From Candidatus Micrarchaeia archaeon (GTDB taxonomy: Archaea > Micrarchaeota > Micrarchaeia > Anstonellales > J096): DNA of 29,817 bases. The stretch covers positions 1 to 29,817 of the forward strand of contig JBGQMY010000017.1 in NCBI GenBank assembly GCA_041500865.1, written 5' to 3'. The notes under the pieces were generated by a model, which saw only the letters and a list, made by a program, of their open reading frames with translations, did no database searches and was not told the origin of the DNA. The position numbers and the translations under genes are program-made. This document shows, in pieces, positions 1-29,817 of this stretch. How positions within the stretch are numbered: the stretch's first letter is position 1; each line of letters opens with the position of its first letter.

Positions 1-924
1 ATTATAGTCTCTGATGGCAATTTTATCGTAGTCGTAATAGCAGTCATCCTTCCTGCTTAGGTTGCTGATTTTGTCGCACATGTCAGGATTTCCACTGTTG
101 ATAGCAATCTTGTTGTATTCATAATAGCAGTCATCCTTCCCGCCTGAACCGCTAATTTCATCGCATATGCTGGAATTGCCAGATTTAATGGCAACTCTGT
201 AATAACAATCATCCTTTACCCCCGGATTGCCGATTTTGTCGCAGATGCCAGGATTAATGTTGCCGTTGGCAACGCTTTTGTAGCAGCCGTCCTTCCTGCT
301 TAGGTTGCTGATTTTGTCGCACATGTCAGAATTATTGGTGTAAGTGGCAATCTCATTGTAACCGGCATAGCAATCATCCTTTATCCTTGGATCGCTGATT
401 CTTTCGCAGATGTCCAGGTCAACGCCTTTGCTCATAGTTGCGTCGTAGCAATAGTCCTTTTTGCTCAAATTGCTGATTTTGTCGCAGAATGTATAATTAT
501 AGATTAATGCAAGTTCGAAGCTGCAGTCGTTTCTACCGTCAGTATCGCTGATTCTTTCGCAGATGGTTGTATCATTGCTCTTCATTATTACTCCGCCATA
601 ACAGTTTCCTTTGCCGATGCTATTAGCACCAGTGGCACCGGCATAAGTGACTGCCGGGACTACTGCCTCACACACAGACGGATCCCCTGTTGCCAGGGCA
701 TAATCAATATAGCAAAAATCCCTGGCGCAATCGACAAGGGAATGGCCCCAGAAACACTTATCCGTAGCAGCAGGATAAGTCTCGTTTATGTTAGTCGCAT
801 TTATTGCCCCGCACTTGGCCTGCACTGCCAACAGATTGGCATCCGGAGCCGACTGCTTAACCGGGCTCAGGCAGCCGAAAAACAGAACCATCAGGAAAAT
901 GCACGCCCAAACCCTTATTTTCAT
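1..924 (-). CDS. Cys-rich tandem-repeat lipoprotein (3' end runs off the window)
   Basis: Not in the ORF track; translated by hand from ATG at 924 with no stop down to position 1. Starts MKIRVWACIFLMVLFFGCLSP (signal peptide with FGC lipobox-like motif), followed by ~25-28-aa repeats such as ICDKISNLSRKDDCYY (C-x11-C). Confidence 0.85.
   Translation of the reverse strand, partial: MKIRVWACIFLMVLFFGCLSPVKQSAPDANLLAVQAKCGAINATNINETYPAATDKCFWGHSLVDCARDFCYIDYALATGDPSVCEAVVPAVTYAGATGANSIGKGNCYGGVIMKSNDTTICERISDTDGRNDCSFELALIYNYTFCDKISNLSKKDYCYDATMSKGVDLDICERISDPRIKDDCYAGYNEIATYTNNSDMCDKISNLSRKDGCYKSVANGNINPGICDKIGNPGVKDDCYYRVAIKSGNSSICDEISGSGGKDDCYYEYNKIAINSGNPDMCDKISNLSRKDDCYYDYDKIAIRDYN
47..329. 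repeat. Identical 40-bp direct repeat (47-86 and 290-329) inside the Cys-rich repeat gene
   Basis: TCCTTCCTGCTTAGGTTGCTGATTTTGTCGCACATGTCAG occurs twice, 243 bp (81 codons, three repeat units) apart. Confidence 0.9.
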
Positions 925-1002
925 TCGATTACCGAATATGATAAGAGCTTGCTGTATTTATAAATATTGCCGTTTTGACGTGAGCGGCGGCGCTGTGCTC
1001 TG

Positions 1003-1124
1003 TTTTTAACCCCTTTTGCACACAATGGCGGCATGCAGGAAAGGAAGGCGCCCAAAAGGCATGCGCAGGCAAAGAAGCCTTCAAATCGTTCATGCCGAAT
1101 TTCAGGGAATGCGCAAGCCAGTAG
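1003..1124 (+). pseudogene. Internally deleted remnant of an ankyrin-family gene (promoter, N-terminus and C-terminus)
   Basis: 1003-1035 aligns without gaps to the upstream region of the ankyrin gene (26194-26226). ATG 1033 encodes MQERKAPK (versus MEQRKKAG). In another frame 1068-1124 encodes GKEAFKSFMPNFRECASQ* (versus GKSEPFLSSLRACIG*). Confidence 0.6.
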
Positions 1125-1154
1125 CGTTTTAAACGCTTTAGGCTAACTTATATC

Positions 1155-1499
1155 GTGGTCTCGGAAGACAAAGTCAAGGAAGAGATACTTGCCGCGCTTT
1201 CAACAGTCATAGACCCGGAGATTGGCATAGACATCGTCAACCTGGGCCTGGTCTACGGCGTTGAGGCTGACCTGAAAAACAGCAAGGCAACTGTCCGCGT
1301 GACAATGACGACCCCGGCATGCCCGCTCCTTGGCGCCATACTCTCGGACATAGAAAGGGCGCTGGGCGAGGTCAGTTCGGTCAAAGACATCATCGTAAAA
1401 TTGGTCTGGGACCCGCCATGGGACCAGTCAAGGATGAGCGAAAAGGCGAAGCGCATGATGGGCGTCCCTGAAGAAGAAAGCCAGGGCGCCGGCAAATAG
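1155..1499 (+). CDS. DUF59 / SufT-MIP18-like Fe-S cluster assembly protein
   Basis: VIDPEIGIDIVNLGLVY, TMTTPACP and VWDPPW motifs; GTG start. Confidence 0.92.
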   Translation: MVSEDKVKEEILAALSTVIDPEIGIDIVNLGLVYGVEADLKNSKATVRVTMTTPACPLLGAILSDIERALGEVSSVKDIIVKLVWDPPWDQSRMSEKAKRMMGVPEEESQGAGK

Positions 1500-2102
1500 T
1501 CAGACGCGCTTGAACGCAATGAGCCCGCTCTCTGTTTTTGCGAACCTGTAATTGAGCAAAAGGTATTTCTTCTGCATCAGGCTTCCGCCCTTCTCAATGT
1601 TCTCCCTTATGTCGCCTTCAGGCAGCTCCCCGCACAGCCCGACCGCGTATTCAAGGCCGTTCCTCTTTGCCTCCATCTCCCTTTCCTCGACAAGCATCTC
1701 TATTATGCCCCTGCCCTGGTACTCGTTGAGCACGGCGACCTCCTCCATGTAAAGGGCGTTCGCCTCCTGCTCGGTGTCAAACGTCTTTTCCGCCCTGTCA
1801 AAATGGACGGGCCACGCCAGGCCCACGCCGACTATGAACTTTTCCACGTATGCGCCGTAGCTGCGCTCTTCGCCTATTATCTCCTTTATCTGCTTTATCT
1901 CATTCGTCCCTATCTCGAAAAGCGCGCTTCTCATCAATCCGACAACGTCGTCGATGTCCTCTTCAGTCAATTTCTTTATCTGCGCGCTTTCGTTGCTGGC
2001 GATGATGTTCAAATCCTCAAGCAGCGCCTTCCTTTTCAGGGCGGAAGGGGCCTCAAGCTTCTTTTCCTTGCGCTTTTCCTCCTCCTTTTCCTCCTGGACC
2101 AT
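1500..2102 (-). CDS. GNAT-family N-acetyltransferase
   Basis: Motif A in LYMEEVAVLNEYQGRGI. Confidence 0.75.
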   Translation of the reverse strand: MVQEEKEEEKRKEKKLEAPSALKRKALLEDLNIIASNESAQIKKLTEEDIDDVVGLMRSALFEIGTNEIKQIKEIIGEERSYGAYVEKFIVGVGLAWPVHFDRAEKTFDTEQEANALYMEEVAVLNEYQGRGIIEMLVEEREMEAKRNGLEYAVGLCGELPEGDIRENIEKGGSLMQKKYLLLNYRFAKTESGLIAFKRV

Positions 2103-2124
2103 GCTTTTGACGTTAAACTGTTTT

Positions 2125-2134
2125 GTTTTAAAAC
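2125..2134. promoter_or_regulatory. Palindromic TATA box GTTTTAAAAC shared by the divergent GNAT and fibrillarin genes
   Basis: TTTTAAAA (2126-2133) lies 23 nt from the GNAT start and 22 nt from the fibrillarin start in a 53-bp intergenic region. Confidence 0.6.
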
Positions 2135-2155
2135 GTTGCCCCGCCTCATGCCACC

Positions 2156-2806
2156 ATGAGGGAGATTTTTCCAGGCGTCTTCACGGACGGAAGGAGAATA
2201 TTCACGATAAATGCCGTTCCTGGCAGGAGCGTCTATGGGGAAAAGCTTGTCCGCCAGGGCAGCACGGAGTTCAGGGAATGGGACCCTTTCAGGAGCAAGC
2301 TCTGCGGCGCCATAAAGAAGGGGCTGAAGACCTTCCCGTTTTCAAAGGAGAGCAAGGTCCTTTATCTTGGCGCATCCACAGGCACGACGATAAGCCACCT
2401 TTCAGACATAATGTACGAGGGCGAGATATACGGCATAGAGGTGTCTCCGTTAATGGGCGAAAGGCTCATGGAGCTGGCGGAAAGAAGGACAAACATAATA
2501 CCTGTCATGGCCGACGCAAGGCACGTGTCGGAATACGCCGAGATACCGGAAGTGGATGCAGTCTACCAGGACGTGGCGCAGCCGGACCAGGACAGGATAC
2601 TCGCGATGAACGCGAAAAAGTTCTTGAAGAAGGGCGGCATCGCCATGCTGTGCGTGAAGAGCCAGAGCATAGACGTGACGATGGACCCGAAGAAGGTTTT
2701 CGCAATCGTTGAAAAGAACCTTTCAAACGATTTTGAGATAATTGAAAAGTTTTATTTAGAGCCGTATGACAAGGAGCACGAGTTCCTTGTGCTGAGGCTG
2801 AAGTGA
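2156..2806 (+). CDS. flpA: Fibrillarin-like rRNA/tRNA 2'-O-methyltransferase
   Basis: VYGEK, WDPFRSKL, VLYLGASTGTTISHLSDI, YQDVAQPDQ and LEPYDKEH motifs. Confidence 0.97.
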   Translation: MREIFPGVFTDGRRIFTINAVPGRSVYGEKLVRQGSTEFREWDPFRSKLCGAIKKGLKTFPFSKESKVLYLGASTGTTISHLSDIMYEGEIYGIEVSPLMGERLMELAERRTNIIPVMADARHVSEYAEIPEVDAVYQDVAQPDQDRILAMNAKKFLKKGGIAMLCVKSQSIDVTMDPKKVFAIVEKNLSNDFEIIEKFYLEPYDKEHEFLVLRLK

Positions 2807-2890
2807 AACGTAATCCTGTGTGCATCGCTGCCTTGTGTCTAAAAATAAGCGCAAGTGGATGTTTTAAATAGTTTGCTGCCAAAAGAAAAT

Positions 2891-3012
2891 GTGGGCAAAT
2901 ACTGCTTTTTTGGAAAAGTAAACGCCAAGGGACGGCTGCCATCCCTATGCAAAAGGGCAGTGCAGCACGATTTTCAATAAATACAAGGCATTACGCCGCG
3001 CCGAAAACCTGA
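2891..3012 (+). pseudogene. Possible degenerate AbrB/MazE/SpoVT-type DNA-binding gene fragment
   Basis: A TATA (TTTTAAAT) precedes GTG 2891, which reads MGKYCFFGKVNAKGRL. A one-base frameshift continues as AIP, resembling the KVDxKGRxxIP motif. The match is short and weak. Confidence 0.3.
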
Positions 3013-3076
3013 GAATCGGGCATGTTTTTATGACATTGGCCAATAGCTTTTAATTAACACTGTCCGAAATCAAAAC

Positions 3077-5416
3077 ATGGCTCAGCCGTTCAGGAAGGGC
3101 AGGGTAAGCCTGGGTTCAGTCATCGTGTCCATCTTTGTGCTGCTCATAGTCCTGTTTGCAATCCTGATACTGTTGGTTGTAGCATACTATATCTTCTTTG
3201 CTGGCCCTGATATTTTCTTCGCGCCCCCCAGCGCAAGGGAAATCTCAATCTCCGGCCGCGGGCCCCTTGTGGACTCGCAAATCAATTTTTACATACTTAA
3301 CGACGATGGCACAAAGGGCGCGCTTGCAGGCAACGCAACCTCCGGAAGCGACGGGGTGTATTTCGCAACAGTCAACGCCGCGCAAGGGGACTTCCTGCTT
3401 GCAGAAGCCGCAAACGGCACCTACGCAGACGGCGTCAACAAGACAAGGCGCATGAAGCATTCAGAAGTCCTTACTGCCGCGGCATCTGCCGAAACCGATG
3501 ACATTCTAATGACAATAACGCCGCTCACGCACATGGCGGCAACAAGGGCAAGGGCGCTTGCTGCCAACAGCACCCCGCTTTCAACTGCAGTTCCTTCAGC
3601 AAACATTGGGGTCGCGCGCCAATATGGGCTTGTGGATATAATCCAGATACAGCCTATTCTTCCTGACGACGAGGACTGGCTTTCAAGCGCCGACATGGAC
3701 GAACGCAACTATGCGCTTGTGCTAGCCGGCATATCAACAGAGGCGGAAACGCTTGACGTAAGCACGGTTGGGCTTGCTGATGCGCTTGCCGATGACGCAA
3801 GCGACGGCATCCTTGACGGGAAGGACAGCGGGGAACCCATCTCAATGGACACATTATCAGACAGCTCTGCGCGGCTTGACCCAGGGGCGGGCATAGCAGG
3901 CGTGCAGAACGGCATTGCAGCAGCCCCGGTTGCGCCGAACATTAAGCCGAACCAGGCAAATTTGGCAATCCCCCTCCAGCCAGTGCCGCTTGGGATAAAC
4001 GGTGCAGGAAAGTTCTATATCACGTCGACAATGCCGCCAGCGGCATTTGCAGGGGACGTATACAACGTGCAGCTTACGGCCCAGGGCGGAACGCCGCCCT
4101 ACACCTGTTCGCTAGCTCCGAAAAACGCAGACCTGACTGTGTCCGCGCCGCCGGACTGGCTCCAGCTTGGGGCGGATTGCACGCTTAGGGGCAACGTGCC
4201 GCCATTGGTGGGCGGGAACACGATGACAATATCCCAGCCGTTCACGGTGCTGATGTGCGATTCCGCAAACGAATGCGGCGCTTTCGAGATTCGCATAACT
4301 GTCATCGGGCAAAAGCCGGAAATAGCGACGCATGAGGCAAGATGCTTCGTGAACGAGTTCTGCAACGAGAACATCGCGACTGCTGACGGCGGGCAGCCGC
4401 CGTACCACTTCAGGTCGGATTACCTCAGGGAAGGCCCGACGCCGATGGGAACGATAGTGGGCTTGAACGGGAACATCCGCGGAACCCCCACTGTCATGGG
4501 AACCTACAGCGTCGGCGTATGCGCCATAGACATGATTGGCGCATACTCGTGCGGCCACGCAACAGTCAGGGTGGTCTCGTCTAATGCAACACTGTACCTT
4601 AAGAAAACGGGAAGCGGCACAGGCAAGGTCTATGCAAACCCGTACAACAAGGACAACGTCTATGCAAACGGCGTTACGGTCACGCTTACGGCAACAGCCG
4701 ATTCCGGCTCAACGTTCATTGGATGGGGAGGCGATTGCGAAGGCGCTGCTTCCGACAAATGCACGCTCCTGATGAACGGGGACAAAAGCGTTGAGGCGCA
4801 GTTCGACAGCAACGGCTCGTCTAATGCAACACTGTACCTGAAAAAGACGGGAAGCGGCACAGGCAAGGTGTACGCAAACCCGTACAACAAGGACAACGTC
4901 TATGCCAACGGCGTTACGGTCACGCTTACGGCAACAGCCGATTCCGGCTCAACGTTCATGGGATGGGGGGGCGATTGCGAAGGCGCCAGCTCTAGCAAAT
5001 GCACGCTCCTGATGAACGGGGACAAAGACGTGGAGGCGCAGTTCGACAGCAGCGGACAGCAGCCGAGCGGCGAGATTTCTGTCAAGATAGACACGGGCAG
5101 GTGCGGAGCAGCGAACGGCGAGGTATACGGTCCTGTCGGCACCGAGCTTATGGTTTATTATGGAAGCGGGCACGGAACCGGCTACCCGGTCAGCTCTATA
5201 AATTGCGGCAAATGGACGCCTGGCCCTGACACACAGTACCAGTGCCAGCGCGGGGACAACGACCCATACGGGACCGGATGGGCCGCGCTGACTTGCCAAT
5301 CGTGCAGCTACGGCGGCTCCATTAGCGCGGTCGTCTATGCCCCATCGTCCTATGTCCTCATCTTAGGCGCCGACAACATGATGGAAGAGGCAAATGCCAA
5401 TTTCCCGTGCAGATGA
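3077..5416 (+). CDS. Large membrane-anchored surface protein with putative Ig (He_PIG-like) domains and two InlB-B/Listeria-Bacteroides-type repeats
   Basis: N-terminal RKG followed by a long hydrophobic helix. LTAQGGTPPYT and ADGGQPPYHF...IRGTPT are Ig-like motifs. GSGTGKV...VTLTATADSGSTFxGWGGDC...CTLLMNGDKxVEAQF is duplicated. Many cysteines. Confidence 0.8.
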   Translation: MAQPFRKGRVSLGSVIVSIFVLLIVLFAILILLVVAYYIFFAGPDIFFAPPSAREISISGRGPLVDSQINFYILNDDGTKGALAGNATSGSDGVYFATVNAAQGDFLLAEAANGTYADGVNKTRRMKHSEVLTAAASAETDDILMTITPLTHMAATRARALAANSTPLSTAVPSANIGVARQYGLVDIIQIQPILPDDEDWLSSADMDERNYALVLAGISTEAETLDVSTVGLADALADDASDGILDGKDSGEPISMDTLSDSSARLDPGAGIAGVQNGIAAAPVAPNIKPNQANLAIPLQPVPLGINGAGKFYITSTMPPAAFAGDVYNVQLTAQGGTPPYTCSLAPKNADLTVSAPPDWLQLGADCTLRGNVPPLVGGNTMTISQPFTVLMCDSANECGAFEIRITVIGQKPEIATHEARCFVNEFCNENIATADGGQPPYHFRSDYLREGPTPMGTIVGLNGNIRGTPTVMGTYSVGVCAIDMIGAYSCGHATVRVVSSNATLYLKKTGSGTGKVYANPYNKDNVYANGVTVTLTATADSGSTFIGWGGDCEGAASDKCTLLMNGDKSVEAQFDSNGSSNATLYLKKTGSGTGKVYANPYNKDNVYANGVTVTLTATADSGSTFMGWGGDCEGASSSKCTLLMNGDKDVEAQFDSSGQQPSGEISVKIDTGRCGAANGEVYGPVGTELMVYYGSGHGTGYPVSSINCGKWTPGPDTQYQCQRGDNDPYGTGWAALTCQSCSYGGSISAVVYAPSSYVLILGADNMMEEANANFPCR
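4576..5051 (+). repeat. Tandem 240-bp in-frame domain duplication (4576-4811 and 4816-5051)
   Basis: Hand alignment gives about 18 differences in 236 bp, mostly synonymous. Confidence 0.92.
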
Positions 5417-5495
5417 CGCCTTATGGTTAGGCCGGGGCCTTGCCATTTGCCTTACGTTTATAAACCAGGCAATGCAAATGCCTATTGTGGTCAAC

Positions 5496-6362
5496 ATGGA
5501 AAAGATACACATTGCTTTTGTTATGTTAGCGCTGCTCATGTTCTCTTTCGGGTGCACGGGCCTGGCAAGCGACACCGAGAGCCTCATCGGAGGCGGAAGT
5601 ACGGTAAGCACGGGGGAGACAGGCATGCCGAGCGCGGTTGCGCCTGGCTCTTATAAGTCTGTGCCCAGCCCAACGGATCTGGCTGGCACTGTCCAGCAGG
5701 ACCAGATGGTCATAAAGACAGGCACTGCCGAGATAGATGTTCCGGAAGGCAAGATAGCCGAGAGGTACGCCGCGCTGCAGGCGATGGCAAAGCAGTACAG
5801 CGGCGACATTGAGTCTTCAAGCTATTACGAGAGTGACTCCGGGAAAACGCAGTACGTGACAGTAAGGATAGACTCCAGCAGCTTTGACACGTTCACAGGA
5901 AGGCTGTCCGAAATAGGGACGGTAAAGAGCTTCTCAAGCAACAGCGAGGACGTGACGCAGCAGTACATTGACATAAGCGCCAAGCTCCAGAACCTTATCG
6001 CGTCAAGGGACAGGCTGCTTGCGCTCTACAACACAACCGGAAACCTTAGCGACATAATAATGCTGGAAAGGGAGATAGCGGACGTGCAGTACCAGATAGA
6101 CTCAACGACGCAGCAGAAGCTGTATTACGAGAGGCAGTCCGCAAAGGCGACAGTAAGCGTAACGCTTTCCGAGCCGCTTCCTGTTGTGGACAAGACGCTC
6201 CTGGACCCGTTCTCGCAGCTTGCGAACTTCTTCATCGGAAGCCTTGCGGCAGGGGTCACGCTTGTCGTGATAGCTGCAGGATTCCTGCTTCCGCTTGCGT
6301 TTGCGCTGTTTGTGGTCTGGAAAATCGCGGCTTGGATATGGTCCAAGACGAGGAAAAGATAA
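5496..6362 (+). CDS. DUF4349-family lipoprotein / membrane protein
   Basis: ATG 5496 follows TTTATAAA. Signal with SFGC, VIKTGTAEIDV, SEDVTQQYIDISAKLQNL coiled-coil, ATVSVTLSE, and a C-terminal TM helix. Confidence 0.85.
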   Translation: MEKIHIAFVMLALLMFSFGCTGLASDTESLIGGGSTVSTGETGMPSAVAPGSYKSVPSPTDLAGTVQQDQMVIKTGTAEIDVPEGKIAERYAALQAMAKQYSGDIESSSYYESDSGKTQYVTVRIDSSSFDTFTGRLSEIGTVKSFSSNSEDVTQQYIDISAKLQNLIASRDRLLALYNTTGNLSDIIMLEREIADVQYQIDSTTQQKLYYERQSAKATVSVTLSEPLPVVDKTLLDPFSQLANFFIGSLAAGVTLVVIAAGFLLPLAFALFVVWKIAAWIWSKTRKR

Positions 6363-6390
6363 TTCTTTTTTAATTTTCCTTTTTTCTTTC
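6363..6390 (+). terminator. T-rich archaeal intrinsic terminator candidate
   Basis: TTCTTTTTTAATTTTCCTTTTTTCTTTC immediately after the stop codon. Confidence 0.5.
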
Positions 6391-6420
6391 AATCGGCTGC
6401 ATGAGCGGGAGCCAGCAGCA

Positions 6421-6453
6421 TTTTTAACCTCTTTCATGCACAAATAAGCCATG
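6421..6453 (+). promoter_or_regulatory. Extended promoter motif TTTTTAAC-NNCTTT-N4-CACAA-N7-ATG
   Basis: Same 33-nt spacing as the copies at 1003-1035 and 26194-26226. Confidence 0.6.
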
Positions 6454-8106
6454 GATTCAGCTTTCCGCAAGCCTGGCCCAGGAGGAGCCGGCGCATGCAA
6501 ATCCCGCAGCAGGCCTGTTGCAAAAGCCCTTTCAGCGATGAAGCTCGCATCTGACGCATGCAAGGCAGCGGGCCGCGGCATTGCCCGCATGGCGCACCTT
6601 AAGCATTATGGCCCAGACGCTGCATTTGGCAGGGCCATGCATAGGCTGGAGCTCGAATCGCGCAGGTCCTGGCTGCTGAACAAAAAAATGGAAAGGGCGA
6701 AGCAAAGGGCGTTCGCCGCGTTGGCCGCGGAGCATCCGGAATTCAGCGGCCTGCCCGAGGAAAGGATGATGCTGAAGCTGGCGGCCCTGTCCTCAAAGGA
6801 CGGCATCGGCCTTTGCGACAAGGACATAATCAATGCCCCGGACGATGAGCTGCTTTTCAAGGCATGGTCAGCCAAATACGACCCTTTCATGATGCAGACA
6901 GGGCACGACAGGGCTGTCGGCAGCCTGCTTAGCCAGCTGGTTGAGGCAAACAGGATTTTTGCGGCAAGGGACCTGCCCCAGCTTCTGCATAACGACTTGC
7001 TTGAGGCCAGCGCAGGCACGGGCACTGTGATAAGGCTGCTTCATGAGGCGCTTGGCAACGAATCCGTCCGCATGCGCTTCACGCACAATGAAAGGTCGGG
7101 GCACATGCAGTCCATAGCGGAGCATGGCGCGCTTGCGCAAATAAAAAAGCAATGCAGCTTCACCAATTTTGACATCAGGGATTTGGGCAGCGGATTCAGC
7201 GCAGATTCATTCGGCACGGTCCTGCTTTCGCAGACATTGCACCTGATTGTGAGCAGGAAGCAGCTGGAGCGCGAGAAAGACGCGTCATATCCTTTTTCGG
7301 ATGACGACACAATGCAGCATCCCGCGGAAAAGCGCAAGGCGATGGAGGCGCTGTTCAGGCTTGTCCGGCCGAATGGCACGTTTGTCGTCATAGACGAATG
7401 GCCGCCGCAGTTCAGCGGGGAGGCGTCCACGCCCTTTGATGCAGCCATTGACCGCCTTTTCATGAACGTGTTCAGGCCGTTGTTTGGGAAGGAAAGGCTT
7501 TACGATATCATGGGGGCCATGCCAGGCGCAAGGCTGGTTGCGGACCTGAAGGCGAACATAGACCAGAAGCACAGCATGAGCATGCTGGTATACCGCAAGG
7601 AGGATTGCGCGGCAGGAAAAAAGCCCGGCGCCATGCTTGGCAAGGACGATGCGCTGGAGCTTGGCATTGGACTGTTCCGGGCCATGGACCCTTTTGTTGC
7701 AGGCGCCATGAACAGCAGGTTCATTGAAAACGGCTTGCCGCAAAGGCTCTTTCCGATGGAAAAAACAGGTCCGTTCCGCATGGCGCCAGGAAGCATTGCC
7801 CCGCCTTTCAGGAAGCACGGATGCGTGCTTGTGCACGGCATGCCGCACGGCATGGCAGAAAAGAGGCGCAATTCGCTGTATGGGCGCGCGCTGGGAACGG
7901 TAAGGCCCGGCGGCTCGCTGATAATAGCCGAAGACGGCCATCCGCCTGCCGGCCATCCGCGCCCCCTGTTTGACGAGCACGAGGCATACGGCCTTTACGA
8001 GGAGCTGAAGTTCAATTCTGATGCGGGAATATGGCCAGGCGGCATGCTCGCAATCCCTGTCCGGGAAGCTCCGGGCTGCCTTTACATGAGGCAATACTGG
8101 AAATGA
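6451..8106 (+). CDS. Class I SAM-dependent methyltransferase-like protein with basic N-terminal extension and a second, degenerate MTase-like domain
   Basis: LLEASAGTG (motif I), FDIRDL, LSQTLHLI and LVRPNGTFVVIDE. A second VRPGGSLIIAE occurs near the C-terminus. Confidence 0.7.
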   Translation: MDSAFRKPGPGGAGACKSRSRPVAKALSAMKLASDACKAAGRGIARMAHLKHYGPDAAFGRAMHRLELESRRSWLLNKKMERAKQRAFAALAAEHPEFSGLPEERMMLKLAALSSKDGIGLCDKDIINAPDDELLFKAWSAKYDPFMMQTGHDRAVGSLLSQLVEANRIFAARDLPQLLHNDLLEASAGTGTVIRLLHEALGNESVRMRFTHNERSGHMQSIAEHGALAQIKKQCSFTNFDIRDLGSGFSADSFGTVLLSQTLHLIVSRKQLEREKDASYPFSDDDTMQHPAEKRKAMEALFRLVRPNGTFVVIDEWPPQFSGEASTPFDAAIDRLFMNVFRPLFGKERLYDIMGAMPGARLVADLKANIDQKHSMSMLVYRKEDCAAGKKPGAMLGKDDALELGIGLFRAMDPFVAGAMNSRFIENGLPQRLFPMEKTGPFRMAPGSIAPPFRKHGCVLVHGMPHGMAEKRRNSLYGRALGTVRPGGSLIIAEDGHPPAGHPRPLFDEHEAYGLYEELKFNSDAGIWPGGMLAIPVREAPGCLYMRQYWK

Positions 8107-8158
8107 TGTTTGTCTGCCGCGGCGCAACGGTTAAAAAATCAGGGGTCTCTATGCTTTC

Positions 8159-8581
8159 ATGGCAATTCCGATTAAGCCAATCAGCATAAAGGGCCTCGCC
8201 ATTGCTGCGGCGCTTGTTTCTGCGCTTGAGTCTGCTCTTGTGTGGTCCGGGCTTTTGCAGCCCGTGCTCTCGTATTCACTTGGAAATGTGGTTTTTTCGC
8301 TTTCGAGGGCCGCGCTTGCGGCGTATGCGGGCATATTGGTTGCCGGCAATGGGCTGAAACAATCTGCGATTGCCGGGGCAAAGGTCATGCTTTCAGGAAC
8401 GCTGGTGCTGTGCGCTGCCGCGCTGGTTGGCCGTTTCGCCTCATTCCCGACACTTCTTGGGATTTCCGCAGGAATGCTCCAGTTTCTGATAGTCCTTGCC
8501 ATTGTCCTGATAGGGAACACGGCGCTGGGCGCAATCCTAGGCGCGCTGGCATGGCACATTTCTCTAAAGTTCAGGAAGTGA
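8159..8581 (+). CDS. Hypothetical small integral membrane protein (~4 TM)
   Basis: Almost entirely hydrophobic 140-aa ORF with a basic C-terminus. Confidence 0.65.
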   Translation: MAIPIKPISIKGLAIAAALVSALESALVWSGLLQPVLSYSLGNVVFSLSRAALAAYAGILVAGNGLKQSAIAGAKVMLSGTLVLCAAALVGRFASFPTLLGISAGMLQFLIVLAIVLIGNTALGAILGALAWHISLKFRK

Positions 8582-8588
8582 ATATTAT

Positions 8589-8954
8589 CTATTCTTCATA
8601 ATTGTTCAGCGCCTCGCCCAAAAGCCTCAGCGCCGTGCCTATACTACCAAAGGATGTCTTTTTCACCACTTTTTTTATGGCTTCCAAAGTTTCGCGCTTT
8701 GTTGCCTGGCTTGTCATCAGTATAGCGTCAACTCCGCTTACGCCATCACCGTAATTATTGCCCATCTTTTCGATAATCATCATCGTAATATCAGCAACAG
8801 CATCGGCGATTTCGACAGGCGTCAGGTCCTTTTCCGGCTTTTCGCCAGCAGAGGAATCCAGCGGCTCGCGCTTTTTGAATGCCCTTTTTTGTGCCGTATC
8901 TCTGGCATTGCTGCGGCCCGCACCCTTCTTTGCCTGCATTGGAGCCCCGTCCAT
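8589..8954 (-). CDS. Hypothetical protein with basic, low-complexity N-terminus
   Basis: Preceded by TATATAAACCCTT at a typical distance; no family recognised. Confidence 0.6.
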   Translation of the reverse strand: MDGAPMQAKKGAGRSNARDTAQKRAFKKREPLDSSAGEKPEKDLTPVEIADAVADITMMIIEKMGNNYGDGVSGVDAILMTSQATKRETLEAIKKVVKKTSFGSIGTALRLLGEALNNYEE

Positions 8955-9098
8955 AGTATGTATTTTGCCAATAAGGGTTTATATAGATATGCCACACCAG
9001 CCCAAACTCCTACACACAATTAAAAAGCCGCCTAACCCAGCCCATTTATAAATTTTTCACCAGAATAGCCAAAAGCACATTATATAAGGTGTTTATCG

Positions 9099-9383
9099 AT
9101 GAAATTCCCGCAGGAAGTCATGAGGTACTGCCCGCACTGCAACGCAAGGACGCTGCACAAGGCAAAGGCCGCGTCAAAGGGCAAGGTCAGCGCGTTCTCG
9201 TTCGGAACCATGAAGCACGCAAAGAAGCTCAGGGGCTGGGGCGGAAAAAGGGCAGGCCAGAAGGAAGTCAAGAAGCAGGGCAAGAAGCAAAAAGTGATAC
9301 TGACGTGCACGGCATGCAACAAGAAGCAGGAGTGGGTGTGCCACAAGAGGACCAAGAAGAAAATCGAGATAGTCAAGAAGTGA
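9099..9383 (+). CDS. rpl44e: 50S ribosomal protein L44e (eL42)
   Basis: MKFP..YCPHC...GxGG...LTCTACNKK; conserved context. Confidence 0.95.
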   Translation: MKFPQEVMRYCPHCNARTLHKAKAASKGKVSAFSFGTMKHAKKLRGWGGKRAGQKEVKKQGKKQKVILTCTACNKKQEWVCHKRTKKKIEIVKK

Positions 9384-9387
9384 TGAT

Positions 9388-9561
9388 ATGGCAACCAAGT
9401 TCATGAAGATAAAGTGCTCAAAGTGCGGAGAGGAAAGGACGGTTTTTTCGCATTCCAACAAGGACATATACTGCGAGAAATGCAAGGCGCACCTCGTGCA
9501 GCCGAAAGGCGGGAAGGCGCAGCTTGTTGACGCTGAAACGGTAGAGGAATACAATGGCTGA
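9388..9561 (+). CDS. rps27e: 30S ribosomal protein S27e
   Basis: Hand-translated 57 aa: MATKFMKIKCSKCGEERTVFSHSNKDIYCEKCKAHLVQPKGGKAQL...; lies between L44e and aIF2alpha. Confidence 0.95.
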   Translation: MATKFMKIKCSKCGEERTVFSHSNKDIYCEKCKAHLVQPKGGKAQLVDAETVEEYNG

Positions 9562-10324
9562 CATCAAGGAACTTAAACTTCCGCAGAAGGACGAGCTTGT
9601 TGTCGGCGAAGTGAAGAAAGTCCTTAATTACGGCGCATTCTGCTCCCTTCCGGAGTATCCCGGCGTTGACGGCTTCCTGCACGTGAGCGAGGTCGCGAGC
9701 AAGTGGATACGGAACATAAACGAGTATGTCAGGGAGAACCAGAGGGTTGTCATCAAGGTCATAAACGTGGACCCTGGCAAGAACGTCGTTGACGTTTCGC
9801 TGAGGCGCGTGAACGACAACGAGAGGAAGCAGGTTTTGGAGTTCTTTGACAGCAACCAGAAAGCGGAGAGGATGATTGACGTTGCGTCCAAAAAGACCAA
9901 AATCAAGGTCCCGGACAACATCGTGGCCGAGATACTGAAAACATACAGCTCAGTCTACGACTTCGCATACGACGTTTATGAGAAGGGCGAGAGCGTGGCT
10001 GAGAAGGCCGGCATGCCGAAAAAGCTTGCAGCCGCCTACCATGAGCTGGTCCAGGCATCGCTGAAGCCGTCAAAGGTCACGGCCAAGGCCGAGGTAAAGG
10101 CCGTCTCGCTGCAGCCAAGGGGCGTGGAGGACATAAGGGCCGTGCTTTCGGGCGCGGAAGGCGCGTCAATAAAATACCTCGGCGCACCGCGGTACATGAT
10201 TATCATAGAGGATGAATCGTTCAAGCAGGCCAACAAGAGGATGTCCGCGCTCCTGGCGTCAATGGAAAAGAAGGCGAAATCCTTTAACGTCGAAATGGAA
10301 TACGAGCTAATGAAAAATGAATGA
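9554..10324 (+). CDS. eif2a: Translation initiation factor aIF-2 subunit alpha
   Basis: S1 domain (YGAFCSLPEY, LHVSEVASKWIRNI, VDVSLRRV) and C-terminal YLGAPRY. Confidence 0.96.
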   Translation: MADIKELKLPQKDELVVGEVKKVLNYGAFCSLPEYPGVDGFLHVSEVASKWIRNINEYVRENQRVVIKVINVDPGKNVVDVSLRRVNDNERKQVLEFFDSNQKAERMIDVASKKTKIKVPDNIVAEILKTYSSVYDFAYDVYEKGESVAEKAGMPKKLAAAYHELVQASLKPSKVTAKAEVKAVSLQPRGVEDIRAVLSGAEGASIKYLGAPRYMIIIEDESFKQANKRMSALLASMEKKAKSFNVEMEYELMKNE

Positions 10325-10475
10325 AATCCTCAATCGGCTAAGGAGGTGCGCCGTTTGCGGTGCATACACGATGCGCATCTACCACCACGGGACGCTCTCA
10401 ACCAACGCCCACAGCCCGGTTTTTAAGCCTTTTGACAGATACGCAAAATATAGAGAGATTGAAAAGGGCGGATAA
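10317..10475 (+). CDS. nop10: H/ACA RNP protein Nop10
   Basis: Hand-translated 52 aa: ...RRCAVCGAYTMRIYHHGTLSTNAHSPVFKPFDRYAKYRE...; canonical position after aIF2alpha. Confidence 0.9.
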   Translation: MNEILNRLRRCAVCGAYTMRIYHHGTLSTNAHSPVFKPFDRYAKYREIEKGG

Positions 10476-10476
10476 C

Positions 10477-11229
10477 ATGAACCACACCATGATAGTGGTC
10501 AGGAAAAAAATCCCGAAGATGAACAGGCCCGTGCTCCTTGTCGGCCTGCCAGGCGTCGGGTTCATAGGGCGCGTGGTTGCGAAATACATGATAAGCAAGC
10601 TCAACGGGGAGCGCTTTGCGGACATATACTCGCCGCACTTCCCGCCGCACGCCATAATGACCAGGAGCGGAATACTTAGGCTGATAAAGGACTCGCTGTA
10701 CCTTGTGAGGACGAAGAACGCCGACGTCATCGTGCTTTACGGCGAGACGCAGGCGCTCAGCGCAGAAGGCCATTACGAGTTCGCGTCCCGCGTGCTGCAC
10801 TTCTGCGAGGCGGAAAAGGTAAAGGAGATAATCACAATCGGCGGATATGCGACAGGAAAGCTGATAAAGGAGCCCAGGATATTCGGCGCGGCCAATTCCA
10901 GGTCATACATGGAGGACCTGAAGAAAAAAGGCGTAGTGTTCGGCGACTCATTCGGCGCCATAGCCGGCATAGCCGGCATGCTGCCTGCCATGGCAAAGTC
11001 AAAGAGGATAAGCGGCGTGTGCCTCATGGGCGAGACGCACGGCGGCTTCGTGGACGCGGTCGCGTCAAGCAAGATACTGGAGTTCCTCTCGTCCTATTTC
11101 GGCACGAAGATAGACATGGCGGAAATAGACAAGGCGGTGAAGATAAATGAGGACGTGATAAAGAAGGTTGAAGACGAGATAAAGAAGCAGCTCTCCGAAA
11201 ACGCGTCCAAGCCAAGCTACATAAGGTGA
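10477..11229 (+). CDS. PAC2-family proteasome assembly chaperone
   Basis: LLVGLPGVGFIG, IYSPHFPP, ITIGGY and CLMGETHG motifs; start placed at the ATG just after nop10. Confidence 0.93.
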   Translation: MNHTMIVVRKKIPKMNRPVLLVGLPGVGFIGRVVAKYMISKLNGERFADIYSPHFPPHAIMTRSGILRLIKDSLYLVRTKNADVIVLYGETQALSAEGHYEFASRVLHFCEAEKVKEIITIGGYATGKLIKEPRIFGAANSRSYMEDLKKKGVVFGDSFGAIAGIAGMLPAMAKSKRISGVCLMGETHGGFVDAVASSKILEFLSSYFGTKIDMAEIDKAVKINEDVIKKVEDEIKKQLSENASKPSYIR

Positions 11230-11234
11230 CTGCA

Positions 11235-11933
11235 ATGGTTTCGCTGGACAGGGCAATAATAGGGCGGATAGTGAAGAACGGGGAGCATTTCGAGCTTTTC
11301 CTTGACCCGGACAACGCCTACGCATATATAGAAAAGAAGAAGCCGGACCTCAGGAACATACTGGTGAGCGAAGAGGTGTTCAAGGACGCAAAAAAGGGGG
11401 AAAGGCAGGGGCCCATGGCCGTAAGGAAGGCATTCGGGACCAATGACATATACGCGATACTCAAGGAGGTCTTCGACAGGGGCGAGGTTCAATTGACTAC
11501 GGAGCAGAAGCACAGGATGGCGGAAGACAAGAAAAAGGCGATAATAGCGATGATAACCAGGGAGGCGATTGACGCAAGGACAGGTGCGCCGATACCCGAC
11601 AAGAGGATTGAGCTGGCGATGGAAGAGGTCAGGTTCCACGTGGACCCTTTCGTGCCTGCAAAGGACCAGATGGAAAGCCTGGTCAAGCAGCTCAGGCTCA
11701 AGATACCCATAAAGTTTGAAAAGGTGAAACTGGACGTCAGGATACCGGCGGCGCATGCCTCCAGGGCGTATGGCGTTTTAAAATACTACGGTCTAAAAAG
11801 GGAGGAATGGACCCAGTCCGGGGATTTTCTTGGTTTGATAGAGGTGCCTGCTGGGATGCAGGCTGAAGTCATTGACAAGCTCAACAAGGCGACGTCCGGA
11901 GAGGTTCAGATAAAGGTCGAAAAATCACAGTAA
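11235..11933 (+). CDS. Ribosome maturation factor SBDS/Sdo1
   Basis: GEHFELFLDPD, VFKDAKKGE, GEVQLTTEQK; GGTGA Shine-Dalgarno before ATG 11235. Confidence 0.95.
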   Translation: MVSLDRAIIGRIVKNGEHFELFLDPDNAYAYIEKKKPDLRNILVSEEVFKDAKKGERQGPMAVRKAFGTNDIYAILKEVFDRGEVQLTTEQKHRMAEDKKKAIIAMITREAIDARTGAPIPDKRIELAMEEVRFHVDPFVPAKDQMESLVKQLRLKIPIKFEKVKLDVRIPAAHASRAYGVLKYYGLKREEWTQSGDFLGLIEVPAGMQAEVIDKLNKATSGEVQIKVEKSQ

Positions 11934-11968
11934 AGAATCATAATAATGATTGACAGAGGTGCATTTGA

Positions 11969-12592
11969 ATGAAGGAGATATATCTGCCGGGCGACAAGCT
12001 GCCGGCTTCCGTGCGCGTTTCGCGCCTGAACCAGAACGCAGTGAGGAAGCAGGGCAATGTGCTGTATGCCACGGTCGTGGGTTCAGTCAGCGACGAAATG
12101 TTCATGCCTTTTGAGATGGTTTACATCCCGAAGGAGGGTGATTCCATTGTGGGCATAGTTACAGGAAGAAGGAGCGTCGGCTATTTTGTTGACACAGGGA
12201 CAGCCTACGAAGGCCTGATACTGTCAAGGGAGACGAGGATAGAGCTCAGCATCGGGGACATCGTGTGCGGCAAAGTGGACAGGGTGGAGGACGAGGACAC
12301 GATAATAGTGTCCTACGCAAAGCAGCTGGAAGTTGGGCGCGTCCTTGACCTGCCTGCCTCAAAGATACCGAGGATAATCGGCAAGGAGGCAAGCATGATA
12401 AACCTGATAAAGAGCAGGACCGGCGTCAACATCTTTGTAGGCGCCAACGGCTACGTCTGGATAAGCTCAAAGGGAAAATTGGACAAGGCAATCCAGGCAA
12501 TAACGATGATTGTCAACAAGGCCCATATGGAGGGCCTTACAGACGAGATAACAAGGTTCCTTGGGGAGGGGGATGTTCATGGGAACGCATAA
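11969..12592 (+). CDS. rrp4: Exosome RNA-binding subunit Rrp4
   Basis: YIPKEGDSIVGIV (S1) and KIPRIIGKEASMI...IFVGANGYVWI (KH). Confidence 0.93.
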   Translation: MKEIYLPGDKLPASVRVSRLNQNAVRKQGNVLYATVVGSVSDEMFMPFEMVYIPKEGDSIVGIVTGRRSVGYFVDTGTAYEGLILSRETRIELSIGDIVCGKVDRVEDEDTIIVSYAKQLEVGRVLDLPASKIPRIIGKEASMINLIKSRTGVNIFVGANGYVWISSKGKLDKAIQAITMIVNKAHMEGLTDEITRFLGEGDVHGNA

Positions 12593-13325
12593 TCCGAATC
12601 TAAAGCTGATAAGCGACAGCGGGGAAAGGCTTGACAAAAGGGCCTTTGACGAACTGCGAAATATACGTATAGATGTTGGGGTGCTTGAAGGCGCCATAGG
12701 GTCGGCATTTGTTGAATGGGGCGAGAACAAGGTCATAGCAGGCGTTTATGGCCCAAGGGACGTATACCCAAAATTCCTTGCAAAGGCAGACAGGGCCATA
12801 GTCAGGACGATTTACTCGATGTCAACGTTTGCGTCGCTTGAGGAGCACGGCAGGGCCGGGCCCAACAGGAGGAGCAACGAGATATCCATGGTGCTTGGCG
12901 AGGCCTTTGAGAACGTCGTCATGATAGAGAAATTCCCGGCCAAGATGATAGACATGCACATAACCGTGCTGCAGGCCGCTGCTGGGACCAGGATAGCCGC
13001 GTTCCTTGCGGGCATAGCCGCGCTGATAGACGGCGGATTCCCGATGTCGGACATAGCGGCAGGCGTATCAGTCGGAAAAGCAGACGGCCATCTTGTCGTT
13101 GACCTGAACAAGGAGGAGGACAACTTCGGCCAGGCGGACATGCCGGTCGTCTACTCGTCTTCCGACGACATACTGCTGCTGCAGATGGACGGGAAGATGA
13201 CAAGGGAAGAGGTCAAGAGCGCGCTGGAGATGGCGGACTCAAAGTCAAAAATAGTGATGGACATGGTAAGGAAAGCCGTTGGGGCCAAGTATGAAGGCGC
13301 AATCTCAAACAGGCTCAAGCTCTGA
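12579..13325 (+). CDS. rrp41: Exosome catalytic subunit Rrp41
   Basis: GSAFVEWGENKVIAGVYGPR, RRSNEIS, AGTR, EEDNFGQAD and LLQMDG; start could be 12573. Confidence 0.95.
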   Translation: MGTHNPNLKLISDSGERLDKRAFDELRNIRIDVGVLEGAIGSAFVEWGENKVIAGVYGPRDVYPKFLAKADRAIVRTIYSMSTFASLEEHGRAGPNRRSNEISMVLGEAFENVVMIEKFPAKMIDMHITVLQAAAGTRIAAFLAGIAALIDGGFPMSDIAAGVSVGKADGHLVVDLNKEEDNFGQADMPVVYSSSDDILLLQMDGKMTREEVKSALEMADSKSKIVMDMVRKAVGAKYEGAISNRLKL

Positions 13326-13327
13326 GG

Positions 13328-14122
13328 ATGATGCTCATGGTTAAGGAAAGCGTTTTGAAAAGGATGAGGAAGGAGTTCCAGATTGAGGTCCTTGAAAGCG
13401 GCGTAAGGCCGGACGGCAGGGGCTTCCATGACTACAGGGAGATAAAGGTCACGCAGGACGTCATAAACACGGCAGAAGGCTCCGCGCTTGCCCAGATAGG
13501 GAACACGAAGGTGCTTGCGGGCGTCAAGCTGGCCATGCTTACGCCGTTCGCAGACGAGCCGAACAAGGGCGTGCTGATGACCGGGGCGGAGCTGCTGCCC
13601 ATGGCGTCCCCTTATTTCGAGCCAGGGCCTCCTGACGAAAGGAGCATAGAGTTCAGCAGGGTCGTTGACCGCGGCATAAGGAGCGCGGAAATCGTTGACA
13701 TGGAGAAGCTCTTTGTCGAGGAAGGCAAGGTGCTGGGCCTGTTCATAGACCTCTACGTGCTTGACTACGACGGCAACCTGTTTGACACGGGCACGCTCGC
13801 TGCAGTCGCTGCACTTAGGAACACGAGGATGCCCAAGATAGAGAACGGCGCGATAATAAGGGGCGAGTATTCCGGCCCGCTTGAGGTAAGGGGATCCCCG
13901 ATATCCTCGACGTTCGTGAAGATAGGGAACTACATCCTCATAGACCCGGAGATGCACGAGGAAGGCGCGTCGGACGCCAGGCTCACCGTAACGGTATGCG
14001 ACGACAACGTGGTTGCGATGCAGAAGGGCGGAAACGGGGGCTTCAAGAAGGAGGAAGTGCTTAACTTAATAAACATTTCTTTTGAAAAAAGGGATGTGCT
14101 GATGAAATACATCACAGGGTGA
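13328..14122 (+). CDS. rrp42: Exosome subunit Rrp42
   Basis: RPDGR, AEGSALAQIGNTKVLAGVK, FEPGPPDE, RVVDRGIR, DGNLFD and MQKGG. Confidence 0.96.
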   Translation: MMLMVKESVLKRMRKEFQIEVLESGVRPDGRGFHDYREIKVTQDVINTAEGSALAQIGNTKVLAGVKLAMLTPFADEPNKGVLMTGAELLPMASPYFEPGPPDERSIEFSRVVDRGIRSAEIVDMEKLFVEEGKVLGLFIDLYVLDYDGNLFDTGTLAAVAALRNTRMPKIENGAIIRGEYSGPLEVRGSPISSTFVKIGNYILIDPEMHEEGASDARLTVTVCDDNVVAMQKGGNGGFKKEEVLNLINISFEKRDVLMKYITG

Positions 14123-14127
14123 AGTTT

Positions 14128-14364
14128 ATGCTAAGGACAGTGAGATTCGGAAGGAAAATAAGGGGCCTCTACAACAGCGCGCGGAACAGACAAAAATCCG
14201 GTTTTGAGTGCCCCAAGTGCGGAAAGGTAGGCAAGATGAGGAGGGAGTCGTTTGCAATCTGGTCATGCAAGTCCTGCGGCGCGCTTGTCGCAGGCGGGGC
14301 GTACCAGCTCACGACAGAGGCCGGGGAGACCATGAAAAGGGTCCTGTCCGCAGTCAAAAGGTGA
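14128..14364 (+). CDS. rpl37ae: 50S ribosomal protein L37Ae (eL43)
   Basis: RFGRKIR, CPKC...IWSCKSCG...AGGAY; GGTGA before ATG 14128. Confidence 0.93.
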   Translation: MLRTVRFGRKIRGLYNSARNRQKSGFECPKCGKVGKMRRESFAIWSCKSCGALVAGGAYQLTTEAGETMKRVLSAVKR

Positions 14365-14369
14365 AAAAG

Positions 14370-14507
14370 ATGCCCAATTACAAGGTATGGCTTTCAGGCG
14401 AAAAGATAGAGATAAAGGACATAAAGAACTACACGTTGGCGCTTTCCGGCGCAAAGATACTGCTGAAGGAGAGGCCGCCGGTGGCAAAAGAGGTCTCCAC
14501 AGATTGA
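14370..14507 (+). CDS. rpoP: RNA polymerase subunit P (Rpo12), cysteine-free variant
   Basis: 45 aa MPNYKVWLSGEKIEIKDIKNYTLALSGAKILLKERPPVAKEVSTD, with the GxKILxKERPP signature and the canonical position after L37Ae. Confidence 0.88.
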   Translation: MPNYKVWLSGEKIEIKDIKNYTLALSGAKILLKERPPVAKEVSTD

Positions 14508-14947
14508 TTCTTGTCACTACTTCGCTGAGGCCCGGCAAAGATGCGAGGCTCCTTGCAAGGGGCCTTTCAAACTCCATTTTTGGCCTATACGTGAATAGGG
14601 GAAGCATGCCGTTTGACGCCGTCATAAGGAAGGCCGCATCCCTTGGATGCCCAACGGTTGCATTCGTGATGCCAAGCCAAGAGGCGTATGAGATAAGGTT
14701 TGCTTCCGTTGATGGCGGATGGAGCTGGCTCCCTGAGGTTTTCAATGCCAAAGGGCATTCCCAGGCAAAAGTCGTGCGCAAAATCGGCGAAGTTTCGTCA
14801 AAATCAAGGAAGCTGAAAAACGTTTTTGGCCTTTGCGATTCCCCGTTCGGGGCGGAAAGGACCATATCCTACCAAAAGAAAAGGATTTCGGTCCTTGAAG
14901 GGAAAAAGGAGGTGTTCTGGGTTGAAGGGTCTTTCTCTAAGCGCTAG
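14504..14947 (+). CDS. Brix/Imp4-domain ribosome biogenesis protein
   Basis: TTG start overlaps the rpoP stop. ILVTTSLRPG..AR.LA..L...YVNRG matches the archaeal Brix N-terminus; canonical position. Confidence 0.8.
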   Translation: MILVTTSLRPGKDARLLARGLSNSIFGLYVNRGSMPFDAVIRKAASLGCPTVAFVMPSQEAYEIRFASVDGGWSWLPEVFNAKGHSQAKVVRKIGEVSSKSRKLKNVFGLCDSPFGAERTISYQKKRISVLEGKKEVFWVEGSFSKR

Positions 14948-15158
14948 GATAACGGTCAACGGGGACAGGAAAACGCTGCTGGCAATGAAGAAAGCCATAA
15001 TCGCGTCAAAGGGCGGAAGGATAAGGTCGCGCGTTTCGCTTGGCAAATCGCTTACGATAACGGTTGAGTCCCCTGACGCCACGGCGCTTAGGGCAGGTTT
15101 AAATACCTATCTCAGGATATTGCAATCAGTTGAGGGTTTCTCAAAAGGTGATTATTGA
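14922..15158 (+). CDS. pcc1: KEOPS complex subunit Pcc1
   Basis: GGAGGTG then TTG 14922; LTITVESPDATALRAGLNTYLRIL motif; position between Brix and prefoldin. Confidence 0.85.
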   Translation: MKGLSLSARITVNGDRKTLLAMKKAIIASKGGRIRSRVSLGKSLTITVESPDATALRAGLNTYLRILQSVEGFSKGDY

Positions 15159-15499
15159 TGGCTTCAGCAGACATTGAGGAAAAGGTCATTGAGTTCCAGA
15201 AGATGGAGAAGCAGCTTGAGATGTACATGGGGCAGAGATACCAGTTTGAGATGCAGCTGGCGGAGACGGCTGCGGCAATAGAGGAGATAACGAAGCTGGC
15301 AGACTCGGCCGAGATATACAAGTCAACAGGCGGATTCTTCGTGAAGACGGCAAAGGGCCCGGCGATTGAGGAGCTGAATTCCAGGAAGGCGCTTCTTGAA
15401 AGTCGTTCAAAAATGTTCAGGGAGCAGGAGGAAAAGCTCAAGGCGAACCTGACAAGGCTCGGCAAAAGCCTTGAGGAAGAGATGAAGGGCGCGAAATGA
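15158..15499 (+). CDS. pfdB: Prefoldin beta subunit
   Basis: Coiled-coil, EIYKSTGGFFVK hairpin, coiled-coil; canonical position. Confidence 0.93.
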   Translation: MASADIEEKVIEFQKMEKQLEMYMGQRYQFEMQLAETAAAIEEITKLADSAEIYKSTGGFFVKTAKGPAIEELNSRKALLESRSKMFREQEEKLKANLTRLGKSLEEEMKGAK

Positions 15500-16473
15500 G
15501 CATGGACGATTTCGACGCGTTCTTCCGCAAATACGGAAAATCAAGGATTGCGTTTGTCGCCCACTCAAGGGCCGACATAGACAGCATATCGTCGGCATAC
15601 GTGCTCAAGAAGAGGTTCAGGAACAGCGTTTTAGTGGTTCCGAACGACACCACCTATTCGGCAGGCAAGCTGATAGAGTCGTTTGGAATAAAGTTCGAAA
15701 CGCTTGAAACGATAGACCTCAAGGAGTTTGAGGGCGTGGTTTCGGTTGACGCAAGCAACTACGGGCTTTTCGAGATAGACAAGTCCGTCAAGGTAGTCGC
15801 GGTCTTTGACCACCACCAGAAGGCGTACAACGGCTTTGAGGGCGAGTTCAACTTCATAGACTCCGACGCCAAATCCACTGCCGAAATAGTGGTCGGCATA
15901 CTTGAAAGGGAGCTGGACAAGGAGGACGCGACGCTGCTGGGCGCCGCGATAATATCCGACACGTCGAGGTTCAAGTCAGCCAACAACGAGACGTTCGGCA
16001 TGCTGTTCAAGCTGATAGAAAAATCCAAAAAGGACTATTCCGAAATGCTTGCGTTGGCCTATCCGCCGCTTCCGAACGACGAAAAGGTCGCGATACTGAA
16101 GGCGATGCAAAGGGTGGAGTTTTTCGAGCACAAGGGGTTCGTGATTGCGCTTTCGCGCGTCAACGCGAAGATAGGCGAGGCATCGTCCATGCTTTCAGAC
16201 GCCGCGGACGCCGCCTTTGTGGCCCAGTACAATGAGACGGAGAAAAAGACAATGATATCCGCAAGGGCCAACCCGTATTTCCCTGTGCCGCTGAATGGCA
16301 TAATGGCCGAAGCAGGCAAGAAATACAAGGGCTCGGGGGGCGGGCATTTCAAGGCGTCCGGCGCTTCAGGCTATGCAAAAGCCGAGGAGATGCTTGAGTT
16401 CTGCCTTGAATCGCTGAAACAGGAGATAGACAAGCGGAACCTTGACTATTCCCAGATAGTGCCGAAGAAATGA
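15496..16473 (+). CDS. DHH/DHHA1 phosphoesterase (NrnA-like nanoRNase / pAp phosphatase)
   Basis: HSRADIDS, VD, FDHH, STAE, ISDTSRF, SAR and GGGH motifs. Confidence 0.92.
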   Translation: MSMDDFDAFFRKYGKSRIAFVAHSRADIDSISSAYVLKKRFRNSVLVVPNDTTYSAGKLIESFGIKFETLETIDLKEFEGVVSVDASNYGLFEIDKSVKVVAVFDHHQKAYNGFEGEFNFIDSDAKSTAEIVVGILERELDKEDATLLGAAIISDTSRFKSANNETFGMLFKLIEKSKKDYSEMLALAYPPLPNDEKVAILKAMQRVEFFEHKGFVIALSRVNAKIGEASSMLSDAADAAFVAQYNETEKKTMISARANPYFPVPLNGIMAEAGKKYKGSGGGHFKASGASGYAKAEEMLEFCLESLKQEIDKRNLDYSQIVPKK

Positions 16474-16526
16474 GCTTTTGGCAACCATCATAAAGAGATA
16501 TATATCTTTCTATCAAAAATCTAAAC

Positions 16527-17345
16527 ATGAAAATCGCAATATTGGCAATAGCTCTTGGATTATTGCTACTTTTTGGGTGCCTGGGGCAGACGAACACTGC
16601 GGCAAACAATCAAACTGCTGGGCAGGGGCAGGCAAATACTACAGTAAATCTAACTACAGAGGTTAACCAAACAATAATATCTAAGAATTACACTCTTGAT
16701 GAATTGTTGACTGCTATACGTAATGACACCACCCTTGCAAAAAGTATTATCGAGAATGGTGCAGATGTAAATTCTAAAACTTATGAAGGTTTGACCCCGC
16801 TCATGTATGCTGCAGCGAATGGTAAAACGGATATCTGCACTTTGCTGATTGAAAAGGGTGCATATGTAAATGAAAAATTATATTATCCTGATATTCCACA
16901 ATATAAAGATGAACCAAAAGGCCAAACTGCTCTTTCTTTTGCTATAAGCAATGGACATACTGATACAGCTAGGCTATTAATTAACAAAGGTGCAGATGTA
17001 AATGCAAGACTTCTTGGAACAGGATATGATGGCAGGACGATGCTTATGGAAGCCATAGTTCAAGTTAGAGGATCAAGTTCATCAGTAGGAGTAGCTACTG
17101 ATTTAGTTAAGCTACTAATTGAAAAAGGTGCAGATGTAAATGCAAAGGACGATAAAGGTAGAACTGCATTAATGGTTATTAATAACTGGCATGCTGACAT
17201 CACTAAGTTGCTTATTAATACTGGCATGGATTTAAACGCAAGAGATACAGAGATGAATAAGACTGCTCTTGGCTGGGCAATATATCGTTTTGGAGAAGAT
17301 TCTGAAATAGTCAGCATCCTGAGGCAGGCAGGCGCCACTGAATAA
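16527..17345 (+). CDS. Ankyrin-repeat lipoprotein (AT-rich gene)
   Basis: MKIAILAIALGLLLLFGC signal; repeated GxTPLMYAA...LLIEKGADVNAK units. Confidence 0.9.
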   Translation: MKIAILAIALGLLLLFGCLGQTNTAANNQTAGQGQANTTVNLTTEVNQTIISKNYTLDELLTAIRNDTTLAKSIIENGADVNSKTYEGLTPLMYAAANGKTDICTLLIEKGAYVNEKLYYPDIPQYKDEPKGQTALSFAISNGHTDTARLLINKGADVNARLLGTGYDGRTMLMEAIVQVRGSSSSVGVATDLVKLLIEKGADVNAKDDKGRTALMVINNWHADITKLLINTGMDLNARDTEMNKTALGWAIYRFGEDSEIVSILRQAGATE

Positions 17346-17466
17346 TCTTGGTTTTGGTTATTCTTACACAGTCCCTAAAAAGTAGTTGTCATTAAGCGGG
17401 GCATTGTGTTTGACTCCGCATGGTTTCTGCCATCTTTTTTAAACCGTTTCCCTGCATATCCGCAGC

Positions 17467-19026
17467 ATGAACGGCATCGGCAAGGAAGCCAAAAAGGAGC
17501 TTGACGTATACAAGCACAGGAAATACATCACCCAGGCCAGGCTGGTGGACATCAGCACCGGCAAGAAAATTGTCGTCTTAAACGACAAGGAGGCCGTTGC
17601 CAACGACATATTCGAGGGCCAGAGGGTCCAGATAACGGTCAAGGGTGCGCCGCACATCGTTCTCGTCAATCTTTCAAAGAGCCTTGTCAAGGAAGGCGAA
17701 ATCGGCATATACGCCGACGTTTCGCAGAACTTCGCGATATCCGAGGGTGACATAATAGAGATAAACCACGTGCCGATGCCAAAAAGCCTTGAAACCATAA
17801 TAAAGAAGATAGGAGGCCAGCCTACGACAAAGGAGGAGACAGACTCCATAATAAGCGACCTCATGGCGAACCGTCTTTCAGAACCGGAACTTTCCGCATG
17901 GCTCACGGCATGCTCCATACGCGGGCTTAGCGACGACGAGGTTGTCTCGCTCACCGAGTCCATGGTGGCTTCAGGCGACACGCTGAAGCTCGGCAAATCC
18001 CCCATAGTGGACAAGCACTGCATAGGCGGCGTTGCCGGAAACAGGACAACGATGGTGCTGGTCCCGATAATCGCGTCAGCCGGCATCTACATACCCAAGA
18101 CGTCGTCAAGGGCCATAACGTCCCCTGCCGGAACGGCAGACACAATGGAGGTTTTTGCCCCGGTCAACATAAGCATGGACGAGATGAGGGAAATAATGAA
18201 GAAGACGTTCGGCGTCATCGTGTGGGGCGGGGGCATAAACATAGCGCCTGCCGACGACAAGATGATACAGCTGAGAAGGTCCCTAAGGATGGACCCGAAG
18301 GGCGTGCTGCTTGCAAGCATCCTTGGGAAGAAGAAGGCAGTCGGCTCCGAACACGTGCTGATAGACATACCGCTCGGCATAAACGTCAAGGTCGGTGACA
18401 TGGGGACAGCGCAGGACCTGGCAAAGGACTTCAAGACGATAGGCGCACGGCTTGGAATGAACGTGGGCGTGGTAGTCACGAACGGCTCGGAGCCGATAGG
18501 CGACGGCATGGGGCCGGTCCTCGAGGCGAAGGACGTGCTCATGGTCCTGGAAGGCAAGGGTCCCGTTGATTTGAGGGACAAGAGCCTGATGATGGCAGGC
18601 AAGATATTCGAGCTGTGCGGGAAGGTCAGCAAGGGCGAAGGCTACGACGTGGCAAAGCACTTCCTTGAGTCAGGGAAGGCGCTTTCCAAGATGAAGGAAA
18701 TCATAGAGTCGCAGGGAGGGGACCCGAACGTGAAGTCGGATTCGCTGCCTGCCGCTAAATACACGTATGTGGTTAAGGCCACCGTGGGCGGAAGGATAGA
18801 GCACATAGACAACAGGAGCGTGTCCCGCATCGCGAGGGCGACAGGGGCTCCGCAGGACAAGGCCGCAGGCCTTTACCTGCACAAGGCAAAAGGCGACACT
18901 GTCAATGAAGGCGACGTCCTGTTCGAGCTGTTTGCGGAAAGCGAGGCCAACCTGGACTTCGCGCTGAAAATGGCTGAGGAATTCAACCCCGTCATGATGG
19001 GCAAGGTGCTGATTGACGAGTTTTAG
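17467..19026 (+). CDS. deoA: AMP phosphorylase (thymidine phosphorylase family; pentose bisphosphate pathway)
   Basis: DKHCIGGVAGNRTT, PKTSSRAITSPAGTADTME, WGG..IAPADD and GAPQDKAAG, plus the archaeal N-terminal extra domain. Confidence 0.95.
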   Translation: MNGIGKEAKKELDVYKHRKYITQARLVDISTGKKIVVLNDKEAVANDIFEGQRVQITVKGAPHIVLVNLSKSLVKEGEIGIYADVSQNFAISEGDIIEINHVPMPKSLETIIKKIGGQPTTKEETDSIISDLMANRLSEPELSAWLTACSIRGLSDDEVVSLTESMVASGDTLKLGKSPIVDKHCIGGVAGNRTTMVLVPIIASAGIYIPKTSSRAITSPAGTADTMEVFAPVNISMDEMREIMKKTFGVIVWGGGINIAPADDKMIQLRRSLRMDPKGVLLASILGKKKAVGSEHVLIDIPLGINVKVGDMGTAQDLAKDFKTIGARLGMNVGVVVTNGSEPIGDGMGPVLEAKDVLMVLEGKGPVDLRDKSLMMAGKIFELCGKVSKGEGYDVAKHFLESGKALSKMKEIIESQGGDPNVKSDSLPAAKYTYVVKATVGGRIEHIDNRSVSRIARATGAPQDKAAGLYLHKAKGDTVNEGDVLFELFAESEANLDFALKMAEEFNPVMMGKVLIDEF

Positions 19027-19027
19027 G
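18999..19027 (+). repeat. Left 29-bp direct repeat (3' end of the AMP phosphorylase gene)
   Basis: GGGCAAGGTGCTGATTGACGAGTTTTAGG; 28/29 identical to 23695-23723. Confidence 0.93.
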
Positions 19028-19100
19028 GTTTTCATTTATTTTTTAAAAAAACCACGATGCCACAATCACATATAAAAATAGCTGGCTGCCATTCAAATGC

Positions 19101-20096
19101 ATGGGCGTAATTTCCCTTTTTGGCGCGTCTGCATGGAAGAAATGCAGGATAGTCCTTCCTGAGGCGGAAGACGGGCGCATCCTGGAGGCGGCTGCAGCGG
19201 CAATGAAAAAAGGGTTCGCGGCGCCGGTCCTGCTTGGAAACAGGAAAAAAATAGAGGCAAAGGCCAGGGAGCTTGGCATCCAGATTGCTGGCATTGAGAT
19301 AATGGACACCTCCAAGGGCGTTCCGCGGGAATACGTAAACGCATATGCAAGGATAAGGCACGTGCCGCCGAAGCTTGCGGAGCGCATCCTCTCGCAGCCT
19401 ATCTTCCTGGCGGCGCTGCTTGTCAAAGAGGGGAAATGCGATGCCATGATGGGGGGCGCAGTCTACACTTCTGCTGACGTGATAACGGCTTCCGAGGGCA
19501 TCATAGGGCTGAGAAAGGGCGTTTCAGTGCCGTCCAGCTTCTTCATAATGGAAATTCCAGGATACAAAAGCGCGGAAAACGGCATTGTCCTTTTTGCGGA
19601 TTCGTCAGTCAACATAAACCCTACCGCCGAACAGCTTGCGGACATAGCGATAACAACGGCCGGCACGGCAAAGGAGCTCATGGGCTGGGTCCCAAGGGTG
19701 GCGATGCTTTCGTTCTCGACAAAAGGGAGCGCCATCCACCCGCTTGCCGACAAGGTCATCAATGCAACCAAAATCGCAAACAGGAAGGCAAAGGCGTTTC
19801 ATATAGACGGCGAAATGCAGGGCGACTCTGCGCTTGTGATGGACACCGCAATGAAAAAGATGAAGGGCAATGTCGGCGATGTCGCGGGCAGGGCAAATGT
19901 CCTGATATTCCCGGACTTGGACGCAGGCAACATCTCATACAAGCTGGTGCAGGCGTTCGCAAAGGCGAACGCATACGGCCCTATATTACAGGGCTTCCAA
20001 ATGCCGGTCAGCAACCTATCTAGAGGCGCCAAGGTAGACGATATAATTGGCGCAGTCGCCATCTTGAGCACATGGGCAAAGGGGATGAGGAAATGA
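19101..20096 (+). CDS. pta: Phosphate acetyltransferase (short Pta)
   Basis: RIVLPEAEDGRIL, FADSSVNINPTAEQLADIA, VAMLSFSTKGS, IDGEMQGDSAL, FPDLDAGNISYK, GPILQG and LSRG. Confidence 0.95.
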   Translation: MGVISLFGASAWKKCRIVLPEAEDGRILEAAAAAMKKGFAAPVLLGNRKKIEAKARELGIQIAGIEIMDTSKGVPREYVNAYARIRHVPPKLAERILSQPIFLAALLVKEGKCDAMMGGAVYTSADVITASEGIIGLRKGVSVPSSFFIMEIPGYKSAENGIVLFADSSVNINPTAEQLADIAITTAGTAKELMGWVPRVAMLSFSTKGSAIHPLADKVINATKIANRKAKAFHIDGEMQGDSALVMDTAMKKMKGNVGDVAGRANVLIFPDLDAGNISYKLVQAFAKANAYGPILQGFQMPVSNLSRGAKVDDIIGAVAILSTWAKGMRK

Positions 20097-21283
20097 ACAA
20101 GATACTGGTTCTCAACTGCGGCAGCTCGTCCATAAAATACAGGCTTTTCGACTCCGCATTCAGGGAAATACTCAGCGGCAAAGTGGAGAGGATAGGCGAA
20201 AAGGAATCCGAGATTGTGCACAGCAAGGGCAATGCAGTTTACAGGGCAAAGGTGAAGGCCAGCAACCACAAAGAGGCGATAGCCTTGATGATAAGGATGC
20301 TCCATGACAAAAAATGGGGCGGCATACGCAAAGCCACAGAAATATCTGCCATAGGGCACCGCGCGGTCCACGGCGGGCAGATGGCTAAAACATCGCTCGT
20401 GTCAGGCGCGGCAATCGGATACCTAAAATCCTTTGAGATGCTCGCGCCGCTGCACAATCCACATAACATAGAAGGCATGAAAGAGATGAAGAAGGCCATG
20501 CCGAATGTTCCACAGGTCATGGTGTTCGACACTGCATTCCATCAGACAATGCCAAGAAAGGCATACATGTACGGGCTGCCTTACAGCTTCTTTGACAAGT
20601 ACGCTGTAAGGAGATACGGCTTCCACGGCACATCCCACAAGTACGTTTCGCTGAGGGCCGCTGAAATGCTGGGAAAGAAAAAGCCCAACCTCATAACATG
20701 CCATCTTGGCGCGGGCTCAAGCATAACCGCAATAAGTAAAGGAAAGTCCGTTGACACGAGCATGGGCATGACGCCGCTGGAAGGCGTAATGATGGGAACA
20801 AGGACAGGGGACCTGGACCCGTCCATAGTTCAATATTTGGTTAAGAAATACGGCTTTGGCTATGACGCCCTTTTTGAAATAATGAACAGCAAGAGCGGCC
20901 TGCTCGGCATATCCGGCGCCAGCAAGGACGTCAGGATAATAGAGGGAAAGGCAAGGAAGGGCAATGAGAGGTGCAGGCTTGCGCTTGAGATGTTCGCGTA
21001 TAGGGTCTCAAAATACATCGGCGCATATGCCGCTGCCCTGGGCAAGGTTGACGCAGTGGTGTTCACGGCCGGCATCGGCGGGAATTCACCGGACATGAGG
21101 AAGAGGATATGCGCCAGCCTCGGCATAATCGGGGCAAGGCTTGACCCAGGGAAGAACGCCAAGGCCATAGGCAAAGAGATGGACATAAGCGCAAGGGGCT
21201 CAAAGGCCAGGATACTCGTGATACCGACAGATGAGGAGCTGATGATGGCAAAGGAGGCCGCAGCGGCAATTAGGGGATTATGA
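20093..21283 (+). CDS. ackA: Acetate kinase
   Basis: ILVLNCGSSSIKY, GHRAVHGG, APLHNP, FDTAFHQT, RRYGFHGTSH, HLGAGSS, DTSMGMTPLEG, FTAGIG and IPTDEE; ATGA overlap with pta. Confidence 0.97.
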   Translation: MNKILVLNCGSSSIKYRLFDSAFREILSGKVERIGEKESEIVHSKGNAVYRAKVKASNHKEAIALMIRMLHDKKWGGIRKATEISAIGHRAVHGGQMAKTSLVSGAAIGYLKSFEMLAPLHNPHNIEGMKEMKKAMPNVPQVMVFDTAFHQTMPRKAYMYGLPYSFFDKYAVRRYGFHGTSHKYVSLRAAEMLGKKKPNLITCHLGAGSSITAISKGKSVDTSMGMTPLEGVMMGTRTGDLDPSIVQYLVKKYGFGYDALFEIMNSKSGLLGISGASKDVRIIEGKARKGNERCRLALEMFAYRVSKYIGAYAAALGKVDAVVFTAGIGGNSPDMRKRICASLGIIGARLDPGKNAKAIGKEMDISARGSKARILVIPTDEELMMAKEAAAAIRGL

Positions 21284-21657
21284 TGGGAATAGAGGGCATC
21301 GGCGTGGACATCGTGGACGTAAAGAAGCTCAAAAAAATCCTAAAGGGCAAAGCCGGAAGTAAGTTCATTTCAAACACCTTCACCAAGCGCGAGATTGAGT
21401 GCGCGAAAGGCGGGCTGAACATATACAAGCTTGCAACATCGTTCGCGGCAAAGGAGGCAGTTTTCAAGGCGCTCGGCACCGGGTGGATTGAGGGAAAGGA
21501 CGTTGAGGTTGTGAGAAGCAGGGAAGAAGGCACGCCCTCGGTAGCGCTTCACGGAAGGATAAGGAAAATAGCTAAGAAAATGAAGATAAAAAAGGTTCTG
21601 GTGAGCCTGTCATACACTGACGAATGCGCCGTTGCCGCAGCTATAATCCTTTCCTAG
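21280..21657 (+). CDS. acpS: Holo-ACP synthase (AcpS-type 4'-phosphopantetheinyl transferase)
   Basis: GIGVDIV, FTKRE, FAAKEAVFKALGTG and VSLSY motifs. Confidence 0.93.
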   Translation: MMGIEGIGVDIVDVKKLKKILKGKAGSKFISNTFTKREIECAKGGLNIYKLATSFAAKEAVFKALGTGWIEGKDVEVVRSREEGTPSVALHGRIRKIAKKMKIKKVLVSLSYTDECAVAAAIILS

Positions 21658-21905
21658 GCCTTCTTCTTCATTTTGCCGTACATGTAGTCAACGGCCTGCC
21701 CCACTGTCTTGTTCTGCCTGACGTCCCTTTGCGGCACCCTTGTCCCGAACTCTATCTCGAGGGCCGCAAGCAGCTCCACGATGTTCATTGACTTTGCGTG
21801 CAGGTCATCCACGAAGCTGGTGGAATCCTTGAGCTTGGCCGCGCTGACGCCGAACACGTCAGCAACGACCTTCTTGACCTTCTTTTCTACTTCCTTTCTG
21901 TCCAT
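21654..21905 (-). CDS. Acyl carrier protein, atypical (KSM in place of DSL)
   Basis: 83 aa; SFVDDLHAKSMNIVELLAALEIEFG...TVGQAVDY aligns with ACP ([24 protein letters not shown]...TVQAAIDY); adjacent to acpS. Confidence 0.9.
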   Translation of the reverse strand: MDRKEVEKKVKKVVADVFGVSAAKLKDSTSFVDDLHAKSMNIVELLAALEIEFGTRVPQRDVRQNKTVGQAVDYMYGKMKKKA

Positions 21906-21906
21906 C

Positions 21907-22305
21907 CTATTCCGCCACCTTGAACACGACGATGTTCATGCCGGCTACCTTCTTGACCTTTGCCTTGACCTTCATCGGCATCTTCGCGTTCTGCGCCTCT
22001 ATCGCCTCGACGTTGGAGACGTCAAGCCCCTCTATGTTGGTGAAGAAGCACGGCCCTTCCTTGAGCTCTACGACCCCATAGGAATAGGGGTGGTATTTCG
22101 CGAACTTCATGGGCGGAAGGTTCCCGCTTGAGAATAAATGCAGCTTTCCGTCGCCGCTTATTTCTTCCCACGCCATGTCATGCGCGCTGCAGTTCTTGCA
22201 ACCGGCCTTTGGCGGGAACGTGAACTGGCCACACTTTTTGCACCTTACCCCATAGATTTTGCCCTTTGCAAGGGATGTGTAGAACTTGTTTATCATTCCT
22301 TCCAT
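21907..22305 (-). CDS. DUF35-family Zn-ribbon/OB-fold protein
   Basis: CKKCGQFTFPPKAGCKNC, GKLHLFS and PYSYGVVELKEG; GAGGTGA before ATG 22305. Confidence 0.93.
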   Translation of the reverse strand: MEGMINKFYTSLAKGKIYGVRCKKCGQFTFPPKAGCKNCSAHDMAWEEISGDGKLHLFSSGNLPPMKFAKYHPYSYGVVELKEGPCFFTNIEGLDVSNVEAIEAQNAKMPMKVKAKVKKVAGMNIVVFKVAE

Positions 22306-22310
22306 GTGTT

Positions 22311-23591
22311 TCACCTCTTAAGTACCGTAACTGCGGCATGCATGCCGTACCCGTGGTTGTGCACTACAGACACTTCAGGGATGTCCTTTATCTGCCTTCC
22401 TTTCGCCTCTCCCCTCATCTGCTTGACCGCCTCGTAAAAGTCGGATCCTGCAGAGGCGGAAAATGCGTGCCCCTTTCCATGCTTTCCACCGGATGTGTTC
22501 ATCGGCTTGTCGCCGTCGTATCTGGTCCTGCCTTCCATGACCGCCTTCCATGCCTCACCCTTGCTGAAATACCCGCATATTTCTGACTCTATCAGGTGGT
22601 ATATCTGCATGCAGTCATGCACACTCAGGTAGTCTATGTCTTTTGCAGTTATGCCCGCCATCTTCATTGCGGTTTCAAAGGCAGTCTTGTCTATTGCCCA
22701 ATCAGTCGGGTCCTTTCCGTACCATGGATAGTTGCTTGCGCTCCAGTGGAAGCCCCCAATGCCTATCGGCTCCTTTTTGCAGAACTCCTTTGCCTGGCTT
22801 TCAGAGCTGATTATGTATGCAGATGCCCCGTCAACGGTGTTGAGCACGCTCCTGGCCCTCGTCGGCCATGCCAAAAACGGGTTCTTTCTGCTTGTCCAGA
22901 ATTCCCCGTCATCCTTGAATCCTGCCTTTTTCGCATCCTGTTCGAACGTGGTCTGCACGTACGCCTTGTCGTTCTTTGACGCATGCAGTTTGATGGTCCT
23001 GTGGACTTCGCGCATCGCCTCGTCCATCTTTTCCATCTTTATGCCGTGCTTCTTCGCGTATCCCAGCGTGGGAAGCCCGCCGTATGCGGTTGCGACGTCA
23101 TACATGTGGTGGTATCCGTATGCCTGGTCCACGCCGAAATCCGTCCAGTACCATAACGTTGTCGAGTCAATCGGCTTCCTTATTGTGGGGTCATCAGTCG
23201 CTGCTGAGGACAGTATGTCACATCCTATAACCAGCACATTCCTGAATTTTCCTGATGCGACGCCCATTGCCGCAAGCCCTGCGCCGGTGTTGGTGGTCGA
23301 GCAGGCTGTCGCGAAATGGATTGCCGGCTTCAGGTGCAATCCGAGCCAGTCTGCCATCTGGGTATTGTGGGAATAAAGATGGCTGGAATGGCTGAGCATG
23401 CTGCCAAAATAGAATGCGTCAATGTCTTTCGGGTCTATCCCTGAATCGTCCATCGCCTCGAAGGCGGCCGCGCACGCGAGCTCCTGGAAGCTCAACCCCT
23501 TTATCTCAGGAGTTGCCAAAACGCTTCCGAATTTAGTGCATCCAACGCCGGTTATCACCGGTTTTTCCTTAAGGCTCCCTGCATATGCCAT
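22311..23591 (-). CDS. SCP2-type thiolase-family acyltransferase
   Basis: ITGVGCTKFG, nucleophile TAC97ST, DGASA, VHDC, NTSGG...GH and VHNHG; GAGGTG Shine-Dalgarno. Confidence 0.92.
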   Translation of the reverse strand: MAYAGSLKEKPVITGVGCTKFGSVLATPEIKGLSFQELACAAAFEAMDDSGIDPKDIDAFYFGSMLSHSSHLYSHNTQMADWLGLHLKPAIHFATACSTTNTGAGLAAMGVASGKFRNVLVIGCDILSSAATDDPTIRKPIDSTTLWYWTDFGVDQAYGYHHMYDVATAYGGLPTLGYAKKHGIKMEKMDEAMREVHRTIKLHASKNDKAYVQTTFEQDAKKAGFKDDGEFWTSRKNPFLAWPTRARSVLNTVDGASAYIISSESQAKEFCKKEPIGIGGFHWSASNYPWYGKDPTDWAIDKTAFETAMKMAGITAKDIDYLSVHDCMQIYHLIESEICGYFSKGEAWKAVMEGRTRYDGDKPMNTSGGKHGKGHAFSASAGSDFYEAVKQMRGEAKGRQIKDIPEVSVVHNHGYGMHAAVTVLKR

Positions 23592-23694
23592 ATATACACC
23601 TCATAATTTCTTATGGGATATGGCTTGCCCTGTTTTTATGTTTTTGCAATTTCCCACAAAAAGGTTCATGTTTGGCAACAGGACTGACGGAAAC

Positions 23695-23723
23695 GGGCAA
23701 GGCGCTGATTGACGAGTTTTAGG
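23695..23723 (+). repeat. Right 29-bp direct repeat (copy of the deoA 3' end)
   Basis: GGGCAAGGCGCTGATTGACGAGTTTTAGG reads GKALIDEF*, versus GKVLIDEF* in deoA. Confidence 0.93.
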
Positions 23724-24149
23724 CTATTTCTGCGCCAGCCTGCGGGCTTGCCAGAACTGCCCGAGGGCCGCTTCATCAAGCAAAAGGACAATGGAAAATG
23801 CTGCGGTCTTCTGTCTGGGGTCATAAAAGTCCTTTTCCTTGATGATGCTGAACGCCTCGATGCCCCTGCTGTTAGGGTCGTACTCAAGCATGGCAGTGCC
23901 AAGCCTCGTTTTTATGTCGTTGAGGATGGCGTTTGCCTCAATCTGGGACGGGATGTTGGATAATCGGAACATGAAGGGCTTGTGGGACTTGAAGTCTGCA
24001 ATCCCAATCGCATTGCCGTCGCTGCGGCTGGGAATTATGGCGCCGTAGTCATTTTCCAGGCCTGCAAACAGCGCCTCAACCTTCCTTTGCGCCTGCTCGT
24101 GCATCTCCTTTTCGTTCCTTTTTGCCAGCTTTTCGGTTGTGACGGCCAT
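23724..24149 (-). CDS. Hypothetical protein
   Basis: 141-aa ORF with a plausible composition, preceded by a variant of the CACAAT promoter motif; no family recognised. Confidence 0.6.
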   Translation of the reverse strand: MAVTTEKLAKRNEKEMHEQAQRKVEALFAGLENDYGAIIPSRSDGNAIGIADFKSHKPFMFRLSNIPSQIEANAILNDIKTRLGTAMLEYDPNSRGIEAFSIIKEKDFYDPRQKTAAFSIVLLLDEAALGQFWQARRLAQK

Positions 24150-24231
24150 TTTACCACAATGCCATTGTGCATGGAAAGGCAGAAAAAGCTTGCGGAACCA
24201 CGCAGCGCGTGCGTTGGCACCTGGTTCTAAG

Positions 24232-24891
24232 TCAGCCGCCCTTCTCCATTATCGCGACAACGGCATCCGCGTCCTTGTATCCCGCATACGCCTTGTCGTT
24301 TACCACAAGCGTCGGATAGGCGGTGTAATTGTAGGTCTGCTTGAGTATCCCGATTATTGAGGACTCCTGGGAAGAGCCGTCAAAGGAGTATATCCTCAGC
24401 TTGACGCTCTTGTTCGCGAAGTAGTTCCTGACCCTCCAGAGCGCCGTTCCCTCGTCAACGCAGCTGCTGCATTGGCCTTCCGTGTTGGAATAGATATATA
24501 TAATGGTCTTCATGCTGTCGTTGCAAAGCTCAACCGAGTTACGGGCGAGCAGCAGGTCCCTGTACTCAAGCTGGTAGTACTTGAACTTGAGGCTGGGGTC
24601 GAACTGCTTCTTGCTGGACTCCATGTATTCCAGCTGCTGGCCTATGTTCCACGTCTCGTTCTCGAATGCTGGGGAAAGCTCCGCATACATGCTGCAGAAC
24701 AGCCCGGGCTTTGACTCCGAGCTTAGAAGAAGCTGCATGTTGAGCATGTTGTCGTTCGTTGACTCAATCTGCGCCATCACGGGGTTTCCTGCGGTGCTGG
24801 TAAGGTAATACCCTATGGCTACGCCTGAAAGGAACAGCAGCACCGTAAGCACGAACGTTATCGCGTATATCTCCCAAGTCCACATCCTCAT
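24232..24891 (-). CDS. Membrane-anchored protein with a C-terminal thioredoxin-like domain
   Basis: N-terminal TM helix, helical region, IIYIYS...CSSC and YPTLVVN (cis-Pro loop); 4 nt downstream of the GT2 gene. Confidence 0.7.
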   Translation of the reverse strand: MRMWTWEIYAITFVLTVLLFLSGVAIGYYLTSTAGNPVMAQIESTNDNMLNMQLLLSSESKPGLFCSMYAELSPAFENETWNIGQQLEYMESSKKQFDPSLKFKYYQLEYRDLLLARNSVELCNDSMKTIIYIYSNTEGQCSSCVDEGTALWRVRNYFANKSVKLRIYSFDGSSQESSIIGILKQTYNYTAYPTLVVNDKAYAGYKDADAVVAIMEKGG

Positions 24892-24895
24892 TTTT

Positions 24896-26131
24896 TCACC
24901 TTGTGCTCCATTTTTTCTCCTTGCCAGTCAGCTCCATATAGAGGCTGGTGACCCAGATGTAGGGCCAGATGTACCCGAAGACGAACAGGTACACGAACAT
25001 CTCCGGTGCCTCCCTGAACAGGCTTATAGGCTTCTGTTTGGCATAAGACCTTATATTGTTTACCGTGTACATGAGCCAGACCGCGGTTATTATCACCATG
25101 CAGGCCGTCACTATTATTATCGGGTCGGAAACGTATCCGTAGGCAAAATTGGACAGCCCTATCCTGTCGCTCCAGTAGGCCTGCGGCTTGATAAACCCGT
25201 ACAGTATGCTGCTGATGAGTATTATGGACGGGATGAAGACGAGCAAATCAGTCATCATGCCGAAAAACAGGAAGTCGCCGTAATCCAGGCTGAACAGGTC
25301 CTTGTGCTTTATCCTGTTCCATATGCCGCCCCTCACCCACCTTATCCTCTGCTTCACCAGCAGATCCAGCCTGGGCATAGCGGCAGTGTAGACAAAGGCG
25401 TCAAGCGCGCACATTAATTTATAACCATTCTTCTGGAGCTTGAGCGCGACCTCCTGGTCCTCAGTCAGGCTTTGAGGGTCAAAGCCGCCTATCTCCCTCA
25501 TTGCGGATTTCCTGAACATGCTCAGGCCTCCCGGCGTCACGTATATTGAATTTATGGTCATCATCAGCCTCCTTAGGAACAGTATGGAATCGTACTCAAA
25601 GGCCTGCACCTTCTCCAGTATGTTCTTCGGGTTTCTTACCCTTATCGCGGCGGCGACCCCGCCGACGTCTTTGTCCGCGAAATAATATGCCAGCTTCCTG
25701 AACGAGTCATTTTCAACTACGGAATCCGAGTCAAGCGTGGCGACCAGCTCGCCTTTTGCCAAGCCTATGCCGACGTTCTTTGAATCTGACGCCCCCGTGT
25801 TCTTTTCCTTTTTGACTGCCCTGAAGCCGTATTTTTCATATCCCCTGGCTATTTCGTAGCTGTTGTCCTTGGAGCAGTCGTCCACTATCAGGACCTCAAG
25901 CTTTTCCTTGGGGTAATCGGATTTGAGGATAGCATCCAGCCCGAGCCTCAGGGACTCGCCCTCGTTGTAGACCGGGATGACCACGGAAAGCGTCGGGAGC
26001 TCCCTGTCCGCCAGCTCCTTTGGCTTGAAATGCACGCCCCTGTGCTTTAGCGCAAAAAGGACGATGAATGTTATTGTAAGGTAAAGCAGTATGAACGCCG
26101 ACACGTATATCAGCGCCATTATGGTTTCCAT
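24896..26131 (-). CDS. Processive GT2 glycosyltransferase (PgaC/IcaA/cellulose-synthase-like)
   Basis: VIPVYNE, VDDCSKD, LDSD, TED and QRIRW (D,D,D,QxxRW); N- and C-terminal TM helices. Confidence 0.92.
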   Translation of the reverse strand: METIMALIYVSAFILLYLTITFIVLFALKHRGVHFKPKELADRELPTLSVVIPVYNEGESLRLGLDAILKSDYPKEKLEVLIVDDCSKDNSYEIARGYEKYGFRAVKKEKNTGASDSKNVGIGLAKGELVATLDSDSVVENDSFRKLAYYFADKDVGGVAAAIRVRNPKNILEKVQAFEYDSILFLRRLMMTINSIYVTPGGLSMFRKSAMREIGGFDPQSLTEDQEVALKLQKNGYKLMCALDAFVYTAAMPRLDLLVKQRIRWVRGGIWNRIKHKDLFSLDYGDFLFFGMMTDLLVFIPSIILISSILYGFIKPQAYWSDRIGLSNFAYGYVSDPIIIVTACMVIITAVWLMYTVNNIRSYAKQKPISLFREAPEMFVYLFVFGYIWPYIWVTSLYMELTGKEKKWSTR

Positions 26132-26193
26132 CCCTTGCCTATCCTCGGCATGGTTTTTAAACGTTGATTTTTGGGCATCTCACGCCGGCGCTG

Positions 26194-26226
26194 TTTTTAA
26201 CACCTTTGCCGCACAATAAAGCCATG
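26194..26226 (+). promoter_or_regulatory. Extended promoter motif TTTTTAAC-NNCTTT-N4-CACAA-N7-ATG
   Basis: Ungapped match to 1003-1035 and 6421-6453. Confidence 0.6.
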
Positions 26227-27003
26227 GAGCAGCGGAAAAAGGCCGGCGATTCCGGAACCAAAAAAGGCATGTCCAGAGTAAGGGCGTTTCTCCACAAGTT
26301 GAAGTCAGAGGCGTCAAAAAGGCTTATCAGCAAAAAGGACAAGGAGAGGCTGAACAGCCTGCTAATCAAGGCAGCCGAGAACGGCAGGACAAAGACGGTT
26401 GAAAGGCTTCTGAAGCTTGGCGCGGATGTCAACGGAACGGACAAATTCCGCATGACTGCGCTCAATGTAGCAGCATTGAACGGGCAGACGGAAATATGCA
26501 GGCTGCTGATAGAGATGGGGGCGGACGCAAATGCGAGGAATCCCGCCAGCGTGACTCCGGTCTTGCTTGCCGCGCAGAACGGGCATATCAAAACCTGCGC
26601 CCTGTTCCTAGAAAAAGGCGCAGACGTCAACGAAATGGACAATGACGGCAGGACCGCGCTCATGTATGCAGCATGGAACGGGTATATCGAGGTCTGCGCG
26701 TTCCTGATGGCAAAAGGCGCGGACGTCAATGCAAAAGGCAGAGGAAGCGAGACTGCGCTCATGTTTGCTGCGCAGAACGAATACGCCCAAATCTGCGGTC
26801 TCCTGCTAAGGCATGGCGCGGACGTTTTTGCAAAAGACAGATTTCGCAGGACCGCGCTTGACCTGGTATGGTCTTCGTCGGCGCCCCGCGGAATGTCCTT
26901 CAAGCAAGCTGCGATACGGCATGCCCTTATTGTTGAGTATGCTAAGGTAGTAATAGGCAAGTCCGAACCGTTCCTTTCCAGCTTACGCGCGTGCATCGGC
27001 TGA
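26224..27003 (+). CDS. Ankyrin-repeat protein with basic N-terminal extension and F-x3-LRxC tail
   Basis: About five LLxxGADVN/TALMYAA repeats; ATG 26224 chosen from TATA spacing. Confidence 0.9.
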   Translation: MEQRKKAGDSGTKKGMSRVRAFLHKLKSEASKRLISKKDKERLNSLLIKAAENGRTKTVERLLKLGADVNGTDKFRMTALNVAALNGQTEICRLLIEMGADANARNPASVTPVLLAAQNGHIKTCALFLEKGADVNEMDNDGRTALMYAAWNGYIEVCAFLMAKGADVNAKGRGSETALMFAAQNEYAQICGLLLRHGADVFAKDRFRRTALDLVWSSSAPRGMSFKQAAIRHALIVEYAKVVIGKSEPFLSSLRACIG

Positions 27004-27064
27004 CGGCCCCAATCCTTGGGCCATTAACTAAATCCTTTTTAACCCTTTGCAGAGCAATGTGAGC

Positions 27065-27592
27065 ATGGACGTTGCCGGAGTCATAGAATTGATAAACAAG
27101 GGGAAGCCTGAGGCGGCGGAATCCATCATTGACGAAACGATAAAGCTCAACGGCTCAAACCCAGACGCCTGGTATGCAAAGGGCCTGCTGTCAGTCTCAA
27201 GGCAGAATTACGAGAACGCAATCGAATTCCTGCTGAAATCAAAAAGCTTCGGCAAAAAGGGGGACGACCTGACAAGGGCGCTCGGATACTCGTTCTTCTC
27301 AATGTTCAAATTGGACGAGGCGATATCCTACTTCTCGGAACTCAAGAAAAAGGCGGCTGACGACTACTTCATGATGGGCATTGCTTATTTACTGATAAAC
27401 GACCCAGTGTCCTCAAAGGAATACATCCACACGGCATACAACATGGACGCAGCAAAGACAAAGGAGCTGCTCAAGCTGTTCTACGTCGCCTTCATCCATC
27501 CCTCGGATGAGGTGAGCGAGAACGCGAAAAAGGAGCTTATAACAAAGATAAACTCGCTTGCAAGGGGCGCGACGCTTGGAAAAGGAAAGTAG
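27065..27592 (+). CDS. Tetratricopeptide-repeat protein
   Basis: NPDAWYAKGL...YENAIEFL, ALGYSFF...DEAISYF and YFMMGIAY TPR patterns. Confidence 0.8.
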   Translation: MDVAGVIELINKGKPEAAESIIDETIKLNGSNPDAWYAKGLLSVSRQNYENAIEFLLKSKSFGKKGDDLTRALGYSFFSMFKLDEAISYFSELKKKAADDYFMMGIAYLLINDPVSSKEYIHTAYNMDAAKTKELLKLFYVAFIHPSDEVSENAKKELITKINSLARGATLGKGK

Positions 27593-28108
27593 TCACTTTG
27601 CCTTCCTGTAATACCTTCTCACGTCCCCTTCGGACCACGTTTTTGCGCCATCCATTGAAATGCCAATGGACTCGGCCGCCTTCCTTATGCCGTCTACGCT
27701 CGGCGCCTCTATCTCCAGGAAAGTGGGCATGTCCTTTATCGTGTCTATCTCAAAGTGCGTTTCCCCTATTGAATAGGTTATCCTGTGCTTCGTCCTTCTG
27801 ACGGTCTCAATATAGCCCAGGGACCTCAGTATGAGCTTCATCTCGCCGAAATCGCTGACCACGCTCTCGTACTCTTCCATGACCTTAGCTTCCGTGCTGC
27901 TTATCTTCCTTTTTAGCGTTATCTCGGAGCCTGGGCCCCTTCTCCTCAGCCTCAGCACCATGCCCTTCCTTTTCAGATGGCGCTTTGGCGTGTCAAAATA
28001 TGACGCAACGATTTCGCCCTCAAACGTCTTCCTCGCGCCAAGCGATTCAAGCTTCCGGATTACGCCTTCCTTGTCTATCTCAAGGAACTTTGCCTCTATT
28101 TCTTTCAT
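27593..28108 (-). CDS. cyaB: CYTH-domain protein (class IV adenylate cyclase / triphosphatase family)
   Basis: MKEIEAKF (ExExK), YFD, LRLR, ITLK, KHRITY and FLEIE. Confidence 0.9.
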   Translation of the reverse strand: MKEIEAKFLEIDKEGVIRKLESLGARKTFEGEIVASYFDTPKRHLKRKGMVLRLRRRGPGSEITLKRKISSTEAKVMEEYESVVSDFGEMKLILRSLGYIETVRRTKHRITYSIGETHFEIDTIKDMPTFLEIEAPSVDGIRKAAESIGISMDGAKTWSEGDVRRYYRKAK

Positions 28109-28208
28109 ACTTTCATTAGGCATGAACTGCTTAAAAACAAGAGCCCGCGCCCATAGCATTGGGCTTTCTTGCGTGCTCGAGGCTTGGCTAGCGCAGCAAA
28201 GGCTTCAA

Positions 28209-29600
28209 TCAGATAAAGCTGGATGGCACAGGCTCCCTTATCCTTCTGATTTTTTTCATGGCGCCTTGCGTGGGAATCACCTTCATGAACCTTTTGGCGT
28301 CCCTGATTCCTACGTGTCTGCCTTCCTTGTCCCTTTCCTTGAACCAGCTTACGCACGGGATGCAGGAGTTCGCCCTGTCTCCCCTTCTTGCCGCAGCCAT
28401 CATGCCGCGCGCATCCTCCTTCATCTGCCTCGTTATTTCATTGATGTTGCCCTGATTCGCATCCTTCAATGAACCAATTTTCATGAAATTGGAGACCATG
28501 TGGCAGCAGCCAGGCACGATTGAGCCGTCAGGCATGAGCCCGAACTCCGTGTTCTTGCATATGTTCCCCCTTGAGTCCCACCTGACCACGACTATTTGGC
28601 TGTCCTTGCTGGCATTGCCAAAATAGTCCTCTATCGCTTGCCCCATTCTTTCCCTGCTTATTGCCATCCGGCCCATGTAGTGTATCCCCCTTTTGCAGTG
28701 TATGCCGGTCGGCAGTTTCATCGCGTCATCACGACTTATGCCAAAGCCCGCAAGCAGGTCTGCAAGCATCTTTCCCATTTCGGACGACAAATCCCTCTTC
28801 CATCCGCCGTTCCTGAGCACGGACGGGAAGCCGCAGAGGCGCGGGCCTGTCCTTATGCCGCTTTCAACGAAGAACTTCAGCGTGCGCCCCGCACGTTCCA
28901 TATCGTCCATGAAACTCCTGACGCTCAGCGTTATGAGGAGCCTTTCCTTGTCAAAATCGCCAAGCCTCGCAAGCTTTTCACATGCCTTCATCTCCGCCTG
29001 CGACCTGATGCCGGACGTAACTATGCCGACTCTTATATGCGGGAACATTTCAAGCACAAGCCTCACGGCGTCTCCAATGCCCTTTCCTTTGTCGCTATAA
29101 ATCAGCGGCTCACCGTAGCTGAAGACCAGCTCCGTTTTCGGAAATATCAGTCCAAGGTAGCGCTCAAAGTCATTGAACGGCATCTGTTTCAGCGTCATGT
29201 CTGCCAGAACTCCGCAATGCAGGCATCCCCTGTTGCATTTTTCAGTGATACCAACCATGCGTATCGGGAGTTTTTGCATCCCTGATTTGGCTTCAGCGTA
29301 CCACGCGCGCCTTCTTGCCTCTTTCAGCCTTGCCTCAAGGATTCTTTTCGCCTGCAGGCGCCCTTCAAGGGCATTCGTAATATTAATTATCTTCCTGCGC
29401 TGCCATTCCGGGAGCGCGGAAAAGAGCGCTGCCATCTTTTCCTGGTCTCTGCCTTCGGCAAGCGCGGCAAGCACCTTGTGCGCGGCAGAGCCCCATGGCT
29501 CGTATGCGATGCCGTCGCAAAAAAGCGAGGCAAGCGTTTCAGCCGGCACGCCCTTGTAAACGAGCGGCAGGTTCTTTGTCATATCGCTCTGTTTGTCCAT
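28209..29600 (-). CDS. Radical SAM protein with N-terminal extension and C-terminal Cys cluster (SPASM/twitch-like)
   Basis: ITEKCNRGCLHC (Cx3Cx2C), SYGEPL, IVTSG; C-terminal C...LMPDGSIVPGCC...SCIPC. Start is 29600 or 29582. Confidence 0.85.
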   Translation of the reverse strand: MDKQSDMTKNLPLVYKGVPAETLASLFCDGIAYEPWGSAAHKVLAALAEGRDQEKMAALFSALPEWQRRKIINITNALEGRLQAKRILEARLKEARRRAWYAEAKSGMQKLPIRMVGITEKCNRGCLHCGVLADMTLKQMPFNDFERYLGLIFPKTELVFSYGEPLIYSDKGKGIGDAVRLVLEMFPHIRVGIVTSGIRSQAEMKACEKLARLGDFDKERLLITLSVRSFMDDMERAGRTLKFFVESGIRTGPRLCGFPSVLRNGGWKRDLSSEMGKMLADLLAGFGISRDDAMKLPTGIHCKRGIHYMGRMAISRERMGQAIEDYFGNASKDSQIVVVRWDSRGNICKNTEFGLMPDGSIVPGCCHMVSNFMKIGSLKDANQGNINEITRQMKEDARGMMAAARRGDRANSCIPCVSWFKERDKEGRHVGIRDAKRFMKVIPTQGAMKKIRRIREPVPSSFI

Positions 29601-29817
29601 TGTTTTTTCACAGCCTTGGCAAAGGGGTTGCGGGATTGCTTTAGCACTGTTCCCCTGCATTGGAAGTTGAGCCTTTTGACATCTTCGTCGGTTGGCAGCA
29701 GGCTTTTGAACCTTTCAGAGTCCCTTATGCCTATCCTTCCGCTTGTTTTTTTGCCCATTTTTATGAACCAGTCAATGCATGGGACGCATGACTTCCTTTT
29801 CTCCCAGCCGCTTTGCG
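29579..29817 (-). CDS. C-terminal end of a paralogous radical SAM protein (5' part outside the window)
   Basis: Hand translation ...KSCVPCIDWF...IGIRDSERFKSLLPT...AI* matches NSCIPCVSWF...VGIRDAKRFMKVIPT of the downstream gene. Confidence 0.8.
   Translation of the reverse strand, partial: QSGWEKRKSCVPCIDWFIKMGKKTSGRIGIRDSERFKSLLPTDEDVKRLNFQCRGTVLKQSRNPFAKAVKKQWTNRAI

Follow-up and report, generated by a model that had tools for sequence, protein, structure and literature searches.

A duplicated deoA gene end beside a six-gene metabolic cassette in a Micrarchaeota genome resembles bacterial insertions with long target duplication

The 3' end of the AMP phosphorylase gene (deoA) of an uncultured Candidatus Micrarchaeia archaeon (G000, a genome of 1.04 Mb in 36 contigs; congeners G001 and G002) recurs as a 29-bp repeat on the far side of a six-gene cassette. 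The insertion is of a kind already known from bacteria, and the scar recurs beside other accessory genes of G000. On balance, the repeat is probably a scar of the type termed ILTD (insertion with long target duplication), likely produced by one-sided homologous recombination of the host between a filled and a cassette-free allele, and not by an integrase.

In the window, i.e. the whole analysed stretch of 29,817 nucleotides, the sequence GGGCAAGG(T/C)GCTGATTGACGAGTTTTAGG occurs at two positions (Table 1) with a spacing of 4696, and the copies are identical at 28 of 29 positions. Lengthened by 2 nt leftward, the repeat measures 31 bp and contains two T/C changes (ATG/ACG and GTG/GCG). The location and spacing of the copies, the single mismatch, the 31-bp extension and the direct contact of the right copy with the stop codon of the convergent gene had been described in an earlier note on this DNA, and all were reproduced. 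About 1.5e-7 such repeats are expected by chance in the window, and no third copy was detected in the 1.04-Mb genome with up to six mismatches allowed. GC content between the copies (0.53) resembles that of the surrounding genes, composition giving the cassette no distinct mark, and no tRNA was found in the window as insertion target. Since the assembly consists of 36 contigs, and the evidence comes from contigs and not from raw reads, the duplication might be suspected to be an assembly artefact. Metagenome runs were compared as assembled contigs (six of the eight runs listed, four of them across the whole region). The right junction was spanned by identical contigs from runs X2 and X5, both from studies distinct from the possible source (X1). 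Diverged forms of the right copy are also present in related alleles of X4, X5 and X6. The 29-bp repeat is real, and the probability of an artefact is negligible.

Table 1. Features of the deoA and DHH loci (positions in the window)
Feature	Position	Strand	Remarks
DHH-family gene tail, coding copy	16441..16473	+	second case in window
Ankyrin gene behind DHH	16527..17345	+	inserted; low GC (0.39); absent from L071, X4 and G002 (joint 16467-17380)
Worn second DHH tail	17353..17385	+	20/33 identical, 6/10 changed codons synonymous; followed by native downstream sequence
AMP phosphorylase (deoA), host gene with duplicated tail	17467..19026	+	TIGR03327, 586 bits (cut-off 535)
Left repeat copy	18999..19027	+	codes GKVLIDEF* plus 1 nt, the deoA end; identical in L071
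Phosphotransacetylase (pta)	19101..20096	+	PF01515; NF007233 above cut-off
Acetate kinase (ackA)	20072..21283	+	PF00871; TIGR00016 above cut-off; real start perhaps a few codons downstream
Holo-ACP synthase-like phosphopantetheinyl transferase (acpS)	21280..21657	+	PF01648; TIGR00556 above cut-off
Acyl carrier protein (acp)	21654..21905	-	PF00550 above cut-off; NCBIfam ACP models slightly below cut-offs
DUF35/ChsH2-type zinc-ribbon + OB-fold thiolase partner	21907..22314	-	PF12172 + PF01796
Thiolase, archaeal thiolase-domain type, cassette-specific	22311..23591	-	PF22691, PF00108; NF004720 top match, below cut-off
Thiolase upstream region	23592..23694		alignable to both congeners; ends at right-copy junction
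Right repeat copy, non-coding (scar)	23695..23723	+	decays in relatives; absent from G001 and G002
141-aa ORF, fast-evolving, no known family	23724..24149	-	convergent; stop abuts right copy

Six ORFs lie between the copies, in the order pta-ackA-acpS / acp-DUF35-thiolase; profile matches show six metabolic genes only, which agrees with the description of the islet in the earlier note as a six-gene cassette without an integrase. The empty site that had been expected in close relatives was not found. Both G001 and G002 carry the same six genes at the identical site, without the repeat, and such occupancy is one half of what had been named as speaking against an insertion. A worn remnant of the repeat seemingly present in G002 was ruled out by shuffling, equally high scores being reached in 1554 (G001) and 1478 (G002) of 2000 shuffles. 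Within the genus, the second deoA tail is thus confined to the G000 clade. Both copies have the stop context TTT TAG, and both congeners have TTC TGA; the right copy must therefore be younger than the split from the congeners. Taking into account that the congeners hold the cassette at this site without the repeat and that the copy postdates the split, the cassette was at the site before the repeat arose. In the X4 allele, from a relative of about 91% identity, 7 of the 29 positions of the right copy are changed, and divergence from X4 at four-fold sites is 0.16-0.30 in six of nine genes (range 0.06-0.40). These values suggest that the right copy has drifted at the neutral rate.

An occupied site in the congeners would also be seen if the cassette had never moved, and a replication template switch or ectopic conversion had copied 29-31 nt of the deoA tail into the intergenic region 4.7 kb downstream, mimicking a scar. 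Thiolase and ORF are separated in G002 by about 105 nt and in G000 by 103 nt and the repeat; these spacers would fit such a copy, as would the failure to see an empty allele. However, no significant similarity to the deoA tail of G002, which could have guided a switch, exists in the G002 spacer, the copy terminates 1 nt past one stop and immediately at the other, and five of six other gene-end duplications coincide with cargo that is missing in G002. Copying in place is therefore considered unlikely.

No empty allele at deoA was detected in the genomes, metagenome loci or run contigs examined. Scanning metagenomes with the deoA C-terminus yielded 11 loci, of which ten are distant and one, L071, is close; the L071 locus is filled with the cassette, its sequence stopping before the right junction. 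The 141-aa ORF (no Pfam or NCBIfam match, no usable Atlas match) is present in 2 of 61 genomes, and a search for the empty site with this ORF matched, among 60 relatives, only G002, where a 46% identical version sits behind the cassette. Junctions joining the two repeats, which a circle or an empty allele would contain, were not found among the contigs of four runs, and contigs drop rare forms. One X2 contig with a joint from 23718 back to 19263 (10 letters between) was rejected as a circle, since the predicted joint is 23723-19028; in a narrower alignment this contig had no placement.

The cassette was found in 21 of 401 related genomes searched, at differing sites; in 18 other genomes it adjoins genes other than deoA among the neighbours listed. 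The thiolases of the genus nest in a tree within those of another family. Sequence comparison thus supports the cassette as a horizontally spread unit. The deoA tree is (G001,(G002,(G000,L071))) and rejects a G000+G001 grouping (p 0.007), whereas the thiolase tree pairs G000 with G001, G000+G002 being rejected (AU p 0.009). Because these groupings conflict, the cassette appears to have been exchanged within the genus. Its ancestry is internally mosaic, ackA tracking the backbone with weak support, and the repeats do not enclose a clean foreign tract; both observations count against the explanation favoured here.

Integrase elements are known to reside in the ends of icd, guaA and dusA, and tyrosine-integrase islands in 3' ends of protein genes regenerate the gene tail on the left and keep the old tail on the right. 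The repeat had been interpreted in the same way, as attL/attR of a site-specific integrase, provided in trans or since lost, with regeneration of the deoA 3' end. Geometry and length would suit att sites in protein-gene ends, synonymous differences between copies would also suit an attP supplying a new tail, the cassette has spread horizontally, and the family genomes are incomplete (77-94%). In contrast, no tyrosine recombinase (PF00589), XerA included, was detected in the 19 family genomes of this completeness, nor serine recombinases (PF00239, PF07508) in the three genus genomes, nor any mobility gene in the islet; G000 has no detected integrase or resolvase, and the transposase-related genes found elsewhere in the genome are a solo TnpB and a fragment of a Y1 transposase. 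The search for recombinases and further 29-mers that had been suggested thus came back empty. The seven duplicated gene ends of G000 (see below) have no common core, and seven different targets would require seven lost integrases. No flanking direct repeat longer than 14 bp was seen around the cassette at the other loci examined, among those listed, and viral contigs contained neither the 29-mer, sought as a degenerate 27-nt pattern and as a possible attP, nor the thiolase. Together with the presence of the cassette at the site before the repeat and the failure to find a circle or an empty joint, this makes an integrase improbable. Of the islet as originally conceived, support was obtained for a horizontally spread cassette without an integrase and for gene-end duplications as marks of insertion in this genome, but not for site-specific integration. 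A transposon or casposon differs in that the deoA cassette lacks terminal inverted repeats (best inverted match 12 bp among the repeats listed) and Cas1 was found in none of the three genus genomes. No matching paper was found in the literature on integrase or direct-repeat insertions in Micrarchaeota.

Six further gene-end duplications were found in G000 among the repeats listed, at the thermosome, DUF63, DUF655, Lhr, Nop (head) and DHH genes. The seven duplications (29 to about 100 bp) all differ in sequence, and the cargo at the other sites is unrelated: a DHODH fusion, a VapB-type antitoxin, ankyrins, ASCH and, at the Nop site, a restriction-modification (RM) enzyme, the cargo start there falling within an ankyrin reading frame. 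At Nop and DHH the site in G002 is cleanly empty, and at thermosome, DUF63 and DUF655 this congener has neither the cargo nor the second copy. Because cargo is lacking in G002 at five of the six further sites, gene-end duplications mark insertions in G000. In a genome-wide scan, 4 of 542 single-copy gene tails had a downstream intergenic copy (scores 52-66); the top score in the controls (four internal-offset, one upstream) was 34, itself within the thermosome repeat (Fisher p 0.0008). Lhr, Nop (head) and DHH are additional to this set, the DHH case lying under the scan threshold and being recognised through empty alleles. Repeats C12 (21/28) and C22 (internal 32-bp copy) were inspected and left out of the count. 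Among 486 ORFs in 552 kb of other genomes' loci there was no orphan tail scoring at least 40, a point against a generality of the pattern beyond G000; two offset-0 tail matches in 41 loci of other genomes were interpreted as tandem paralogues, since internal offsets matched too.

The many tandem paralogue arrays of the genome would be compatible with a tandem duplication of tail plus cassette within a chromosome, after which the second cassette was deleted and its tail remained, and the copies were, as far as can be told, identical at origin. Such a course requires illegitimate recombination twice, and the second event must stop precisely between two stop codons. Ordinary recombination of tandem copies would be expected to take the tail too, and the foreign cargo at the other sites is left unexplained; we regard this course as quite improbable. 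Of the 21 codons that differ between copies, 13 do so synonymously (p 0.0004 against 0.25), and at thermosome, DUF63 and Lhr the changes are situated toward the stop, a pattern that looks as if two working alleles had met. Once transition bias and the continued synonymous drift of the coding copy are taken into account, the excess weakens to p 0.035-0.25, which counts against recombination between alleles. At deoA neither of the two differences is synonymous, so that the two-allele signature is lacking there, a further point against it.

ILTD has been described for bacterial RM genes (Furuta et al. 2010, PMC2853133), in a study in which RM cargo was a search criterion, repeats were >30 bp and no archaeal case passed selection. 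As in ILTD, an insert of <20 kb lies between direct repeats unique in the genome (at deoA two copies, 4.7 kb apart), no mobility gene is present, repeat lengths vary, and the repeats span start or stop codons, the target gene staying intact. In contrast to ILTD, the deoA cargo is metabolic and the host archaeal, RM cargo occurring only at the Nop site; the deoA repeat is 29 bp with one mismatch, or 31 bp with two, versus >30 bp (43 to about 100 bp at the other G000 sites); and deoA relatives carry the cargo without the repeat, empty one-copy sites being seen in G002 for Nop and DHH. The deoA case works like ILTD, beyond its original RM definition. As far as the available text of two papers goes (Touzain et al. 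2010, PMC2884548; Kirchberger et al. 2017, PMC5361080), homology-facilitated illegitimate recombination, with one homologous anchor and one illegitimate junction, similarly leaves the displaced 3' ends of genes on the far side of newly gained cargo. A donor in which the cargo adjoins the homologous gene is required, and the congeners supply one; RadA is present in all three genomes of the genus. The process was shown, in the same text, in naturally competent bacteria, with no mention of duplications of 25-100 bp, whereas DprA and ComEC were not found in this genus, which counts against the favoured explanation.

One-sided recombination of a cassette-bearing with a cassette-free allele might have proceeded as follows. 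The cassette would have reached an ancestor of all three congeners from a different family of Micrarchaeota, and a deletion in the G000 clade would have created an empty allele (deoA stop, 1 nt, 141-aa ORF stop). DNA of a relative would then have recombined through RadA with homology on one side only, and an illegitimate junction would have attached the free end 29-31 nt ahead of the deoA stop. The recipient may have been an empty cell that got the cassette back and retained its former deoA tail beyond it, or else a filled cell into which the empty allele entered from the right, only the final 29 nt of that allele's deoA being preserved; both routes would yield the same structure, and the scar would afterwards have drifted neutrally. 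Junctions at stop or start codons would persist because the host gene is left intact. If the scar stems from recombination of filled and empty alleles, as seems likely, the cassette was probably lost and then regained at its old site; the loss step we infer, since no empty allele was observed at deoA. A more far-reaching scheme, in which the family has wholly abandoned site-specific recombinases and acquires and reacquires genes by a dedicated one-sided capture at gene ends, the deoA locus recording a switchable ACP-linked energy module that cycles between filled and empty alleles in nature, is speculative and unlikely.

Because the cargo here predates the scar, a repeat that resembles an att site and lies at the end of a gene should not be taken as evidence of integrase action or of first arrival. 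Insertions with long target duplication are extended beyond the RM genes of bacteria to a metabolic cassette of an archaeon without detectable integrases, and the deoA locus is a useful test case for the ILTD mechanism because cargo-bearing donors and dated scar alleles exist.

Regarding the cargo, no paper matching an ACP/acetate cassette was found in the DPANN or Micrarchaeota literature, partly judged by title. An ACP with AcpS in an archaeon is more surprising than the scar, yet it is a separate finding. The suggestion that the site is functionally convenient is weak: RubisCO is present, but the cassette has different neighbours in the 18 other genomes. The cassette thiolase is the second of the genome, the other, a distant one, being encoded on contig C1. 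In the available text on archaeal ketothiolase/DUF35 pairs (bioRxiv 10.1101/2024.07.05.601840) a thiolase likewise has an adjoining DUF35 partner, a likeness that concerns the cargo only.

The 29-bp duplication that brackets the cassette was confirmed, with a single T/C mismatch between the copies (two mismatches over 31 bp if extended leftward), and a search of the 1.04-Mb genome revealed no third copy at up to six mismatches, leaving these two as the only ones. The chance expectation of such a 29-mer pair in the window is about 1.5e-7. Between the copies, pta, ackA and acpS are on the plus strand and acp, the DUF35 gene and the thiolase gene on the minus strand, and the interval's GC is host-like. 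That the duplication is an assembly artefact can practically be dismissed, because contigs from sequencing runs X2 and X5, which come from studies other than that of run X1 (the possible source), span the right junction and match it exactly. The right copy was also present in run X4 (in an allele of approximately 92% identity, 7 changes), in a second X5 allele (2 changes) and in an X6 allele (at most 2). This comparison used contigs from six of the eight listed runs. In the junction mapping proposed in the earlier note, none of the listed joints of these contigs, in which rare forms drop out, corresponded to an empty site or to the circle expected from excision.

Positions of the repeat copies and of related features (window coordinates unless a locus is named; G000 is the genome under study)
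Feature	Position	Description
Left 29-mer	18999-19027	end of AMP phosphorylase gene (deoA)
Right 29-mer	23695-23723	intergenic; touches stop of convergent 141-aa ORF
Six-gene block	19101-23591	ACP/AcpS/Pta/AckA/thiolase/DUF35 (further loci L082-L101, L040, L041); conserved as a block in related genomes, with relatives in other small-genome lineages
Substitution-free run	18982-19159	178 bp
Substitution-free run	21947-22170	224 bp
Substitution-free run	22250-22400	151 bp
Divergent patch	near 21593-21843	20% divergent from L071
DHH site	16441-17385	insertion of a low-GC ankyrin gene behind DHH; worn DHH-tail copy, 20/33 identical, under scan threshold
DHH site of congener G001	L047 8316/8463	other small genes; 15-16-bp DHH-tail duplication
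Thermosome site (L107)	G000:C20:14679-16693	~77-81-bp tail duplication around low-GC dihydroorotate dehydrogenase/PyrK-like fusion gene, whose stop is inside the second tail copy; gene missing from G002
DUF63 site (L106)	G000:C9:25670-26394	solo VapB-type antitoxin gene inside 48-bp tail duplication; both differences synonymous
Lhr site (L108)	G000:C21:9969-10995	two small genes inside worn tail duplication (~100 bp) of Lhr-like helicase; 23 bp identical, then diverged AT-richer tail
Nop site		head duplication, 43 bp exact
L110	G000:C22:11741 and 14004	intergenic 32-bp copy of a stretch located 2.3 kb downstream and seemingly within the following gene, presumably a member of a topoisomerase VI-like pair
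Tandem duplication	4576-5055	240 bp, within 779-aa surface-type protein
Cysteine-rich repeats	37-565	78-87 bp, in ORF at window start

The cassette is a horizontally spread unit, as the earlier note had supposed. Of 401 related genomes searched, 26 have PF00550, in 21 of them as part of the six-gene cassette and in five in other contexts; 18 of the 21 carry all six genes, and three end at a contig edge before pta. Within the family of G000 (f1) the cassette is confined to the three genomes of its genus, whose thiolases group in a single clade (100/99) that is nested within the thiolases of another Micrarchaeota family, f9. Records named Woesearchaeota, Thermoproteota, Paceibacterota and Borrarchaeum likewise contain close thiolases. 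As far as listed for the loci examined outside the genus, the neighbours of the cassette differ, and no direct repeat longer than 14 bp was found to flank it. A literature search found no paper on the six-gene set. In L041, on a contig filed as Methanosarcinales, two inserted genes, by eye a DNA methyltransferase-like ORF and its neighbour, split the cassette between acp and acpS.

Comparison with close relatives did not reveal the empty site looked for: in both congeners, G001 and G002, deoA is followed directly by these six genes in unchanged order and then by the same downstream genes, and neither congener has the repeat or a significant remnant of it at this site. Both G000 copies read TTT TAG, and both congeners TTC TGA. 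Since the divergence between G000 and G002 at four-fold sites of the flanking genes is about 0.5, a non-coding 29-mer would hardly have remained 28/29 identical from the genus ancestor onwards. At the deoA site the cassette is thus older than the repeat, and the copy originated later than the G002 split but earlier than the X4 split. The 7/29 differences of the right copy in X4 are close to the four-fold divergence to the close filled locus L071 (0.16-0.30 in six of nine genes, range 0.06-0.40), as would be expected of a neutral scar. Of the islet reading, the horizontally spread cassette without an integrase is retained, but att-type integration is not supported, because the cassette was at the site before the repeat.

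The integrase-free claim held in the recombinase search. PF00589, which would include XerA, was detected in 0 of 19 f1 genomes (77-94% complete; controls 14/14 positive), and a tyrosine recombinase was possibly lost across the family. PF00239, PF07508, Cas1, DprA and ComEC were each found in none of the three genus genomes, and RadA in all three. It is quite unlikely that an integrase acting in trans made the deoA repeat, given that the site-specific recombinases PF00589, PF00239 and PF07508 were not detected in these sets. Elsewhere in G000 there are one TnpB and a fragment of a Y1 transposase, and neither the repeat pattern nor the thiolase had a match in viral contigs.

The deoA repeat has counterparts in the same genome. 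In a scan of gene ends based on our own ORF calls (979 genes, 542 single-copy tails), an intergenic downstream copy of the tail scoring 52-66 was found for four of the 542: deoA, thermosome, DUF63 and DUF655. Controls (four internal offsets and upstream) reached at most 34, in a match within the thermosome repeat (p 0.0008). Three further gene-end duplications were found at Lhr, Nop and DHH. The cargo at these sister scars comprises a DHODH fusion, a VapB-type antitoxin, ankyrins, an ASCH gene pair and an RM enzyme. In G002 the Nop and DHH sites are empty and clean, the thermosome, DUF63 and DUF655 sites have neither cargo nor second copy, and the Lhr site has other content; the DHH site is also empty in L071 and X4. 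Different repeats of G000 share no common sequence. In loci of other genomes (552 kb, 486 ORFs) no orphan tail with a score of at least 40 was found. Between copies, 13 of 21 changed codons are synonymous, mostly stop-ward, an excess which suggests that two working alleles met, but its p value of 0.0004 rises to 0.035-0.25 under stricter nulls, and for deoA itself 0/2 changed codons are synonymous.

The deoA repeat was probably made when a filled and an empty allele underwent one-sided homologous recombination. The empty allele in the G000 clade would have had two stops 1 nt apart. Homology on one side would pair the incoming DNA with the locus, and its free end would be joined 29-31 nt ahead of the deoA stop. 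Either an empty cell would have regained the cassette, or a filled cell would have received from the right the tail that belonged to an empty allele; the data fit both routes alike. Dependence on RadA and a route of DNA entry are presumed. Kirchberger 2017 (PMC5361080) proposes, and Touzain 2010 (PMC2884548) describes, homology-facilitated illegitimate recombination that leaves displaced 3' ends behind. Copying of the deoA tail in place is an unlikely origin of the repeat, and duplication followed by deletion a very unlikely one.

Exchange at the locus is also indicated within the genus. The thiolase tree joins G000 with G001 (AU p 0.009 against G000+G002), whereas the deoA tree joins G000 with G002 (alternative rejected at p 0.007); the ackA tree agrees with the backbone with weak support, and for pta only a quick tree was made. 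The cassette shows less four-fold divergence than its flanks, both for G000-G001 (0.50 and 0.67, p 1e-8) and for G000-G002 (0.43 and 0.51, p 0.002). The tree conflict and the lower divergence therefore indicate that the cassette was exchanged among lineages in place, apparently as a mosaic and not as one clean tract. The substitution-free runs against L071 (9% background) and the divergent patch indicate that alleles were exchanged recently around the left junction and within the cassette.

The earlier note had suggested that the deoA site may be functionally convenient. An AMP-salvage route does exist, because RubisCO is present in all three genus genomes, but the deoA neighbourhood is not required, since the cassette adjoins other genes in 18 other genomes. 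Judging from family names, the cargo is likely to link the thiolytic release of acetyl groups to the formation of ATP via Pta and AckA, with ACP as a putative carrier. ACP and ACP synthase are stated in a preprint (bioRxiv 10.1101/2024.07.05.601840) to be missing from nearly all archaea.

Follow-up and report, generated by a model that had tools for sequence, protein, structure and literature searches.

Introduction

What does a carrier protein with its own phosphopantetheinyl transferase do in a small archaeal genome that lacks type II fatty acid synthesis (FAS-II)? Such a carrier (ACP) and its transferase (AcpS) are held to be missing from nearly all archaea, according to the accessible part of a preprint (bioRxiv 10.1101/2024.07.05.601840), and in the available text of another study the Pta/AckA pairs of DPANN archaea are taken as plain acetate metabolism (PMC8204110). 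The locus considered here belongs to a Micrarchaeota (DPANN) genome of about 1 Mb (G000, 92% complete) and lies in a contig of 29,817 nucleotides, which was analysed as a whole and is called the window below. It joins ACP and AcpS to Pta, AckA, a thiolase and a DUF35 protein. Our analysis indicates that these genes form a module in which acetyl groups are probably processed on a dedicated carrier instead of on CoA and coupled to ATP. No description of this six-gene unit was found in the literature searched.

Organization of the locus

An earlier note on this DNA had described two converging three-gene operons with overlapping stop codons and had assigned a family to each gene; both the layout and the assignments hold. 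The six ORFs lie at the expected coordinates (Table 1), in the order pta-ackA-acpS on the plus strand and ACP-DUF35-thiolase on the minus strand. Overlaps of 25 nt (pta/ackA) and 4 nt (ackA/acpS and DUF35/thiolase) and a gap of 1 nt (ACP-DUF35) separate the neighbors within each operon, and the CTAG at 21654-21657 is common to both convergent stop codons. Profile searches returned PTA_PTB (1.7e-99, residues 13-321), Acetate_kinase (1.2e-135), ACPS (8.4e-13; a domain of ~120 aa), PP-binding (2.9e-9), zf-ChsH2 (1.6e-9) with OB_ChsH2_C (8.1e-10), and Thiolase_C_1. The flanks are unrelated to the module: an AMP phosphorylase (17467-19026) lies on one side and, on the other, a 141-aa ORF with no family match in the profile searches.

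Table 1. Features of the six-gene locus, in window coordinates.
Feature	Coordinates	Strand	Basis or remark
Intergenic stretch 5' of pta	19027..19100	+	A/T-rich TATA-like stretches; putative archaeal promoter (sequence reading)
Pta-family phosphate acyltransferase, module-linked Arg133-less clade	19101..20096	+	PF01515
Acetate/propionate-family kinase AckA	20072..21283	+	PF00871
AcpS-type 4'-phosphopantetheinyl transferase	21280..21657	+	PF01648
Small dedicated carrier protein ACP, 83 aa	21654..21905	-	PF00550
DUF35 protein, zinc ribbon + OB fold	21907..22314	-	PF12172 + PF01796
SCP2/archaeal-type thiolase paralogue, 426 aa	22311..23591	-	Thiolase_C_1 1.4e-32
Region 5' of thiolase operon	23592..23723	-	Putative GAGGTG RBS 7 nt ahead of ATG; A-rich TATA-like stretches

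Conservation and distribution of the six genes

Conserved co-localization had been set beforehand as a test of the module, and it was passed clearly, by 19 further genomes of the phylum and by loci in both domains. Among 401 genomes of the phylum, AcpS homologues occur in 27 and AckA in 27. Apart from G000, 26 genomes gave an AcpS match, and in 19 of them the six genes are adjacent (all six seen in 16, the locus cut by a contig end in 3); with G000 included, 20 genomes carry the adjacent set (~5%). Flanking genes are shared only with a genome of the same genus, and the other loci of the phylum have unrelated flanks. The arrangement is far beyond chance.

Outside the phylum, the module is present in Woesearchaeota, Asgard archaea, CPR bacteria, Chloroflexi, Clostridia and others, with its gene order shuffled; the idea of an archaeal oddity had to be dropped, since the unit is widespread in bacteria too. 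Of the 80 thiolase-anchored loci outside the phylum, 78 have DUF35 next to the thiolase, 69 the ACP, 65 Pta, 59 a kinase and 41 AcpS. For 29 close- and mid-clade loci, 4 kb or more of sequence is available in each direction (DUF35 29/29, Pta 29/29, ACP 28/29, AcpS 24/29, AckA 22/29); well-flanked loci of the distant clade have AcpS inside the locus in only 2/20. Some bacterial versions of the module stand behind inducible-type regulators, and a sister clade carries butyrate-type kinases.

Could the adjacency be meaningless, a block acquired once from bacteria and not yet broken up? The set is patchy, being found in that small share of the sampled phylum genomes, and clearly mobile, as such an origin would have it. 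We nevertheless regard this explanation as very improbable, because members with identities as low as 38-49% have stayed adjacent, because gene order and strand differ among several lineages (loci L114, L119, L121, L122, L126, L134 and L146) without the genes being separated, and because the set spans both domains. The halves have also been exchanged and re-joined: in loci L123 and L124, AckA is 74% identical to that of the window and the thiolase only 49%, so that the histories of the two halves differ in part although they remain linked. ACP divergence follows that of DUF35, thiolase and Pta (rho 0.50-0.61) more than that of AckA and AcpS (0.18-0.28), which is weak evidence for the mechanism proposed below. 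One phylum genome (G063) retains only an AckA fragment that abuts a thiolase fragment, which suggests that the module was lost there as a block.

The carrier protein and its transferase

AcpS scores 70.9 against TIGR00556 (cut-off 45.35) and 59.7 against the equivalog TIGR00516 (cut-off 59.8). Its presumed substrate is the sole PP-binding match in the source genome. Ser39 of this ACP is invariant in 27/27 sequences, but it stands in an A-K-S39-M motif in place of D-S-L; the protein is basic (pI 9.56) and scores below the curated cut-offs of FAS-II AcpP (NF002148, 70.1 vs 71; TIGR00517, 63.9 vs 70.45). We considered the ACP as a FAS-II AcpP and rejected this assignment: the PP-binding fold and the serine fit, while the D-S-L motif, the acidity, the curated scores and the FAS-II partners do not. 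A ketosynthase (ketoacyl-synt) had no match in G000 or in a second genome (G211), and FabD was found in 0/5 genomes. The module ACP was not found fused to any of the module enzymes.

The thiolase, the DUF35 protein and AckA

The thiolase retains Cys97, His325-Asp-Cys327, Asn365 and His375, all invariant in 14 sequences, and is 28% identical to the canonical thiolase of the same genome. Its nearest solved structures are 7yvy, 6esq/6et9 (8.2e-25 for 6esq), BbsB (7pxp) and PhlC (5m3k; 1.5e-21). We infer that the DUF35 protein is the partner of this thiolase and its scaffold.

AckA scores 459.3 against TIGR00016 (cut-off 293.4), and its alignment to 1tuu shows that the equivalents of Arg91, Val93, Leu122, Phe179, His180 and Pro232 of the Methanosarcina thermophila enzyme are conserved. 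Four of these (Val93, Leu122, Phe179 and Pro232) we take to be acetate-pocket residues. Because this substrate pocket is conserved, the unit handled should be C2.

The Pta lineage

The Pta of the window scores 313.4 against NF007233, an NCBIfam phosphotransacetylase subfamily (cut-off 310), and 290.1 against the curated equivalog TIGR00651 (cut-off 311.2). Solved Ptas (1qzt/6iow) match it at 1e-66, and its predicted structure has a pLDDT of 93.5. It gave no match to the PlsX family PF02504 at E <= 0.01; the homologue in locus L146 matches that family weakly (5.8e-8). The catalytic Ser309, Arg310 and Asp316 (M. thermophila Pta, MtPta, numbering) are present, as an LSRG...D motif, in the window and in all close-clade linked Ptas. 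MtPta Arg133, one of two arginines of the CoA site, is however replaced by Thr129, and this position is neither Arg nor Lys in 51/51 module-linked Ptas; the other, Arg87, is present here and lost in 7/16 phylum homologues. In the available text of the MtPta study, these two residues lie at 'site 2', which is not regarded as the catalytic site, and their mutation chiefly affects the Km (PMC6461089). In our tree, one clade holds all linked Ptas (support 0.88), and Arg-less sequences account for 85 of its 88 tips; of 57 Arg-less representatives, 28 lie outside it, as do the three housekeeping Ptas.

An alternative reading, which we consider rather unlikely, takes Pta and AckA as an ordinary CoA-dependent acetate switch, running in either direction and linked to the thiolase through acetyl-CoA only; on this view only the thiolase would use the ACP, for instance to take up the other acyl fragment, and AcpS would be there for the ACP. 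Castelle et al. 2021, in the text available, assign the Ack/Pta of Pace- and Woesearchaeota to simple acetate metabolism (PMC8204110), and the NF007233 score and the complete set of catalytic residues agree with this. In two phylum genomes (G007 and G052, 97-98% complete), a Pta from the Arg-less clade adjoins AckA, with no AcpS match and no module thiolase genome-wide and no ACP match within 8 kb; since they hold Pta and AckA without the ACP half, a Pta of this clade can evidently work without a carrier. Two Clostridia, Geosporobacter and Sinanaerobacter, have only Ptb-like genes and no second full-length Pta, and the module Pta may be their ordinary CoA enzyme. On the other hand, in S. ovis and Collinsella a housekeeping Pta paralogue that keeps 'RPALQ' (Arg133) exists beside the Arg-less Pta of the module, and the linked clade travels with ACP and thiolase across domains despite shuffling and half-exchange, which a common metabolite alone does not explain.

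Metabolic background of the genome

The same alternative finds an acetyl-CoA source in the PFOR of the source genome, but its product already has an outlet: ACD, which takes acetyl-CoA to ATP, is represented by its alpha subunit in G000 and by its beta subunit in 5/5 module-bearing genomes checked, and a CoA-dependent Pta/AckA would therefore be redundant. A canonical thiolase, an HMGCS (on another contig) and a second DUF35 are encoded elsewhere in the genome. Because FAS-II is absent, these three genes are separate and ACD is complete, the module is an add-on.

The proposal of the earlier note that Pta works on the ACP thus receives a divided answer: the Arg133-less linked clade, the lack of FAS-II partners for the ACP and the redundancy with ACD speak for it, and the Pta-AckA pairs of G007 and G052, which belong to this Pta clade but have no ACP, AcpS or thiolase, speak against it. 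The donors suggested in that note, beta-diketones and acetylated compounds, are guesses.

Proposed mechanism

We give an even chance to the reading that the six genes function as a single, horizontally mobile unit centred on a carrier protein of its own, in which a thiolase-type C-C reaction on the ACP would pass acetyl to phosphate and on to ATP. AcpS would load phosphopantetheine onto Ser39 of the A-K-S-type ACP, and the thiolase, held by DUF35, would catalyse a C-C cleavage (or condensation) of the Claisen type that leaves the C2 unit as acetyl-S-ACP. The Arg133-less Pta could then transfer acetyl between the carrier thiol and phosphate, in the manner of PlsX, which acts on long acyl chains, and AckA would convert acetyl-phosphate and ADP to acetate and ATP. 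DUF35 may also dock Pta to the thiolase, with the ACP arm swinging between both active sites. Several observations weigh against this reading: the Pta-AckA pairs of G007 and G052, the two Clostridia with no second full-length Pta, the Arg-less Ptas beyond the linked clade, the non-catalytic rating of 'site 2' in the MtPta study, the lack of ACP fusions, the rarity of AcpS in distant-clade loci and the lack of a module enzyme that makes 3-oxoacyl-ACP.

The reverse, anabolic direction would have AckA and Pta make acetyl-ACP from acetate, and thiolase and DUF35 condense two such units to acetoacetyl-ACP as primer for a product assembled elsewhere, for instance a lipid, a mevalonate precursor or a polyketide-like molecule. 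It can appeal to FakAB/PlsX, in which ACP is likewise charged from an acyl-phosphate, and to the full Cys-His-Cys set that condensation needs. Thiolase condensation is, however, thermodynamically uphill and needs a pulling enzyme, and among 12 diverse loci no conserved neighbor of the module could do this pulling or, as a thioesterase or similar enzyme, release the product. DUF35-thiolases are biosynthetic in archaeal mevalonate entry and, as far as the preprint text available goes, in the Sulfolobus fatty acid synthase (bioRxiv 10.1101/2024.07.05.601840); in this genome, though, a canonical thiolase, a DUF35 and HMGCS are encoded separately and FAS-II is lacking. We consider this direction improbable.

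The direction that we favour is catabolic and ATP-yielding, with cleavage of a 3-oxoacyl or beta-dicarbonyl compound, because no module enzyme could pull an uphill condensation and because of the inducible-type regulators in some bacteria and the butyrate-type kinases of the sister clade. In its most specific form, which we advance only tentatively, the module would be a CoA-independent energy-conserving device of both domains: a beta-dicarbonyl C-C bond would be split onto the carrier, a Pta lineage that no longer binds CoA would release acetyl-phosphate, AckA would form ATP, and the sister clade would do likewise with larger acyl groups. Substrate-level phosphorylation would then start from a thioester bound to a protein. 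The module itself encodes nothing that makes 3-oxoacyl-ACP.

Comparison with known systems

The archaeal thiolase/HMGCS/DUF35 complex (6esq/6et9) resembles the module in having a thiolase of the same broad type with an adjoining DUF35, which there is the scaffold that joins thiolase to partner enzyme. It works on CoA esters, though, without ACP, AcpS, Pta or kinase, whereas an HMGCS is found neither in the module here nor in 12 diverse loci. The Pta-AckA acetate switch (M. thermophila and the P. gingivalis Pta, 1qzt/6iow) has the same two families with conserved catalytic residues, and the translational coupling is as in bacterial operons. The module Pta clade differs in lacking Arg133 and partly Arg87, in lying, within the close clade, always beside ACP and thiolase, and in sharing the genome with a housekeeping Pta (some bacteria) or with ACD (these archaea).

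In the PlsX and FakAB system, a relative of the Pta fold interconverts acyl-phosphate and acyl-ACP and is fed by a carboxylate kinase; the chemistry proposed for the module is the same. The Pta of the window, in contrast, gave no PF02504 match, the unit is C2 and not long-chain, there is no link to PlsY/PlsC, and the kinase is AckA, not Fak. Citrate lyase and malonate decarboxylase offer another parallel, a private carrier thiol that is acetylated at the cost of ATP and serves one enzyme complex, but with another prosthetic group, another carrier family, ligase-type activation and no thiolase.

The PhlABC and SmaATase Friedel-Crafts acyltransferases combine a thiolase-like subunit with DUF35, and, according to the available text, move acetyl to or from a small-molecule carbon (5m3k; PMC12960953). 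PhlC is a solved homologue; these enzymes, however, require a third, HMGCS-like subunit and have neither ACP nor phosphate/ATP coupling, and no PhlA-like (HMGCS/FabH-like) subunit is found in or beside the module. The ACP-independent fatty acid synthase complex of Sulfolobus acidocaldarius is described, in the part of the preprint available, as a DUF35-mediated assembly of a ketothiolase with partners (bioRxiv 10.1101/2024.07.05.601840); it includes reductase, dehydratase and enoyl reductase, none of which is conserved beside the module.

Implications

ACP/AcpS and Pta/AckA are shown here to belong to one conserved unit, common to DPANN, Asgard archaea, CPR and a wide range of anaerobic bacteria. 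Should the Pta lineage act on acetyl-ACP, PlsX would no longer be the sole kind of acyl-ACP:phosphate transacylase, the thiolase would be one that works on a carrier protein, and the whole would phosphorylate at substrate level, or activate acetate, by a new route kept apart from the CoA pool. Such insulation would matter to ultra-small symbionts that seem to obtain CoA by salvage and not to make it. Cultured bacteria are among the carriers of the module.

A self-contained gene set in a small archaeal genome

The six genes at the centre of this study form a conserved, mobile and self-contained set, in which the active sites are intact and the Pta belongs to a specialised lineage. The open reading frames that the earlier note had read from the sequence match the ORF listing exactly; they are translationally coupled and lie in two convergent operons with a common CTAG. 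The host is a DPANN archaeon with a small genome (G000; 1.04 Mb, 92% complete), and its closest relatives in public databases bear the label Candidatus Micrarchaeota. Each of the six genes occurs once in this genome. Elsewhere the window encodes fibrillarin, aIF2-alpha, exosome subunits, SBDS, prefoldin and AMP phosphorylase; no tRNA gene or Rfam family was matched in it. The composition carries no signal of recent transfer, the GC of the cluster being 0.532 versus 0.520 for the genome.

Other features of this genome are included in the table. The adjacency of the AMP phosphorylase gene to pta is retained only in the same-genus genome, two ankyrin-repeat proteins are encoded in separate places, and two antiparallel ORFs of identical length occupy the same DNA.

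Features of the window and of the compared loci, with family assignments from profile searches
Feature	Location	Strand	Evidence or description
Six-gene module	window 19101-23591	+ and -	
Pta		+	PF01515, 1.7e-99
AckA		+	PF00871, 1.2e-135
AcpS-type phosphopantetheinyl transferase		+	PF01648, 8.4e-13; TIGR00556, 70.9 versus cut-off 45.35
PP-binding protein (ACP), 83 aa		-	PF00550, 2.9e-9
DUF35 protein		-	zinc ribbon and OB fold
Thiolase, 426 aa		-	Thiolase_C_1, 1.4e-32
CTAG common to both operons	window 21654-21657		
Probable surface or adhesion locus	window 3077-6362		779-aa protein with divergent InlB B-repeats (Flg_new_2), then DUF4349 protein
Ankyrin-repeat protein	window 16527-17345		lipoprotein-like signal sequence at start (MKIAILAIALGLLLLFGC)
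Ankyrin-repeat protein	G000:C5:40985-41539		
AMP phosphorylase	window 17467-19026		TIGR03327, 586 bits; immediately upstream of pta
ORF, exactly 279 aa	window 26157-26996	-	no Pfam match
ORF, exactly 279 aa	window 26164-27003	+	
AckA and thiolase fragments (locus L096)	G063:C3, 8089-8403	opposite strands	AckA aa 164-218, 82% identical; thiolase aa 239-288, 76% identical; abutting
Tandem thiolase-DUF35 pairs (Woesearchaeota)	L116, 3976-7676		
Third Pta-like gene (L183, Collinsella)	G405:C1:1247874-1248839		

Linkage within and beyond the phylum

Co-localisation across genomes, which the earlier note had proposed as a check, recurs both in the phylum and outside it. In an evenly drawn sample of 401 phylum genomes, AcpS and AckA homologues were each present in 27. 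When about 8 kb on either side of each AcpS match was retrieved, the six-gene set was found together in 19 of the 26 other AcpS-positive genomes (16 complete, 3 interrupted by a contig end), and the outer flanks of the module were common only to the same-genus genome. Seven weak AcpS matches in the phylum came with none of the remaining module genes. AckA without a strong AcpS match was encoded in seven phylum genomes, six of which had a more divergent AckA (36-55% identity) and lacked a thiolase/ACP half within 8 kb. In the seventh, G063, just a fragment of AckA and one of the thiolase remain, apparently a scar left when the whole module was deleted.

An alignment of 14 module thiolases, searched against 185,579 species genomes, yielded 80 loci, and in many groups the partner genes were re-found by both tblastn and profile searches. 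Carriers include Woesearchaeota, Asgard archaea, a Hecatella MAG, Patescibacteria/Saccharibacteria, Chloroflexi, Actinomycetes, Devosiaceae, Myxococcota and Clostridia. A clade at greater distance, with thiolases 31-35% identical and a butyrate-kinase-like kinase, is found in Streptococcus, Lachnospiraceae, Erysipelotrichaceae and Coriobacteriia. Cultured carriers include two Clostridia, Geosporobacter ferrireducens IRF9 and Sinanaerobacter chloroacetimidivorans BAD-6, and also Streptococcus ovis DSM 16829. Around the 80 thiolases we found DUF35 in 78 loci, an ACP-like ORF in 69, Pta in 65, a kinase in 59 and AcpS in 41. Of the close- and mid-clade loci, 29 have flanks of 4 kb or more on each side; DUF35 and Pta are present in all of these, ACP in 28, AcpS in 24 and AckA in 22; for the 20 distant-clade loci with such flanks the counts are DUF35 20, Pta 16, ACP 15, kinase 15 and AcpS 2, and thiolase and DUF35 stand alone in four distant-clade loci with full flanks.

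Gene order and strand vary from lineage to lineage. Pairwise identities correlate between thiolase and DUF35 (rho 0.85) and between AckA and AcpS (rho 0.81), and reveal two sub-modules whose histories are partly separate. At loci L123 and L124, an AckA 74% identical to that of the window is joined to a thiolase just 49% identical. That the genes have been rearranged and exchanged yet have stayed together speaks for selection to keep them linked, and against the mere inheritance of a block. In the Woesearchaeota locus L116, two tandem thiolases are 48% and 62% identical to that of the window; an ACP follows the first thiolase-DUF35 pair, and both pairs adjoin AcpS-AckA-Pta.

A Pta lineage without Arg133

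The Pta of the window keeps the catalytic Ser-Arg...Asp residues and has Thr129 at the position of Arg133 in the M. thermophila enzyme (MtPta); its structure model confirms the fold and bears on that only. According to PMC6461089, Ser309 and Arg310 of MtPta affect kcat, Arg87 and Arg133, in CoA site 2, affect mainly Km, and site 2 is not taken as the catalytic site. Arg133 is missing in all 16 full-length phylum homologues, 7 of which also miss Arg87, and none of 51 module-linked Ptas from both domains has Arg or Lys at this position. In S. ovis and Collinsella the housekeeping Pta paralogues retain 'RPALQ', and an unlinked DPANN Pta has 'KPALQ'. The 150 nearest representatives, drawn from 1.8 billion proteins, divide into 91 with Arg/Lys and 59 without, the latter concentrated at the top of the ranking. 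A FastTree phylogeny of 202 sequences places all linked Ptas within one clade of 88 tips (support 0.88), 85 of them Arg-less, and three housekeeping Ptas outside it. The Collinsella genome G405 encodes, besides its housekeeping Pta, a third Pta-like gene without Arg133, some 7 kb away from the Pta of the module.

Several results count against a Pta that acts on ACP, among them the status of site 2 and the 28 Arg-less representatives that fall outside the linked-Pta clade. In two genomes that are 97-98% complete (G007, locus L093; G052, locus L092), a shortened 307-aa Pta of the Arg-less clade adjoins AckA, with no AcpS match or module-type thiolase genome-wide and no ACP match within 8 kb; it could be a leftover half-module or a CoA-using derivative. 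No second full-length Pta was found in Geosporobacter or Sinanaerobacter. A search for fusions among longer proteins of the ACP family gave one unrelated Streptomyces TPR protein, a blank that is weak evidence. We judge the main rival explanation, an ordinary CoA-dependent Pta/AckA adjoining an ACP-dependent thiolase, rather unlikely.

Conserved residues of the partner enzymes

Thiolase residues Cys97, His325-Asp-Cys327, Asn365 and His375 are kept in 14 of 14 sequences. Its best solved relatives (7yvy, 6esq/6et9, BbsB and PhlC) are DUF35-partnered and CoA-dependent, and residues from about 137 to 224 are unaligned to the best match. Ser39 of the ACP is invariant (27/27), in a motif where A-K/R-S replaces D-S-L; the protein is basic in most Micrarchaeota, with a pI of 9.56 for the window copy. 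In AckA, the equivalents of M. thermophila Arg91, Val93, Leu122, Phe179, His180 and Pro232, which we take to be the acetate pocket, are conserved and point to a C2 acyl group. Acetoacetate phosphorylation by AckA as an entry route was set aside, given this small pocket.

Metabolic background of the genome

The module ACP is the sole PP-binding match in G000. No FabD turned up in the five module-bearing genomes searched, and no ketosynthase in G000 or the compared genome G211. A FAS-II reading was rejected on these grounds, since the ACP has no FAS-II to serve. A role as mevalonate entry was also ruled out, because a canonical 392-aa thiolase (28% identical to that of the module), an archaeal HMGCS (581 bits) and a second DUF35 are encoded elsewhere in the genome. 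PFOR was found. The ACD alpha subunit is present in G000 and the ATP-grasp beta subunit in five of five genomes; the way in which archaea usually make ATP from acetyl-CoA exists independently of the module. In G000 and four relatives, CoaB was not found in four of five genomes, with one sub-threshold match, yet the archaeal dephospho-CoA kinase (DUF359) is present in four of five, which suggests that a late CoA precursor is salvaged and CoA is not made de novo.

Relation to described systems and proposed role

DUF35 is known as a scaffold in the HMGCS complex, in the fatty acid synthase of Sulfolobus (bioRxiv 10.1101/2024.07.05.601840) and in Friedel-Crafts acylases (PMC12960953). Published work also describes Ack/Pta for Pace- and Woesearchaeota (PMC8204110) and FabG/I/Z-type genes for DPANN (PMC10936187). 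In the literature searched we found no description of the six-gene module, which the supplementary tables of PMC8204110, outside its scope, could hold as co-occurring families. Nor did this literature yield a Pta acting on ACP.

We propose that AcpS would arm a private ACP, and that the thiolase/DUF35 pair would catalyse a C-C bond reaction in which acetyl-ACP is made or used. The Pta lineage may then shuttle the acetyl group between ACP and phosphate, by analogy with PlsX, which moves long acyl chains between ACP and phosphate, and AckA would couple the transfer to ATP. Taken as a whole, this reading could as well be wrong as right.

Within it we favour the catabolic direction, since the module offers no enzyme capable of pulling a condensation, and since some of its bacterial copies seem to be inducible. 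Pfam annotation of 114 ORFs around the module at 12 diverse loci revealed no recurrent reductase, dehydratase, ketosynthase, HMGCS, CoA-transferase or thioesterase and no recurring partner gene that would name the substrate, AraC-type regulators (4 loci) excepted. These regulators lie divergently upstream in three Clostridia and one Devosiaceae, and in S. ovis a PucR regulator and a flavoprotein are found upstream.
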